Virus record (IMG/VR): IMGVR_UViG_3300021420_000021
Span: 30,267 to 94,266 of that record
From: a virus
DNA: 64,000 nt
Reading direction: 5' to 3' (one strand)
Shown here one piece after another: positions 1-64,000 of the stretch (positions are counted from its first letter, which is position 1; every line of letters begins with the position of its first letter). The translations under genes and the position numbers were made by a program. Below the pieces are notes generated by a model. It was not told where the DNA came from. It saw only the letters and a list, made by a program, of their open reading frames with translations, and did not search any database.

Positions 1-105
1 CGACAATTTGGAAGACCTTGTAAAGAACTTATGATACAGTCCGATCTCATGGGCGACCATGAGTGCGATTCTAGTGGAAACTAGAAATCCTAAACAATAA
101 TACCA
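1..105 (+). mobile_element. 3' part of a group I intron (P7 3' strand, P9-type hairpins) with the tail of an intron-encoded ORF, inside the probable capsid gene
   Basis: GATACAGTCC (33-42) resembles the group I S element (AGAUAUAGUCC). Two GNRA-capped hairpins follow: CTCATGG-GCGA-CCATGAG (46-63) and TTCTAGT-GGAA-ACTAGAA (69-86). Frame 1 reads ...ELMIQSDLMGDHECDSSGN*, as when intron ORFs run into the core. The 3' splice site is not resolvable. Confidence 0.65.
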
Positions 106-498
106 GTTGGACAAGCTAAGATGGACGAACTCGTCTCGGTCGATTTGACCGAAGTTATCGAGTTGCCGTCTAGCGGAGTGCAATTCTTTCAGACTAACCT
201 AGTCACTCAAAGTAACAATTACAAGTCTGTTGCTGGACTTGTAGGTCTTCGGACTTACATTTTTGGCAGAGACGGCGTATTTGCTATCAATCTAGGTGCA
301 AAAGGCGACACTGGCTATGGTGATGGCGAGTGGCGGAATATAGAATGCAATATTATGCAGAACGTTGCACCGACCGTCGCGGACCCCGAAGGCCTCATAC
401 CGGGATGGACTTCTTACAGAGTTCATTTCACCACGAGCCTCGGACCCGATACTACGATTCGGCAGAGACAAATTGATGCCGCTTCAGCCATAAGCTAA
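103..498 (+). CDS. probable major capsid protein, C-terminal exon
   Basis: No SD before ATG 121, and the frame is open from ~94 after the intron-like sequence. The C-terminus (RTYIFGRDGVFAINL...ADPEGLIPGWTSYRVHF) resembles N4-gp56-like capsid ends, and the ORF precedes decoration-type genes. Confidence 0.55.
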   Translation, partial: PVGQAKMDELVSVDLTEVIELPSSGVQFFQTNLVTQSNNYKSVAGLVGLRTYIFGRDGVFAINLGAKGDTGYGDGEWRNIECNIMQNVAPTVADPEGLIPGWTSYRVHFTTSLGPDTTIRQRQIDAASAIS

Positions 499-522
499 AC
501 AAAATAAAGGACTTAAATGTTC

Positions 523-551
523 TTGACTTGTTTGATGTTGTGTGGTAAAGT
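523..551 (+). promoter_or_regulatory. sigma70-like promoter
   Basis: TTGACT-17 bp-TAAAGT with TG extension. Confidence 0.6.
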
Positions 552-573
552 AGTACAGATGTAAATTTCGATA

Positions 574-627
574 GGGGTAGGGTGCCGCAATCACCTTACC
601 CTGATTCGATAGCTCTATTGCGGAGAG
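574..627 (+). promoter_or_regulatory. kissing-hairpin / pseudoknot element overlapping the SD (copy 1)
   Basis: Stem 574-584/592-602; loop CCGCAAT is perfectly complementary to ATTGCGG (617-623), itself the loop of CTCT/AGAG, overlapping SD GGAGAG. Confidence 0.7.
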
Positions 628-635
628 AAAATAAC

Positions 636-1220
636 ATGTTTGAAAAAGGCAATACTTTTAGTCAAGGCCGAAAAATTGGTTCGCACAGTGAACAAGAAAT
701 TCAAGCTTTAAAAGAACGCAATGCCGCCCGAAAGGGTCAACCTATCACATCTGAGAAAATGTTAGCCGCTTCGCGAGCGGGGTGCAAAGCAATGAACGCT
801 GTTAGGCACTTAAAAGCAGGCCATATTTTAGAAAATGTTGATTCTGTCGCCCTTACAGGTGATTGTCACATTTGTGGTCAAGTGCCGATTAAGGTAATGA
901 AGCATAGAGCGAATGGCGCTTTACGCGATCAATATTTATGTTGGGTTGGAACTCGTTGCAGAGAGACAGACGGAGCACCTGCCAAAGTCGCGTATAAGAA
1001 TCAAGCATTAGAGATGTGGAACAATCAACATGGCAATTGTGCTTTGTGTTACAAATACATGGTTCGCGCAGGAAACACCAACGAAGGTGCAACGTTAGAT
1101 CATTGTCACACGACCGGATTTATACGCGGCTTTATTCATCAAGGCTGCAATAAAGGTTTGGGTCACTTTTTAGACGACCCTGAAGTTTTAAAAATGGCTG
1201 CTGAGTATTTACTTAGATAG
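636..1220 (+). CDS. endonuclease VII-like (His-Me) free-standing homing endonuclease
   Basis: CALC...LDHCHTTGFIRGFIHQGCNKGLGHFLDDPEVLKMAAEYL; SD GGAGAG before ATG 636. Confidence 0.85.
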   Translation: MFEKGNTFSQGRKIGSHSEQEIQALKERNAARKGQPITSEKMLAASRAGCKAMNAVRHLKAGHILENVDSVALTGDCHICGQVPIKVMKHRANGALRDQYLCWVGTRCRETDGAPAKVAYKNQALEMWNNQHGNCALCYKYMVRAGNTNEGATLDHCHTTGFIRGFIHQGCNKGLGHFLDDPEVLKMAAEYLLR

Positions 1221-1240
1221 CCGGAAAAGGAACATGAATT

Positions 1241-2464
1241 ATGCCTATCCCCGCACAAACAACGGGTCTTGGAACCGCCGTCGCAGTCACGTTGGCGGGA
1301 ACTGGAGTCATACAGGAAAAGACACCTGTTGCTGGAACTCAAGGAATTTCGCACTACAATGTAACTCTGTCTTTGTCCGGGACCGGATTTCCGAGCACTG
1401 TCGCGGTCAGTGCTTCGACCATTGACGTTGCTGGAAACGTCGTTAGTAATGGCGGCGCTTCAGGATCGACGCAATTGGGCGCAGCCGCCGCAGCTTATGC
1501 TATTCTTGCCGCTGCTGGAATTACTAATACTGGCGCGACTGTCATTTCTGGCGGAAATATCGGTTCGTATCCGACTGCAACTGAAACCGGATTTACCGGG
1601 GCAAATTTTGTTCCTCCGGCGACGACTGATAACGCTGATGCACAAGCAGGACTCGCCGCCGCTTTGGTAACATATAACGCGCTATCGGCTTTGACTTTTA
1701 CGTCTTTGTCCGCGTCTTCGGCCAATTTAAGCACTCTTGGTAACGGAAGTACAGCTTCGACTTATACCGCAGGTAATTATTCTGCTGGCACAAGTATGGA
1801 CATTCCGACGAGTATTACTCTTGACGCGCAAGGTAATCCCGGCGCGGTATTTATATTTAAAGCCGGATCGACACTGACTCTCGAATCTAACGCGTCTGTT
1901 CTTCTTGTCAACGGCGCTCAAGCCGCGAACGTTTATTGGCTGGTCGGTAGTTCATTTACTTCGATCTTTGGAACTGTGTCCGTCATGAACGGAAATATTC
2001 TTGCCAATACAAGTATTACTCTTGGCGGTGGCGTCCTGAATGGCCGAGCGCTCGCCGGAATTGTGACTTCATCTGGCGCAGTTACAATTGCGACTGCCGA
2101 AGCAATTACAGTTCCCGGATTTTCGCAAAGCACAGCTTCAGGAATGAACGCAGTTAGTTATAATGCATGGCCGCGTTTGGTTGGCGGCGTTACACAGACT
2201 CGCGATGGTGTGACTCGTAATGCGCAAGATGTCACTGTTTCTTATCCGGCTCCGACTTCAGGTCCGGGCGGCGTTGCTGATGTGTCAGATGTCAATAATC
2301 CATTCCTTGTTACCGCGTATCGTGTCGGTCAAGCGTGGGTCGAATTCTTTTCTCCAACTTTCGGAAATTCCGAACCATTGGCGACAGATATTGAGTCGAA
2401 TTTGACCGAAGGTTTTCCGACCGATAAGATACAGGCCCAACTTTTAGTAAACGTCGTGAAGTAG
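1241..2464 (+). CDS. virion decoration-type protein with inserted DUF3494 ice-binding-like domain
   Basis: nt ~1472-2116 encode YAILAAAGITNTGATVISGGNIG...ITLDAQGNPGAVFIF...LLVNGAQAANVYWLVGSS...GNILANTSITLGGGVLNGRALA; the flanks are paralogous to the next two ORFs. Confidence 0.85.
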   Translation: MPIPAQTTGLGTAVAVTLAGTGVIQEKTPVAGTQGISHYNVTLSLSGTGFPSTVAVSASTIDVAGNVVSNGGASGSTQLGAAAAAYAILAAAGITNTGATVISGGNIGSYPTATETGFTGANFVPPATTDNADAQAGLAAALVTYNALSALTFTSLSASSANLSTLGNGSTASTYTAGNYSAGTSMDIPTSITLDAQGNPGAVFIFKAGSTLTLESNASVLLVNGAQAANVYWLVGSSFTSIFGTVSVMNGNILANTSITLGGGVLNGRALAGIVTSSGAVTIATAEAITVPGFSQSTASGMNAVSYNAWPRLVGGVTQTRDGVTRNAQDVTVSYPAPTSGPGGVADVSDVNNPFLVTAYRVGQAWVEFFSPTFGNSEPLATDIESNLTEGFPTDKIQAQLLVNVVK

Positions 2465-2483
2465 TTTAAAGAAAAGAGAAATC

Positions 2484-3041
2484 ATGTCTAATCCAGTTCC
2501 TCCCCATAATCCTACTGACGGATTGTCGTCTGCGTGTTTTGTGCAGCTATCAGGCACAGGCGTTATTGTCGATCCGAAGCAGACAAGACCGCCGTCTGCT
2601 AATTACCCAAATGCAGGACATTATGAAGTTACTTTGAGTGTTTCTGGCGCAAATGGTTTAGCGTCTTCTGTCGTTATAACACCATCACTTGTTGATGTGT
2701 CTAATACAGCGTATGCTTCGACTGCTGCGTCTTGGGTTTATCGGTCGTATAACGATCCTCAAGTAACCGAAGCAAGTCTTCCAACAGGACCGGGAAATCC
2801 GACTAATCTTGCGCCGAAGCCGACGCAGACTGCGAAACTTGCGTCTGTTAGCGCATCTGGAGCATCAACAGTAACCGTCACTGCGCTGTCTCCGGGCAAA
2901 GCAATTGTATCCGCAATTTACCCCACCTTCGATAACGCAGAAGGAAATGTTACAGTTGGCAATCTTGGCGGACCCTTGGCCGGAACTACAGTGCCGAAAG
3001 ATTATATTTTTTCATTTCTCGATGTAAAAATATTTCCGTAA
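2484..3041 (+). CDS. Ig-like virion decoration-type protein (paralog of 1241 without the insert)
   Basis: Shared motifs T.GL...V.L.GTG, HY.VTLS.SG, DV, SYN, VTA...G.A.V. Confidence 0.6.
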   Translation: MSNPVPPHNPTDGLSSACFVQLSGTGVIVDPKQTRPPSANYPNAGHYEVTLSVSGANGLASSVVITPSLVDVSNTAYASTAASWVYRSYNDPQVTEASLPTGPGNPTNLAPKPTQTAKLASVSASGASTVTVTALSPGKAIVSAIYPTFDNAEGNVTVGNLGGPLAGTTVPKDYIFSFLDVKIFP

Positions 3042-3059
3042 ATTTAGCAGAAAGGTATT

Positions 3060-3647
3060 ATGCCGCCTCTTTTTCCAAGTTCGCAGAACAGCTTAAATTA
3101 TACAACGGGCGTAGGAATTCCGGCCCGAGTTGCCCTTAGTGGGACCGCAGCCGGAGGTAATAGTGTGACACAGCAACAGTCCGCCACGATTGACGGAACT
3201 TCGTATGTTGTTCTTCAAATGCGTGGTCCTGAATACTATCTTCTGATGACTTTGCCGTCTGATACGTGTCAATTGAGTGCCGGGATTGTAGATGTCGCTG
3301 GCAATGCGAGCACGGTTGATGCGAGTAATACGTTTACTTATACATCGTGGAACGCGAGTTCGGTCGTATTATCGATGTCGAATACTGGAAGTGCATCAGG
3401 ATCGGAGTTCGTATCTTTTTCTGCCGCAAATATGGGTACAGGCTGGATGCCTTCGAATCTGGCATGGGAAAGTAAAGTTGTAACTATCTCTTCGTCTGGT
3501 TTGATTACTGCGAACGCAAAAGGCCATGCGGTAGTGGAGTGTCGCTACCCCTTAAGTAAAGCATCGAACAATCCCGTTACGAATGGTTTAAATACGACAG
3601 ACAACCCACAATTTATTGCGGCATTGCTTGTAATTCGAGTCAATTAA
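3060..3647 (+). CDS. Ig-like (Big_2-like) virion protein, third paralog
   Basis: TTGVG...VALSGT, DVAGN, VVTISSSGLITANAKGHAVV. Confidence 0.55.
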   Translation: MPPLFPSSQNSLNYTTGVGIPARVALSGTAAGGNSVTQQQSATIDGTSYVVLQMRGPEYYLLMTLPSDTCQLSAGIVDVAGNASTVDASNTFTYTSWNASSVVLSMSNTGSASGSEFVSFSAANMGTGWMPSNLAWESKVVTISSSGLITANAKGHAVVECRYPLSKASNNPVTNGLNTTDNPQFIAALLVIRVN

Positions 3648-3673
3648 TTATACATGATATAATAGGAGGAACT

Positions 3674-3991
3674 ATGTCTGATGATCGGAACTATATTGCT
3701 AGTTTAGAAGAGGCGCTCGAAGATATCACTGAAGATAATCTTAGATTGCGCAACACAAACAGAATTCTCCGGGCCGTAAATTCAGGACTTCGGTCGAAAC
3801 TTGAAATCGCGCATAAGAACGACGAAGAGTTTGTTTCGGCGTGTCAATGGGATGAAGAAATCGACGCTCGCGCCGCACAAATTGATTCAGAATCTGACTC
3901 GACAGGATATGTCGAGTATGTCGAAGAGAAATCTGACTATCCGCAAGGATTTCAAGAATATTGGGGAATTGGCAACACAAGTTATACGTAA
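3674..3991 (+). CDS. hypothetical coiled-coil acidic protein
   Basis: SD AGGGAG; TGATATAAT upstream; heptad-like N-terminal half. Confidence 0.6.
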   Translation: MSDDRNYIASLEEALEDITEDNLRLRNTNRILRAVNSGLRSKLEIAHKNDEEFVSACQWDEEIDARAAQIDSESDSTGYVEYVEEKSDYPQGFQEYWGIGNTSYT

Positions 3992-3994
3992 TTA

Positions 3995-4166
3995 AGTGAA
4001 CAAGGTTAAGAAAAAGTGGATTACTATTTCTTAGTCTAATCGGACGGACGGTCTAGAACGACCGCGAGATGTTAGTCGTTGTTGCGCCTGATCCGCGCAA
4101 AGAGACGCTGATTTCACTAGTGCAAGGGCTTCTCTGGGAGCCTGAACCGGAGGAGCACAAGCACTA
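3995..4166 (+). ncRNA. candidate two-domain structured RNA with complementary loops
   Basis: Closing helix 3995-4000/4113-4118; arms 4003-4037, 4049-4064 and 4071-4112; loops GGATT (4018-4022) and GATCC (4090-4094) are complementary; second hairpin domain 4118-4166. Confidence 0.55.
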
Positions 4167-4187
4167 CAATTTAAACGGAGGAGGAAA

Positions 4188-4667
4188 ATGAAGTTACTAA
4201 ACCGTATTAGAACTTGGTTGCTTTATAAGTTATGGAAGCCAAAGGATAAATCACCCGAAGAACTAGAGTTTGCGAGAGAAAAAGGTAAGATTTTAACTCA
4301 GCAAAAACAATGGGATGATCAAAGACATGTCGGATGTTCACACCTTAAAGGCGGGAATGTAGGGAACGTGTTTGGCGGCGATTTCAGTAAGTTTGCCCAA
4401 GGTTGGTATAACGGACAAAATGGGCAATACGCAGTAATCAAGCATCAGATGGCGAATGGCGATATTTATGTAAACTGTTTACGATGCGGTAAGAAGTGGA
4501 AAAAGCCAATAAGATCGTCATTTAAGAAAGAACAAGATTACTTAATAGCTCTTGCAGAGTACGAAACTGCTGTGAAGTTTCCTACGAATAATAGCATGTC
4601 TACATCGATTCAATTACGATTTTCTGACAATGGCGAAGCGCATCGTAAAGCGATAGAGAATAGTTAA
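4188..4667 (+). CDS. Zn-binding hypothetical protein (paralog of 5936..6577)
   Basis: CSHLKGG...QYAVIKHQM.NGDI.V.CLRCGK.W; strong SD GGAGGAGG. Confidence 0.75.
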   Translation: MKLLNRIRTWLLYKLWKPKDKSPEELEFAREKGKILTQQKQWDDQRHVGCSHLKGGNVGNVFGGDFSKFAQGWYNGQNGQYAVIKHQMANGDIYVNCLRCGKKWKKPIRSSFKKEQDYLIALAEYETAVKFPTNNSMSTSIQLRFSDNGEAHRKAIENS

Positions 4668-4693
4668 ATTTCGCAGTGTCATGAACTGTGAAC

Positions 4694-4736
4694 GGGCGAT
4701 AGCCTTCTACTATCGCCCACTCTTTAGAAGGGAGAG
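4694..4736 (+). promoter_or_regulatory. kissing-hairpin / pseudoknot element overlapping the SD (copy 2)
   Basis: Stem GGGCGATAG/CTATCGCCC; loop CCTTCTA is complementary to TAGAAGG (4725-4731), the loop of CTCTT/GAGAG. Confidence 0.75.
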
Positions 4737-4740
4737 AAGT

Positions 4741-5280
4741 ATGCGAATTGAAACAAACATAAGAAGCATTAAAGATTTATCCAACATGAAATTTGGTAGA
4801 TTGATACCGATTATGCCTATTGCAAAAGATAGGTTTAATAAGACGATATGGCTAATGTTGTGCGATTGCGGCAAGACAAAAGCTATAAACAGCGCAAATT
4901 TGAGTTCAAAACATACTCAGAGTTGCGGGTGTTTACGCGATGAGTGTCAGTCTGCGCTTAAACATGGTGCTAGTTGTCGCGGTAAGATAACGCCTGAGTA
5001 TCAAGCTTTTAGAGCGGCGAAAGAACGCTGTACTAACCCAAAGAATAAAGCATATAAATATTATGGCGGAAGAGGAATCGAGTTTCGTTTTGTTAGTTTT
5101 GAAGAGTTTTTTGCGGAGATAGGTTTACGACCCGACGCGATGTCGCTAGATAGGATTGAGGTAAACGGGCATTATGAAAAAGGGAATGTTCGTTGGGCGA
5201 CTCAAAGTCAGCAAGTACAAAATCGTAGATCACAGCCTGAAATTCTTTTACAGTATGCGGCAGCATTAGGAGGAGTGTGA
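4741..5280 (+). CDS. HNH homing endonuclease
   Basis: CDCG...SCGC; RC.NP...YYGGRGI...SLDRIEVNGHYEKGNVRWAT; start moved to the ATG after the SD. Confidence 0.85.
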   Translation: MRIETNIRSIKDLSNMKFGRLIPIMPIAKDRFNKTIWLMLCDCGKTKAINSANLSSKHTQSCGCLRDECQSALKHGASCRGKITPEYQAFRAAKERCTNPKNKAYKYYGGRGIEFRFVSFEEFFAEIGLRPDAMSLDRIEVNGHYEKGNVRWATQSQQVQNRRSQPEILLQYAAALGGV

Positions 5281-5951
5281 GTCAACCAACACAAGAGGAG
5301 ATTCAACGTCTTCAGGGAACACGGCTCAATACGGAGAAAGCACCGTGGCAGACGTATTCTGAGGAGTTGGATGTGAAGATGTCGCCAGAGTTAGCGGCAG
5401 AAGTTGCCGACTACAGCACGCGATATCACGACTCAGAATCTAGTAATCAGAATAAAGAAGAATTGGCCCGATGGCAAGAGCAGAATTATGACGCGATGGG
5501 CGAATATCGATGGGCAAGTCCAGAAGAATATGCCGATATTGAAGCTCGAATCGGACGAATTATGCATCACAGCGAATTCGTGACGCGATTGAAGAAGATC
5601 GGCGTTCGATGTGCGTTACGCGATCATCCGCAAACAGATAAATTGACTTTGCTTGTACAACGCGGAAATGATGTTTTAAAGCCATATGAAGTTGGATGTT
5701 GGATAAAGAATGGATTCGCGCCAGAATTTTCAGTCATGGGATTTGATGAGCATGGAGTTCCACTCGCAGAGCGTTACAGGGGTTGGCGCACCGCGATTCT
5801 TCAGCTTATTCTTAAACAAGTATTGACGGAAGAACAAGCGCATAAAGAATTTGGAAGTACAGATCGATGTTGTGCCGGGAGATATAATTCAATACTTCAC
5901 GGCATCAGGAATACAGTAGATAAAGAGGAGGAGCAATGTCAGACGAAGTAA
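5277..5951 (+). CDS. hypothetical protein (head cluster)
   Basis: 224 aa, SD AGGAG, overlaps both neighbours. Confidence 0.7.
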   Translation: MSQPTQEEIQRLQGTRLNTEKAPWQTYSEELDVKMSPELAAEVADYSTRYHDSESSNQNKEELARWQEQNYDAMGEYRWASPEEYADIEARIGRIMHHSEFVTRLKKIGVRCALRDHPQTDKLTLLVQRGNDVLKPYEVGCWIKNGFAPEFSVMGFDEHGVPLAERYRGWRTAILQLILKQVLTEEQAHKEFGSTDRCCAGRYNSILHGIRNTVDKEEEQCQTK

Positions 5952-6577
5952 AGAAACATTCTGCGACAGAAGAGTTGGCGCAGTTAGACTTACAGATTAA
6001 GCGCGAAGAACTTGAACAGTTGAAATTGTCAAGACAAGAGCGCGAATATTCGATCAAAGATTTGAAAGGAAGACTAGCCGAGCGCGACGTAAAAGAACTT
6101 CAGAAGAAAGAAGATCGTGAAGCGCAAGGCCGGACTTTCGCGCAGCAGAGAGGAACTGACGAAGCTCGTTGGAAGATTTGTACGCATAAAAAGGGCGGAA
6201 ACGTCAGTCAGCGCGATATGCGTGTTCTGAGTACAGGCGGAAACGCCGCGCAATACGCAGTTATGAAGCACCAGATGATTAATGGTGATATTTGGGTCCG
6301 TTGTTTGCGTTGCGGTAAAACTTGGTCGCCGCCGCTGAAATCGAAGTTCTATTTTGATAATCGCGGTAAGCAAGTTCCGGCGCATTCGGGCGAATTTAAC
6401 AAAGACCGTTTTGACGCAGCAGTTCTTGATTATCAACGCGCAGTTGCATTCGAAACGAATAATACGATGTCCGGATCGGTCCAAGTTCGGTTCTCCCGAT
6501 GGGACGAAAAGAGTCAGCAACTCGTTGATGCATCGAAAGACTACGCCGAATCGATTGCCGATACGACATTGCGCTAG
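5936..6577 (+). CDS. coiled-coil plus Zn-binding protein (paralog of 4188..4667)
   Basis: CTHKKGG...QYAVMKHQMINGDIWVRCLRCGKTW...FETNNTMS. Confidence 0.75.
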   Translation: MSDEVKKHSATEELAQLDLQIKREELEQLKLSRQEREYSIKDLKGRLAERDVKELQKKEDREAQGRTFAQQRGTDEARWKICTHKKGGNVSQRDMRVLSTGGNAAQYAVMKHQMINGDIWVRCLRCGKTWSPPLKSKFYFDNRGKQVPAHSGEFNKDRFDAAVLDYQRAVAFETNNTMSGSVQVRFSRWDEKSQQLVDASKDYAESIADTTLR

Positions 6578-6628
6578 AATTAACGTCGCCGCTGAGTGCG
6601 GTTTGCGCCCCTAAAACGGGAACACTCT

Positions 6629-6667
6629 TCGGGCGGGTTTGATTTAAAGATCGCCCGCCCGATTTTT
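6629..6667 (+). terminator. intrinsic terminator
   Basis: TCGGGCGGG...CCCGCCCGA followed by TTTTT. Confidence 0.7.
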
Positions 6668-6687
6668 ATATTGTGTAGAAAGTAGAA

Positions 6688-7773
6688 ATGGCAACTTCAA
6701 ACAGCACTCTGACCTTGCAAGAATTAGTGGACGACTGTAAATCAATGGCCGATCTTGCGCCCGCGTTAGCGACAGGCGGATATTCTGATCAACCCGCGCT
6801 TTCAATCGCCAATGACGTGATGCAGAATATGGTCGCGGGCGGGCCTGAAGGTCAGCCGTTTAACTGGAAATGGAATCGCATGGTCGAGACTCCATTTTTC
6901 ATTAATTCGTGGCAGCAAGATTATTTCATCCCGAACCTTGTTACACTTGGATGGCTTGAAAGTTGCACCGCATCTTGTTTCTCTACGACACAATTTCCCA
7001 AGCCGATTTTACCGATTGAAGTAAAACGAGACTTGTTGATCGTTAGTTTACAGACTTCGCAAACTGCGAAGATTTGCTGGATGCAAAATGACACTATGTT
7101 GGCAGGAACTTGGGGGCAAACAGAACAAGCTTCAGCAACAGGATTGGCGAATCCGGGTCCGGGCGTTGTTATCACGAATCCGGCAAATCAGCCGTCAATG
7201 CCGATCAATCCTACGACACAGGTGAAAGACGCTTTTGGCAATTTGTGGGTTGTGACGACTTACGGGACTTGCGGCAGTTCGAATCCATTTGCGACGAATC
7301 TTAATCCAGCATTTCCGACATTGCAGAATCAAAGCATTGTATCGACTACAGTAAACGATGGAACTGTTGTTTGGACCGCAGTTAATCCGAAAGGTCAAGG
7401 ATTTCGAATCAATCCACTTCCCGGCCAAACCGGGCCAGTTTGGTTAATTCAACCAGTCGGCCAGAACCGAGTTCAAAGACTGACGAGTTACGGACAATTT
7501 CTTGATCCGATTCCAGATGATTTTTATACATTTTTCAAACAAGGATTTTTCGCCCAATGTTATCGCCGTTCGCCCGATCCAAAAGTCCGGGCGAAGTTCG
7601 AAATGGAATATCAGCTATGGCAAAAAGCATTAGTCAATGCCGTCAGACAAGGCGCACGAGAAATCGATGATTGGGGCTTTTATCCAACATCGAATGTCAT
7701 GGATGGAACTGGATACGGAGGTTGGGTTGGTGCAACGCCCGCACTACCGTATGGCCCCTGGCAAGGTTATTAG
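6688..7773 (+). CDS. head-tail adaptor / tail tubular A-like protein with carbohydrate-binding-like insert
   Basis: Position; PFNWKWN...QDY as in adaptor proteins; insert DAFGNLWVV...DGTVVWT; paralog of 7972. Confidence 0.55.
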   Translation: MATSNSTLTLQELVDDCKSMADLAPALATGGYSDQPALSIANDVMQNMVAGGPEGQPFNWKWNRMVETPFFINSWQQDYFIPNLVTLGWLESCTASCFSTTQFPKPILPIEVKRDLLIVSLQTSQTAKICWMQNDTMLAGTWGQTEQASATGLANPGPGVVITNPANQPSMPINPTTQVKDAFGNLWVVTTYGTCGSSNPFATNLNPAFPTLQNQSIVSTTVNDGTVVWTAVNPKGQGFRINPLPGQTGPVWLIQPVGQNRVQRLTSYGQFLDPIPDDFYTFFKQGFFAQCYRRSPDPKVRAKFEMEYQLWQKALVNAVRQGAREIDDWGFYPTSNVMDGTGYGGWVGATPALPYGPWQGY

Positions 7774-7975
7774 AATCAATAATTTACAGACAATTTCACT
7801 ATATTGTGTACAAAGATGTTGATCATGAGCATGAGAAACCCGGCACGCATCGTGGCATTCTTTGCGCATGGTGTAACACAGCACTCGGCAGATTAGAGCC
7901 GAATATGCAGAAAGTCTTAGAATATCTGGCCGAGTATGGAAAATACTACGAGCCTCCGCTAAAGGATTTAAATGC
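7774..7975 (+). pseudogene. truncated endonuclease VII remnant
   Basis: Only VDHEHE...HRGILCAWCNTALGRLE...LEYL remains; no N-terminal CxxC and no plausible start. Confidence 0.65.
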
Positions 7976-8940
7976 CCGCTTTGAGCACAATTACGCTAGA
8001 AATGACGATGGATTGGGCGAAACGCCTTAGTTTTAACCGCAACTTTGGAATCGGTAATTCTCTTGAACCCGCGCTTACGTCTGCAAACATGGTCGCTCAG
8101 ACGATTCTTTCGCCTCCATTTGACTTCTGGTGGAATTCTCAAGAGATAAGCTTTACGTGTTCGACAGCGCCTCCGGTCGCGAACATTACAAACGTCGCGA
8201 TTACAAGTAAAATTGTAACTCTGTTGATGATAAATACGTTTGTTCAGAATGATCAAGTTTTAATCGCGTCTTTAGTGACTGCGGCGTTTCTTAATGGCGC
8301 AGTATTGACTGTTTTGACGGCATCGCCAACACAGATTACGGCTTATTTTAATCATGCCGACTATGTTTCTGCCGCCGATACAGGGACTGCAACAAAAAGC
8401 ACGACTCAAGATTATACAGTCAATATCCCTAATTTTTCTCACATCGAACATGCGTCTGTATACGATATATTTACGAACAGTCAGACGACCGGAACTGTCG
8501 GCAAGAAGTGGTGGGAACTAGAAGTAAAGAATAATCTGTCTTTAGATTCTACTCTCGGTCGGCCTCAGTTTATCAATCCGCAATTTGAAGATGTTAATAG
8601 TAACGTTACATTTCGAATGATGCCTGCGCCGAGTCAGAATTACCCTGTCGCACTTCACGTTCAGTTAGCGCCGCCGTTGTTTACGAGTTTGAATCAAACA
8701 TGGTCGCCGCTTCCTGACTTTATGCAACACATTTATTCATGGGGTTTTTTAAGTCTGATGTGGGCCTTTGCGGATGATCCGCGTGTTGGTTTCGCGAATC
8801 AAAAATTTACATCTAGTCTGCTCGCCCGCGCAGATGGGCTATCTCAAGAAGAACGCGACACGTTTCTCAACAATTGGAATATGTTGACTGGAACACAGCA
8901 ACAACAACGAGCACAAGGAACGCAGATGCGAGGTATGTAG
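7972..8940 (+). CDS. second adaptor / tail tubular A-like paralog
   Basis: STITL..., PAL..AN, PFDFWWN, QDY and PD motifs shared with 6688. Confidence 0.55.
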   Translation: MPALSTITLEMTMDWAKRLSFNRNFGIGNSLEPALTSANMVAQTILSPPFDFWWNSQEISFTCSTAPPVANITNVAITSKIVTLLMINTFVQNDQVLIASLVTAAFLNGAVLTVLTASPTQITAYFNHADYVSAADTGTATKSTTQDYTVNIPNFSHIEHASVYDIFTNSQTTGTVGKKWWELEVKNNLSLDSTLGRPQFINPQFEDVNSNVTFRMMPAPSQNYPVALHVQLAPPLFTSLNQTWSPLPDFMQHIYSWGFLSLMWAFADDPRVGFANQKFTSSLLARADGLSQEERDTFLNNWNMLTGTQQQQRAQGTQMRGM

Positions 8941-9254
8941 TGGCTCAACGACAGATCATAAATGGCGGCTTCCAGCTTCCTAACGGGTCGCCACTAGCAC
9001 TCGGGTATTTAAAAATGCGGTTAAATGTTGATGCTACGACCGGAGTAGATCAGATTGTCGCGGGCCGAGTTGTAACTGTTCCACTTGATAGTAATGGGAA
9101 TATATCTGGCGCAGTTTTAGTTTGGCCGAATGATCAGCTTATTCCAATTAATACGGTTTATGTAACTCAAGCATTTAGCGCATCAGGTCAACTATGTTGG
9201 CATGAAGAATTAAGCATTCCTTCGGGCGCAGGATCATATAGTTTGTCAGGATAA
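8940..9254 (+). CDS. virion protein, paralog of the N-terminal domain of 9263
   Basis: GTG start overlapping the upstream stop; GGFQ..G..LA.GYL.M.L, LDS.G, VW.NDQ, ASGQL. Confidence 0.65.
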   Translation: MAQRQIINGGFQLPNGSPLALGYLKMRLNVDATTGVDQIVAGRVVTVPLDSNGNISGAVLVWPNDQLIPINTVYVTQAFSASGQLCWHEELSIPSGAGSYSLSG

Positions 9255-9262
9255 GGAAATAC

Positions 9263-10447
9263 ATGTCAGCACCAACTAAGGTCCAGCTTATCGGCGGACA
9301 TTTTCAAGACCTTTCCGGAAATGTTTTAGCAAATGGTTATCTTCGGATGTTTCTTAGTTCTGATGAATTGGTAACAGGGGTCGGCTTTATTTGCAGCGGT
9401 GTTTTTGTACAAATACAATTAGATTCTGCGGGAAGTGTTGCAAGTTCAACAAGCACGCCGCCTGCTGCAAATCAGTTTGTTTGGGGCAATGATCAAATGG
9501 CCCCGACTAATAGTTATTATCGTGTTTTTGGCTATGCCGCAAGCGGGCAACTTGCTTTCGGCCCCGATAATCAGCAAGTTATCGGCAATGGCGGAACGTT
9601 CGATGTCGGTACTTGGATACCAAATTCTGTCATAAGTTGGCAACCGCCGATTCAGCCGTTAACACTTGAAGTAAACAGTGTATTAGCTGGATCACAAACG
9701 CTATTGAATCTTAACGCAGGATCAGGAATAACTTTGACCGATAATGGATCGGGTCAAGTTACTGTCGCATCTAGTCTCGCAGCGCTATTATTAGAAACGA
9801 ACGGAACGCCGAATACATCGCAGACATTATTGAATTTAGCCGCAGGTACAGGTATTACGATTACAAATCCTAGCGGCGGTGAAGTTTTGATTTCGTCTAC
9901 TACATCTGGATCACCTTCCGGATCGAATGTAATATTTATCGATGAAGCACAAAAAAATGCAGGTTCCGGATTTAATGGCGCAGCTACTGATTGTATTATT
10001 GTTCGAGTTCCTGCTAGTTCTGTAGCCGCAATAGGTAGTAAAGTCATAGTTACGATCAATTTTTCTGCGCTCGGATCAAGTTCAATAAAGATGACTCCTG
10101 TATTACGACGGACTCTTCCGGGCGGAACAGCTTTTACCGATACGACTGCAATTACATTTGGTGGCAGCGCTACGCCTACTTTTACAGGAAGTACTTTAAC
10201 GTATACATCAGACGATGTTTCTTGTACTATCGATAGTGCCCATGATAATTATTTCATATTTAATGAAACAACTGTGACAGGTACGCCCGCCTACTATACT
10301 TTTGTAGAAAATTATATTACTAAATGTAGCGGAGAAGTAACTAACGGCGTGAATTATTCTACCGTGTCATCGATACCGAGTTTACCGACTTTGCTCAGTT
10401 TGTTGTCTACACAAAGTACTCTTGTTTCAAGTATCGTAATTGGATAA
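9263..10447 (+). CDS. tail fibre/appendage protein
   Basis: Attachment-type N-terminus, repeated SQTLLNL.AG.GIT.T, S/T/G-rich beta C-terminus. Confidence 0.6.
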   Translation: MSAPTKVQLIGGHFQDLSGNVLANGYLRMFLSSDELVTGVGFICSGVFVQIQLDSAGSVASSTSTPPAANQFVWGNDQMAPTNSYYRVFGYAASGQLAFGPDNQQVIGNGGTFDVGTWIPNSVISWQPPIQPLTLEVNSVLAGSQTLLNLNAGSGITLTDNGSGQVTVASSLAALLLETNGTPNTSQTLLNLAAGTGITITNPSGGEVLISSTTSGSPSGSNVIFIDEAQKNAGSGFNGAATDCIIVRVPASSVAAIGSKVIVTINFSALGSSSIKMTPVLRRTLPGGTAFTDTTAITFGGSATPTFTGSTLTYTSDDVSCTIDSAHDNYFIFNETTVTGTPAYYTFVENYITKCSGEVTNGVNYSTVSSIPSLPTLLSLLSTQSTLVSSIVIG

Positions 10448-10456
10448 GGAAAGTAA

Positions 10457-13400
10457 ATGTCGAACGCGTTGCAGGCCGCTGGCGCTCAGCCGGACAAACA
10501 AACTAAATTCACAAATTTATATACAGGCCGTTTCTTTTCAGGAATCTGGACAAATCGTTCTCCATTACGTGATGCTGCTTCGACTCGAATAGAAGAAAAG
10601 TTTTACGGGCCACGTGGCGATGCAATGATCGCGGGATCGAACGTCGAAATTACGAATAGGCTGACTTTAGGTCGAAGACCCGGAAATCCGGTTTACGACA
10701 ATGTTAATACTTTTACTAATGTTCTGAGTTTTGACGATTTTCGTATCAGCAAGGGCTTATCTGACATTTTCGGAACGGTGACCGAACAAGTCGATACAAT
10801 GATCGACACAAGCGCTGCTCTATTTGCCGAGAATAGTGCTTTTGTTCTTCAAGGCGGCGTCAATCCAACGACAGTATTTACGAAGTCTCCCGGCGCGGGA
10901 CAAAGTTATGGAATTCAAGTCGGAAACGAATGGTATTTTGGCAACGGCGCGGATAATAAAAAGTGGCTTCAGTCTTTATTTGTTCGATCAAGTGCAAGCA
11001 ATAATGCGACTTTAAATCTTAATTCGTATCCGTTCATGGATACATTTTTGATTAGTAATCCGACGACGAATCCGCAGATTCAGCAATTAATTGGTGCCGC
11101 TGTTCAATCGGGCGCGTCAGGTTCAGTCAATAATATTAACGTCACGAACGTCGTTTTGACGAATGAAGTGTTGACACTTACGACTTCCGCCGCTCCGTTT
11201 ACGACACAGCCTATTGGCACGCAGTTTATGCTATGGGGATTTACAAATCCTGCTACGACATTTTTGAACGGTTCGACTATTACTTTGACTGTCGCTTGGT
11301 CGGGAACGACTATTACTGCGACTTGGACCGGAACGCACGCAAATATGTCGCAGGCGGATACAGCGGTCATTCAAATTGAAAAAGGTGGTACGAACTCTGT
11401 TACAAATACACTTGTACTCGGTCCTACGGTTCCGACATGGGGAACAGTTGCGCCAAGTGCCGCTAACGATTTCATGGGCAGTGTAACGATTGACGGACAG
11501 GCGATTTGGGTCAATCGTGGAATAACTGTCGAAAATTGGGGATTAGCAGCACCGACTGAAGATTTGACTTCAGGTCCGGGCGGAATTTCGTTAACTGGTG
11601 CGGCTTCAGGATTTTCTCCAAATACGTTTTTTGCTCCAGCAAGTGTATTCATAGACCCTAATGGTAATTTATGGGAAGTGACAACCGGAGGCAAATCTGG
11701 CGCAACTGAACCTGCTTGGCCCGCTTCGCCTACGTTTAGTGTAAAGCATGACATTTTTGCAGTTTCAGTCGCAGCTAACGTCGCGACTATATATTGTACG
11801 ACTTTGCCGAGTCCGGGTCAAAGTGTGCAACTTTTCGGGTTACAACAAGCGAACGGAAATGGCGGCGCGCCGAATCTCAACGGCGTGACTTTGACCGTCG
11901 CGACAACCGGAGCAAATTTCTTTACTGCGCCTTTTACGTTCTCAGGGACTTATCCGGCGACTGGTGATGGCGCGGATCAAGGATATGCTATATTTTATGG
12001 TACGACTCAAGCAGACGGAAGTGTAGTCTGGACAAGTCTGCAAAGCGCCGCATCGATGGTTTGGGCTGCGCATACGCATTATCATCAAGATGATTTTTTA
12101 GTCGCGCCTACAGGGTCGAGTACATCGTTATTTCGGTTAAGCAAGAATACGCAACCGTTTATTCAGTCTGATGGAGCGCTATTAAGTACTCTTTATCCAA
12201 CGTATAATTCAAGCCCGATAACCGGATCGTTTAACGCGATTGCAAATCCGATAACTATTAATTCTTGGGCGGATAATTCTAATCCCGCCCGAGGGTTTAA
12301 CGGCGCGTTTAGTCAATCGTATTTATCGGTTCCGACATCCGGATCAGCCGCTGTTTCTACGCCTGTTCCGGGGTCTTTATACGCCGTAACAAATTCGACA
12401 GCAGGCGGCGGACCCGAACAAAGCGGGCCGAACGTCTACTTCTTTGCCGTCAACGGCGCGGGCGAAATAGGTGCGTCAACAGATAGCGGACAAGCTCAAA
12501 ATTGGGAAGCTTCGTTTATTTGTAAAATTTACATTCCTGCTCCCGGAACTTATACGTTTTCTCTTTTACACGATGATGGTGCTTTTTTTTCATTCGATAA
12601 TATTTCTACTTCTGCGTTTTTGACTATTGGTTCGCAGACGAATGTTCCGCCAACGTTTTCCGGATCAGGCGGAAAAACTGCTATTCAAGGTTATACCGGA
12701 GTTGTCGGAAATAATAACTCCGGCGTTACTACAGATTCAGCGACTTGGAGATTTCCAACAGCAGGCGATTACACATTAGAAATTAATTGGAAAGCTTGGC
12801 AAAACGCAGAAGAGATGATTTTTACTTGCCAGAGTTTTAATCTTGCAAGCAGTCCCGACGAATCCGGAACAAATCAACCTGCTTGGCCCGCTTTTACGAC
12901 TACTGGAGCGACCGCGAGTACGACGACTGGAATTACGTTTGGTACAGGCGACGTTATCAAAGAAGCAGGCGGTCAGTATACGTGGAGCAATTTAGGTCCG
13001 ACGAGCGCATATAATGTCTGGTTTGCAAATACGACTTATACCGTGTCAGGAACGCCGATTGTTGATACGAATGGAAATGAACAGCTTCCAATTCAACCCG
13101 GCGTAACTGGATCGACTGCGCCTGTATTCAACGGGACATTGAACGGGATTACGACGATATCCGGATCAACGTTACAGTTTATCAACGCCGGAGGTGTGCC
13201 AATTCAGCCGAACACTCCGGGAAAGATTACGGCTACGAGCGCCCAAGGTTGGATTTATGGGATCGCACTTGTCAATACGTTAGATAATACTGTTTCGAAT
13301 ATTGGGCCGATAGGCCCGCCGAACAGCGCAGGCGGTGTAGGAACAGGGCCACTTATTAGCGGACAAGTTACGTTCTCTCCGGGTGCGGGATTGCCAACTG

Positions 13401-15355
13401 ATCTGACTCAAATCGATCCACAAGCTGATTACGTAGCTATTTTTAGAACGACTGACGGTTTTTCGACTTTGTTACTTATACCGAGTAACGGAAATACCGA
13501 TTATACTGTTCCGTTGACTCAGTATTTACAAAGTGGTTATGTTGATACGACGCCCGATACAGGCTTAGATACGCTCATTCAAGCTGCCGCAGCCGGAGAA
13601 AACACCCCTCCGCTACCGGGCGCGGTTAATCTGACGTATCATTTAAACCGTATTTGGTACTCAATCGGCAATACTGTATATTATACAACCGGGCCGTTAG
13701 CGCCAGTAGGAAACGGTATTAATGGAACTTCGCCATTGAACTTTGACGGTGTGACTTCTTTAATCACTCGATTAGTTCCATCTTCGATAGGCATGTTAGT
13801 GTTCACCGTTTCGGATATTTATATAATCCCGAATCAGGGCAGAACGATTCTTCCGAGTCTTCCGTATGTTCCGGGCGTAGGATTGTCGAGCTATAATGCT
13901 CTTGATATATCAGGGCCGTTAGTCGGCTTCTTTTCGACTGATCATCAGTTTATTAACTTCAATCCTAGCGCGGGCGTCAACATCGTTTCGATGCCAATTG
14001 GCGACCAGTTCCGTAAGAACACCGGACAACCGGGAACATCTTGGAACCCGAAAAATGTCTACGTCGCTTGGTATGTCAACGGCGAAGACATGGGATGGTT
14101 TGTTGCGGACGGCGTTAATGGGTGGTATAGGCTGATTAACAATCCCGCACCCGATTTCGGGCAAAGCTGGAGTCCGTTTGCCACAATTGTAAACGGCGTA
14201 AAAGCTATTAAATCTGTTGAAACCGCTCCGGGAGTACATAATTTACTTCTAGGCCCGTCTTCTTCAGCACCTATTAATCCTTCTCAGTTAGGATCAGCCG
14301 GGAATTACGCACTACTCGCGTATTCTGGAATTACAAATACAGGTTCGTCTGTCATCTTCGGGAATGTTGGTACTGTGACTGCAACGGTTACTCCGGGTGG
14401 ATGGACTCTTGTTCCGCCATCAGTCATAGATAACGCAGACGCAGCAACAGCCGAAGTCGCCGCTCTTGCCGCGTATAATTTTTACGCAGCATTGACGCCA
14501 ACGAAATCCGGGCTGTCTAATCTTTCGACAGGCGGAAACGGAAGTACAGCTTCGACCTATACAGCCGGAGTTTACGCCGGAGCGTCGAGTTTGTCGATGC
14601 CGACAGGAATTACTCTTGATGGCCAAGGTAATACTAATTCTATATTCGTATTCCAAGCCGGATCGACTGTAAATCTTGCGTCCGGACAATCGGTCAATCT
14701 TATTAACGGCGCACAAGCAAGCAACGTATTCTGGGTCGTTGGTACTTCGCTAACAACTGTTGCAACAAGTACAATGGTCGGGACAATTCTTGCTCAAATA
14801 TCTGTCACATTAGGCGGCGGAATTTTGAACGGGCGTGCTCTTGCTGGAATCGGCGGATCAAGCGGGGCGGTAACTATTTCTGCCGCAACTGCGATTACTA
14901 TTTCAGCCGGATTGCCGACAGGTTCCGGATTTATTCGATTTAGAAATCTTGATGCTTCTTCCGATGGCGGAACAGGATTGACGAACGGATTGACTTATCC
15001 TGCATACGGAGTATTCGGATCATACGTACTCGCGCAACCCGGTCAAGTCGCGCAAGTTGCATTCGTTACGACTGACTCAGTAAATACGGGAAGTCCGTTA
15101 ATTTTAGGGCTTTTGATAGACGAAGCTTTGCCTTATTTTACCGGAAGTTTTGAGATGTTGAAGAACTGGACGACCGATCCTCCGGGATTACCCGCCAGTA
15201 AATCAATTCTCGGACAACGCTTTTATTTGTCTGAGCTTCCCAATTCCGCAGCGGCGTTACGCCATATGCAAATCATGTGCCAATGGCCTAGCGAAAGTGC
15301 GCTTAATGAATTGCAGAGCTTTACGGTATTTGGCGATTATGTTCAGGAGCAGTAG
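10457..15355 (+). CDS. large tail nozzle / tubular B-like protein with PA14-like, CBM-like and DUF3494 inserts
   Basis: N-terminal NVEITNRLTLGRRPG typical of nozzle proteins; PA14-like IYIPAPGTYTFSLLHDDG (~12500-12830); DUF3494 at ~14285-14910. Confidence 0.7.
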   Translation: MSNALQAAGAQPDKQTKFTNLYTGRFFSGIWTNRSPLRDAASTRIEEKFYGPRGDAMIAGSNVEITNRLTLGRRPGNPVYDNVNTFTNVLSFDDFRISKGLSDIFGTVTEQVDTMIDTSAALFAENSAFVLQGGVNPTTVFTKSPGAGQSYGIQVGNEWYFGNGADNKKWLQSLFVRSSASNNATLNLNSYPFMDTFLISNPTTNPQIQQLIGAAVQSGASGSVNNINVTNVVLTNEVLTLTTSAAPFTTQPIGTQFMLWGFTNPATTFLNGSTITLTVAWSGTTITATWTGTHANMSQADTAVIQIEKGGTNSVTNTLVLGPTVPTWGTVAPSAANDFMGSVTIDGQAIWVNRGITVENWGLAAPTEDLTSGPGGISLTGAASGFSPNTFFAPASVFIDPNGNLWEVTTGGKSGATEPAWPASPTFSVKHDIFAVSVAANVATIYCTTLPSPGQSVQLFGLQQANGNGGAPNLNGVTLTVATTGANFFTAPFTFSGTYPATGDGADQGYAIFYGTTQADGSVVWTSLQSAASMVWAAHTHYHQDDFLVAPTGSSTSLFRLSKNTQPFIQSDGALLSTLYPTYNSSPITGSFNAIANPITINSWADNSNPARGFNGAFSQSYLSVPTSGSAAVSTPVPGSLYAVTNSTAGGGPEQSGPNVYFFAVNGAGEIGASTDSGQAQNWEASFICKIYIPAPGTYTFSLLHDDGAFFSFDNISTSAFLTIGSQTNVPPTFSGSGGKTAIQGYTGVVGNNNSGVTTDSATWRFPTAGDYTLEINWKAWQNAEEMIFTCQSFNLASSPDESGTNQPAWPAFTTTGATASTTTGITFGTGDVIKEAGGQYTWSNLGPTSAYNVWFANTTYTVSGTPIVDTNGNEQLPIQPGVTGSTAPVFNGTLNGITTISGSTLQFINAGGVPIQPNTPGKITATSAQGWIYGIALVNTLDNTVSNIGPIGPPNSAGGVGTGPLISGQVTFSPGAGLPTDLTQIDPQADYVAIFRTTDGFSTLLLIPSNGNTDYTVPLTQYLQSGYVDTTPDTGLDTLIQAAAAGENTPPLPGAVNLTYHLNRIWYSIGNTVYYTTGPLAPVGNGINGTSPLNFDGVTSLITRLVPSSIGMLVFTVSDIYIIPNQGRTILPSLPYVPGVGLSSYNALDISGPLVGFFSTDHQFINFNPSAGVNIVSMPIGDQFRKNTGQPGTSWNPKNVYVAWYVNGEDMGWFVADGVNGWYRLINNPAPDFGQSWSPFATIVNGVKAIKSVETAPGVHNLLLGPSSSAPINPSQLGSAGNYALLAYSGITNTGSSVIFGNVGTVTATVTPGGWTLVPPSVIDNADAATAEVAALAAYNFYAALTPTKSGLSNLSTGGNGSTASTYTAGVYAGASSLSMPTGITLDGQGNTNSIFVFQAGSTVNLASGQSVNLINGAQASNVFWVVGTSLTTVATSTMVGTILAQISVTLGGGILNGRALAGIGGSSGAVTISAATAITISAGLPTGSGFIRFRNLDASSDGGTGLTNGLTYPAYGVFGSYVLAQPGQVAQVAFVTTDSVNTGSPLILGLLIDEALPYFTGSFEMLKNWTTDPPGLPASKSILGQRFYLSELPNSAAALRHMQIMCQWPSESALNELQSFTVFGDYVQEQ

Positions 15356-15358
15356 CAT

Positions 15359-16084
15359 ATGCCCTCGATAAAAGATGCTGTTAACGCAAATCTCGAAGGA
15401 TATGCGCCAGCAGCAAAATTGCCTGTCATATATGAGATGATCAATAACGACAAGCCAAGGGCCAACCCTGCAATTCGTTGTCCCTTGCCGCCATTTAATC
15501 TTGATCCTGATACGTTACGTCAATTTGAAACAGGAAATTCATCGCCGCAAATTCGTGTTCTTCCTGTTCCGGCGCAAACTGGAAATACGACAACGATTAT
15601 TAAATCAGGCGGATTTATCGGAAGTATTGGAACTTCATCTTCGAGTTCTAGTTCCGGATCGGGTTCAGGCGGATCGGGCGGTTCCGGATCGAATAATCTT
15701 ACGCTTAAAAGTGTTGTTCTTACGACCGGATCGATTGCAGTCGGTGGAAGTTTTCTTGGAACAGCGCTAATGGCGAAGTCGTTTCAATTAATTTCTTTGA
15801 CTACGAATCAACCTTGCGATGTGCGAATTTACGGCGCAGCCGCAATTCAATCATTTGACGCAACTCGGGCGATAGATGCGCCCGTTCCGGCAGAAGTGTC
15901 AGATAATATTATTGCCGATGTAATTTTTGACACATTGCCGTTTACGTGGGGCTTCCAAAACGCCGCAGGCGCAAACCAAGACCTTCCGCAGAGTACAAAT
16001 GTTTATGTCAGTGTTTTAAATACCGGAAACACAACGTTGTCGCCTGTACAAGTGACGATCAGCTACGTAGCCTTAGAATCTTAG
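15359..16084 (+). CDS. virion structural protein with Ser/Gly linker
   Basis: SSSSSSSGSGSGGSGGSGS linker followed by a beta-rich domain. Confidence 0.6.
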   Translation: MPSIKDAVNANLEGYAPAAKLPVIYEMINNDKPRANPAIRCPLPPFNLDPDTLRQFETGNSSPQIRVLPVPAQTGNTTTIIKSGGFIGSIGTSSSSSSSGSGSGGSGGSGSNNLTLKSVVLTTGSIAVGGSFLGTALMAKSFQLISLTTNQPCDVRIYGAAAIQSFDATRAIDAPVPAEVSDNIIADVIFDTLPFTWGFQNAAGANQDLPQSTNVYVSVLNTGNTTLSPVQVTISYVALES

Positions 16085-16095
16085 GAGACACAACC

Positions 16096-16659
16096 GTGGG
16101 AAATCGCCAAGTCTGGCCTTCGAGCCTGTTTCCTCTTCGTGGAGATTTGAGTGCCGAAGCAGGCGCAACGACAGTCAAAGTTATCGGAATCCAAGGCACG
16201 CCCGTCTCTAACGTCGCGCCGACTACGACGAATCAGACATTGATTTATAATAGTGGGACTAATCAATACGCGCCGGGAATTCTTTTACCCGAACTCGTTG
16301 CTTCTGTCGATTTAACCCGATTACATGCAAACGCGTCCGGAACACTTTATGCGAATGCGGCAGTTTCGGGCCAATATGACATCGGCGCTTATGTAGTCTG
16401 TACACAATCGTCGTCTGTTGGCGACATTCCGGGAATTCTTATTACGTGGACCGACGCGGATACAGGAATTGTAAAAACGAATGAGATAACAAGTCCGACA
16501 GATGGAACTGTAGTTGGAAATTATAATAGCGGACTAATGCGAGTTAGCGCCGAAATTGCGACGAATATTAATTGGGCGACGACAGGATATGTCGGCTATG
16601 TCGCTTATGGCGACGTATTTTATTCGCTTCATTTGAGTTGTGTTCTTGTGTCGGTGTAG
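16096..16659 (+). CDS. virion/tail protein
   Basis: SD AGGAG plus GTG 16096; LRGDLS...VIGIQG.PVS fibre-like motif. Confidence 0.6.
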   Translation: MGNRQVWPSSLFPLRGDLSAEAGATTVKVIGIQGTPVSNVAPTTTNQTLIYNSGTNQYAPGILLPELVASVDLTRLHANASGTLYANAAVSGQYDIGAYVVCTQSSSVGDIPGILITWTDADTGIVKTNEITSPTDGTVVGNYNSGLMRVSAEIATNINWATTGYVGYVAYGDVFYSLHLSCVLVSV

Positions 16660-16666
16660 GAGGATT

Positions 16667-16900
16667 GTGAAACGATATTTGATTGTATTGGCGTTGCTTG
16701 GAACTTTATTCGCCCAAGGGCATAATAAATCGCAAGAAGTTCACGCGAATTGCTGTTTATGTCTTTGCAAAGCGCAAGACGAGACAAAGTGTTCTCGGAT
16801 GTGCATTCGGTTACAACATAGTAAGCGAATTATTTATGAAAAAGAAATGAATGAATGCACTAAAAGCTGTAAAAAACACGGAGTCATACAACTTCAGTGA
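16667..16900 (+). CDS. small Cys-rich protein with signal peptide
   Basis: SD AGGAGG plus GTG; KRYLIVLALLGTLFAQG; 8 Cys. Confidence 0.55.
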   Translation: MKRYLIVLALLGTLFAQGHNKSQEVHANCCLCLCKAQDETKCSRMCIRLQHSKRIIYEKEMNECTKSCKKHGVIQLQ

Positions 16901-16911
16901 GGGACAGCTAA

Positions 16912-17535
16912 ATGATAGAAGAAATTAAATATTGTGAGTGTGGCTGTGGGAAACCTGCGCCTATCGCAGACCGTAACGTTAAACGTAATGGATGGGTAAA
17001 AGGGCAAGCTAAACGTTTTATTCGAGGTCATGGATCGATTGCGCTATTTAAGAGTCCGCGATATGTAGAAAAAATGCAGGCTGTACTGACTGGCGCACCT
17101 AGCAAGTTACGCGGACGAAAGCAGCCGCTTGAACATCGTGCAAAGAAAATTAGATCGCTTACCGGTAAAGAGCCGATAATGAGTCCGTTTATTTCTGCTT
17201 TTATATCATTACAAAAAGGCCGTTGGATTGCAGGCGGCAAAAAACTTCATGCTCGCGCTGTGTGGGAACATTTTAACGGCCCTGTGCCAGCCGGGTTTCA
17301 TGTGCATCATAAAAATGGCGACCCATCAAAAATAGAAAGCGACAATATTGATAATCTTATGTTACTTACTGCGGAATGGAATTTACGGTTTATGCCGCAA
17401 CTAGCAGCAGGTTTTGGTATTCATGAGTCTGATGTGACAAAAGCCTATATTGAAGTCGAACATATTCCTTATAAGGATAGGTTTCCAGCAGTTTGTCGAA
17501 TATTATTAGATCAGCAGGTTGATTATGGTAAATAG
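16912..17535 (+). CDS. HNH homing endonuclease
   Basis: CECGCG...RFIRGH; HARAVWEHFNGPVPAGFHVHHKNGD...DNIDNL. Confidence 0.8.
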   Translation: MIEEIKYCECGCGKPAPIADRNVKRNGWVKGQAKRFIRGHGSIALFKSPRYVEKMQAVLTGAPSKLRGRKQPLEHRAKKIRSLTGKEPIMSPFISAFISLQKGRWIAGGKKLHARAVWEHFNGPVPAGFHVHHKNGDPSKIESDNIDNLMLLTAEWNLRFMPQLAAGFGIHESDVTKAYIEVEHIPYKDRFPAVCRILLDQQVDYGK

Positions 17536-17905
17536 TCGGCCTTTGATTGAAGATGATTTACCGACATTGCAATCTGCACTTGAAAACTCTCCGCATCCGG
17601 ATCAAAAAGTTGAGCACTATGTTGGCGATAATAAGTATTGCGAAATTTATTCTGACGAATCCGGGCCTATCGGTATTTTACGGTATACAAAAACGTTAAG
17701 ATTATGCGCGACTTGGGTAAATAACGAAGATCGGGCGAGAAACGCCGCATCGATTATTCAAGCAGTCGAAGATGCAATTGCAAAAGCAAAAGCAAACGGA
17801 TTTAGTGAAATAATTTTTCAGACCGATTCTCCTTCTTATGCAAAATTTTGTGTCGATAAGTTAGGTTTTTTAGAGAGTCGCGGTGAGTTTATTAAGTATG
17901 TGTAA
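17525..17905 (+). CDS. GNAT-fold-like protein (T7 gp13-like position)
   Basis: Precedes the ejection proteins; ends AKFCVDKLGF like GNAT motif B. Confidence 0.45.
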   Translation: MVNSRPLIEDDLPTLQSALENSPHPDQKVEHYVGDNKYCEIYSDESGPIGILRYTKTLRLCATWVNNEDRARNAASIIQAVEDAIAKAKANGFSEIIFQTDSPSYAKFCVDKLGFLESRGEFIKYV

Positions 17906-17916
17906 AGGACATCAGC

Positions 17917-18585
17917 ATGTGCGATGCCAGTAGTCAACAGAAGCAAGCGGCAGGGACATTAAATACGCTCACAAATAGTATGATGAATCAAGTTTCCCAA
18001 GTGTTCGGCAACGATCAATCAGTTTTTAATAATCTGATGAGCGCGAATCAAGGGATTGTCGCGGGCGGACCCGGACAACAAGGATTTAGTCAAGCTGAGT
18101 TAAATTCGATGAATGCTCAAGCGATTACGAATAACGCGAATCAATATCGTAATGTTGCTGGTGCTGCGAAAGCCGGACAAGCCGCAGTCGGCGGCGGAAA
18201 TACAGCATTAGCGTCTGGCGCGACTACTGCGGCAAACGAGAGTATTGCCGAACAAGCGGCTGCGAATACGTCTAATCAGTTAGCCGGGATAACGCAAGCC
18301 AATTACGCGCAAGGCAATCAAAACTTCTGGCGAGCGCAACAAGGCGAACAAGGCGCTGCTGGAACGTTCAATAACATGGCGTCTCTTGATAGCGCGGCTT
18401 CGAATACAGCGAATCAAAATTTACAAGCGCAGACTCAGATCGGCAATGCTGCAAATTGGTGGCAGAAACCTGTTATGGGGTTAGTTAGTGCAGGAGCAAA
18501 TCTCGCTTCAGGCGGCATTAGCGGCGTTGCTGGAAGTGCTTTAGACATGGCTTCTAACGCGACTTCAAACATGGCAGGGGCTTAG
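17917..18585 (+). CDS. internal virion / ejection protein 1
   Basis: MC start, Ala/Gln/Asn/Gly-rich, podoviral gene order. Confidence 0.6.
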   Translation: MCDASSQQKQAAGTLNTLTNSMMNQVSQVFGNDQSVFNNLMSANQGIVAGGPGQQGFSQAELNSMNAQAITNNANQYRNVAGAAKAGQAAVGGGNTALASGATTAANESIAEQAAANTSNQLAGITQANYAQGNQNFWRAQQGEQGAAGTFNNMASLDSAASNTANQNLQAQTQIGNAANWWQKPVMGLVSAGANLASGGISGVAGSALDMASNATSNMAGA

Positions 18586-18591
18586 GAGCAT

Positions 18592-20790
18592 ATGGCAGAC
18601 GAAGTAAGCAATATTCCCGATCAAAGCGCAAGTAGCGGCGCGAATCCTAATACTCAACAACAAGCACAGCAGGATCAGGCTGCGAGTCCGGCTAATTCGA
18701 CTGCTTCGTCTGTTCAGAATCCAGCCCAAGCGCAGGCCCAAACACTGCCTCAAGGCCAAAGTCAGACCGTTACGCCTAAGCCAACACCACAAGCGCCAAA
18801 GCCGAATCCACAGCAAAGCGCTTATCGTGGTATTCTTGAAATGCTTGGTGGCGGGCCAGTTAAATTTAATCATACTGATCCTGAGACGGGGAAAGTTTCG
18901 CAAGTCATCGAACATCGACCTGCAAAAGCCGTAGGAATGGGCATTCTTTCTGCCGCGTTAGCAGGAATGTTTGCAGGCGCAGGACAAACTAGTCTCGCCG
19001 GAGCCGCGCAAGCGGGATCAGCCGTAGGACAAGCAGCGGCACAGAAACCAAGTCAGCAAGCGCAACAGAGAGACGATAAAGCTTATGCGAGTCAAATTGG
19101 TACGACCGATCATAATCTTAAAGTTCATCAGATGATGCTTGCGAATACGCAGCAACAAGGTTCGATTATGCAATCGTCAATTGATGATGCAGAACCGATC
19201 ATCAACTCTCTTGAAAATGCGCAAAAAGACGCGCCGCAACAGTTGATTAAGAAACAAGGTGTGACTGAAGACGAGTTGAATAAAATGCTTCAGGACAAGT
19301 CTGCTCATGTCACTCGCGATTCTGTTCTTCCTGATGGTATGGCCGATGTTTATGATGAAAACGGCAAGCAAGTCATGAATCCTGACGGAACGCCGAAGAA
19401 GACTTTTACATATACAGTATACGATCATAACGGACTTGTAAGTCTTACAGACGAATTACGAAAAGCGAATCCTGAACTCGTATCTGCCGCAGCCGGACAA
19501 CAATTGCCCGTAAAAGCGTTAGCTTCGCTTTGGCGTAAACGCGGAGAATCGTCTGCTGCACAAGGCTATGTCAACGATTTCCAGAAGCGTTTGAAAACAA
19601 TGACCGGACAAGATCAAGAGCCGATTGATCTTAAAGATGCTATCGATAAAGACCCAATTCTCGCAGGAGTCAAACCGATTCTCGGGCGATATGCAGGAAT
19701 GGACCCGGATAAAGCACTCGAAAAAATGCAGACTGATAAAGTTGATCCGAATGTTATCGGATCGTTTCAGCGATTACTTGGAATTAATCAGGGCGATTTG
19801 GCTGAAAGCCGCGCAAAAATAGAACGCGAAGAACGTATTAGAGAAGACGAAGAGAAACAAAAAGCAATATCGGCGCAAACATTACAGCGCGAGAAAGATT
19901 TAGCCGACTATAAGAAAAAGATCGGTATAACATCCGATAATTCATCGATTTCTAACGATACGTCATTCCCACATGAATGGGTTGATTCTAAGTCTGGAAT
20001 GCATTATGATCTTTCTGATCCTATTATGAACATGGTCGAAGGAAATGAAGACCCGACGCAGATGACTAAGAGAAGCAAGTCATATAATCAAGACTTGAAA
20101 ATGGCGAATGCGTATTCGTTTGCTCGATACGGAAAACCGTTTGATCTTGCGCAAGCACAGTCAGATTATAAGTATGCGACTGCGGGCGGAACTCAGAATA
20201 CACTTAAACTTCTTCAATCTTTGACAGGTGACAATAAGAATAATTCCGGAACGTTTAAACAATTAGAAGATAGATTTAATGATTTAGGAAATACACAAAT
20301 TCCTAAAGTCAATAACATCTTTAATTGGCTGTCAACGAACGCGGGCCAACCCGGAGTTCCTGCTTTTGATGCGACTCTTTTGGGCGTTGCTGACGAATAT
20401 GGTAAAATTCTTGGCGGCGGTGTTGCGACAGATTCGTCCAGAAACGAAGCGAAAGAAATTATCAACAAAGCATTTAGCGACCAACAGGGTAAAGCTGCTC
20501 TGAACGCAATTCGTGGCACTTTGGCGAACCGTCAGAATGCAATGGTTGGCGATAATCGCTATTTAGCGAAGCAATATGGTAAGATGGATCAACCGGGCCA
20601 AACCAACCAAACACAGACGCAGAATCAAACACAAGCGCCTGATAAACAGAAGATTATACAAAGTATAACACTTCCCGGAGGCGGACATCCGGTCGATGTA
20701 AAATTCGGGCCAAATGGGTCTATGATCGTGTGGAGCGGTAAAGCTGGCGATTCGTGGATAAATCCGGTCACCAATCAACCAGTAAAGTAA
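18592..20790 (+). CDS. internal virion / ejection protein 2
   Basis: 732 aa, helical, Gln-rich N-terminus, hydrophobic Gly/Ala segment. Confidence 0.55.
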   Translation: MADEVSNIPDQSASSGANPNTQQQAQQDQAASPANSTASSVQNPAQAQAQTLPQGQSQTVTPKPTPQAPKPNPQQSAYRGILEMLGGGPVKFNHTDPETGKVSQVIEHRPAKAVGMGILSAALAGMFAGAGQTSLAGAAQAGSAVGQAAAQKPSQQAQQRDDKAYASQIGTTDHNLKVHQMMLANTQQQGSIMQSSIDDAEPIINSLENAQKDAPQQLIKKQGVTEDELNKMLQDKSAHVTRDSVLPDGMADVYDENGKQVMNPDGTPKKTFTYTVYDHNGLVSLTDELRKANPELVSAAAGQQLPVKALASLWRKRGESSAAQGYVNDFQKRLKTMTGQDQEPIDLKDAIDKDPILAGVKPILGRYAGMDPDKALEKMQTDKVDPNVIGSFQRLLGINQGDLAESRAKIEREERIREDEEKQKAISAQTLQREKDLADYKKKIGITSDNSSISNDTSFPHEWVDSKSGMHYDLSDPIMNMVEGNEDPTQMTKRSKSYNQDLKMANAYSFARYGKPFDLAQAQSDYKYATAGGTQNTLKLLQSLTGDNKNNSGTFKQLEDRFNDLGNTQIPKVNNIFNWLSTNAGQPGVPAFDATLLGVADEYGKILGGGVATDSSRNEAKEIINKAFSDQQGKAALNAIRGTLANRQNAMVGDNRYLAKQYGKMDQPGQTNQTQTQNQTQAPDKQKIIQSITLPGGGHPVDVKFGPNGSMIVWSGKAGDSWINPVTNQPVK

Positions 20791-20802
20791 GTAAGGAGCA
20801 AC

Positions 20803-23800
20803 GTGGGCGATCCTAATGATGTGACAATTCCTCAGCCGCTGGTATCGGGCGCGACTGATCAACCGAATGCGCCACAATCAGGCCAGCCGCAAGCAGCCCC
20901 GCCTGTTCCTGAAGGCTTTTCTGATACACCTGTGTCTTCTGCCCCGGCTGCCCCGGCTGTTCCGGCAGGCTTTTCTGACACGCCACAAACTCAAGATAAT
21001 CCTAATTCTGTTGATCATCACGGTCTTTTATCTCGTGCTTGGGATTGGTTAAATAAGCCAATTGCTGATAATGTCATGCCGAAAGATATGAAAACGGCAG
21101 ATATTATGAAAGCGCTCGCTTATGAGAAATTGTTTGGAAAACCTTATATTCCGGGCGTTAATGATTTCGATACCGCCGAAGAACAACATTTGGGTGAAAG
21201 TCCGACTCGTCATGCTTTGAAGACTTTTATTGCAGGCGCGGCCAAAGATACCGCAAATATGGCGGCGGGATTTACATCTCCACTTCAAGCCGGATTAATG
21301 GCGACAGGTGCAGGCGAAGCCGGATTACTTGGCAAAACCGCAGCTACTATTGCGAAACCTGTTGGCGCGTTAGCCGGAACTGCATTTGCAGGCGCAGGCG
21401 CAGCACAATCTTATCAAGCTGTAAAAGATGCAGTCACAAATGGACTGACTCCAGAAAACACCCAACAAGGGTTGATGGGCGCGTCAATGATTGCCGGAGG
21501 CACAGCCGGAGCAATTAAAGGCGTAAGTCCTGCGATTAGTAAAATTGCCGGATCATTACGTCCAACGACGGAGACTGTCGGTTCGACCGAAGTCCCTGTA
21601 CGTGGTACAGGACTGTTAGCCAGACTCGCACAAAAGACTGTACCTGATACAATGTCAAGATTTGCGAAAGAGCAAACCGGGCCAGCCGTCGCTAAAGGAA
21701 TTGGAACTGTTGCAAAAGAAGCAGCCGGAACCGAAGGAGTTGTTTCTCCAGATCAGCATGATCGTTTGGGTATTCGCGGAGTAGCAGATGAAGTAGCAGA
21801 CAGATCGAAAGCGGTATTCCAGAAATTAGATGAAGTTTCTGGTAATATGTTGTCAGAAGCGCAAACGATGGCCGATGACGCATCGGGAGATTATTCAAGT
21901 GCAGGACGAAAAGAATATCGTCAAGCAATGGATTTGCAAGATGCAATTTTTGATAACTATAAGAATCATTCTGAACTTCAAGGAATGGACTTAGATCAAG
22001 CGAAAGCTGATTGGCGGCAACAAGTTGCTTTACGTGAGATAAGTAAAAAGCTGACAGGCGGGACCGAAGCTTCGGAATCGGGGGCGCAAGATTATCAATT
22101 TAAGCAAGGAAAGCAATTAGCCGAATCAGTCGATTCGCTCGTAAAGAATGATAAAGATGTTTTACAGAGAGCCGGATTTAACGAAGATCATATTGATCAG
22201 TTACAAAAATTCGGGCGAATAATCCGTGAACAAGGAAATACACCTAAGTTCTCTGGTTATATGGGCGGGATTGCAAAAGCTCTTGCCGGATTGACTGGAG
22301 CGCATTTTCAAGGTGCTGGCGGCGCACTTGGCGGTGTTGTAGCAGAAACAGCGGCAGAACACGCGGGCGGCTGGTTAGCAGATCGAATGCTTGGTAAAGT
22401 TTTGACAACGCCAGCGGCATTGCCGATTTTGACTGAAGGATTAAGCAAGAATATCGACCCCGCGATAGTTACGAATCAATTAAAATCTGCGATTGCGACG
22501 GCTGATCCGGGATGGGCTGCAAAGACGGGCGAAATATTGTCTAATTTGTGGCATGATGAATCAGGTAATTTAACAATTCCCGGAACTGGACAGACTGTCG
22601 GAACTGCCGAAGGCGCAAAAGCCGATACAGCCTTTTTTCAACAAGCAAAAGATGAATTGGGCGAAGATGCGTCTTTTTCCGATGTCGCAAAACGTGCTCA
22701 AGAAATGAAGACGCAAGCGAATCTTTCTGGACCCGGCGCAGAAGGCGCAGGATCAGTTGAAGCGATTAATCGGGCGAATACAGAGAAAGCGCAAGGAGTT
22801 AAACGAGTCGTCGTCGATACAAGAACCGGACAAGAACGACCGTTAATTGGTGTTGACGCAGTTGATTATCAAGCAAAGCCGTATGAATCAGTTGAATTTC
22901 GAGGCGGCGACAGAGATGGCGAAATAATCGATCAGGGCCGATCTGCGCGTGCATACGAACGAAAGTATTCGGGCGAAGAACGACGTGGAATTGAACGCAA
23001 GACGATGAATGCGGCTGAATTAGAAGATGCTATGAAGAATCGTAAGCCGATTCACACGCCGTTTAACGATACCGAAGGCGCGATGGCAACGATTGCACGC
23101 GATCAGAACATGCCGAAGCATCCGGGCGAAAGAACTGTTGCCGAAGAAGCGCAAGCAGCGGCGCACCATGAAAACGGCGGATCGACATTTAGTCCGGAAG
23201 GTCAGAACCTTAATGGAGTCGATAAATATTCTGTTGGCTCTTATCCAGAGCGAACAGAGCAATCGGACATTCTTACGCCTAATAGTCTGAAGGCTTTTAA
23301 AGATAGAAATGCTGATCTGTTGAATCAGCCCGATCACGCGGTTGGAACTTGGAAAGATACAGATACCGGAAAACATGTTCTTGATGTTGCAAAACTTTAC
23401 GACGACAGAGATGCCGCGATTGCTGCCGGACAAGCCGCTAACCAAAAGAGTATTTATCATCTCGGAACTGGCGAACTTGTCGATACAGGCGGAACTGGAG
23501 AAACCCCCACTGGACGTGTCGGACAAAGAAAGCCGACCGGGAAAGCCGAAGCGGGCCACGATCCAAGTCTTAACCTCGGCATGGATGTCATAAATAAAGC
23601 CGGGGCCGATAAACCTGAATATCTTCAGAAACTGGCCGACAAAGTTGCTCAATATCCGACGATGAAATATGCTCCTGAAGGCGCAGACGAATCGTTTGAT
23701 CCTGAAGCAATGGCGACGACTGATCCGCACAAGATTTTGAATAATTTCGTAAAGCAAGCCGCCGATAATATTGAATGGTTGCATAATCAAGTTCCGCCCG

Positions 23801-24951
23801 ATATCAGAGAAATGTCGAAGAACTGGTATGATTCTGCGAACAAGATGACGAAAGACCAAGCTGAAAAGTATGGAATTTCACATCCGCAAGCCGCAGCCGT
23901 GACAGCCGTTCTTTCGCCGCAGAATCCTTGGGATAATAACATCTCATTGGCGAACCGAGTTCTTGATGTTTGGAAGAACCGACAGAATTTCAAATGGTCG
24001 CCCGAGATGTCTAAGAAAGCGGCCAGTTTACTCGGCCAATCAAAGAATATCGATGACGCTTTAGAACTTATACATGGTAAAACGTTTGCACAATTGAAAG
24101 ACGCAGACCCGGAAACCGAAGCCGCGATGAAAGGACTTTGGACTCGGATTTACGACGAAGCGCACAACCCAAGAACGTTTGAGCGATGGGCACCAGATGG
24201 TACGACTCGGGGAATCGCCCGTAACGCGGGCGGAAGTCCGGCGAATGCATCTTGGTTCTCGATTCTTCCTATCTCCAAGGCAATCAGTGTCTTAGAAGAT
24301 GGATCAATGGATAATATTCACGAACAATTGGGCGATGCTCATAAAGTTCGTAATTTTTATAATAATATCATTGACCCGAACTCAAAAATGGGCGATACTA
24401 CTGTTGATACACATGCGGTAGGAGTTGCGCACTTAAGCCCTTATAGTTTAGACGCACAAGAAGTGAAAGATAACTTCGGCGGATCGAGTCATAAGAATGC
24501 GAAATTCGGGCTAAAAGGCACTTATCCGCTTTATGCTGAAGCGTATAAACAAGCGGCTGACAGATTGGGAATTTTGCCCCGACAGTTACAGTCGATCACT
24601 TGGGAAGGAATTCGGTCGTTATTTAAAGACAAGAGTCCTGAACTGCAAGGCGCGGTTCGCGATATCTGGAAGGATCATCAAGATGGCAATATCACAATCG
24701 ATGACGCAAGAAAACGGATTATCGAAGCCGCAGGCGGATTCAAGCCGACCGACTGGCAATCCGATATTGGCGCTAATGAAGAAGCTGAACAGCCCGCAAA
24801 CGCGACAGGCGTACCTCGAACTGGCGTATCTCAAGAAGAACCCCAAACTCAGTCCAGAGGAAGAAGCCGAACTTCCGGAGCAGTTTCAACTTCCGGAAAT
24901 CGACAAAGCCAAATCGAAAACGTCTACAAAGCAGTAACGGGCGGAAAATAA
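20803..24951 (+). CDS. large internal virion / ejection protein 3 with C-terminal enzymatic-looking domain
   Basis: 1382 aa; Gly/Ala membrane-like segments; C-terminal WY...AAVTAVLSPQNPW...HKVRNFYNNI...TVDTHA...LQSITW. Confidence 0.65.
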   Translation: MGDPNDVTIPQPLVSGATDQPNAPQSGQPQAAPPVPEGFSDTPVSSAPAAPAVPAGFSDTPQTQDNPNSVDHHGLLSRAWDWLNKPIADNVMPKDMKTADIMKALAYEKLFGKPYIPGVNDFDTAEEQHLGESPTRHALKTFIAGAAKDTANMAAGFTSPLQAGLMATGAGEAGLLGKTAATIAKPVGALAGTAFAGAGAAQSYQAVKDAVTNGLTPENTQQGLMGASMIAGGTAGAIKGVSPAISKIAGSLRPTTETVGSTEVPVRGTGLLARLAQKTVPDTMSRFAKEQTGPAVAKGIGTVAKEAAGTEGVVSPDQHDRLGIRGVADEVADRSKAVFQKLDEVSGNMLSEAQTMADDASGDYSSAGRKEYRQAMDLQDAIFDNYKNHSELQGMDLDQAKADWRQQVALREISKKLTGGTEASESGAQDYQFKQGKQLAESVDSLVKNDKDVLQRAGFNEDHIDQLQKFGRIIREQGNTPKFSGYMGGIAKALAGLTGAHFQGAGGALGGVVAETAAEHAGGWLADRMLGKVLTTPAALPILTEGLSKNIDPAIVTNQLKSAIATADPGWAAKTGEILSNLWHDESGNLTIPGTGQTVGTAEGAKADTAFFQQAKDELGEDASFSDVAKRAQEMKTQANLSGPGAEGAGSVEAINRANTEKAQGVKRVVVDTRTGQERPLIGVDAVDYQAKPYESVEFRGGDRDGEIIDQGRSARAYERKYSGEERRGIERKTMNAAELEDAMKNRKPIHTPFNDTEGAMATIARDQNMPKHPGERTVAEEAQAAAHHENGGSTFSPEGQNLNGVDKYSVGSYPERTEQSDILTPNSLKAFKDRNADLLNQPDHAVGTWKDTDTGKHVLDVAKLYDDRDAAIAAGQAANQKSIYHLGTGELVDTGGTGETPTGRVGQRKPTGKAEAGHDPSLNLGMDVINKAGADKPEYLQKLADKVAQYPTMKYAPEGADESFDPEAMATTDPHKILNNFVKQAADNIEWLHNQVPPDIREMSKNWYDSANKMTKDQAEKYGISHPQAAAVTAVLSPQNPWDNNISLANRVLDVWKNRQNFKWSPEMSKKAASLLGQSKNIDDALELIHGKTFAQLKDADPETEAAMKGLWTRIYDEAHNPRTFERWAPDGTTRGIARNAGGSPANASWFSILPISKAISVLEDGSMDNIHEQLGDAHKVRNFYNNIIDPNSKMGDTTVDTHAVGVAHLSPYSLDAQEVKDNFGGSSHKNAKFGLKGTYPLYAEAYKQAADRLGILPRQLQSITWEGIRSLFKDKSPELQGAVRDIWKDHQDGNITIDDARKRIIEAAGGFKPTDWQSDIGANEEAEQPANATGVPRTGVSQEEPQTQSRGRSRTSGAVSTSGNRQSQIENVYKAVTGGK
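24683..24937 (+). CDS. small overprinted ORF (+1 frame) inside the end of ejection protein 3
   Basis: SD GGAAGGA 8 nt before ATG 24683; protein-like NPILALMKKLNSPQTRQAYLELAY...LSPEEEAELPEQFQ while the host frame is low-complexity. Confidence 0.5.
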   Translation: MAISQSMTQENGLSKPQADSSRPTGNPILALMKKLNSPQTRQAYLELAYLKKNPKLSPEEEAELPEQFQLPEIDKAKSKTSTKQ

Positions 24952-24954
24952 AGC

Positions 24955-24983
24955 TTGACAAGATTCGCCCGATTTGATAAAGT
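24955..24983 (+). promoter_or_regulatory. sigma70-like promoter
   Basis: TTGACA-17 bp-TAAAGT with TG extension. Confidence 0.7.
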
Positions 24984-24990
24984 TGTAATT

Positions 24991-25068
24991 GGTGTGCTGC
25001 CGAGCCATTGCGCAAATCGAGCAGAGGCGCGGGTGGTGCCTAGGCGTGAGCCGGAACCACCACAATTT
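24991..25068 (+). ncRNA. candidate small structured RNA / leader
   Basis: GC-rich island starting at the predicted TSS; GGTGGT.CC/GG.ACCACC stem capped by GGC-GTGA-GCC, then ACAATTTT. Confidence 0.4.
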
Positions 25069-25080
25069 TACTTTGTATAA

Positions 25081-25128
25081 CGGAAACTCAGAGCCTAAAG
25101 CTTTGGGTTTCCGGACCAATTTAGGAGG
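25081..25128 (+). promoter_or_regulatory. SD-overlapping pseudoknot element (copy 3, weaker)
   Basis: 13-bp stem 25081-25093/25101-25113; loop CCTAAAG can pair with TTTAGG (25120-25125) of SD AGGAGG. Confidence 0.55.
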
Positions 25129-25132
25129 ATTT

Positions 25133-25564
25133 ATGCTCAAACCGGAAGACTATTTAAAGAGCCAAGTTGTTGAAGTTGCTTGGAAATTCGGGCAAAGTTA
25201 TAATTCCGGACATTTGGCCGGATTGATGGTCATGAACGTTCTGTCGAATCGATTTAAAGCAGGCTTTGGATCGTATTTATCGATTCTTGAGACGATTCCA
25301 AACTTTATGGCCGAGAGTGAAATTCCGCCAATGAAATTAGATTCTGTTTGGAATCCTTTGTTTACAAAGCTGCTTCATGGGATTGAGGGCGCGTTTGACG
25401 GATCGGCGCAAGATTTGACAAAAGGTGCTTTATATTGGGGCGATCTTAATCGCATACAAAATCCGTGGTTTCAAGCTAAGATAATCGACGCTGTTGATGT
25501 AGTTACAGGTTTGCGCCGACATCCGATTGTGATGAATTCAAATAGTCTTAGTTTCTTCAAATAA
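25133..25564 (+). CDS. SleB/Hydrolase_2-like cell wall hydrolase homologue
   Basis: V..V..NR, DLTKGALYW, NPWF pattern; the expected catalytic Glu is not evident. Confidence 0.5.
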   Translation: MLKPEDYLKSQVVEVAWKFGQSYNSGHLAGLMVMNVLSNRFKAGFGSYLSILETIPNFMAESEIPPMKLDSVWNPLFTKLLHGIEGAFDGSAQDLTKGALYWGDLNRIQNPWFQAKIIDAVDVVTGLRRHPIVMNSNSLSFFK

Positions 25565-25728
25565 TTTATGCTTACTGAATGCTATATTCGTGATCAATAT
25601 GAAACAGAATTGGTCTTTTTGTGCGTGTCGGCAGAAATTGCGCGACAATTGCAAAGAGATTTACTTGTTACTGCGTTTAACTGGACAGAACAGGATATAG
25701 CTGATGGATTTAAAATTTAGGAGGATTT

Positions 25729-26046
25729 TTGCAAGCACGAATACGCGATTACGAAGAAATTCTTACGCTTCAGGAAAAGGCAATCGAAGCGTTAAAATCT
25801 ACGGCAGAAGTTTTGCAACAAGCTTTATACGTGTTAGAACGAGCGCGGGCCGAACACGGATATCAGCAACAAATGCCGTGGAATCAACCACAACAGGCAT
25901 ATTATATTTATCCGAGTAGCAGCGGTCCCGGAACGGCTTATGGTGGCGGAATGAATGTGAACAATCAAGCAGGTAATCAGCTTGTGCAATACAATACGGT
26001 GAAAGAGAATTTTGAGTATGTTCCAGAAACTATTTACAAGTATTAA
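25729..26046 (+). CDS. hypothetical coiled-coil protein
   Basis: SD AGGAGG plus TTG. Confidence 0.55.
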   Translation: MQARIRDYEEILTLQEKAIEALKSTAEVLQQALYVLERARAEHGYQQQMPWNQPQQAYYIYPSSSGPGTAYGGGMNVNNQAGNQLVQYNTVKENFEYVPETIYKY

Positions 26047-26368
26047 AGCTTTTCCTCACATTAAAGAAGCACTTTCGGAAAATGGGCGCGGAAGCTTCAG
26101 TCGATACGCATGTGCTTTTATTCTTATTAACGCGACTGCTTGGGTTTGGTATATGATTTTTAAGACTCATGTTTTGCCCGATTTTTCTTCGCTCGCGATG
26201 TATGTTCCGGCAACTTTGGCAACACTTTACGGGTCAAATCAAGTCAAGAACGTTGTGACCGCTTGGAAAGGCGGAAAACCGGAAGATGACGGAAGTAAAA
26301 TAGAAGATAAAGACGATAAAGATTCGAAGAAAATACTTGACAACGACGATAAACAGCAATATACTTAA
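26012..26368 (+). CDS. holin-like membrane protein
   Basis: Two hydrophobic segments, charged C-terminal tail, near the hydrolase gene. Confidence 0.5.
   Translation: MSMFQKLFTSIKAFPHIKEALSENGRGSFSRYACAFILINATAWVWYMIFKTHVLPDFSSLAMYVPATLATLYGSNQVKNVVTAWKGGKPEDDGSKIEDKDDKDSKKILDNDDKQQYT
26337..26365 (+). promoter_or_regulatory. sigma70-like promoter
   Basis: TTGACA-17 bp-TATACT, with ATG 26372 immediately after (possibly leaderless). Confidence 0.7.
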
Positions 26369-26371
26369 AAT

Positions 26372-26566
26372 ATGCAACCTTGGGAAACTAAACTCGAAGA
26401 CCCAAAAGAACTCATGTTAGAAGATATGAGGTTTATTGCAAAAAGCGTTAATATCGTGACGCGTAATTACTACCGATGTCATGGACGTTTTAGAGAGCGC
26501 GATTGGCAGTGGTTTTTCCCTACTTTTAAAGATTTTGTACGTGCGGCAAAAGAAACTGAAAGGTGA
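26372..26566 (+). CDS. hypothetical protein
   Basis: Directly after the promoter; GTGA overlap with the next gene. Confidence 0.5.
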   Translation: MQPWETKLEDPKELMLEDMRFIAKSVNIVTRNYYRCHGRFRERDWQWFFPTFKDFVRAAKETER

Positions 26567-27423
26567 TAATGGACGAGCAGTCATCGACTTTCAATAAACT
26601 TGAGATTATACAAAGTAAATTACAAGACTACGAGCCGACTGTAACCGAGTCGATGATTATTGCGGGCGAAGCGCGATATTTGAGTTGGGATTTTACACAT
26701 GTAAATATTCCACAGCTAGATTTGCTGCAAATAACCGACGTACAGTTCGGGCACAAACAATGCAAAGTCAGCAAGTTACAAGAGTACGTTGATTGGGTTC
26801 TTGATCAACCGCAGCGATATGTAGTTCTTGGCGGCGATCTTGTTGACGCCGGACATGTTCAAAGTAAAGGCAGTCCGTTTGAACAGATTGGTGATCCGCA
26901 GGAAGAAGCGTGGAGCTTTTGTGATATTATCGCGCCGATCCGACATAGAGTTTTAGGTTATGTCGGCGGAAATCACGAACGAAGATCGATTCCGACTTTT
27001 GGCGATCTTGGAAAGACGATTGCAACGATTTTGAAAGTGCCGTATTCGCCCGGTAAGCAACATCTTGACATCACATTTGGTGATCACAAGCCGTTTAAGA
27101 TTTCGATGCATCATTCCGGATCCGGAGGCGGCGGGACGGTCGGAGCTTTAGCAAATAGTCTCGGTCGATTGATGTCGCAAGGCGATTCACAGCTTTATCT
27201 TTGCGGACATTTACATCGAGCGATGGTGCTTACAGATTTTCGCGAATATAGAAACGGCGCAGGAGAAATGAAATTACAGAAAGTTGTTGGTGCAAGAGGT
27301 TCGTCGTTCTTGGGACACTATGGCACGTACAGCGAAATTATCATGGGAACTTCGCCGCAAGCAGTAATGATGCCACTGGTGACAATTGAAAAGAACGGGC
27401 ACTGGAGTGTAAATACGAAATAG
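26563..27423 (+). CDS. calcineurin-like metallophosphoesterase
   Basis: TDVQFG, GGDLVD, GNHE, HH, GHLH motifs. Confidence 0.85.
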   Translation: MIMDEQSSTFNKLEIIQSKLQDYEPTVTESMIIAGEARYLSWDFTHVNIPQLDLLQITDVQFGHKQCKVSKLQEYVDWVLDQPQRYVVLGGDLVDAGHVQSKGSPFEQIGDPQEEAWSFCDIIAPIRHRVLGYVGGNHERRSIPTFGDLGKTIATILKVPYSPGKQHLDITFGDHKPFKISMHHSGSGGGGTVGALANSLGRLMSQGDSQLYLCGHLHRAMVLTDFREYRNGAGEMKLQKVVGARGSSFLGHYGTYSEIIMGTSPQAVMMPLVTIEKNGHWSVNTK

Positions 27424-27496
27424 GAAATCTATGAAAGATACAATGGGCAGTATTTCAAGTAATTTTAAATAAAATCACGTATTCTGAGGAGGATAT

Positions 27497-27745
27497 ATGA
27501 GCGACGAACACAATCACGAAGAACAACCGAGAGAGCATATTAAACTAGACGGATCAATGGGCGTTGGCGAAAATGCTTTATTGACGATTATCACAAAAGA
27601 CGATCTTCATGGCGAACTTGAAGAGACTTATCAATTCCCGTTTGCTTTGATCAATTTTTCGACACTCAATACTTGTCTCGCTTATAACTTTTTGCGCGGA
27701 TTTAAGATCGTCCGGCAAGAGAAAGTTAAAGAGGAAGTTCTGTGA
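27497..27745 (+). CDS. hypothetical protein
   Basis: SD GAGGAGG. Confidence 0.6.
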   Translation: MSDEHNHEEQPREHIKLDGSMGVGENALLTIITKDDLHGELEETYQFPFALINFSTLNTCLAYNFLRGFKIVRQEKVKEEVL

Positions 27746-28131
27746 AATTCTTCTCTTTGTCTAAAGACGGCGGCGCTGAATCTCATGTCACAGGATTTTT
27801 CTTCGTAGAGATTAAGAAACTATTCTCTATTGTTCTATTGCATTTCGCCAATGGAACACGAGACGCATATCACAGTCATGCATTTAACGCTGTGACTTGG
27901 GTCATTAAAGGCGAGTTCCAAGAGCACATGCTTGATGGAAAAGTCAATATTTTTAAGCCAAGTTTTAGACCGAAAATTACACCGCGTTCGACGTTTCATA
28001 AAGTCAAAAGTGTCGGATCAACTTGGGCGATTTCATTTCGCGGTCCTTGGGTTAATACATGGCGTGAATATTTGCCGAGCAGTAAATCGTTTGTGACTTT
28101 GACTCACGGTCGTAAGGTCGTGGCGTCATGA
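27742..28131 (+). CDS. cupin-fold protein
   Basis: YHSHAF...G...E...FHKV cupin metal motif. Confidence 0.6.
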   Translation: MKFFSLSKDGGAESHVTGFFFVEIKKLFSIVLLHFANGTRDAYHSHAFNAVTWVIKGEFQEHMLDGKVNIFKPSFRPKITPRSTFHKVKSVGSTWAISFRGPWVNTWREYLPSSKSFVTLTHGRKVVAS

Positions 28132-28571
28132 AAATATATTTAGCCGCAGCGTGGTCAAGACGCGAAGAGATTTCTCGTGTTGCGGACCGTCTTCGCACTG
28201 TTGGTATTGAGATAACGTCGAATTGGCTGACTGAAGAGACAGCATTACAAACGGTCGCGAAAGAAAAGTTTCTTCGGGATCGAGCGTATATTGATTTGGC
28301 CGATGTAGATCGGGCCGATGCGCTAGTTCGGTTTACTGATCCAGAAGCAATCACAATAAGTGCTGAAGCTATTCCACGGTGTTTGCTTTCTGGTGCTCGA
28401 ATGGTCGAAATGGGCTATGCTTTGGCGAAAGGTAAGACAGTTTACGTCGTTGGTGGCAAACAGAACGTATTCGATAGAATTGGTTCGATTATACATGTAC
28501 AAGATACCGATGCGCTAGTGAAATTGTTATCTCAGGAGGATCATGAACGAAGTTCAAGCGCCGAAGTCTAA
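28128..28571 (+). CDS. nucleoside 2-deoxyribosyltransferase-like protein
   Basis: KIYLAA, DLADVDRAD, GARMVEMGYALAKGK. Confidence 0.75.
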   Translation: MKIYLAAAWSRREEISRVADRLRTVGIEITSNWLTEETALQTVAKEKFLRDRAYIDLADVDRADALVRFTDPEAITISAEAIPRCLLSGARMVEMGYALAKGKTVYVVGGKQNVFDRIGSIIHVQDTDALVKLLSQEDHERSSSAEV

Positions 28572-29088
28572 AGCACTCGGGTCAAATCCTAAAGATTTAC
28601 TCGGGTCAAAGAAAGCAGATGCGACAAAAGTTCCTGCAATCGCAATTGCTTGGGAATCTTTGGCAATGATGGACGGCGCAGGGAAGTACGATCCTTATAA
28701 TTGGCGTGCGAATAAAGTAGTCGCGTCGATTTACATCGCCGCAGCAAAACGTCATCTTGATGCGTGGTTTGAAGGTGAAGAAGAAGCAGAAGATTCTGGT
28801 TGTCATCATCTCGGTCATGCGCGAGCGTGTCTCGGTATTCTTTTAGATGCCCAAGAAACGGGTAATCTTCTTGATGATCGACCAGTAACAGAAACTTCAA
28901 AAGGCGTTCTTAGTCGGGTTATGAATAAGATCGCGTCGAAAATCCCTGCGATGCAAGAGAGACACAGAAAGTTTCATGAAAATAAGAAACCGCAATGTGT
29001 TTCATTTGATGGCGGCTGTGACGGCGATTTAATTGGCTTAGAACACGAATTGCACTGCCCCGCATTGAGCGAATCTGAGCGAATCTGA
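28543..29088 (+). CDS. dATP/dGTP diphosphohydrolase-domain protein (DUF5664-like)
   Basis: NPKD..G.KK, GA.KY..YNWR, RHL.AW.EGE...DSG.HHLGHA.AC. Confidence 0.75.
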   Translation: MNEVQAPKSKALGSNPKDLLGSKKADATKVPAIAIAWESLAMMDGAGKYDPYNWRANKVVASIYIAAAKRHLDAWFEGEEEAEDSGCHHLGHARACLGILLDAQETGNLLDDRPVTETSKGVLSRVMNKIASKIPAMQERHRKFHENKKPQCVSFDGGCDGDLIGLEHELHCPALSESERI

Positions 29089-29103
29089 ACGAATCTGAAC
29101 GAA
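29066..29103 (+). repeat. 10-bp tandem repeat (TGARCGAATC x~3.8)
   Basis: Read directly; spans the stop of 28543..29088. Confidence 0.85.
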
Positions 29104-29386
29104 CATATGTAGACGATATTCCGTTTTAACATCGGGCAAGTAGCTTATGGCTACTCTTCCCGCAGACGCCCATCGGAAGGCCAACGCCTGACTTCGCGCT
29201 GTCTTAGCCCATTTACAGGATGGGACTACTTGGGCTTAATTAACCGAAAGGATTTATGAACAAGCAAGAGCCAAAGTCTGAATTGGCTAAAGATTATCCT
29301 TGTATATTTAATAACTACTTCAGTCAAGATAAAAAACCCTCGCCGCCACTCGGACACGAAATTCCCAAAGATAGACAGGACGAACT

Positions 29387-29764
29387 ATGTTGCTAATCGC
29401 TACTTATACAACTTATGAAATGTTAAAGTATTGGTTACCCTTGATTTCTGCGGGCGGTATTGTCATTAAAGCGTACTTGACAGCGAAGAAAAACATTAGT
29501 GAGTATACGAATGCGTTGCTTCACAATCATATGGCAGGCATTGAAGCAGCGGCCAAGAGTACTGAAATTGAGACTAAAAAGACAAATGAGTTATTGAAAT
29601 CTTCGGGCGATCATTATCAAACTGTCGTAACTAAACTCGATACAGTATTCGAGAATATGAATCAGCATCAAGAAAAGCAAATGCAAGTTTGGACTGGAGT
29701 TGCAAATACTTTGGCAATTCTTGAGGATCGTTCGCGAGTTTCACGCCGCGCAAGGAAGAAATAA
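29387..29764 (+). CDS. membrane-anchored coiled-coil protein (holin/antiholin-like)
   Basis: N-terminal TM segment plus coiled coil and basic tail. Confidence 0.45.
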   Translation: MLLIATYTTYEMLKYWLPLISAGGIVIKAYLTAKKNISEYTNALLHNHMAGIEAAAKSTEIETKKTNELLKSSGDHYQTVVTKLDTVFENMNQHQEKQMQVWTGVANTLAILEDRSRVSRRARKK

Positions 29765-30051
29765 TGCAGACATCAAAAGTCAGTATCGATGATAATCAAG
29801 ATAAAGTTGCAACAACGCTTCTCGGAATGCGAACTTCCGAACATGACACGATTCAGTCGCGAACTACAGGCCGAATGCACGAAATCGCGATTACGCCAGT
29901 TGGCGGCGGACTTGTGCCTAAGAATCCATTCGCGAGCGCTGCTCAAAGAAGTTATATGCACGCAAATCCAGAAGTTCTCGGTAAAAAAGGTTTAGCCGAA
30001 TGGGACGCGGCGAGCAAAGGTCAGAAAGTACCTTACAAAGTAAAGAAGTAG
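29764..30051 (+). CDS. hypothetical phage protein
   Basis: PF.S.AQR.YMHA...EWD motif; TAATG coupling. Confidence 0.55.
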   Translation: MQTSKVSIDDNQDKVATTLLGMRTSEHDTIQSRTTGRMHEIAITPVGGGLVPKNPFASAAQRSYMHANPEVLGKKGLAEWDAASKGQKVPYKVKK

Positions 30052-30135
30052 TTTTGCACCGCTGAACAAGGGATTCCTTCGGGAAGCAGCGATGAGTGCG
30101 TGATGCCTTGCTTGGGCGCATTCTAGGATAATTCG

Positions 30136-30564
30136 ATGTTTAAGTTTTTCCGGCGTACTTGTCTTTATATTCTTATAATTCCTGTTTTATTCACTTTTCT
30201 CGGCGCATTGAGTAATCAAATCGTATTACAAGCGAATCACGACACTTTTCCTGTAATGATCAGCAACGCAAAATTATTTGAACATAAACACGCATTGGCG
30301 AAAATTGCTGAATCGGATTCAGACGCCGATGCTGTTGAAAAAGCGACATTACGATTAGTCGAACTTGATCATGGATTTCTCGATGATACTCATATTGTTA
30401 TGACCGACAAGACGCATTTCAATTTTTTAGCCGACGTATTTGATTTCCGGCATGAAGGAATTGAAAGCATTGGCGATTTATTACTCAAACTTGGCGAATT
30501 TACTTGGACTTACGTGCCGTTTATTTTCGTCTTTGCTGTGATCGGTAAATTGAAGAATCTATAA
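30136..30564 (+). CDS. membrane protein (DUF5317-like)
   Basis: N..V..AN...PV, H......T....LAD, SIGDLL. Confidence 0.5.
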   Translation: MFKFFRRTCLYILIIPVLFTFLGALSNQIVLQANHDTFPVMISNAKLFEHKHALAKIAESDSDADAVEKATLRLVELDHGFLDDTHIVMTDKTHFNFLADVFDFRHEGIESIGDLLLKLGEFTWTYVPFIFVFAVIGKLKNL

Positions 30565-30570
30565 GGCTGT

Positions 30571-30867
30571 ATGGCAAATATTTCTAATATTAAAAAAGTT
30601 CCGGTTTCAATTCAAGGTAATCCGAGCGGTTCTGTAGTGCCGATTACGATTTTATGGCAATCGCCATTTTTTGATACGAATTATGCCATTAGCATAACTC
30701 TCGAAAATACATCCGATTTATCTGAATTGACGTTAGGTACGGGATATCTATACTTTAAAAATATGATTAACGTTACTCCAGCGGGTTGTACTGTTCTGCT
30801 TGGCGCGTATTCACCGACTTCAGCGGTTCTTACCGGAGTGGTTCACGCAATCGCTTCACATCAATAA
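30571..30867 (+). CDS. small beta protein (fibre tip/lectin-like)
   Basis: ITILWQSPFFDTNYAISIT...HAIA. Confidence 0.45.
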   Translation: MANISNIKKVPVSIQGNPSGSVVPITILWQSPFFDTNYAISITLENTSDLSELTLGTGYLYFKNMINVTPAGCTVLLGAYSPTSAVLTGVVHAIASHQ

Positions 30868-30888
30868 TATTTAAATTTAGGAGGATTT

Positions 30889-31614
30889 ATGGCCGATATT
30901 ACAGTCCCGCAAGAAATACTTACACAATTACATTCAGACTTTACTTCGTTGGCAACTAAACACGCGACAACTTCTTTTGCCGCTCTCGGTGTTCTTGTTA
31001 TCGTTCTTATTCTTGCCGGACTTGGCGGCTGGATCGGTTTGCGTGAATACGACGCTCAATTAGCCAAAGCGCAAGTCACCGAACAGAAGTACGAAGCGGC
31101 TCAAAAGACGCTGACTGATCTGTTGGCGTCTGACGCCAAAGAACGGGCGCAATTACAAGCGCAGCAGCAAAGTTTAGTCAATCAAATCGCTAAAAGAGAT
31201 AAAACCCCGCCTGCGCCAGCCGTAACAGCAGCTTTACAGCCAAATGCGACTGCTGAAACCGCTGCAAACGCGCTAGGGCTTGTTTTTAGCCTTTCCCCCT
31301 ATCCGAGTGCCACTATAGACAATAAAATCGCTCTGAGTGTCCCTAATGCGCAAGAATTGATATCTGATGGGGTTGAACTTAATAAGCTTCGGCCCGATTT
31401 AACGGATACGAAGATGTTGTATGGGTTAGAACAACAAAAAAGTGCCAGTCTAAATAAAGACATTGTACAGTGTACTGATACGTTAAAAGATGCTCAAAAA
31501 TCTATCGCTGCGTATAAGAAGATTGCTACACGAAGTCGTTGGAAAAAGTTTCTCGATGGCGCAGAAAAAGTAGGACTTGTAATTGCCGGAGCAGCGATAG
31601 GCCATGTAGTTTAG
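30889..31614 (+). CDS. spanin-like membrane-anchored coiled-coil protein
   Basis: N-terminal TM, long coiled coil, hydrophobic C-end, adjacent to a peptidoglycan enzyme. Confidence 0.5.
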   Translation: MADITVPQEILTQLHSDFTSLATKHATTSFAALGVLVIVLILAGLGGWIGLREYDAQLAKAQVTEQKYEAAQKTLTDLLASDAKERAQLQAQQQSLVNQIAKRDKTPPAPAVTAALQPNATAETAANALGLVFSLSPYPSATIDNKIALSVPNAQELISDGVELNKLRPDLTDTKMLYGLEQQKSASLNKDIVQCTDTLKDAQKSIAAYKKIATRSRWKKFLDGAEKVGLVIAGAAIGHVV

Positions 31615-31621
31615 GAGATTT

Positions 31622-32014
31622 ATGTGGAAGTTTGAATCAAGTACGGGCCGATTATTCGATCCGAATCAGACGCACATCGCGTCCGGATACGCCGGGGGCG
31701 ATAAGGGGCTACACAAAGAAGGAATTAACAACCCTAAATTTCAGTCCGTACACAATATCGGGCCTTTGCCCGAGGGAATTTACACAATGGGAACTCCGGT
31801 CGAAGGGAGTCATCTCGGGCCGCTTGCAATACCCTTAATACCTGATGTAAGCAATGAAATGTTTGGACGCAGCGGTTTTTTCATACATGGCGATCACATT
31901 GGCGCTCCGGGAACAGCGTCTGACGGATGTATGATTTTCGCGCACGATATTCGGACTTTGTTGAGTCAATCGCAAGATAGACAAATTCAAGTTGTCGCGG
32001 TAATAGGATCGTAA
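31622..32014 (+). CDS. Tlde1/DUF2778 L,D-transpeptidase-like peptidoglycan enzyme (candidate endolysin)
   Basis: GYAG...NNP....HNIGPLPEGIY...GRSGFFIHGD...ASDGCMI. Confidence 0.8.
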   Translation: MWKFESSTGRLFDPNQTHIASGYAGGDKGLHKEGINNPKFQSVHNIGPLPEGIYTMGTPVEGSHLGPLAIPLIPDVSNEMFGRSGFFIHGDHIGAPGTASDGCMIFAHDIRTLLSQSQDRQIQVVAVIGS

Positions 32015-32331
32015 TGCTGGTAATCTTGATTGTAAATATTTTATGTCTTATCGGTTCTTTATGCGCAGCTTATCACGCTTATAAACAAGCAAATGACGCT
32101 CATACGTATTGTGACGGCGCACACGAATCTACTATGGCCGCAGGAGGATTTATGAATCGCGCCGAAGCAGCGTCTTTGATTGCTAAAATAAGTTCTAGTA
32201 AAGCAGAAGAACACGCTGCGAAAGCGCAAATCTTTTCGCCTACTCATGAAATGTGTTCTACATGTAAATCTCAAGTCGCCCGATTTGAGAAATCAGAAGA
32301 CGGTTCGGTTAAATGTTTTAACTGCAAGTAA
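32014..32331 (+). CDS. membrane protein with C-terminal Zn ribbon
   Basis: N-terminal TM; CSTC...CFNC. Confidence 0.55.
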   Translation: MLVILIVNILCLIGSLCAAYHAYKQANDAHTYCDGAHESTMAAGGFMNRAEAASLIAKISSSKAEEHAAKAQIFSPTHEMCSTCKSQVARFEKSEDGSVKCFNCK

Positions 32332-32420
32332 TTCGCCCAATTAGTCCGATTCACAAATCAGTTATGTTAACGCTTGTTTGGAAAGTCCTAGAACGCGTTT
32401 AGGAAAACTAGGAGCTAAAT

Positions 32421-34718
32421 ATGGCAGTATCAAACGTAGGCGGACCCGGAAATCAAGACGGTAGTCCGATTCGAATGACAGGAGAACAAATCGGAGGAAA
32501 AGGCCCGGACGGAAATTTTCATATTTTTTCAACCGATGTTTTTGGCGCGTTAAACGTCAATACGTCCGGAGGAGGCGGGAGTTCTAGCGTTAACCTTGTA
32601 ATGGTCGGCGGCGCGGCTATCGCGCTCGGCCAGACAACAATGGCTGCGTCTTTGCCCACAACAATTGCATCTAATCAATCTGCAATTCCTGTTTCCGGAA
32701 CTGTGACTTCAAATCAAGGGACTGCGAACACGATTGCGAATTCATGGCCTGTCGAAATTACGAACGGCACGGTTGTTCTAGGAACGCCAAGTAACCCTTT
32801 AAGAATTGATCCTACAGGCACGACTGTTCAACCTGTATCTGGCACTGTTGCCTTATCGGGCACTTCAGCATTTAATTTAACCCAATGGGCCGGAACTGTT
32901 TTAGGAACACCAACAAATTATGGAACTTCTCCCGGAGCAGTTATCGCGGGATCAGTTAATGCTTTCGTTACAAATACCGTTGCGACTACTTTAGCATCTA
33001 CAACGATTACCGGAACTGTCGCTGTAACTCAATCGACTTCACCTTGGGTCGATAATTTGACTCAAGTCGCTGGAATCGTTCTTGGCGCGACTGCCGTTAC
33101 TGCCTTCGGAACTGCGCCTGCGGCTGCAAACGTTCCGGGCGTCAATTCGTCTTTATTCTCCGGCACGACCGCGCTTACGAATACTGCCGGAGCATTAAAC
33201 GTCAGTATTACAAGTTCCGCGACTGCTCAAACAGTCGAAGGCGATGAAACTAATAATGCCGCCGCTCCTGAAGCTGCCGCTGCGCTTGAAGTTCTGCCTG
33301 CTATTGCTAACGCCGCATCTCCAGCATGGACTGAAGGATTTAACGTTCTTGAGTCAGTCGATCTTTCAGGAAGACAGCGCATTCGTGGGACTTTGACTCC
33401 GAATACCGCTGCGCCTAGCTCCGATGGTCAAATGGCACTTACGACTATTGCTAATGCTGTCGCGCCCACATACATAGAAGGAGATTTAGTACTCGCGTCC
33501 GTTGACCTTAGTGGCGCAACTCGCATTATAGGGACGCGAACGAGTAATAGCGCTGCTCCGACTTTTGAAGTAAACGTACAGCCTGCTTTAGCGAATGCCG
33601 CTTCACCTACATGGACTGAAGGAAATCAAGTCCTTGAGTCTGTTGATTTAACGGGCCGTCAACGCATTCGTGGTACGCTTACTAATAATAACGCCGCCCC
33701 GACTGCTGATTTAATAGAAAACATGCCTGCTATTGCAACTACCGCAGCGCCGTCGTATACTACTGGCAATGCGGTCATGCTTTCGACTGATTTATCTGGA
33801 AATCTTCGCGTCACCCCAACTACAATCGGAACGCTGACAAATAACAATGCCGCACCCGGAATAATAAATTTAGGTGTTCTTCCTGCTTTGGCAAACGCGG
33901 CTTCACCGTCTTGGACTGAAGGATTTCAAGTCTTAGAATCAGTCGATTTGACTGGAAGACAAAGATCTAGAGGAACTTTAACACATAATAATGCTGCACC
34001 AGCAGCCGATAATATCGGTGTTTTACCTGCGCTAGCAAACGCGGCAGCGCCTTCTTTTACAGAAGGCGATCAAGTTCTTTTATCAACAACTTTAACAGGC
34101 TCATTGCGTACATCAGTAGCCGGGACGTTAGTTAATAACAATGCCGCACCAGTCGGAACTAACGTTGGTGTTCTTCCTGCAATCGCTAACGCAGCCGCGC
34201 CTTCATGGACAGAAGGACGACAAGTCCTCGAATCTGTCGATCTTGCCGGAAATATGCGAGTCGGTGTTCAGAACTTAACAACTCCCCCGTCTTTGGCAAC
34301 AGGTAATACTGCGCAATTACAAGCAGATTACGTAGGCAGTTTATTTGTAAAACCGTATCGCAGAAGTGAAACTGTTTCACAAGCAACGACAATTGCGGCT
34401 TCTTCAGCCGCAACGACCGTTCTTGCCGCGCAAGCAGCGGGCATATTTGCAGATATCAGTAATTTTATTATAACTGTTACGCCGAGTACTGCAACAGCGG
34501 CAGCATTTACAGCTACACTAAGCGACGGCACTAAAAATTATTTATATGATTTGTCATTTGGTGGAACTCTTGGAACAGCAGTTAGCGATGATCAAACGAT
34601 ATCGTTTAATCCACCGTTGCCAGCCACAACCGCAGCGACAGCGTGGACTGTACAATTAAGTTCGTCGTCACCAACAGTGCACATAACCGTTGTTGCGGTA
34701 TTACAAAAAGCCAGCTAG
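32421..34718 (+). CDS. fibre-like protein with seven ~48-aa repeats
   Basis: Ala/Thr-rich; repeats GTL.NNNAAP...LPA.ANAA.P.WTEG..VL.S.DL.G at ~33240-34270. Confidence 0.75.
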   Translation: MAVSNVGGPGNQDGSPIRMTGEQIGGKGPDGNFHIFSTDVFGALNVNTSGGGGSSSVNLVMVGGAAIALGQTTMAASLPTTIASNQSAIPVSGTVTSNQGTANTIANSWPVEITNGTVVLGTPSNPLRIDPTGTTVQPVSGTVALSGTSAFNLTQWAGTVLGTPTNYGTSPGAVIAGSVNAFVTNTVATTLASTTITGTVAVTQSTSPWVDNLTQVAGIVLGATAVTAFGTAPAAANVPGVNSSLFSGTTALTNTAGALNVSITSSATAQTVEGDETNNAAAPEAAAALEVLPAIANAASPAWTEGFNVLESVDLSGRQRIRGTLTPNTAAPSSDGQMALTTIANAVAPTYIEGDLVLASVDLSGATRIIGTRTSNSAAPTFEVNVQPALANAASPTWTEGNQVLESVDLTGRQRIRGTLTNNNAAPTADLIENMPAIATTAAPSYTTGNAVMLSTDLSGNLRVTPTTIGTLTNNNAAPGIINLGVLPALANAASPSWTEGFQVLESVDLTGRQRSRGTLTHNNAAPAADNIGVLPALANAAAPSFTEGDQVLLSTTLTGSLRTSVAGTLVNNNAAPVGTNVGVLPAIANAAAPSWTEGRQVLESVDLAGNMRVGVQNLTTPPSLATGNTAQLQADYVGSLFVKPYRRSETVSQATTIAASSAATTVLAAQAAGIFADISNFIITVTPSTATAAAFTATLSDGTKNYLYDLSFGGTLGTAVSDDQTISFNPPLPATTAATAWTVQLSSSSPTVHITVVAVLQKAS

Positions 34719-34732
34719 TTAATAGGAGAAAT

Positions 34733-34945
34733 ATGGCGAATACTTACATAGTTACATCTTTAACAACATCAGGCAATACAGTCAATGTATCTGGTACAGT
34801 CAATGGCGTTTCTGTGCAAACCGCATATCCCGCGAGTACGACATTTGCGAGCGCTCTTTTATTTCAGGCATTTATCGGGCCGCTAATGCTTGCACAAGCG
34901 CCTTTACCGTCATTAGCAGGGTTTCAAGGCACTTGGTCGGCGTAA
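34733..34945 (+). CDS. small virion protein / fibre chaperone
   Basis: SD AGGAG plus ATG 34733. Confidence 0.55.
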   Translation: MANTYIVTSLTTSGNTVNVSGTVNGVSVQTAYPASTTFASALLFQAFIGPLMLAQAPLPSLAGFQGTWSA

Positions 34946-34959
34946 GCGCATAGGAGATT

Positions 34960-35190
34960 ATGACAACAGCAAATCAGATAACTTACCCGAAGATGTATAT
35001 CGAAGGCCCGGATACGAATGGCAGTACAAATCTTTATGTCGCAGATGTAAATTCTCAAGATCAACTTTTGACAGGTGGCGGAACTGGAATCGCGATATTG
35101 AAAATGGGGCCACGAAGTATGATTACAGGCCCGAGCGGTTATATAGCTTCGGTCGATTCTCTAGGTAATCTCGCAACAAGCAACGGTTAA
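34960..35190 (+). CDS. small protein made of the module that begins 35205
   Basis: QI.YPK..I.GP...ADVNSQ.QLLT. Confidence 0.6.
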   Translation: MTTANQITYPKMYIEGPDTNGSTNLYVADVNSQDQLLTGGGTGIAILKMGPRSMITGPSGYIASVDSLGNLATSNG

Positions 35191-35204
35191 GATAGGACAG
35201 AATA

Positions 35205-36704
35205 ATGGCGTTAACACAGTCACAAATCGAATTCCCGAAAGTTTTTATTACAGGCCCTTCGGGCTTCATAGCAGATGTAAATTCTCAAGGTCAACTATTG
35301 ACTTCTGGGTCCGGGGGTGGGGGTGGTGTTACAACTCTTAACACTTTGACCGGGGCGATTACACTTGCAGCCGGAACTGGAATAACAATTACACCGTCTG
35401 GAAATACGTTGACAATTGCTTCAACAGGTAGCGGAACAGTTACGTCATTTAGTTCTGGCAACCTTGACGCGATTGCGACGACTTCTGTTGCAACGCCGAC
35501 AACTACGCCCGCATTGACATTTACTTTATCGACACAAACGGCAAATACAGTTTGGGCGGGTCCGACAACCGGATCAGCCGCAGCACCGACATTTCGTGCT
35601 CTCGTCGCAGCCGATCTTCCAGCCGGAACAGGAACTGTCACGAGTGTCAGCTTTACAGGCGGATTAATTTCTATCGCAACGCCGACGACTACTCCGGCTT
35701 TGACTATTGCCGGAACAAGCGGCGGAATTCCGTACTTTTCTAGCGCGACAACTTGGGCGTCTTCGGCTATTCTTGCCGCAACAGGATTAGTTATCGGCGG
35801 TGGTGCAGGAACAGCGCCAGCTACGAATACGGCTTTAACTTTTACAGGTGCGACATTGACAGTCGGACTCGCTGGAACGAGTAGCGGAATTCTTGCGCTC
35901 GCGGGATCGACATCAGGACAAGCAACATTTACTGCACCAGCGATTGCAGGAACTGCATCAAATGCCGTGACTATGAGCAACGCTATTCTTGGCCCGATGT
36001 TAGGCGGAGCAGTTCCGACCTATTCGTTTACAGGCGCGACAACTACCGGACTAGGATGGGACACAGGGGCCGGGTCAATGACTTTTGCGATTGCCGGTTC
36101 TGAGGCGTACCGATTTGCTGCTAATCTATTGGAAGTTTCAGGGGCGTCGTTTGGCATAATCTGGAACAACGCCGGAAACATGGGCGGGTCTTTTGATTTG
36201 GGCCTATTCCGCGCAGGTGCAGGAGTGTTAGAAATTAGTAATAGTTCGTCTGCTAACGCGCTCGGTTCTTTAAACCTCGCGAAGATAACGAACTACAACG
36301 CAGTAGCAACTACTGGCGCGGGAGTTCCTTCTGAAGTCGGCGTGGTCACTGCTACGACCGCTTCTGCTGCGGTGACGGCGACAACTCTTTTAGCCGCTCC
36401 AGTTGCGGGAACTTTATATCGCGTATCGGCGTATCTAAAGATCACAGTCGCGACTACAACCCCCGTTGCTGGACCTATTACATTAACATATAAAGATAAC
36501 GACGGAGTCGCGCAATCAATAGTTATGCCACTTGCGAACGCAACAGGCGCTGTAGTAGCACCGTGGGCCACTGGTAGCACTACTACCACACCCGTAAATG
36601 GTAATTCTTACATATACGCAGGCGCAGGAACTGCAATCGCGTATGCCATTGCGTTCTCTGGTACAGGCACTTACGAATATCGCCTAGTGTGCGAAGCGCT
36701 ATAA
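35205..36704 (+). CDS. tail fibre protein
   Basis: GTVTS...TPTTTPALT repeats, AGPTTGSAAAPTFRALVAADLP fibre motif. Confidence 0.75.
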   Translation: MALTQSQIEFPKVFITGPSGFIADVNSQGQLLTSGSGGGGGVTTLNTLTGAITLAAGTGITITPSGNTLTIASTGSGTVTSFSSGNLDAIATTSVATPTTTPALTFTLSTQTANTVWAGPTTGSAAAPTFRALVAADLPAGTGTVTSVSFTGGLISIATPTTTPALTIAGTSGGIPYFSSATTWASSAILAATGLVIGGGAGTAPATNTALTFTGATLTVGLAGTSSGILALAGSTSGQATFTAPAIAGTASNAVTMSNAILGPMLGGAVPTYSFTGATTTGLGWDTGAGSMTFAIAGSEAYRFAANLLEVSGASFGIIWNNAGNMGGSFDLGLFRAGAGVLEISNSSSANALGSLNLAKITNYNAVATTGAGVPSEVGVVTATTASAAVTATTLLAAPVAGTLYRVSAYLKITVATTTPVAGPITLTYKDNDGVAQSIVMPLANATGAVVAPWATGSTTTTPVNGNSYIYAGAGTAIAYAIAFSGTGTYEYRLVCEAL

Positions 36705-36767
36705 ATGACAGAACAGCGTTGCAGTCGAATATGATATACAGGTAATAGAACTGTAAAGGCGTTAAAT

Positions 36768-37421
36768 ATGGCAACTATAAAAGAAGGCGGTTCGTTTGAG
36801 ACATTTAATGATGTTAAGGGCAATCCGCTAATATCATTAAATCGCGACGGAACAATTTTAAATCAAGGTTTGACATTTGCTGATGGCACGAAACAAGTGA
36901 CAGCCGGAGGATCGTCTGCACAACCGACTACGATTAATGGATTTGTTGGAACATTAATTAAAGACGCCGCAGGAAACGATTTAATGTTCATAGCGCCGCA
37001 AGGATCGGCGGGTCCGCAATATACTTATGTATGGTTTGGCGCGAATGCCGCAAACCCAACTTTAACAAATTATTCTATTGTTGCCGATACAATTGATCAA
37101 GGGTCGGAATTTGCCGATATATTTATCAATTCCACAGGTGGAAACTTTAACCTTATGAACAATAATGGTTTAGTTATGGAAGGCGGTGTACGGCTATCTA
37201 ATGGTGTTCACTCTCCGGGAAGTTTTTATATTGGTACAGGTTCGACTCAAAATACAACTGTGCCTTCTCTCGTATTAACAAATTCATCCAGTCCGACAAG
37301 CGCCGGGACAGCAGGAACTACAGGACAAGTGACTTGGGACGCGACTAACTTATACATTTGTACAAATGGCGGAAGCGTAGGCGCAGCAACGTGGAAAAAA
37401 GTAGCCTTATCAGCAGTGTAG
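36768..37421 (+). CDS. fibre/spike protein
   Basis: N-module shared with 37437; C-terminal GQVTWDATNLYIC...TWKKVAL. Confidence 0.7.
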   Translation: MATIKEGGSFETFNDVKGNPLISLNRDGTILNQGLTFADGTKQVTAGGSSAQPTTINGFVGTLIKDAAGNDLMFIAPQGSAGPQYTYVWFGANAANPTLTNYSIVADTIDQGSEFADIFINSTGGNFNLMNNNGLVMEGGVRLSNGVHSPGSFYIGTGSTQNTTVPSLVLTNSSSPTSAGTAGTTGQVTWDATNLYICTNGGSVGAATWKKVALSAV

Positions 37422-37436
37422 AAAGATTAAGAAATT

Positions 37437-39038
37437 ATGGCAATTCAAGCAGGCGGCGGAAATATACCTCAGCAAACTTTTGCGCAATTTAACGATCCAA
37501 ATGGTACGAAACTTATTGCCCTTAATCGAGATGGGACAATTTTAACACAAGGTATTAATTTCGCAGATGGTACGATTCAAGCGACATCGGGCATATTTGT
37601 AAGTGGAGCTATTCAAACTTCATCCGGATCATTTCCTGCAAATCTAAAAGGCGACGGCGTTACAGACAATACGGCTGCAATTAATGCGGCTTTGCTAATG
37701 CTTTTCAACGCTGGCGGCGGAACGCTTATATTTCCAATTGGTACTTTTTTAGTTCTCGGTCAAATCAATATTCCTAATGACGGCGGATCAGCATTTAATA
37801 ATGCTCCAATGCAGCCGTCTATTCGTATTACAGGTTCAGCAGCAGCGGGCGGGGTTGTACCGTGGCGCGGAACCGGCGCAGGGAATTCACTAGTCACATT
37901 CCAATCCGGGCCTGCGGATGGCGGATCAGTTCTTCTTTTAAATTATAATTCACCAACAGCAAAGATTTGCACTTTTGGCACAGGAATGTTAGAAATCGAC
38001 CGTTTGACACTGGCAGATAATTCAACCGATTCTGCGACTTTCTTTTTTACATCTAATACTGTTTGTCATATTCACGATGTTACGTTTTTAGGGAATACGA
38101 CTGCAACAGCTTCGATTTCATCGAATAACGACGCTATTTGGCTCGGTAATAACTTTGGTGTAGCAAATGGAACATTTAATGCACCGTTTCAAGGTTATGG
38201 AACAAGTATTAAAAATTGTTATTTCCAGAATATCAAACGCGCAGTATTCGGCCAAGCGTATGCGAATGGTGTGTTCGTAACTGAGAATACAATTTGGTCA
38301 TCTTGCGGTAATCACGGCGGCGCGGCAATTGTATTTGGTACAAATAGTTTTGGTTCCGGCGCGAACAGTAATTATATTTGTGGTAATCTTGCAGAAGTTT
38401 TATATTATAAATATTTCATTCAGATTATTGCAGGAATGGAAAACAAGATTATCGGAAACGATAGTTATGATCCTATCGGCGGAACGTTTACTGCATCAGT
38501 TAGATTTGAAGCATCAGCTTTTCCAAACTTTGTAATCGCCGGATTTTCAGGCGGATATCCGTATGTAAGTGATGTTCCTGTTACTAGTACTACTCCGGGA
38601 TTAAACACGTATATTGGCACGCCGGGAAGTTCTCAAATTAATTTTTTTGCGACTCCAATCGGTGTGACAATGATTGCAACTGCGGCATTGACTGCCGGAC
38701 AAATAGTTAAAATCGATCCGGCGAATACGAATGCGGTCATCGTTTGCACAACCGCCGATACCGGGGGCGGAATACCAATTGGCATTGCAGGTAATAGTGC
38801 CGGAGCAGGACAAAACGTTTATGTCATAACTGAAGGACTAGTTCGTTCAGGTTTAACATTTTCACCTATACTCGGAACAGGGACTGCAACACCCGGCCAA
38901 TTTGTTATCGTTGATACAACAACAAATGGTCGCGTTAAAACAACTTCAACTTATACAGCCGGAACGGTAATCGGAACTGTTGTTGCTACGCAAGCCAGTG
39001 TCGGCAACCCGGTTGGTTTGTTAATGGGATTACGATAG
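37437..39038 (+). CDS. tailspike-like beta-helix (pectate lyase 3-like) with C-terminal DUF2190-like domain
   Basis: GDGVTDNTAAINAAL...GGGTLIFPIGTF; Asn-ladder beta-helix; C-terminal ATAALTAGQIV...IGIA...AGQNV.VITEG. Confidence 0.75.
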   Translation: MAIQAGGGNIPQQTFAQFNDPNGTKLIALNRDGTILTQGINFADGTIQATSGIFVSGAIQTSSGSFPANLKGDGVTDNTAAINAALLMLFNAGGGTLIFPIGTFLVLGQINIPNDGGSAFNNAPMQPSIRITGSAAAGGVVPWRGTGAGNSLVTFQSGPADGGSVLLLNYNSPTAKICTFGTGMLEIDRLTLADNSTDSATFFFTSNTVCHIHDVTFLGNTTATASISSNNDAIWLGNNFGVANGTFNAPFQGYGTSIKNCYFQNIKRAVFGQAYANGVFVTENTIWSSCGNHGGAAIVFGTNSFGSGANSNYICGNLAEVLYYKYFIQIIAGMENKIIGNDSYDPIGGTFTASVRFEASAFPNFVIAGFSGGYPYVSDVPVTSTTPGLNTYIGTPGSSQINFFATPIGVTMIATAALTAGQIVKIDPANTNAVIVCTTADTGGGIPIGIAGNSAGAGQNVYVITEGLVRSGLTFSPILGTGTATPGQFVIVDTTTNGRVKTTSTYTAGTVIGTVVATQASVGNPVGLLMGLR

Positions 39039-39674
39039 TTAAAATCGCCAACCGACAATCGTTTGCAATTCTCCTGAACTCAATCGTTCTGATCGTTCTT
39101 TCGCTGTCAATTGAATACAGTTAATCGACTGATCGGAACACGTAATCGTCGCATGGCCGATCCAAATGCCGACTTTTTCTCTTAGGAAGAAGTGTCTCCC
39201 GAAAGTCCACCATAATTGAGTTTCAATGCCGTGCATTCCGTTGCTTTTGTCTGTTCCTGCGGTTTCGTAAGTCACAAAGATTTTACTTATATAACTGTTG
39301 AAATCACGGCCAATCGTCCCTTGCGGATTCCATGCGCTTTTACTATAATTCGGCGTATATAGTTTAAGCCATGTTGCTCCGGGGCCAAAATACCATTTTC
39401 CGGTCTTAATCAGCGTATTCGCTTCAAGATATCGCGTATGCCCGGACGAAGAAGTATTCGTATTATCGTCGTTCTTCCCGCCTGTCGAATATCCCGCTTC
39501 GGGCATAATGAAAAAGTGCGAACTTTCCCAGATTATGCCCGCGACTCCTGTTCCGCCTGCGGCTGACATTCCCGAGCCGTTCAAATTAACACCGCCCGAA
39601 ATAAACGGACTTGGCATTTGAGCAAAAGACAAAGTTGTCAATAAGCAGAATAATAGGGGGATTAATATTTTCAT
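39039..39674 (-). CDS. outer-membrane beta-barrel protein
   Basis: Signal peptide (SFA-Q), alternating aromatic strands, C-terminal VGWRF beta-signal. Confidence 0.65.
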   Translation of the reverse strand: MKILIPLLFCLLTTLSFAQMPSPFISGGVNLNGSGMSAAGGTGVAGIIWESSHFFIMPEAGYSTGGKNDDNTNTSSSGHTRYLEANTLIKTGKWYFGPGATWLKLYTPNYSKSAWNPQGTIGRDFNSYISKIFVTYETAGTDKSNGMHGIETQLWWTFGRHFFLREKVGIWIGHATITCSDQSINCIQLTAKERSERLSSGELQTIVGWRF

Positions 39675-39910
39675 GCTTGAACCGTTGGCACAGGAACTAA
39701 ATCAAGATCATCGTTTAACATAAAAGACTTTACGTCGATCTGATTGTCAACGGAAATCGTTGTCAGCGCCGCTTGCAACTTCTGGGTCAAATCAGTGTGT
39801 TGCGCGGTGACGGCGATAAGTTTACGTTGTAACGTCAGAACAGTAACTTTCTGAGCGTCGGTCAATGGCAAATTCGTTGTTTGTACTTCTACGTTTGTTT
39901 CTTCTGTCAT
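39671..39910 (-). CDS. hypothetical protein
   Basis: SD AGGAGAG. Confidence 0.55.
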   Translation of the reverse strand: MTEETNVEVQTTNLPLTDAQKVTVLTLQRKLIAVTAQHTDLTQKLQAALTTISVDNQIDVKSFMLNDDLDLVPVPTVQA

Positions 39911-39926
39911 ATTCTCTCCTTTTTAA

Positions 39927-40463
39927 CTAACACCCCATGTCCACGAATTTTACGTGTTTATTTTTATCAAGCCGTAAATTCGCGTTATATAAATCTCCGA
40001 AATACTCTCCAGTCAACCTTTTTATTAGCTTAATTATTAATACGCGTTCCCAAGTGATGTTGCCATAAGTTCGCATCGAGTGCGGATTTTCTGCTTTCCG
40101 GTCGCTATACTTATCATAATACTCCATTACTATGACGCCCGATTTTCGCTCAAAATAAAAAATCTTTGGTAGATAAGATCGCAGAACTTTATACTGATAC
40201 AATTTTTCAATCATTCGATTTTCCTCGCGTGAATGATATTCGCCATTTTCATACGGATCAGGGAATTTAATAACGAGATTTGTATCTTTTATACGATATA
40301 CTGCCCGAAACGCGCCTGAACCGACATGAATAAGTTTAAGTCCCAGATTCGATGCCGTAAGAAGATTCTCCGGACGATTTTCGCGTATTAGTTTCAACGC
40401 CCGAGTTTGTGTCATCTTTGGCGGCTTCTTTAGCTTTCTTGGCGTCGGCTTCTTTTTCATCAA
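39927..40463 (-). CDS. protein kinase-like (PKL fold)
   Basis: VGSGAFRAVY, VIK, E, DL..AN, FVDMG. Confidence 0.7.
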   Translation of the reverse strand: MMKKKPTPRKLKKPPKMTQTRALKLIRENRPENLLTASNLGLKLIHVGSGAFRAVYRIKDTNLVIKFPDPYENGEYHSREENRMIEKLYQYKVLRSYLPKIFYFERKSGVIVMEYYDKYSDRKAENPHSMRTYGNITWERVLIIKLIKRLTGEYFGDLYNANLRLDKNKHVKFVDMGC

Positions 40464-40737
40464 TTCTCCAATTCGTTCGCGGAATCCGGTCTATTTCTCT
40501 CGCGAGTTCAAATCTCTTCGTATCATAATCTGCAACTCGATCACGTTCAGCAGTCAATAAAGATATTGCAGCAGTTAGTGCTTTCTTTCGCAAAGCATCT
40601 TTTTCGTTTGCAAATTGCGCGTAAGCGTTATTGACCGCTTCAAGTCCATCAGACCACATTTCAAGTAATTCGTTATAAAATTGATATCGTGTTCCTTGAT
40701 CGGCTAAAGTTTTACGGATCACAGGCGGTTCGGCCAT
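40336..40737 (-). CDS. hypothetical helical protein (3' end overlaps the kinase)
   Basis: SD GAGGT; coupled to the upstream stop. Confidence 0.5.
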   Translation of the reverse strand: MAEPPVIRKTLADQGTRYQFYNELLEMWSDGLEAVNNAYAQFANEKDALRKKALTAAISLLTAERDRVADYDTKRFELAREIDRIPRTNWRIDEKEADAKKAKEAAKDDTNSGVETNTRKSSGESSYGIESGT

Positions 40738-41160
40738 TCATTTCACCTCGTTCTCAGATTTGACTTCCGACACGCCTAGAAGATTATGACAGCCGATACT
40801 TTGTACCGATTCATGGGCAATTCTTTCGTAGATTAACACGACCGGATTTTCTTTTCCTACGAATTTATCGAGAACGTTTTGCGCATCGCAGAAAAGTACA
40901 TCTTCAGTAAACAGAGTAAAAGTATGGGAGGGCTGAACACGAATGTTTAGATATTTTTTATCGCCCGATTCGATTACTGCGCCCGAAATTACATTTCCGG
41001 CCAAATAAAAGTTTGGATTATCTTGATATATGACAGCGCCGATTGAATTCTTGTGCCGCGAAGTCGTGTCGGCGTAACTTGCGTGGGCCAAAGACACACA
41101 GATAAGAACTAAGAACAGCGCGATCAATCCGAGTCCGATATACGCGGCAGTTTTTGACAT
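40738..41160 (-). CDS. exported/membrane-anchored protein
   Basis: N-terminal hydrophobic helix, AHA cleavage-like site. Confidence 0.6.
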   Translation of the reverse strand: MSKTAAYIGLGLIALFLVLICVSLAHASYADTTSRHKNSIGAVIYQDNPNFYLAGNVISGAVIESGDKKYLNIRVQPSHTFTLFTEDVLFCDAQNVLDKFVGKENPVVLIYERIAHESVQSIGCHNLLGVSEVKSENEVK

Positions 41161-41328
41161 ATTTTCGCCTCTTTTAAAATACTATCTCATCTATGAACTT
41201 CTTGTCAAGTTTTTTCTTAATATTTACGCGCCTGTTTTTCAGCCAAACTTTAATTATACGCGATACAAAACCTGAAACCGCGCCCGAAAGAATTGATGCG
41301 AAAATGAGATATAATACTTGTATAATCG

Positions 41329-41523
41329 TCATTCGGGCACTTTATGGCGATTTACAGCGCACTTTTTTCTACAAACGCCGCAACGCCAAGTCCCGAGTGT
41401 CGCTTCGGCGTCTTGAGACTTCAGACACGGCGATTTTGTCGCCGGAACAGAACAACACTTGCTCGTATATTGAAATACGGGCTTGTCACGAAAGACAACA
41501 GGCTTGTTATCGCGTTTCTTCAT
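41329..41523 (-). CDS. small Cys-rich Zn-finger protein
   Basis: SKCC...WRCGVCRKKC. Confidence 0.5.
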   Translation of the reverse strand: MKKRDNKPVVFRDKPVFQYTSKCCSVPATKSPCLKSQDAEATLGTWRCGVCRKKCAVNRHKVPE

Positions 41524-42064
41524 TACGTACCTTTCTTACAATTTGAATAGTCTTCAATGCGGGCGATAGTTGCATAAATTCCTCATACGTAAAATTATTA
41601 CTTTTCATACGATTGCATTCGCCACAGCAAACAGTGCAATTCAGAGCAGAATACCCAAGGTTGCTATCTTTTCGATCTAAATTTGATCCTACTCCTGCCA
41701 CATTTATTGAGTACTCTGACCATGATACCTCATCTCCGCAATAATGACAAGCTTTTATTTTTGTAAATTCAATAAATTCTTCATATGTCAGTTCAAATGA
41801 AAGACCCCGGCGCTCACTCTTATACGCAATATTGTTGTATAATGACTCATAAGGACGCTTTCTGCCGAGTTTCATACATCCACAACTTAAACTACTACCA
41901 CTCAATAAGCATGTAGCAAATACGTCTTTTACCAAGCTACAAACACAGCGACATGTATACTTATACATACCCCATCTTTTATCTTTGTGTTCCGGCACTC
42001 CTATAATAGTCCAGTAGCCAAAAACTTCTCCTACTCTTTTATGCCTTGATATCGGCCTTCCCAT
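41507..42064 (-). CDS. HNH-like endonuclease
   Basis: CRCVC...SCGC; CHYCG...LDRKDSNLGY...N...CC.ECNRMK. Confidence 0.8.
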   Translation of the reverse strand: MGRPISRHKRVGEVFGYWTIIGVPEHKDKRWGMYKYTCRCVCSLVKDVFATCLLSGSSLSCGCMKLGRKRPYESLYNNIAYKSERRGLSFELTYEEFIEFTKIKACHYCGDEVSWSEYSINVAGVGSNLDRKDSNLGYSALNCTVCCGECNRMKSNNFTYEEFMQLSPALKTIQIVRKVRNEETR

Positions 42065-43055
42065 AAAGTTCCTTATAATAATTATGCATCTTTTCAGTTA
42101 GTTTGTCAAGAGGAATATCTTCACGGCGATATTTTTCTTTTTCGCCTTTTATCGTTAACCATGCATTTCCCTCAACAAGTCCAATATGCAAGCAATGGTT
42201 GATAGTGTCGTCATGGATATTAAAACCTGTATCATAGAACAACGAAACCTCTGTCTCATGAAACGGCGCTCCGGCTTTGTTTTTCTGTGCTTTAATACTC
42301 ATTTTATGGCCGATTGCGTCTCCGTCTTTTGCATCGCCTTCTTTGATAACTCCACCTTTTGACATCGCCAATCGCCGGACTTCCAATCGTGTCGTCGCGG
42401 CGAATCTCAGCGCTCGTCCGCCCGAAGTCACTTCTGGATTACCGAATACAAGGCCGATCTTTTCTCGTATCTGATTGATAAATATGACAGTTGTGCCAGA
42501 TGTGGACACTGGTCCGACAAGTTTACGCATTGCCTGACTCATCATCCGCGCCTGCAAACCCATGTGCGAATCGCCCATATCACCTTCGAGTTCGGCCCGA
42601 GGGACTAACGCGCTGACAGAGTCTACAACTATAAGATCAACCGCTTTACTTTCAACAAGCGCGAGAACGATTTCTAGCGCCTGTTCTCCGAAGTCCGGCT
42701 GAGAAATTATAAGATCGTTCATGTTTACGCCGAGTTTAGATGCAAACGTCGGACTATACGCGTGTTCCGCGTCAACGAATGCGGCAATTCCGCCCGATTT
42801 CTGGCATTGGCCGATAATATGCGAACACAAAGCCGTTTTCCCCGAAGACTCCGGCCCGTATACTTCTATAATCCGGCCTTTCGGAACACCGCCGCAGCCG
42901 AAAACTTCGCGATCTAACGATGGCAGATTAGTCGATATTACCGGAATTTGCTGATTGACTTTCATCCCGTACTTCTGAAATGTTGTCGATCCCAATTCCT
43001 TATCCAGCTTCTTGCTGACTTCCTCTATCATCGCCCACTTCTCGGTTTGATTCAT
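42039..43055 (-). CDS. recA: RecA recombinase
   Basis: GRIIEVYGPESSGKT, DAEHA, VVDSVSALVPRAELEGDMGD, QARMMSQAMRKL, FINQIREKIG, GGRALRF. Confidence 0.95.
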   Translation of the reverse strand: MNQTEKWAMIEEVSKKLDKELGSTTFQKYGMKVNQQIPVISTNLPSLDREVFGCGGVPKGRIIEVYGPESSGKTALCSHIIGQCQKSGGIAAFVDAEHAYSPTFASKLGVNMNDLIISQPDFGEQALEIVLALVESKAVDLIVVDSVSALVPRAELEGDMGDSHMGLQARMMSQAMRKLVGPVSTSGTTVIFINQIREKIGLVFGNPEVTSGGRALRFAATTRLEVRRLAMSKGGVIKEGDAKDGDAIGHKMSIKAQKNKAGAPFHETEVSLFYDTGFNIHDDTINHCLHIGLVEGNAWLTIKGEKEKYRREDIPLDKLTEKMHNYYKELYGKADIKA

Positions 43056-43539
43056 TTTTCTCCTCGTTTTTCTGTTCTTCTTCAGCTTTCAACTTCGCAA
43101 CTGTGCTCATAAATCTCAGAAACATCTTCAAGAATTTGACTCCACGAAGTTTGATTACGAAGTCTTTTCCTTGTTCTTGAAACGCCCGATCAACTGCTTG
43201 TACCAGTTGTCCGTGTGAATTAAACCACACAAACCAACAATACTCGCAGTTCGTCGTTGGTTGATTCATCCGGTCAAGTTTATGCCCGCACAAATCGACC
43301 CGATCATGTCGAACTGTAAAATGCAATCGCCGGAGTACTCTTAATTCGGCTTCCGATATTTGTCTCGGAGCGGGTTGTAATTGATTGACGATTTCACTGG
43401 CAATGGCCGACTGAACGTTGGGCGGGCCGTTTTGATCGAATTCAGGCTCTGCCGCCCCTGCAATCGCGATTGTTCCTTGATCTGCCGCCTGATCAATTTG
43501 TTGACTTCCGCCAAAATTTCCACTTTCTTGATCTGCCAT
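43000..43539 (-). CDS. hypothetical Zn-binding protein
   Basis: CGH...CEYCW; SD AGGA. Confidence 0.6.
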   Translation of the reverse strand: MADQESGNFGGSQQIDQAADQGTIAIAGAAEPEFDQNGPPNVQSAIASEIVNQLQPAPRQISEAELRVLRRLHFTVRHDRVDLCGHKLDRMNQPTTNCEYCWFVWFNSHGQLVQAVDRAFQEQGKDFVIKLRGVKFLKMFLRFMSTVAKLKAEEEQKNEEKNESNREVGDDRGSQQEAG

Positions 43540-43739
43540 AAGTCTCGTCCTTTCTCATCTTTTTCATTCGCCCAAATCGGTCGCTTAATCTGTCGCCAAA
43601 AGTTTTTGTCGATCCTCGTTGGAATTTGCCCGAATTTTTGAGCTAATGACGTTGATAATCCGGGAATTAAACTTTCGCCCAATTCTTCACGAACTTGGGA
43701 ATTGACATCTGCGTTTCGGTCTAGTTTTGTCTCGGTCAT
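43341..43739 (-). CDS. hypothetical protein (3' half overlaps the next gene)
   Basis: GAGGCGAAAA leader before ATG. Confidence 0.45.
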   Translation of the reverse strand: MTETKLDRNADVNSQVREELGESLIPGLSTSLAQKFGQIPTRIDKNFWRQIKRPIWANEKDEKGRDLWQIKKVEILAEVNKLIRRQIKEQSRLQGRQSLNSIKTARPTFSRPLPVKSSINYNPLRDKYRKPN

Positions 43740-43788
43740 TGTTTTCGCCTCGTATACTAGGTTTATACAGATAAAATTATTTAAAAAC

Positions 43789-44184
43789 CTACCAAAATGG
43801 TTGAAACGCGCCGTGCTTAGTTAATCGAAACATGTTTTTATCAAATTCTCCGTCAAACGTTTTGCAATCTTCATCTACTCCGCAGGCAACATGGTTCATC
43901 TCATGTACAAGACACATCCCGACATAAGAAGCAAGATAGTTATGACGAAGACTTCGATCAACTTGTATTAGTTTTGGTATCCATTTCTTGCGCACAACTA
44001 TTTTCTTTCTGTTCTTATAGTTAGTTGTTGTGCGGCTAGTCCATTTCGCTCGTGCAACTGTTGTTCCGGGAAGATCGGCCCACTCAACGGGCAACCTTTT
44101 AGGCAATTTATTCTGAAAATAGTCTTTGTTCAGCCAACGATAAATTCCGCGCAACCATGCGTTTGACCCGGACCTAATTTTCAT
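43789..44184 (-). CDS. SprT-like zinc metalloprotease
   Basis: N..YF...LP; LVHEMNH (HExxH). Confidence 0.6.
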   Translation of the reverse strand: MKIRSGSNAWLRGIYRWLNKDYFQNKLPKRLPVEWADLPGTTVARAKWTSRTTTNYKNRKKIVVRKKWIPKLIQVDRSLRHNYLASYVGMCLVHEMNHVACGVDEDCKTFDGEFDKNMFRLTKHGAFQPFW

Positions 44185-44582
44185 ACTTGCGGCTTTCTGA
44201 TCGACAACAAATACTTTTGTACAGGATATAATCCGTTCGCAATAAATTTTGCGCCTATACGCTGTTCATATGAATGGCGTTTAGGGCCAAGTAAACGATC
44301 TGCGAACATCTCACGTTCGATATAATCATTCGAGTCATAAACTGAGTATACAGCCCAAAAACGAAGTAATTGATCTTCATTGACATGCGCTTCAACTATC
44401 TTTTCTATGTCACAACGCAGATCAGTCAAAGATGGTCGCGCCGGATTCTTTGTCACCGTTCCGCCGCCATTCGCCCAAACAGCCGCGCCGATTCCTGTGT
44501 CTTTCGCAGAACGATAAGAAGACATCAGTTCGTCAAAGGCCAGCTTGTTCTCACGGAAATGTTTTGGCGTTTTTTCTTTCAT
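44181..44582 (-). CDS. hypothetical protein
   Basis: ATGA-coupled ORF. Confidence 0.6.
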   Translation of the reverse strand: MKEKTPKHFRENKLAFDELMSSYRSAKDTGIGAAVWANGGGTVTKNPARPSLTDLRCDIEKIVEAHVNEDQLLRFWAVYSVYDSNDYIEREMFADRLLGPKRHSYEQRIGAKFIANGLYPVQKYLLSIRKPQV

Positions 44583-44989
44583 TTCTTCGCCTTTCTCTTG
44601 CGTTTCTTTATTTTATTTACAGGCAATTTCGGTTCGTACGCGCCGCGTTCTCGAAGAATTTTCTCCCATTTCTGCAAATACGCTAACAATCTATCAACAG
44701 GTAAATTTTGTTTTTCGACAACGCCGACCAAATATTTATTGCATAAAAAGCAAAGACAGCCTCTTGAGCAAAGTCCGCAAAAATTTTTTAATCGACGCGG
44801 ACAACAGCCGTGAAAATGATCTTGATATGCTGTAAAAGTCTTACCATTCTTGTCTTTCTTAGGCGGAAATGGCCGACCGCAAATTGCACACCCGCCGTCT
44901 TGTTCTTCGATTAGTTTATTCTGTTGTGCAAGCGTTAACTTGTACGTCTTTTGCAGACGTGCGTCTTTTGCTTTCTCGGCAGAGGTCAA
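44579..44989 (-). CDS. endonuclease VII-like protein
   Basis: Q.GGCAIC...DHFH..C....CG.C.RGCLC..CN. Confidence 0.8.
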   Translation of the reverse strand: MTSAEKAKDARLQKTYKLTLAQQNKLIEEQDGGCAICGRPFPPKKDKNGKTFTAYQDHFHGCCPRRLKNFCGLCSRGCLCFLCNKYLVGVVEKQNLPVDRLLAYLQKWEKILRERGAYEPKLPVNKIKKRKRKAKK

Positions 44990-45201
44990 TTTATCCTCCG
45001 AAATCCGGCATCTCGGAACATTTCTCGCGCGTGTGGCGCGATTTTAAAAATATATGCATACGCGTCCGTGTTGCACAAACCCGCCACATATAAAGAATAC
45101 AAGTCGCTGTATTCTGCGTCTTCGTGAGTAACATAAGCTTTGACGCCTGTATTCGCCATAAATGTCAGTATTTCGTATTGCCGCTTATTGAGTTCAATCA
45201 T
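44986..45201 (-). CDS. hypothetical protein
   Basis: Coupled ORF. Confidence 0.45.
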   Translation of the reverse strand: MIELNKRQYEILTFMANTGVKAYVTHEDAEYSDLYSLYVAGLCNTDAYAYIFKIAPHAREMFRDAGFRRIN

Positions 45202-45449
45202 TTTGTGCCCGATTTCTCAGTTAACGACCATTTACTTATTTCAACATCTCCATATGATCCGAGTTCAGCCTTGTATCCAAGGGTTTTTAAATGTTTAATT
45301 GTTTTAAGAGCTAAAGCATCTGCTTTAGAAATTCGAACTTCTATCGCTTTATTCTCGGCTTGTTGTCTCGCATATGCTTCGGGCGGACATGGTTCGCCAA
45401 AATGAAAACTACTTAGCCCACAGTCAACACAGTATTCATGATTTCCCAT
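45198..45449 (-). CDS. hypothetical protein
   Basis: TAATG coupling to the helicase stop; CVDCG. Confidence 0.5.
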   Translation of the reverse strand: MGNHEYCVDCGLSSFHFGEPCPPEAYARQQAENKAIEVRISKADALALKTIKHLKTLGYKAELGSYGDVEISKWSLTEKSGTK

Positions 45450-47110
45450 TATTTTGCCCTCTTTGATATTTTCTGATCGATAAAATGCGCCGCTTGTCCG
45501 CGTGTCAATGTCGCGGGCCAAGGTTTGCCGCCGTATAATTTCTTCAACAATCCTAATTGTGCCGAAGTTGCTTCTTTTGTGTTCCAACTAGACTTACGAT
45601 CTACAAGATGTACAGAACCTTCGGCCCGAGTACGAATTGCGTTATCCGCCGCCGCAAAAGCCTCCTCCATTGTCGGCCTTTGCCCGATCACATCGATTCC
45701 CCGGATTTGACCTTTAATTTCCCAGCCATCAAGCATATTCTGTTGGATATGTACAAATCCCGCCGCTTCGCCGTTTCTGCCTTTGGGAATCGACATCCGA
45801 TACCCTCCAGTCGCACTTTTACACCATTTGAAATCACTCGCCGCTTCGACTTCTGCGGGAAAACGAATTTCGAACAGATTAATATTCTCAACGAATGACT
45901 TCAAATCTGTTACTTTTTGCAGCTTCATGAAATCGATATTCGGATTTTCTTCTTGCGCTTTTTCGATTTCTTTAACTGATTTAAACAAACTTTGGCCGCA
46001 TAAGTCTAATTTATCAGGCAATCCCATCAACGTCGGAACGGTGCATAAAGTATGATCACCGGACATATCACAAACATCAAGAACGATCAAGTCTTTCTTA
46101 CCTTCGAATAATCGCGTTCCGCGCCCGCAACCTTGATTAAATCGAACCGGACTTTTAGTCGGAACAGCCCACACAACACAACTTATGTTCGGAATGTCAA
46201 CGCCTTCAGAGAGAATTTGAACATTGCACATTATAGTCGTGTCTGTCGCTTCAAACGCAGCTAGTTTTTCTGCCCGAAGTGGGTCTTCGCCATGAACGTA
46301 TTCTGCTTTAACTCCTGCTAGTTTAAACTCTTCAGACAACGCAGCAGCATGGGCAACACTGCCGCAGAATACAATCGTCTGTCTGTTCTCGCCTACTTTA
46401 TTCCATGCTTCAACGATATTTGCATTTCTTTCAGGGTTATTGATCGTCTCGGCTAGTTCTACAGGTTTAAAATCCCCGCCCGCAGTTCCGACGTTTTCAA
46501 TGCTCGTCTTCGTGTCAATTCGATAACCGCGAATATCAACAAGCCAGCCTTCGTCAATCGCAGTTCTTAATCCATAAACATAACTAATCTTTTTATATAG
46601 TGTAGAAAGCGCTTTACCGTCAGTGCGTTGGGGCGTTGCTGTAAAGCCAATTAACAGTTTTTTAGAATCGGGCGTTAAAACACCCGCCATCTCCAGAATA
46701 TTAATGTAACTTTGTGCAGTAGAATGATGACATTCGTCCACACACACTTTATCGATTGAAGACCAGTCAATTTTTTCATTTCGTTTACTTCCTTTCCGCC
46801 CCAAAGTCGCGACACTTGCAACGATTATATCTGAATCTTGATCCGCGACATCTCCGGCCATTTCTTTTGAGACTTTAAGATTCGGATTCGCCGCTCGAAG
46901 CTTTGTAATAGCTTGGTCAATTAGTTCTGTTCTGTGGGCTAAAACAAGTGTCTTTCCGGGCAAAATGTCTTTTAAATGTTCTGGAAGATTAGAAAATATT
47001 TGAGTCTTACCAGTTCCGGTTGCAGCAGAGACAACAAGACTGCTATATCCGTCTTCGTAATCAGACCGGATCGCGTCAAGTGCTCGTTTTTGATATTCGC
47101 GCAATGGCAT
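45449..47110 (-). CDS. superfamily II DExH helicase
   Basis: LREYQ, ATGTGKT, DECH, TAT, QGCGRGTR. Confidence 0.9.
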   Translation of the reverse strand: MPLREYQKRALDAIRSDYEDGYSSLVVSAATGTGKTQIFSNLPEHLKDILPGKTLVLAHRTELIDQAITKLRAANPNLKVSKEMAGDVADQDSDIIVASVATLGRKGSKRNEKIDWSSIDKVCVDECHHSTAQSYINILEMAGVLTPDSKKLLIGFTATPQRTDGKALSTLYKKISYVYGLRTAIDEGWLVDIRGYRIDTKTSIENVGTAGGDFKPVELAETINNPERNANIVEAWNKVGENRQTIVFCGSVAHAAALSEEFKLAGVKAEYVHGEDPLRAEKLAAFEATDTTIMCNVQILSEGVDIPNISCVVWAVPTKSPVRFNQGCGRGTRLFEGKKDLIVLDVCDMSGDHTLCTVPTLMGLPDKLDLCGQSLFKSVKEIEKAQEENPNIDFMKLQKVTDLKSFVENINLFEIRFPAEVEAASDFKWCKSATGGYRMSIPKGRNGEAAGFVHIQQNMLDGWEIKGQIRGIDVIGQRPTMEEAFAAADNAIRTRAEGSVHLVDRKSSWNTKEATSAQLGLLKKLYGGKPWPATLTRGQAAHFIDQKISKRAK

Positions 47111-47352
47111 TACGGTTTCCAACCTCGCAATCGTGTGAATTTAACTTCGCCGTCGATCAACTCAATCTTCAAAAATCCGTCGTGATGCGCGTTGTGACAC
47201 GTTCGGCAAATCGTTATAATATTATGCAATTCGTCTTTACCGCCCTGTGATACATGTACAATATGATGCGGATCGAGCGCGAATGTGCAGCTACAATGTA
47301 CACAATGCCAATCGTCCCGGTCGAAACACAGTTTGCGTAAATTCTTATCCAT
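47110..47352 (-). CDS. HNH endonuclease
   Basis: RDDWHCVHC...HHI....GG....N....C..CH...H. Confidence 0.85.
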   Translation of the reverse strand: MDKNLRKLCFDRDDWHCVHCSCTFALDPHHIVHVSQGGKDELHNIITICRTCHNAHHDGFLKIELIDGEVKFTRLRGWKP

Positions 47353-47609
47353 TAATATCGCTTGTGCGGGGAACTTTCCCCGGTCTTAAAATTGATATAA
47401 TCGACTCCAACATAAGGGCGACCATTCGGATTAAACCAAAAACGGGACTCTATGATTCCGTTAACGGAGTTTGTATTACTGCTCTTTATTTCGTTTATAC
47501 TGTTAGCTAGAACCTCATCGGCAGCAAAATCTTTATTATGCAGAACATAAGCACGCGCATTCATAAGTAGCAACCATGCGCCGCGCAACTGAAGTTCTTT
47601 TTTAGTCAT
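47352..47609 (-). CDS. hypothetical protein
   Basis: Coupled ORF. Confidence 0.45.
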   Translation of the reverse strand: MTKKELQLRGAWLLLMNARAYVLHNKDFAADEVLANSINEIKSSNTNSVNGIIESRFWFNPNGRPYVGVDYINFKTGESSPHKRY

Positions 47610-47614
47610 ATAAT

Positions 47615-48604
47615 TTACGCCTCGACCGCATAGAATTTAAACGCTTCATCTTTATAGTCTATAACAATGTCTTCAACCGTGTCAAGCTGTTTCGTAGAAA
47701 TTGCCCGCGCACAAGGCAACATAATTTCTTTTTCGATTGTACGCCGTAAACTTCGAGCGTTATATCGTTTGTCGTAGCCTCTTTTCAAGAGTTCGGCCAA
47801 AGCCGCAGGAGTCGGAATCAACTTAGAAAAATTAGACGAAAAGAGAATACTTTGGGCTTTTCTAATTTCTAACCCGAGAATTTCTTTCATGTCTTGGATT
47901 GTCAAAGTTTTGAAACACACGATTTCGTCTAAACGATTAAGAAATTCAGGCGTAAATTTTCGTCTTGCCGCCGACATCGCCGCGTCTTCAACTTGTTGAT
48001 TATCCCGTTCGTCGTCTTCTTTGCCAAATCCGAGAACGCCGTGATCGGAATTAATCGCGCCGACATTCGATGTCATAATAATTATACAGTCTTTAAACAA
48101 AGTTGTCGAGTTATCACCTAAAGTGACAGTTCCTTTATCGAGAATACTAAGTAAAAGATGCCAAAGCGCGTCACTTGCTTTCTCGATTTCGTCAAAGAGA
48201 ATGATCGAAACGGGCATGTCTTGGGTCTGGACTGCGTTTAACGCTTTCTGTGTCAATCGTGCGGGCGTTTCTTTATGCCCGAGATATCCCGGAGGAGAGC
48301 CGATCAACTTAGCGATTTCGTGTGAATGCTGAAATTCACCGCAGTCGATTCGGACCATATTTTTATTCGACCCGAACAGCCCTTCGCACAAAGCCTCGAC
48401 TGTAGATGTTTTGCCTGTCCCGGTCGGCCCGAGAAACAAGAGACTTCCAATCGGGCGATCTTTATCGCACAATCCGCCAAGAAACTTCTCAAGAACATTC
48501 GTCAAAGCAAGAGTCGCAGGTTCTTGACCGATGATCCGATTAGCAAATTTCTCTTGTAACGCGATTGCTTTAAGACTGTGCTTCGACGTGTCGATAGCTC
48601 GCAT
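47615..48604 (-). CDS. stand-alone ClpA/ClpB D2-type AAA+ ATPase
   Basis: GPTGTGKT, LIGSPPGYLG pore loop, LFDEIEKA, PEFLNRLD, ARSLRRTIE. Confidence 0.85.
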   Translation of the reverse strand: MRAIDTSKHSLKAIALQEKFANRIIGQEPATLALTNVLEKFLGGLCDKDRPIGSLLFLGPTGTGKTSTVEALCEGLFGSNKNMVRIDCGEFQHSHEIAKLIGSPPGYLGHKETPARLTQKALNAVQTQDMPVSIILFDEIEKASDALWHLLLSILDKGTVTLGDNSTTLFKDCIIIMTSNVGAINSDHGVLGFGKEDDERDNQQVEDAAMSAARRKFTPEFLNRLDEIVCFKTLTIQDMKEILGLEIRKAQSILFSSNFSKLIPTPAALAELLKRGYDKRYNARSLRRTIEKEIMLPCARAISTKQLDTVEDIVIDYKDEAFKFYAVEA

Positions 48605-48722
48605 AAGCCTCCTAGCAAGTTCTTACGAAGTTCTTACCAAGTTATAAGTATAAAGCCGATTATCGCACCGATTGCTGCGCCGATAAGAAAGCCATAAGAG
48701 AAAGTCGCGATTAGAAATTGAA

Positions 48723-48935
48723 TCAAAATGAAAGCCGCAATTCTTGACCTTTTTCGCGAATTGCTTTTGCGAGAAGATAAACTTTTTCAAAATCGTTAAA
48801 ATCGACAACAACCGGATACGGATACTCAACAAACGCAAGTGCGATTCCGCCAATGATATTGCCACATTCCGATTCAACTCCTACGCACATTAAATTTCCT
48901 TGTACCGACCCTGCTGTATGTAATTCTAGTTTCAT
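48723..48935 (-). CDS. hypothetical protein
   Basis: Coupled ORF. Confidence 0.45.
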   Translation of the reverse strand: MKLELHTAGSVQGNLMCVGVESECGNIIGGIALAFVEYPYPVVVDFNDFEKVYLLAKAIREKGQELRLSF

Positions 48936-49270
48936 GATTGGACCTTTCCGTAAATCTTTCTATATCCTTCTGTCGCCCACATACATTCGTCGCATATCGT
49001 ATATTCGCCCGGATTTACAAAATTCGCCCAATAGGAATCGCCCGAGCAGTCATAGTATCCGGCTGTTACTGGCGAATCACTCTTAACAAATTTCTCATCG
49101 CATCGGGCACAAAAGACATAAGTTTGCGGATCAAATACACGATTTGCTTCGATTATACAGATCAGAAATCCGATCACGGCGCAACCGAAATTAAATCCGC
49201 CGCCAATCGGTATAAGTAAAACGTTGACTGAAGCAAAGATAAGAGTCAGCCACCAGATAATTTTATACAT
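48932..49270 (-). CDS. membrane protein with Zn finger
   Basis: Two TM segments; CARC...CDEC. Confidence 0.5.
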   Translation of the reverse strand: MYKIIWWLTLIFASVNVLLIPIGGGFNFGCAVIGFLICIIEANRVFDPQTYVFCARCDEKFVKSDSPVTAGYYDCSGDSYWANFVNPGEYTICDECMWATEGYRKIYGKVQS

Positions 49271-49964
49271 CTTTATCTAACCCCGTATCGTCGGGGATTT
49301 CAAACGAATTCACTGGATCAGACAGAAAATCCAACGCAATTGCCTCGATTGCCGCGCCGTCAGTTGCATCTTTGCTAATTCCTTCGTCATCTTTGCTGAC
49401 TGAACCGATATTCTTCTTCGCCGCTGCGATTGCCTTACGAACGACTTCGCGAGCCGAATGTTTGAGACTAATGTTTAGCCAGACGAGAGAATCATCGCCT
49501 GTCAACCCTTGAATCGTTGCGACTTCTTGCTTAATCTCATCAAGTGATTTAGTTGCGGCACTAGTTACAAGATTGTTAATCAGCGTCTCTGTACAAGGAC
49601 CGCCGTCATAACACGCATTAGGATCAAGTCGTGAAATCGCCCGAAGCTTGGACAAACCGATTGGCTCATACGTTTCACGCGGAACACCCGCCGCGTTCAT
49701 GACTTCTCTTATCTTTACAAGATAGTAAAGTTTGCTCAATTTTAGATCAAGCGTCTTCCCGTATTCGGCAAACGTGTTATATTTTGGTTTGAAATATCCA
49801 TTGCTTTTAATGTCATAAGCCAAGTCCATCACATCGAATGTTGATCCGCTAAGTCCTTTGATCAACTTATTCAATTGATTTCGCGCCTTAGCCGCTGCGC
49901 CAGCTTCTTGTTCGCCCACGATTACTTGGGGCTGCAAATCGGTAACTGTGTCGTACATTTCCAT
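49263..49964 (-). CDS. hypothetical protein (possibly DNA-binding)
   Basis: 233 aa, SD AGGAG. Confidence 0.65.
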   Translation of the reverse strand: MEMYDTVTDLQPQVIVGEQEAGAAAKARNQLNKLIKGLSGSTFDVMDLAYDIKSNGYFKPKYNTFAEYGKTLDLKLSKLYYLVKIREVMNAAGVPRETYEPIGLSKLRAISRLDPNACYDGGPCTETLINNLVTSAATKSLDEIKQEVATIQGLTGDDSLVWLNISLKHSAREVVRKAIAAAKKNIGSVSKDDEGISKDATDGAAIEAIALDFLSDPVNSFEIPDDTGLDKDV

Positions 49965-49972
49965 AATTTCTC

Positions 49973-51124
49973 CTATACGTGTGAATCAACTAACGGTTTT
50001 ACACCCGATACTTTACTTTTAAGCATTTTCCAGATAATCGGACGAACATTTTTTCCATCTAACATTGCAAAAAGAACACCCGAAATCGGCTTGTTCTGTT
50101 CATTCGTAAAAAGTTCTGCCCATTGCTTGCGTGTCGGCAATTCATTTCCGTAAGGCGGCGCGTTTAACACTGCTCGGGCGCAAATAAACATTGTTTCTGC
50201 CGCGTCATTAATTTGCTTGTATTCGTTCTCCAAATATCGCCGCCACTTGCTAAGAAAATGACTAAACCAAGGGTTTGTTTCGTTCGTCCATTGATCTAAA
50301 ACGCTCGTCCAGCTATTCTCTAGCGCTTCGAGAATGCGTTTCGGGCTAGTTTGTGTCACAATACGATGGATTTTCAAGTATTCGAGTAGTTTCACCTTGA
50401 GACGAAATGGCGTCTGCCCCTGTCTACACCACACGAGCACAAAGCCTTCAAAGTTCTGCTTATTCGTATTCGCTTCTTTTAATGCTTTCTCCATCGTGAA
50501 ACTGTACTTTTCAGGAATGGACAAACTGTTCAAAGACGCATACTGACACAAATCATCGTAATCAACTTCTTCGCCCGTTTCGTTATCGATCAATGCGAGC
50601 AATGTCAACCCTTCTCGTTTTCCATAGTCAACAACGATCCGCAGATTCGGCGTCAATCCTTCAAACACAGGAGTAAATCCCGGACGCCAGCGCCAATTCG
50701 GGCGATGTTTCTGATACCATTTCGTCGCCCACTTTGCATGAACTGAATTGAACGAACTCTTACTCGCGATATAATCTTTCCCATTGTAATTGTACAAGAT
50801 ACAAAGAAATCCGTCCATTTTTTCGTAAATCTCAGGCTCGCCCGGAGGAAGTAAATTTACAGTATCAGAAAGAATCGCTTGTCCGTAATTAAAGAATTTC
50901 TCAAATGGTCGAGCAACAATTTCAAATGTTTCTGTATTGTAAATCAGCCCGCGACATTTTGTTGTTACAGAATCCCAAACATTATCATAAACCGCCTTTC
51001 GGCCATAACACATAATCGCGAGCGGAAATTCGTCATGAAAGTTCCGGTCGATCAAACACGAATCGATATATTCATCAAGTTTGTCGGCGTCGATTCCCAA
51101 GTACGTGAATAAATTCATAATCAC
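49973..51124 (-). CDS. T4 Rnl1-like RNA ligase
   Basis: CRGLI...ARPFEKFFN, EKMDG (adenylated Lys), FE, EGFV, KVK..EY. Confidence 0.85.
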   Translation of the reverse strand: MIMNLFTYLGIDADKLDEYIDSCLIDRNFHDEFPLAIMCYGRKAVYDNVWDSVTTKCRGLIYNTETFEIVARPFEKFFNYGQAILSDTVNLLPPGEPEIYEKMDGFLCILYNYNGKDYIASKSSFNSVHAKWATKWYQKHRPNWRWRPGFTPVFEGLTPNLRIVVDYGKREGLTLLALIDNETGEEVDYDDLCQYASLNSLSIPEKYSFTMEKALKEANTNKQNFEGFVLVWCRQGQTPFRLKVKLLEYLKIHRIVTQTSPKRILEALENSWTSVLDQWTNETNPWFSHFLSKWRRYLENEYKQINDAAETMFICARAVLNAPPYGNELPTRKQWAELFTNEQNKPISGVLFAMLDGKNVRPIIWKMLKSKVSGVKPLVDSHV

Positions 51125-51420
51125 CCCGCGTTAAAAGATGAACAAATTACGCCTGCTTCAACTCCCGGCGCGGCTTTGCCAAGATATTCCACATCGACTT
51201 GATCCGCATCAGCCCAACAATAATTATGAACCTCTTTTGACTCTGAAGTTGTATGTCCGGGCCAAATCCACCACCAAGAATCGTCATGATATGTATAAAC
51301 GAAATCATTTATGGCCGGATATATTTTTCGGGCTGATTCTTCATCTTCTGCCACGACAACAGCAGAGTCGTAAGTGTCGTAGTCATTATTGACGCCCTGT
51401 GAGATGAGATAAAGATTCAT
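51121..51420 (-). CDS. conserved phage hypothetical protein
   Basis: NDYDTYDSAVVVAEDEE.AR...VICSSFNAG. Confidence 0.65.
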   Translation of the reverse strand: MNLYLISQGVNNDYDTYDSAVVVAEDEESARKIYPAINDFVYTYHDDSWWWIWPGHTTSESKEVHNYCWADADQVDVEYLGKAAPGVEAGVICSSFNAG

Positions 51421-51612
51421 TAATCCGCCTTTAGTTCAGGATGTTCTGTTTGAATTTCTTTCTTGATATCGCGATCAACACCGTCGATAATCGCGTTCTG
51501 ATGCTCAGTTTTACGTCCGGGCGCATTCTTTCGCCCGCCGTTACTTTGTACAAACGTTTTTCCGTTTAGCCAAGATAACTTCGGCAAATCGCGCATATTT
51601 CACCTCTATATG

Positions 51613-51641
51613 AATATACTATGTATTCGGATGATTGTCAA
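51613..51641 (-). promoter_or_regulatory. sigma70-like promoter
   Basis: TTGACA-17 bp-TATATT. Confidence 0.7.
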
Positions 51642-52686
51642 CAAATTTCTTTTCACAGGCCGCGCACATCGTTTCTGCGCCGTTACAGCCTTTCTTTCGG
51701 CGCGAGCCTTTGTACTTTGTATAATCGAGACATTGCAATTGTCGTTCCGCCGCAAGTACTTCTTTCGCCCGATCACGTTTCTGAGTCTTGATATCGTCAA
51801 TTCGGTCTTCGATCTTATGAACTGATCTATAAAGTGCCAACGCGTTCAGAAATCCTTGAAAGTCTTGGTCAAATAAATCTTGACCTGTCACATGCCACGG
51901 ATCGAATTCCGCATCATCTTTCCCGAGTCTTATGATCCATCGGTCGTCAATCGTTTTGCCCGATTCTTCCTGAATTGCCTGTTGGTAGGCCGAAGTTTGG
52001 AGCAAATATTCGATATAAAGATAATTACTCGTTTTCCAATCAACGAGCGTATATCGGCCTTTAAACGTCGCCGGGCAACATTCTTTATCGGTACATGAGT
52101 CAACAAATGCGAGTCCATCTGCTGTTCCGGCGTAGTTATATTTCCGGGAGAAGCATTTACGCTCTGTCGAAATCCATCTGACATTATGTTTATGCATCCA
52201 TTCAAGGGCGGCGGTAACGGCGTTTGCGGCTCGTTCATCAGATGGAAATTTGGAGAGTAATTCAAGTCGTCTGTCCTCTTTCTCTTCGATTATACTTTGT
52301 ATATAATTCTCAATCCATTCGTGGGCCGCGTGCCCGGTTTCGCCTGCTGCTTCGAGTTCTTCTTTGTCAGCTTTCTTTGCTTGGGCGATCAGTTCATCTA
52401 ATGTCGTTGAAAGATCAAGTTCACTTAATTCCCAAAGGGGTAAGCCGATAATTAGCTTTTTTAATTTCTCAAGTGCTTTCTTTACGGCCCATCGCATCAA
52501 AACTTCCGACTTGTCGATAATATGACAAACTGTCGTTACTCCGTCTTGACGTTCTCTTGATCCGTCTGGAAGAACGCGATAATAACTCCATTTTGACTGA
52601 TCGAATAGTAAAGTTTCTGTTCCGCCGTAAAAAGAATAACTCGGCAAATCGCCAAAGCCGTCTGCGTAAAGAATCAGCGGCTTCAA
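51619..52686 (-). CDS. PD-(D/E)xK exonuclease-like protein
   Basis: GVTTV, G...HEWIE, YAGTADG, VDWKTS, Q.SAY. Confidence 0.8.
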   Translation of the reverse strand: MKPLILYADGFGDLPSYSFYGGTETLLFDQSKWSYYRVLPDGSRERQDGVTTVCHIIDKSEVLMRWAVKKALEKLKKLIIGLPLWELSELDLSTTLDELIAQAKKADKEELEAAGETGHAAHEWIENYIQSIIEEKEDRRLELLSKFPSDERAANAVTAALEWMHKHNVRWISTERKCFSRKYNYAGTADGLAFVDSCTDKECCPATFKGRYTLVDWKTSNYLYIEYLLQTSAYQQAIQEESGKTIDDRWIIRLGKDDAEFDPWHVTGQDLFDQDFQGFLNALALYRSVHKIEDRIDDIKTQKRDRAKEVLAAERQLQCLDYTKYKGSRRKKGCNGAETMCAACEKKFVDNHPNT

Positions 52687-53195
52687 TTCATCTCCGAACT
52701 TACTTCCGGGCGAAATGATTCAAATCTGACTCGACCTTCGTCGATTGCGCGTTTTACCTGAACTTGTCTTGAATTCAATTTTGCAACGCCAGTTTTGACA
52801 TCAAGAAGAACGACCGATTTCAATATTCCTTCGTCAAGTCCGTCGAAGATCAAATAATCAATCGGAGCGCCGATAAAGTGCGAGTCTTTCGGATTGTAAT
52901 TAAATCCATTCAAATACGGCGCAAATTGTTCTGAAATCAATCCCCGATTTACGGCCCGAGATATTTTGACTGCACTTGCGCGTTCTTTTTCTGTATGTTC
53001 GAATTTCCAATCTGCAAACTTTAATTCGTATTCGCCCGCGACTAAAGATTTATGTCGTTCGAGTTCCGATTGCATTTGTTCTTGCGCTTGCATTCGAATC
53101 GCAGTCGTATCGGCGTCTTGTTTCGCGAGCAAGTTTGAATATCTGCGCCAAAGAATTATGACGATTATACACAATACAATGATTGCTATTAGCAT
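52683..53195 (-). CDS. membrane-anchored Holliday-junction-resolvase-like endonuclease
   Basis: N-terminal TM; G...EQFAPY...FIGAPIDYLIFDG...DVKTG. Confidence 0.75.
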   Translation of the reverse strand: MLIAIIVLCIIVIILWRRYSNLLAKQDADTTAIRMQAQEQMQSELERHKSLVAGEYELKFADWKFEHTEKERASAVKISRAVNRGLISEQFAPYLNGFNYNPKDSHFIGAPIDYLIFDGLDEGILKSVVLLDVKTGVAKLNSRQVQVKRAIDEGRVRFESFRPEVSSEMN

Positions 53196-53212
53196 GAATC
53201 CTTTCTAATAGT

Positions 53213-53533
53213 TTAAATCCATTCTGGACCGAACGGCCCTTGACACGTTGCGCCAATATTACCGCAGTCAGTTGGCACTTTGTTTTTATCGATTACATCA
53301 TGAATCGTCCGAAGCGCCATCGCCGCCAACTGGATCAATTCCGTTCGCATTTGGGGCCGAGTATCGCGATTCTTATTCAAATTATACTTTTTAACTTCGT
53401 CCCAGAATTCATCAAATTCTTCTTTGATAACTCCATAACCTTCGTGCGGCCCGTTAATTGGCGCGAATAAAGATTGCGCCCGATTTACTTCGGCGGCGAC
53501 TTCTTGTACAAGACCATCGACTATATAGCTCAT
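53213..53533 (-). CDS. MazG-like NTP pyrophosphohydrolase
   Basis: HEGYGVIKEEFDE...ELIQLAAM. Confidence 0.55.
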   Translation of the reverse strand: MSYIVDGLVQEVAAEVNRAQSLFAPINGPHEGYGVIKEEFDEFWDEVKKYNLNKNRDTRPQMRTELIQLAAMALRTIHDVIDKNKVPTDCGNIGATCQGPFGPEWI

Positions 53534-53855
53534 TTCTTTTTCTCCTGTTTATTCTTCGCCTGACTCGCGACAAGATCAAGCGCGTCTTTATACAAATAAA
53601 GTCCTTGAAATTGCGGTTCGCGCCAACGCCACGGACTAGATATATTAAGTTTCTTCCAGCCGTGTTTAAAAAGCCGCGCTTCGCCGTCAGGATCAGACTT
53701 AATTTTGATATTTTTCATTCGTCTTTCTTTGAACAATATTGTCAAGTATTTCGCCTGTCAAACGTTGTTCAACCGAAGATTCGTTAATTTTCAGAACACG
53801 AATCCCAGACTTGTTTTGAACTTGAATCAAATCATCTTGATGAATACTTGGAAAT

Positions 53856-54806
53856 TCAGACATATATTTTCTCCTGTGCGCGAATGCGCTTAATATATCC
53901 ATTATCGACTGCATTCAGAAACTTGTCAACATAATTCGGATCATAAGCGGCACAAATATCCGGATAGTGCTCGACTGCAAACTCTCGGAAATATCCGGAA
54001 GTCAATGTCGTTCCTATTCTCATCATCGACCACTGAAACGCCGATTTCGCGTCAGCCAATTTCTTGCCTTCATAAAGCATAGGCAAAATTCCGCGCTCAA
54101 GGGCGATTACATACGCTTCTTCGAGAACGCATTGAATTTGTTGTTCATAAGTCAATTCAAAGAACTTCTCTTTGCTCGATTTTACCGTCCCGGATGAACT
54201 GTCAGCAATATACGTAAACATCGGCCATTCGCGGTGCGCCATGACATGATGAATTTCATCGTGTTCGAAAGTGTGATTAGAAACATCATCTTTAAAGAAT
54301 TCATCTTTCGATTTATTCAAACTTGGCGGGCGTTTCGTATGTTTCGTTTCTTCGGCCTTTAGCTTCGTAATTTCGGGCATCGAATCAACGCCGCCGACTA
54401 AGTCTTTCAGGAGATGATAATCACGAATGTGCTTTTCCCAATGTCGAGCGAGAAATCTGTGTGACCGCTTTAACGAATAAAGCATGTCAATACTTGCAAG
54501 CGCAATCGGTTCGCCGTAAACTTCAATCGCTGAATTTGATTCTTTACGGCCCGCGATATAAGCCGCCGTTGCAGGAGATTCTTCAGCTATCTGGAATTCA
54601 ATTGCACGAAACGGTAAATTGGGCGGATTATACACGATATAATGGCCGTTTGATACATGTTCACAATCTCTGTGAATATCGTGTCGCCAACAGAAATCGA
54701 TCATTTCTTCCGTCGTACACATGATATCTAAATCTTGCGGACGACGAAATTCAATACCGAGAAATCGGCAATGATCGGCTAAAGCTGTTGATCCGATGAT
54801 GATCAT
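53856..54806 (-). CDS. nucleotidyltransferase-like phage protein
   Basis: IIGS.AL...DLD; K.SH...W.KH..D; HD..H...EEAYV.A.ER. Confidence 0.65.
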   Translation of the reverse strand: MIIIGSTALADHCRFLGIEFRRPQDLDIMCTTEEMIDFCWRHDIHRDCEHVSNGHYIVYNPPNLPFRAIEFQIAEESPATAAYIAGRKESNSAIEVYGEPIALASIDMLYSLKRSHRFLARHWEKHIRDYHLLKDLVGGVDSMPEITKLKAEETKHTKRPPSLNKSKDEFFKDDVSNHTFEHDEIHHVMAHREWPMFTYIADSSSGTVKSSKEKFFELTYEQQIQCVLEEAYVIALERGILPMLYEGKKLADAKSAFQWSMMRIGTTLTSGYFREFAVEHYPDICAAYDPNYVDKFLNAVDNGYIKRIRAQEKIYV

Positions 54807-54817
54807 AAGAACCTCGT

Positions 54818-55078
54818 TTACCAGCAATTAGACGATTCGTAGCTTTCTTCGTAAACTGGTTCGACTTCTTCAGACGACTCAAACGCGCTCAATTGCTTAA
54901 ATCGTTCTTGAAGTTCTTGTTCAGTGGGAACAACGATTGTCGCGCCGATTTTCTTTGCTTTCGCGGCGATACTTCGGAATTCAGATTGCGCGTCTTCAAT
55001 CGTCAAATCGCGGCGATTAAGCGAGTCCATAACAGTCGCAATCTGTTGATAAATTTGAGTAATTGTTTCTTTTGCCAT
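54818..55078 (-). CDS. hypothetical protein
   Basis: SD AGGAGG; acidic tail. Confidence 0.6.
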   Translation of the reverse strand: MAKETITQIYQQIATVMDSLNRRDLTIEDAQSEFRSIAAKAKKIGATIVVPTEQELQERFKQLSAFESSEEVEPVYEESYESSNCW

Positions 55079-55085
55079 AATCCTC

Positions 55086-55745
55086 CTAAATTTCTACAAT
55101 CCAAGGTTTGTTTACGACTTCGTAAGCTTCATTTACGACACTCGCGTTAAAGAATTCTGTTCCGTTGACTGATTTATGACCGTATCCGCAATGAACGTGT
55201 CCGAATACGTGTACTTTAGGGCGAATAGTCATAACTCTTAGGTTCAAATCGGCACATCCGACATGTTCATTCCATACACGATCTAAAACTCCCATCGGCG
55301 GGCCGTGTGTAATAAGTACGTCTGTATTCTGCGGAATCAAATCCCAACGTTCTCGGATTTGCCCGCCACGATACGCGTTAAACGCCCATCCGCCAAACCA
55401 AGGCGTAAACGGACTTCCATAAAACTTTACGCCGTCAATCACTGCGCCCGAATCGCGCAAATAATGAACGTCTTTAAAGAAGTCATTACGCAAAATATCT
55501 TCGCAGTTCTCTTGCATAAATGCTTGACACGCCCAATCGTGATTGCCTGCGATTGCTACGACGTGGGCAAATCTCTTCGTCTGTTCGTTCAGCCAATCTG
55601 TGGCGTTTTTTAATTCTTTAATGCGATGTTTATTGTCCGGATCGCCATTACACAAATCTCCGGCGTGAACGAGAACATCACAACCATCAGGCAAAACAAG
55701 TTGATCATGGAGAGAATGCGTATCGGAAATCAAGCAAAGTTTCAT
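55086..55745 (-). CDS. metallophosphoesterase
   Basis: ISDTH, HAGD, GNHD, THGPP, FGHVH. Confidence 0.9.
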   Translation of the reverse strand: MKLCLISDTHSLHDQLVLPDGCDVLVHAGDLCNGDPDNKHRIKELKNATDWLNEQTKRFAHVVAIAGNHDWACQAFMQENCEDILRNDFFKDVHYLRDSGAVIDGVKFYGSPFTPWFGGWAFNAYRGGQIRERWDLIPQNTDVLITHGPPMGVLDRVWNEHVGCADLNLRVMTIRPKVHVFGHVHCGYGHKSVNGTEFFNASVVNEAYEVVNKPWIVEI

Positions 55746-55747
55746 TG

Positions 55748-55987
55748 TTATCCTTTTATAACTTTCCAATCGTTCGTGTATTTCAGAACTCCGTCTCCGA
55801 CGAGCATTAAAACCGCGCCGCGCATGTCATATTTATCCGGGCGCGGATAGATTCGGCCTCGAACCTCCTCAAAGAACGCTGAAGCACAAAGGCCGGGAAA
55901 TTGCTTGACAACTGCTAAACAAACTTTTTTTAACGCATTATATTCTTCAATCTTGCCGCTTTCGTGTAGATTCCAAAGTTTGCTCAT
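55748..55987 (-). CDS. hypothetical protein
   Basis: SD GAGG. Confidence 0.5.
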   Translation of the reverse strand: MSKLWNLHESGKIEEYNALKKVCLAVVKQFPGLCASAFFEEVRGRIYPRPDKYDMRGAVLMLVGDGVLKYTNDWKVIKG

Positions 55988-56242
55988 TCGGCCTCTTTTT
56001 GTACTTCGTATAATCCTTCGCCAATACTCTGACGAACGATCAGTTCTTTCGTCGTTGCTTCGGTCTTCGTCTTGGCCGTTCCGACAATTTCGCCGTCAAG
56101 AAGAATCTCGAATGATTCGTCCCAAAGAGCTTCGATTTTGACTCGGTTAGACATAAGATTAAGAAGTGGCCCGGATCGATCTAGTCGCCTCCGGGCCTAA
56201 AGCCTAAGCAGGATAAGTGCAACTGCTGGCCCCTCTATTAAA

Positions 56243-56271
56243 AGTATACGAAATACAAAGATCGATGTCAA
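56243..56271 (-). promoter_or_regulatory. sigma70-like promoter followed by a structured leader
   Basis: TTGACA-17 bp-TATACT. Confidence 0.75.
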
Positions 56272-56489
56272 GAGAAATCGAGTGTGTTTTCGACAAATAG
56301 TTCCGAGTCGCATAACGAATAAAAGTGATTGGGTGATGATCTGTTCCAAATTTCTATTCTTCGCATTGCCTCTTCTGTTGAAATTCCGCCATTTTCATCT
56401 TCCGTCCATTCAATTCGTGAAAAATCTTTAAACGCCCATAACTTGTTCTTATAGATCGGACCATCAACGAGAAAATGTGTCACTCTCAT
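56268..56489 (-). CDS. hypothetical protein
   Basis: ATGA-coupled ORF. Confidence 0.45.
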   Translation of the reverse strand: MRVTHFLVDGPIYKNKLWAFKDFSRIEWTEDENGGISTEEAMRRIEIWNRSSPNHFYSLCDSELFVENTLDFS

Positions 56490-57094
56490 CGAAATTTTCT
56501 GCCTTCGGTACTCGGCAGCGGCAAACGCTTTTCTTCGTAATATTCGTTCGTCGTCGGTGTTTTGCCGTCAGGTTCGCCCGGAATACAAGACCCGCTATAC
56601 GTAATCCCCATCAGCACTCCGGTGAACTCTTGATCGTTTTCCATTCTGTGCGCGTCGATCCGAAGACTATTTCCGCAAAATCTAAGTTTTACAAGACTGC
56701 GCGAATGATCTGTGACTTCGATTGCTGCTTTCAAAAGATTGATTAGGCTCTTTGCGTTAACGACAATACTCGCAGTCTGCTTATTTGAATCGACAATTCC
56801 TTGTTCGAGATTCGGAACTGTAAATCGGCCCGAGGTTTTCGCTTCTAATCCTTCGGGCAAACTTACAGATTCCTCGTCTTCAGGTTTAATCTTACTGAGT
56901 GTATCTTTGGTGTATATAACAGGCTCATGTAAAGTGGTATTTTGGCCCTTCGGCAATGTTACACGTATAATGCTCGTCGTGTCTGTACAAAGAATTCCTT
57001 TCGGCCCGACAAACGCGTATTCGAATTTATCTTCGCCCATCGCGTGAAGCGCGGCGAAACATTTTTTATTGAGAATAAATCTTCGTTCAGACAT
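56486..57094 (-). CDS. hypothetical protein, possibly DNA-clamp-like fold
   Basis: Ends VNAKSL..LL...VKLRF....LRI...GVLM, reminiscent of beta-clamp domains. Confidence 0.45.
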   Translation of the reverse strand: MSERRFILNKKCFAALHAMGEDKFEYAFVGPKGILCTDTTSIIRVTLPKGQNTTLHEPVIYTKDTLSKIKPEDEESVSLPEGLEAKTSGRFTVPNLEQGIVDSNKQTASIVVNAKSLINLLKAAIEVTDHSRSLVKLRFCGNSLRIDAHRMENDQEFTGVLMGITYSGSCIPGEPDGKTPTTNEYYEEKRLPLPSTEGRKFR

Positions 57095-57636
57095 TTTTCG
57101 CGCCCCCGAATAACGAATATAGCATACTTGTCAAGAAAAATCTACTCCCCGGAAAAGTCACGTAAATTTGTATTTAGAAATCATATACTATTTTTTCTAA
57201 ATTCCGGACATTTCAGAAAGTTAAAAAAAGTAACAATATTTTTTAATTACTGTATAAATTTTACACTTACTGCGTTTTTTCGCGCTATTCGCATTTGCAG
57301 TCCCGTACAGCGTCGATAGCTTTCTGATGGCTCTAAACCTCGTTTCTCGAATAATTATCTCTCATATTGGCCTGTATTGCGTTTTCTGTACCCTTATAAG
57401 GGCCGATTAGGTCGTAAACTGCCGCTATATAGGTACTTCCAATTACCAGTGTATTCCGTCATACCAGAGCGTTAACTGTCGGCCCGAGTCTCGTTCTACG
57501 TGTGCTGCTATCTCCCGCCGACATGATCCGCAATCGTCCGTGCCAAGCGGACAATGCGCGACACAGCAATGACTATGGCGCAAACGAGAATTACACTCTG
57601 TATAAATCTTATCGCGCAACGCGAGAGTCGGAATTC

Positions 57637-57897
57637 TCATACTATTAACTCTTCTTGACTCGCGCATATGCCTAAAATCATTTGCTTACACGATTCAGGA
57701 TCAGGATCAACAATCGAATATGTCCATTGCTTGTTTCCGTCCGGGCCATTCCAATATTCCATTAAACTGCGCGTATTCGTCTTTGGCACAATCGGCTGCG
57801 CATACGCAGTTAGCGACATTATTACATCTGGAAATGTGCCTTTACTCACTGCCCGGATCATAACTTTATCTGTATCTGTCCCGTCATCCAAAATCAT
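57637..57897 (-). CDS. hypothetical protein
   Basis: SD GAGGA, coupled. Confidence 0.5.
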   Translation of the reverse strand: MILDDGTDTDKVMIRAVSKGTFPDVIMSLTAYAQPIVPKTNTRSLMEYWNGPDGNKQWTYSIVDPDPESCKQMILGICASQEELIV

Positions 57898-58280
57898 ATG
57901 GCCGATTCCTCTTGTTTGCCCGAATGATTGAAATATCTCACACGAGTTACTCCCGCGAGTCGCGCCAGTTCAAGACAATTTGCACAAGGCTTTGAACATC
58001 CGAGACTGCCGTCTGCTCGTCTACGCGCAACATAAAGAGTCAATCTTGCGCCTACGTCATAATAGTTGCGCCTAATCAAAGCTACGTGTTCCGCGTGAAT
58101 CGTCCGAACGAATGCCCGATTGTCTGAATCAGGATGAGTCGAATTCCAGCGATTTGCGCCGACTGACAAAAGTCGATTGCCCGAAAATAACGCAGCGCCC
58201 ATCCGTAATCCCGGACGCGGCGCGTTACTTAACAAAGCGGTCGCCAATGCGACATCGAAACCTCGGGCGATAGAATTCAT
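57894..58280 (-). CDS. cytidine/dCMP deaminase-family protein
   Basis: HAE...SKPCANC Zn motif. Confidence 0.8.
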   Translation of the reverse strand: MNSIARGFDVALATALLSNAPRPGLRMGAALFSGNRLLSVGANRWNSTHPDSDNRAFVRTIHAEHVALIRRNYYDVGARLTLYVARRRADGSLGCSKPCANCLELARLAGVTRVRYFNHSGKQEESAI

Positions 58281-58626
58281 AATTAGATCAGAACTTGATC
58301 AGAACTTAATCAGCACATAACAAATTAGTGCCATGACCGCTAGAGTCGCAATTATCGGCCCAAAATGAACGATCAATCCCCACCACAGAAATACATTCAC
58401 GATCAGTGCGATAAGAACAACCGTGAGAAATCGCCAATTTAGAGTCATAAACCTCCAACAGAACCAAGGCAGCCGCTTTTGGCTGCCCCGACTCCGTTCC
58501 ATTACTTCTTTTTGGGCGCAAATTTGCCGATGTTAGCGAATATTTCTTCATCCGATGCTGTTACAGCGCGATAAAGAATCTTTTCAATCAATTTTTTAGA
58601 TGCTTTAGGTGTCTGTTTCTTTGCCA

Positions 58627-59532
58627 TTAGCTTACCTCCGTTTCTGGCGCGGCTCTGAATTTCCTTCCACGTACCTCGACTAACGCGCCGATACTCTGTG
58701 TAACTTCTTTGAATTGCGATTGCAAATCGAGTCTCAAAGTCTCAGAATTCTTGATCTTTTCAACGTCAATACCGGACATAATCGCTTTCAATTTGTCCAT
58801 TTCGATCTGCAATTCCTTCGAGTCAGTGACATTTCTGAGATCAAACGTATTCAGAAATTCTTGCAACTTCGTGACGTGTACGGCGTACAATTTCTTCGAC
58901 TTTCCATCCGCGTCAGGAGTCAATCGGTCAAGAAGAGTTTGTACAAGTTCATGTGCCGTTGTCGCAAGCGCTTGCCCGATTCCAGCAGCCGCTTCCATCA
59001 GCATCTCATGCGCTTTTTCTTTCTCCGCCGCGAATACGCCCGGAGCAACTGACTTGAGATGACCGGGAACTGAGAAAGAAATGAATTGATAAGTGAAAGT
59101 GAACTGCGCTCGGACTTCTTCTTTTGTGGGAAATTCTTTTGCGATGAAATGCTCTTTCAATTCGATTTCCGCTTGATCAATCTGATCGTCATAAACTCCG
59201 ATAAACGCGTCAACGAGTGCCGGACGAGTTTGAGTGTAATTATGAAGAATCGCATCGATCTGCTCAATCGCCGCAATCGGCGCAAAACGAATTCCGACAT
59301 CATAAGGCAGACAAATCGCGTCAATCTGTGCCTTAATCTCGTTATCTGCTTTTGCAATCGCCTTTAATTCGGGCGAAACGAGCAATTTCTTTTGGTGAGT
59401 AAACCGCGATTCGACCGCCTCAGATTGGATTCCGATATCGACTTTGCGCGTAACTCCGAATCGGCCAAAGTTGAGACGTAGAAAAACCGTTTTGTCAATC
59501 AGTGAATCTAGATTAGTCGTTTCGATTGTCAT
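58627..59532 (-). CDS. DUF3150-like helical protein
   Basis: KKLL...L..I, ..FP..EEVR..F, F..RNV...EL, LR pattern; SD AGGAG. Confidence 0.6.
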   Translation of the reverse strand: MTIETTNLDSLIDKTVFLRLNFGRFGVTRKVDIGIQSEAVESRFTHQKKLLVSPELKAIAKADNEIKAQIDAICLPYDVGIRFAPIAAIEQIDAILHNYTQTRPALVDAFIGVYDDQIDQAEIELKEHFIAKEFPTKEEVRAQFTFTYQFISFSVPGHLKSVAPGVFAAEKEKAHEMLMEAAAGIGQALATTAHELVQTLLDRLTPDADGKSKKLYAVHVTKLQEFLNTFDLRNVTDSKELQIEMDKLKAIMSGIDVEKIKNSETLRLDLQSQFKEVTQSIGALVEVRGRKFRAAPETEVS

Positions 59533-59626
59533 TGTTTTGTTTCTCCTGTCGTACTTGATATAACTCTTTGAGTGTATCTCGAATTATCAGCCGATACGTT
59601 GCAGCTTTAAAAGACGCACTAACCGC

Positions 59627-59655
59627 ATTCTCTAGCAAATAAATTGCGCTGTCAA
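59627..59655 (-). promoter_or_regulatory. sigma70-like promoter
   Basis: TTGACA-17 bp-GAGAAT. Confidence 0.5.
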
Positions 59656-59678
59656 GTGAATTTAATTTGCCGATCATT

Positions 59679-60077
59679 TTACTCTCCTATAAACCACGAA
59701 TTCAAAAATTTTATTTCTGCGTCGATTGCGTCTTTCCTGTTGCGCCATGTTTTAACGCACTCGCCCGTATTATCCCACAACGGACGTACGACGTTAGGAT
59801 AAACATGCTTGTATCGTAGAATCGGCCCGCCTACAGGTTTTGTATTGACTCTCCAGAAAATCGGCCAATTTCTCGTAAACTCTGACATTCGGCCTTTGTC
59901 GCCTAAAACTTGTCGCAGGCCGTGAAAGATTATACGAAGTACAAAGTTATTCGGTTCGACGTGACTCGCCCGCGAAACATTCGCACCTTCGAGTAATGGA
60001 CTTTCGTGCATGAATTCTAGGACGAGAAATTTCATATCGCCCGATTCATCGATTACGAATGTAAGTTCTTGGGGCAT
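59679..60077 (-). CDS. conserved hypothetical RASHVEP-motif protein
   Basis: TAATG-coupled start MPQELTFVIDESG; SRASHVEP, W......VGGP.L, R.DA..AE. Confidence 0.65.
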   Translation of the reverse strand: MPQELTFVIDESGDMKFLVLEFMHESPLLEGANVSRASHVEPNNFVLRIIFHGLRQVLGDKGRMSEFTRNWPIFWRVNTKPVGGPILRYKHVYPNVVRPLWDNTGECVKTWRNRKDAIDAEIKFLNSWFIGE

Positions 60078-60268
60078 TAGTTTTTCTGCTGCAATTTTGT
60101 CTGTGTCAAACACGGCCTGTTGAATTCCGGTTTGTGCGTCACATGGTCCGACTTTCCGACCGCACGCGCAAAACCTTCCTGAATTGCGGCACAACCTTTA
60201 CCTTGATATCCAGCAAGATCAACAGAAACTTCGCCGGATTCATCAATTTCCACAGTTATGATTTTCAT
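60077..60268 (-). CDS. DUF2997-like protein
   Basis: ITVEIDESGEV.....GYQGKGC...KPEF. Confidence 0.7.
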   Translation of the reverse strand: MKIITVEIDESGEVSVDLAGYQGKGCAAIQEGFARAVGKSDHVTHKPEFNRPCLTQTKLQQKN

Positions 60269-60278
60269 ATATTCCTTT

Positions 60279-60680
60279 CTACGCTTGCAAATATTTGATA
60301 ACAGTCTTTCCGTTTACGACTTGGCGCGACATCAATTTTGCGCCGATTCGCTTTGCTTCTTTCGCAGTCGTTCGATTTGCGTAGTTCTTCTTTAGATCAG
60401 TTAACCATTTTGTATTGTGTTTGCCCGAGTCGAACTGAGAAATGATGGCCGAATATCTGCCATCAGGAGTCTTGACAAAGCCGATGTCATTCGCGGCAGC
60501 GCCTACAAACTTGCGCCGAACTATGACATTCGCTTTCTCGGGCCGAGTATCGCCGTGATATCCCACTAAGTTTTGCGCTTCGTCATGAACTTCGACATTA
60601 TTATAACCCATATCGCCCAAAGCAGCAACAAGGCATTCACGATCTTTGTACTGCGTTTCGAGACTTGCGTAAGCTGACAT
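60279..60680 (-). CDS. DUF1257 (Ycf35-like) protein
   Basis: MS.Y....T...D...L..AL..MG...L.GY.G...A.V.......NDIGF....DGRY. Confidence 0.75.
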   Translation of the reverse strand: MSAYASLETQYKDRECLVAALGDMGYNNVEVHDEAQNLVGYHGDTRPEKANVIVRRKFVGAAANDIGFVKTPDGRYSAIISQFDSGKHNTKWLTDLKKNYANRTTAKEAKRIGAKLMSRQVVNGKTVIKYLQA

Positions 60681-60781
60681 AATTTTCTCCTAGTAGTAAA
60701 TCGCGTACCAGCGCTGAAGTTTTATGCTCCGAACAAGTTGATAATTTCTAATTTTCTTCATAAATTCGGCCCTCTACAACG

Positions 60782-60809
60782 ATTATACACGTACAAAATC
60801 TTGTGTCAA
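60782..60809 (-). promoter_or_regulatory. sigma70 consensus promoter
   Basis: TTGACA-16 bp-TATAAT. Confidence 0.75.
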
Positions 60810-60936
60810 GCTTTCTTTTCGCCCGATTTTGCCCGAAAGTGCTATTACTAAAGTTACTCCGCTCGGATTTTCAAAATGGCGTTTATCTCACATGCAATCC
60901 AGCCGACTGCAATTCCAAACATAAACCCAAAATATA

Positions 60937-62493
60937 TCATCGCATTTTCCTTCCCGTAGTCGTAACAGTCGGGACGTGTGTAATCTCAGTCTTAGGCGCG
61001 GTATAAGTATAAAGGCCCGGATGTGACGCGCTAAGAAAGCGATTGTGGGCCGATTGCTGTAATTCCGCCATTGCTTCCGAATGTGACTTCATCAAAGGCA
61101 CGACATAGCGCGAAGCTTCCATGAGTGTCGAACCCATCATATCGGCTTTGTCACACATCGAATCGATTTCGCGCCCGGTAAACATATCCATTTCTGGAAT
61201 CTCTGTCGTTTGCTCGGACGTGAGTTTATATTTCGCAATTTTCAGTCTCAGAATCTCGGCTCGTTCATCGGCATTCGGAGGAGCGAAAAAGAAAATTCCA
61301 CCTTTCTCGAATCGTGAGATTAACTCTGCGGGCAGACCGCGCAAACTATTCGCAGTCGCGCATAACAAGATTTGACCATCAGATATCGCTTCGACTACCG
61401 CTTCAGCGTTTCGTAAATTCTTGCCCGAATTGCCGACTAAAGAATCTTGCATTCCCGCGATATCGAAATTTATGACCGGAACCTCGAATTCTCCTCCGAG
61501 ACAGTAAATGATATGCGACTTCGATGCTCCGGGAACGCCAAGAAACAACGTACAGACAACTTTCTTGTCTTCGACCCACGAAAGAAAGTTCCCGAGTAAA
61601 TCGCCCTTGACTCCACTTGTATCAGTTCCCGCCCCCGCAAAGGCTTTCTCGATTTCATCAACGCGGAGAATTACTTTCGCACCACGTTTTCCTTTCATGA
61701 TCTGCGTCAGATACGTTTTGATGTTCGTTAATCCGCCTGCGTCTTTCAGTGTTTCCGGGCCTGTGTAAAAGCTAAGACCGGGACACGCGGAAACGATATC
61801 GCGCTTTCTCTGCCACATTCCAGCGATATCTAATTTGCTCGTTTTTAGATCGATGTGCATTGCCGTTGCTTGGTCCGAAGGGAATGCCGCGATTCCGACA
61901 AGTGCGTCAGCACTTTTCTCTAATATTTCTTCAGTCGGAGTTTTTGCGCCCGCGAATCCGAAACAGTCTTTTACGATCTGTTTAAGTTCGGCCCGAGTTG
62001 GCAATGGTTCTTCTAATGCGAGAACATCGTTATTCAATTCAGGTGGAAGAACAGTTCCGAGAACAGACAATAACACAAGCATATTTCCATTTGCTTTGTA
62101 CGAGTCTCGGACATTCCAAATGCCTTGTAGAACGAGTGGATCAGCCCAAAACAAATGTATATTGTGTACAAAACAGATGACATCTTCTGATGCGTATTCA
62201 AGGGCCGATAACGCAATCGGCAATTGCGCAGTCGCGCCCGCATCGACCTGAATCTTGCTAATCATGCTTGCGACTTCGGCAGAACCTTTGTCATTCTTGC
62301 CAATCAAACCGTGAATCGCATCCCAAGATACAAGCGGAGTTTTGTTAATCAATTCTTCGCCCGCAGTTTTCGTAAGTCCGGTAATCAAAGCTTTGCGGAC
62401 GTTTGTAATTGTCGAAGCGGCATCAGATGTTCTGACGCTGATAATCGGCGTACTGACGGCGCGTGCGGCGATAAATTGCTTTAGAAAATTCAC
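60937..62493 (-). CDS. Ycf46-like AAA+ ATPase with permuted motif order
   Basis: Degenerate N-terminal AAA, then GGLTNIK, Walker B VILRVDEIEK before Walker A GVPGASKS, SLVG, sensor ATAN, LPAELISRF. Confidence 0.8.
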   Translation of the reverse strand: MNFLKQFIAARAVSTPIISVRTSDAASTITNVRKALITGLTKTAGEELINKTPLVSWDAIHGLIGKNDKGSAEVASMISKIQVDAGATAQLPIALSALEYASEDVICFVHNIHLFWADPLVLQGIWNVRDSYKANGNMLVLLSVLGTVLPPELNNDVLALEEPLPTRAELKQIVKDCFGFAGAKTPTEEILEKSADALVGIAAFPSDQATAMHIDLKTSKLDIAGMWQRKRDIVSACPGLSFYTGPETLKDAGGLTNIKTYLTQIMKGKRGAKVILRVDEIEKAFAGAGTDTSGVKGDLLGNFLSWVEDKKVVCTLFLGVPGASKSHIIYCLGGEFEVPVINFDIAGMQDSLVGNSGKNLRNAEAVVEAISDGQILLCATANSLRGLPAELISRFEKGGIFFFAPPNADERAEILRLKIAKYKLTSEQTTEIPEMDMFTGREIDSMCDKADMMGSTLMEASRYVVPLMKSHSEAMAELQQSAHNRFLSASHPGLYTYTAPKTEITHVPTVTTTGRKMR

Positions 62494-62939
62494 TTTATTC
62501 TCCTTGGTTCGCCCGTTTCCGGATCAACGTGCCTAAAGAACACGACACGATAGCCCGTCGCATCTGATCCCCTGTGATGATTGCCCATATCTCCGTGCCG
62601 CGCTGTCCATCCATCAACCTCAAACGGCGCGAGAGCTTTGGCGATTCTTTCTTCTGATCCTTCGCCATAAGTATTGTCATTTGTGAAAGGAACGAATTCC
62701 TCTTTGTTCTCTGCTTTCATGCCAATAGGCGCGTCTGAAAACCACTCCATTTGTGCAGCACCTTGGGAACTTGTAAGCGCCTTTGTAAACTCATCAAGCG
62801 CCATCCAAACTTCACAGACGCGACAGCCGCTAATCTTGTCTGTAATAGTAATGTGCATCGGAATCGCGTTTCGACTACCTTGACTTCTGCACATCTGCAC
62901 TGTAGCGGCCAGCGTCTTTGATCCATTCGTTATTTTCAC
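62490..62939 (-). CDS. hypothetical protein
   Basis: SD GGAG, coupled to the AAA gene. Confidence 0.6.
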   Translation of the reverse strand: MKITNGSKTLAATVQMCRSQGSRNAIPMHITITDKISGCRVCEVWMALDEFTKALTSSQGAAQMEWFSDAPIGMKAENKEEFVPFTNDNTYGEGSEERIAKALAPFEVDGWTARHGDMGNHHRGSDATGYRVVFFRHVDPETGEPRRIK

Positions 62940-63462
62940 TTTGATTTCTCCATGAATAGCGGGTCAACTCGGTAATATCCGATTCGCCCATCTGTGTAAT
63001 ATCGATATTCAACATCTTCGTAAATAAACCCAATCTTGCGCGAGTTAACTAGCTTGTTTAGCGCCTGTTCTTGCTCTGGCGTGCAATCGGGCCAATTTCT
63101 CATTGTCGGCCCGCCTTCGTCATAAACGGGCGCGAATTCATCTCTAATGGGTCCGTAATACGTTCACCGTTAATCATCCAATCGAGCAAATCATGGTCAA
63201 CAGGTGCGAGTCCGCACAAAGCACAACCTTTGCCTGTATATGAGTTGTGTACTGTAAAAAGATGCTTTGGATCAATCATCGTTTTACTCCGATCAGTTTA
63301 CAGAATACACTGATTTTACATTCGGCGCAAATCAAATCGCCCGATGCGACCGGACTTCCGCAAACGCCACATGCGTTAGTGCTCGGTTTTGGCGTTTTCG
63401 GCCCGCGCTCTGATTTCTTAATTGCAATTCGTGAATACGACATGATTTTTCCTCGCTCGGAT

Positions 63463-64000
63463 TTAGTAATTTTCCGCTTCCGTTCGCGTGATAAAGAAAT
63501 GAATTCCGCCACCGCATTCGATCCATCGATCTTCATTCCATTTATCACATTTTACGATCTTGCCGACGCGATACTCCGTTTTATTATCGTATTGACTAAT
63601 GCCAACTTCTGCGCCGATGACTTCGAGAACTTTGACGTATTCGGCACGACATTTTCGTCCTGTGGCGTTACTTCGCTTTGCGTTCTTGCCGACTAAAACT
63701 TTCACGATTACGTCGTTATTACATTTCTTCCAGCCTGTGATCTGCCCGACTTCAGGCACAATAGACGATTGTGCAGCCAATAGCGGCGAGATGTTTTTCG
63801 CACCAGAAAGGTCCGCACTACGAAGGTTCGCACCATAAAGGTCCGCACTACGAAGGTCCGCACCATAAAGGTCCGCACCAGAAAGGTCCGCACTACGAAG
63901 GTTCGCACCAGAAAGGTCCGCACTACGAAGGTTCGCACCAGAAAGGTCCGCACTACGAAGGTTCGCACCAGAAAGGTCCGCACTACGAAGGTTCGCACCA
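63463..64000 (-). CDS. pentapeptide-repeat protein with DUF5758-like C-terminal domain (5' truncated by the window edge)
   Basis: Open frame [10 protein letters not shown] repeats, then GWKK...[14 protein letters not shown]...[14 protein letters not shown]. Confidence 0.85.
63799..64000. repeat. 15/30-bp coding tandem repeat
   Basis: CGCACCAGAAAGGTCCGCACTACGAAGGTT x~6.7, encoding A(D/N)Lxx pentapeptides. Confidence 0.9.

Follow-up and report, generated by a model that had tools for sequence, protein, structure and literature searches.

A phage family of Ycf46-type AAA ATPases in which the Walker B block lies ahead of the Walker A block

To our knowledge, the succession of Walker A and then Walker B is treated as fixed in AAA+ and related P-loop ATPases, and annotation models rely on this order. 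A natural and conserved reordering of P-loop NTPase motifs is found in the circularly permuted GTPases (YlqF/RbgA, YqeH and RsgA), which run G4-G5-G1-G2-G3 and keep their fold and active site. At the gamma-phosphate of an ATP site in an AAA+ ring, the Arg finger of one subunit comes together with sensor 2 of the adjoining subunit, and the classical AAA clade is marked by the lack of a sensor-2 arginine and by an Ala in its GAD/GAE motif. Normal-order Ycf46 proteins are common in cellular genomes, where at least 598 relatives were confirmed (598 of 600 among the pattern matches listed). Their loci (L024-L103) come from many bacterial phyla, some archaeal MAGs and cyanobacteria, and the AAA gene is usually followed immediately downstream, and in the same orientation, by DUF1257 and then DUF2997; the three genes make up a module that is widespread and uncharacterised. 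Cyanobacteria and plastids carry Ycf46 together with Ycf35, the DUF1257 protein.

The window analysed here, a stretch of 64,000 nucleotides, belongs to the 94,266-bp virus record of a soil phage, which was judged 99% complete. It contains one uninterrupted frame of 518 codons (60937-62493, minus strand; Table 1), whose GTG start codon at 62493-62491 overlaps the stop of an upstream ORF (62490-62939) with neither a family match nor conserved relatives. The product is very probably a functional Ycf46-type AAA ATPase that has an N-domain without a P-loop and in which block B has been moved ahead of block A, its activity and fold being inferred. The translation confirms that the core blocks run B-A-C, against the normal A-B-C. 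Block B carries the Walker B residues D279/E280 and the pore-loop-2 region (D291-S293-G294), block A the Walker A residues G319-S326 and pore loop 1 (V353, G354), and block C the sensor-1 residue N382 and the second region of homology (SRH) with R394, S393 occupying the first Arg-finger position. Only one Walker A per protein was found by motif scan, and residues 1-235 hold neither Walker A nor Walker B.

Table 1. Features of the permuted AAA gene and its surroundings, in positions of the window
Feature	Residues	Position	Strand	Basis or remark
P0001, two-domain Ycf46-like AAA ATPase with permuted core		60937-62493	-	translation, Pfam, profile comparison
Shine-Dalgarno AAGGAG		62500-62505	-	6 nt upstream of GTG start
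N-terminal AAA-like domain without P-loop	1-235	61789-62493	-	models, structural alignment, BLASTP
Strand 0 and helix 0 of active domain, including GGL motif	236-268	61690-61788	-	AlphaFold, hhalign
GGL motif GGLTNIK	254-260
Block B, relocated: strand 3/Walker B, pore loop 2, helix 3	269-311	61561-61689	-
Walker B VILRVDEIEK	274-283	61645-61674	-
FLSWVED	303-309
Block A: strand 1, Walker A, helix 1, strand 2, pore loop 1, helix 2	312-373	61375-61560	-
Walker A GVPGASKS	319-326	61516-61539	-
Block C: strand 4, sensor 1, SRH, strand 5, first lid helix	374-430	61204-61374	-
Sensor 1 ATAN	379-382
LPAELISRF	387-395
S393	393	61315-61317
Lid domain and Ycf46-type C-terminal tail	431-518	60940-61203	-	hhalign, conservation, covariation
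R441, in lid domain	441	61171-61173		sensor-2 position
Perfect sigma-70 consensus (TTGACA, 16 nt, TATAAT; 12/12)		60782-60809	-	between AAA stop and DUF1257 start
DUF1257 (Ycf35-like) partner		60279-60680	-	directly downstream of AAA gene
DUF2997 partner		60077-60268	-	downstream
Small phage-only partner X, no family match		59679-60077	-	likely ATG 60077 overlaps DUF2997 stop
Sigma-70 match (10/12)		59627-59655		ahead of DUF3150 gene
DUF3150-like phage-only partner		58627-59532	-
dCMP-deaminase-like protein		57894-58280	-
Exonuclease		51619-52686	-
RNA ligase		49973-51124	-
Second AAA-like protein		47615-48604	-	phrog_4871, weaker clamp-loader match
DNA helicase		45449-47122	-
UvsX-like recombinase		42039-43055	-
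Pentapeptide-repeat protein fused to DUF5758 domain		63463-63999	-	ORF open at 5' end

The reversed order is shared by a large set of relatives. A word-indexed search returned 327 proteins, the best 120 of which were full-length at 49-99% identity, and an exhaustive search of 50%-identity cluster representatives gave 4,228 matches at E<=0.001 and 906 at E<=1e-30, with a nearly full-length match in almost all of the best 150. Walker B comes first in alignments of 16, 118 and 262 members, and as its column precedes the Walker A column in 262/262 rows of the largest, the finding is far beyond chance. Motif scanning placed Walker B first in 207 proteins and Walker A first in none, while 62 remained unscored with search patterns that were too strict. 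The residues E280, G322, K325, N382 and R394 are present in 262/262 rows, as is S or T at position 326, and D279 in 257/262, the remainder having E. Members are also encoded by 17 further viral contigs, most of them 75-99 kb long, and by the isolate Tunturiibacter phage Tunturi_3, in whose complete genome gp103 is a permuted relative with 41% identity.

Since the window was taken from a metagenome-derived virus record, a chimeric or misjoined contig, or a faulty gene call, could be thought to have created the order. However, the 262 aligned relatives come from many samples, the arrangement recurs in the 17 other viral contigs and in Tunturi_3, and an independent soil metagenome run yielded contigs, at a depth of about 170-195x, that cover the gene with zero differences and bridge the block junctions at nt 61689, 61560 and 61374. 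Misassembly is ruled out on these grounds, and an artefact of either kind retains next to no probability; the reversed order is real, old and common to hundreds of phage relatives. The original prediction had read Walker B ahead of Walker A at the positions given above, as two intact blocks swapped within one open frame, and had proposed a search for same-order homologues to exclude misassembly. The motif order and coordinates held, the exchange of intact blocks was borne out by the homologues, the junction-bridging contigs and the profile mapping described below, and the same order was recovered in all aligned relatives.

Conventional annotation sees little of this protein. Pfam AAA (PF00004) matches with 34.2 bits against a gathering cut-off of 21.2, and only residues 316-363 are placed, on profile positions 2-49 of 131; a match limited to 48 residues is expected from broken collinearity. 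When the pieces were submitted separately, block B, the N-domain and the tail each remained without a Pfam match. The single-sequence search of the PDB gave no match, NCBIfam gave weak sub-threshold matches only (IteA and DnaA), and in PHROGs the protein falls in phrog_8638, of unknown function.

Profile comparison (hhalign) against 120 collected normal-order relatives places each block. Block B maps to normal-order residues 324-365 (E 5e-16; probability 98.6%), block A to 266-325 (E 8e-22) and block C to 369-422 (E 1e-18). The hhalign score rises from 449.8 in native order to 546.9 when B and A are restored to the normal order, and from 301 to 394 for the C-domain alone; after de-permutation, collinearity extends from the GGL motif through the family-specific C-terminal tail. 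Profile-profile comparison with cellular Ycf46 covers both domains (probability 100%, E 3e-58). From the block mapping and the collinear restored alignment it follows that the protein is a Ycf46-type AAA ATPase in which the segment A-B has been turned into B-A.

Pairwise searches show the same displacement. When the permuted-family profile was run against 185,579 species genomes, no permuted member was found, and the lone match was a normal-order Ycf46-like protein of 522 aa in a Spirochaetales MAG. BLASTP aligns both domains of the two proteins collinearly (E 1e-13) save for a 41-residue gap, which coincides with the Walker B strand and helix 3 of the normal protein, and the phage Walker B block stands opposite a non-homologous linker ahead of the normal Walker A. 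Similarly, the phage-family profile matched AFG2 among PDB sequences in two segments, 310-367 to AFG2 664-721 and 370-448 to AFG2 766-848, with about 45 chain residues left unmatched between them.

It could be argued that an insertion of unrelated origin, or a regulatory element, accounts for the upstream DEIEK block, that the true strand 3 has been lost, and that the protein is a pseudo-ATPase or uses other acidic residues. The Pfam match confined to residues 316-363, with none for block B on its own, is compatible with such a loss. Against it, block B alone maps to the Walker B-helix 3 region of normal Ycf46 in the comparison above (36% identity over 39 columns), D279 is nearly invariant and E280 fully so, couplings tie its strand to strand 4 and to the end of helix 2, and translation and motif scan reveal no other hhhhDE motif downstream of Walker A. 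A lost Walker B is therefore very improbable indeed, and the relocation of a genuine Walker B unit remains the preferred reading.

Placed among AAA families by homology, the protein is clearly a Ycf46-type AAA ATPase and yet breaks the collinearity of that family. The two-domain Ycf46 build is present, with the same N-domain elements in both predicted models and with BLASTP and hhalign matches that span both domains; the Ycf46-type tail (VPL...LR...SAS/PAS) is aligned by hhalign, and DUF1257 and DUF2997 lie in the neighbourhood. Walker A (GxxGxGK[ST]), Walker B (hhhhDE), the sensor-1 Asn and the SRH Arg finger are all found. In contrast, collinearity with classical AAA (Walker A, pore loop 1, Walker B, sensor 1) fails, as does a collinear fit to the Ycf46-like (COG0464 group) profile, onto which the blocks map as B, A, C. 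The protein is not a type II AAA with two nucleotide-binding domains, the N-domain being without Walker motifs. The swapped AAA core of the original prediction thus stands, and the AAA type can be given in more detail: the parent is of the two-domain Ycf46 type, and an internal segment rather than the whole domain has been permuted.

Structure prediction with 118 relatives as input gave an AlphaFold model with a pLDDT of 90.8. In the active domain, the predicted elements are, in chain order, strand 240-243, helix 256-267, strand 274-278 (Walker B), short helix 281-284, helix 295-309, strand 313-319, helix 325-336, strand 340-343, helix 355-371, strand 375-381, helix 389-395 and strand 400-403. 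P0281, a normal-order protein, was modelled as a control (pLDDT 82.8); it shows these same elements, nearly identical in length, in the usual order, and the linkers at the new junctions, of 6, 3 and 3 residues, equal those of the control. The N-domain matches domain 1 of normal Ycf46 in element order and aligns to D1 of Cdc48/p97. As a whole, the model aligns to Cdc48/p97 D1D2 over 403 residues (Z 18), and the C-domain to Vps4 and p97 D2 over about 200-216 residues (Z 15-16, rmsd about 3 A). With the order-dependent structural aligner, the permuted form matched fewer residues than the control at similar rmsd: 213 vs 269 for Vps4 (6bmf_B), 204 vs 266 for p97 D2 (3cf0_A) and 202 vs 250 for p97 D2 (6g2v). 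In these models the shortfall of 48-62 residues would correspond roughly to block B and its flanks.

Covariation was assessed by mean-field direct-coupling analysis of 262 rows, with a modest effective number of about 176-186. Couplings between the Walker B strand and strand 4 (L276-L377, I281-A379 and D279-T380) were among the top pairs, V274-S371 linked the beginning of the Walker B strand to the end of helix 2, two segments that follow directly on each other in normal proteins, and F317-F403 linked strand 1 with strand 5. Many further couplings connect helix 3/pore loop 2 with pore loop 1/helix 2, and strand pairs that are not neighbours in a 5-1-4-3-2 sheet mostly score low. The expected strand 3-strand 2 coupling is weak, with a maximum of 1.07, and some strand 3-strand 5 scores exceed 1 without explanation. 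The usual fold and sheet order are likely kept, as judged from secondary structure, alignment lengths and this modest covariation, without coordinate distances; AlphaFold and covariation use the same kind of signal and so are not fully independent. A suggestion of the original prediction, that a rewired topology may still assemble a normal active site, is supported by the model, the covariation and the invariant catalytic residues, in the absence of an ATPase assay or a solved structure.

Strong couplings were also seen between the tail and the core: N257-L487, which involves helix 0 beside the GGL motif, and A404-Q479 and E410-S488, which involve strand 5/helix 5. This covariation of the tail with helix 0 and strand 5/helix 5 suggests that the Ycf46-type C-terminal tail packs back on the ATPase core.

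Covariation is blind to whether a contact lies within or between chains, and a relocated strand and helix held by a short linker might conceivably be exchanged between subunits, so that block B of one subunit would insert in the core of its neighbour and form a composite site of a new kind. Such a three-dimensional domain swap is nevertheless highly improbable: AlphaFold gives a confident monomer (pLDDT about 93 over residues 261-280), the monomer fits solved AAA domains at an rmsd of about 3 A, and linkers matching the control are long enough for one-strand shifts within one chain.

The preferred reading, then, is a rearrangement within a single chain. A unit of about 43 residues (strand 3/Walker B, pore loop 2 and helix 3) has shifted in front of the Walker A unit, so that helix 0 is followed along the chain by B, A and C and no longer by A, B and C. 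The three-dimensional fold, by inference, has most likely been kept, the sheet order being 5-1-4-3-2. Helix 3 would feed strand 1 rather than the neighbouring strand 4, and helix 2 would feed strand 4 rather than the neighbouring strand 3. From the known topology of the fold, each rewired link may be taken as a shift by one strand with handedness kept, and for this reason Walker A, Walker B, sensor 1 and the Arg finger would meet as they do in any AAA protein. The enzyme should act as a ring with ATP sites between subunits, both ring and activity being inferred.

In formal terms, B-A is the internal segment A-B after circular permutation. By inference, the simplest route starts with a tandem duplication, A-B-A-B, from which the outer copies (the leading A and the trailing B) would then have been lost. 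The five relatives listed as longest or as matching in two stretches (P0108, P0194, P0216, P0243 and P0267) include no A-B-A-B intermediate. The length of P0194, a family member of 896 aa from the search of cluster representatives, is due to an intein with a LAGLIDADG-type endonuclease inside the sensor-1 motif (IAT|C...HN|CN); inteins usually sit in essential conserved sites. A tree was built from 65 permuted rows, de-permuted for alignment, together with 34 cellular and 4 phage rows of normal order. All permuted proteins fall on one side of a branch with an SH-aLRT of 100, a result that is consistent with a single origin, and the permutation is read as having arisen once, in a phage lineage. 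The donor lineage is unsettled, as the nearest normal-order neighbour sits on a long branch.

A second departure from normal Ycf46 concerns the arginines around the ATP site. S393 aligns with the first R of the RKGR motif of normal Ycf46, so that the first SRH arginine is missing here, as it is in about half of the family. R441 aligns by hhalign with the Ala of the normal Ycf46 SGAE motif, at what we take to be the sensor-2 position, where classical AAA proteins typically have no arginine. Across the family, position 441 is R in 149/262 rows and A in 98/262. R393 occurs without R441 in 113/262 rows and R441 without R393 in 149/262, whereas no row has both and none has neither. This strict either/or of Arg393 and Arg441 is new here.

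The two states have alternated about 24 times on the family tree and differ between pairs as close as 66% identity. In 12/12 independent pairs on supported branches, the two positions change in opposite directions (sign test p 0.0005), and 393-441 is the top coupling among 33,670 pairs. Because Arg finger and sensor 2 share a gamma-phosphate, this pattern fits an oligomer with inter-subunit ATP sites, and by inference it fits one arginine that can be supplied from either side of such a site. The fuller proposal is an internal AAA permutation that keeps the fold, in a family whose second catalytic arginine has moved repeatedly between a trans Arg-finger position (393) and a cis sensor-2 position (441); we lean towards it only slightly. 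If both arginines do serve the same gamma-phosphate, the family replays the main active-site difference between classical AAA and the other AAA+ clades and would offer a ready-made natural experiment on the wiring of the AAA+ site. The either/or also amounts to a testable statement on how the work at an ATP site is divided between arginines of one subunit and those of its neighbour.

The AAA gene belongs to a five-gene set with DUF1257, DUF2997, X and DUF3150, which recurs at almost every related phage locus in one of two arrangements. Permuted proteins are almost confined to phages of about 90-100 kb, and X and DUF3150 accompany solely the permuted form, as compared with 80 cellular loci and phages RcTiptonus, L338C and SM1. 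No functional PHROG was assigned to the partner genes, and for DUF3150 and X the ESM Atlas held unnamed viral clusters only. The partner genes may have promoters of their own, given the sigma-70 matches before DUF1257 and DUF3150 (Table 1). No RNA data set was listed as carrying the AAA gene. With a recombinase, DNA helicase, second AAA-like protein, RNA ligase, exonuclease and deaminase-like protein encoded nearby in the early region, the AAA module sits in the DNA-metabolism arm of the phage. The protein would presumably remodel or unfold a protein with its DUF1257 and DUF2997 partners in early infection, the substrate being unknown.

In full-text literature searches, neither an AAA or P-loop ATPase whose Walker B precedes its Walker A nor a phage module of AAA, DUF1257, DUF2997, X and DUF3150 was found to have been described. 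A large and ancient phage family with the two units exchanged indicates that the AAA fold tolerates an internal permutation, and provides a natural test case for the role of folding order and connectivity in a very well-studied motor. For annotation, it means that profile-based methods under-call permuted proteins, as illustrated by the 48 residues recognised by Pfam. Furthermore, the permuted AAA is the motor of a conserved and uncharacterised phage module, the core trio of which extends to cyanobacteria and plastids as Ycf46 and Ycf35.

The closest comparison is with the normal-order Ycf46-like proteins of Rhodobacter phage RcTiptonus (gp60), Rhizobium phage L338C (gp050) and Pseudomonas phage SM1 (gp026). 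They share the two-domain build, close motifs including DE[IV]DK...FL.W, the Ycf46-type tail and carrier phages of about 93-110 kb, and have DUF1257 and DUF2997 a few genes downstream on the same strand, with one or two unnamed genes between these and the AAA gene (L104, L105 and L107). Unlike the protein described here, they have Walker A/Walker B at 311/366, 303/358 and 314/369, respectively, they lack X and DUF3150, and they fall outside the permuted clade. Cellular Ycf46 (COG0464 'SpoVK/Ycf46/Vps4') likewise has both domains and the VPL...LR...SAS tail; DUF1257 adjoins its gene in 31/80 loci, on the same strand and mostly just downstream, and DUF2997 in 25/80. It differs in its collinear A-B-C order, in the RKGR motif with two SRH arginines and in an Ala at the sensor-2 position.

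More distantly, the type II classical AAA proteins Cdc48/p97, AFG2/Drg1 and NVL, together with Vps4/p97-D2, are the best structural matches to the model. The N-domain here differs from those of the Cdc48/p97 group in having no P-loop, identity is 12-17%, and about 50-60 fewer residues align in order than for the normal-order control. Lastly, the circularly permuted GTPases offer a precedent in another class of P-loop NTPase, in which the whole domain is permuted, whereas in the phage proteins only an internal segment of the AAA core has been reordered and the ends of the domain are unmoved.
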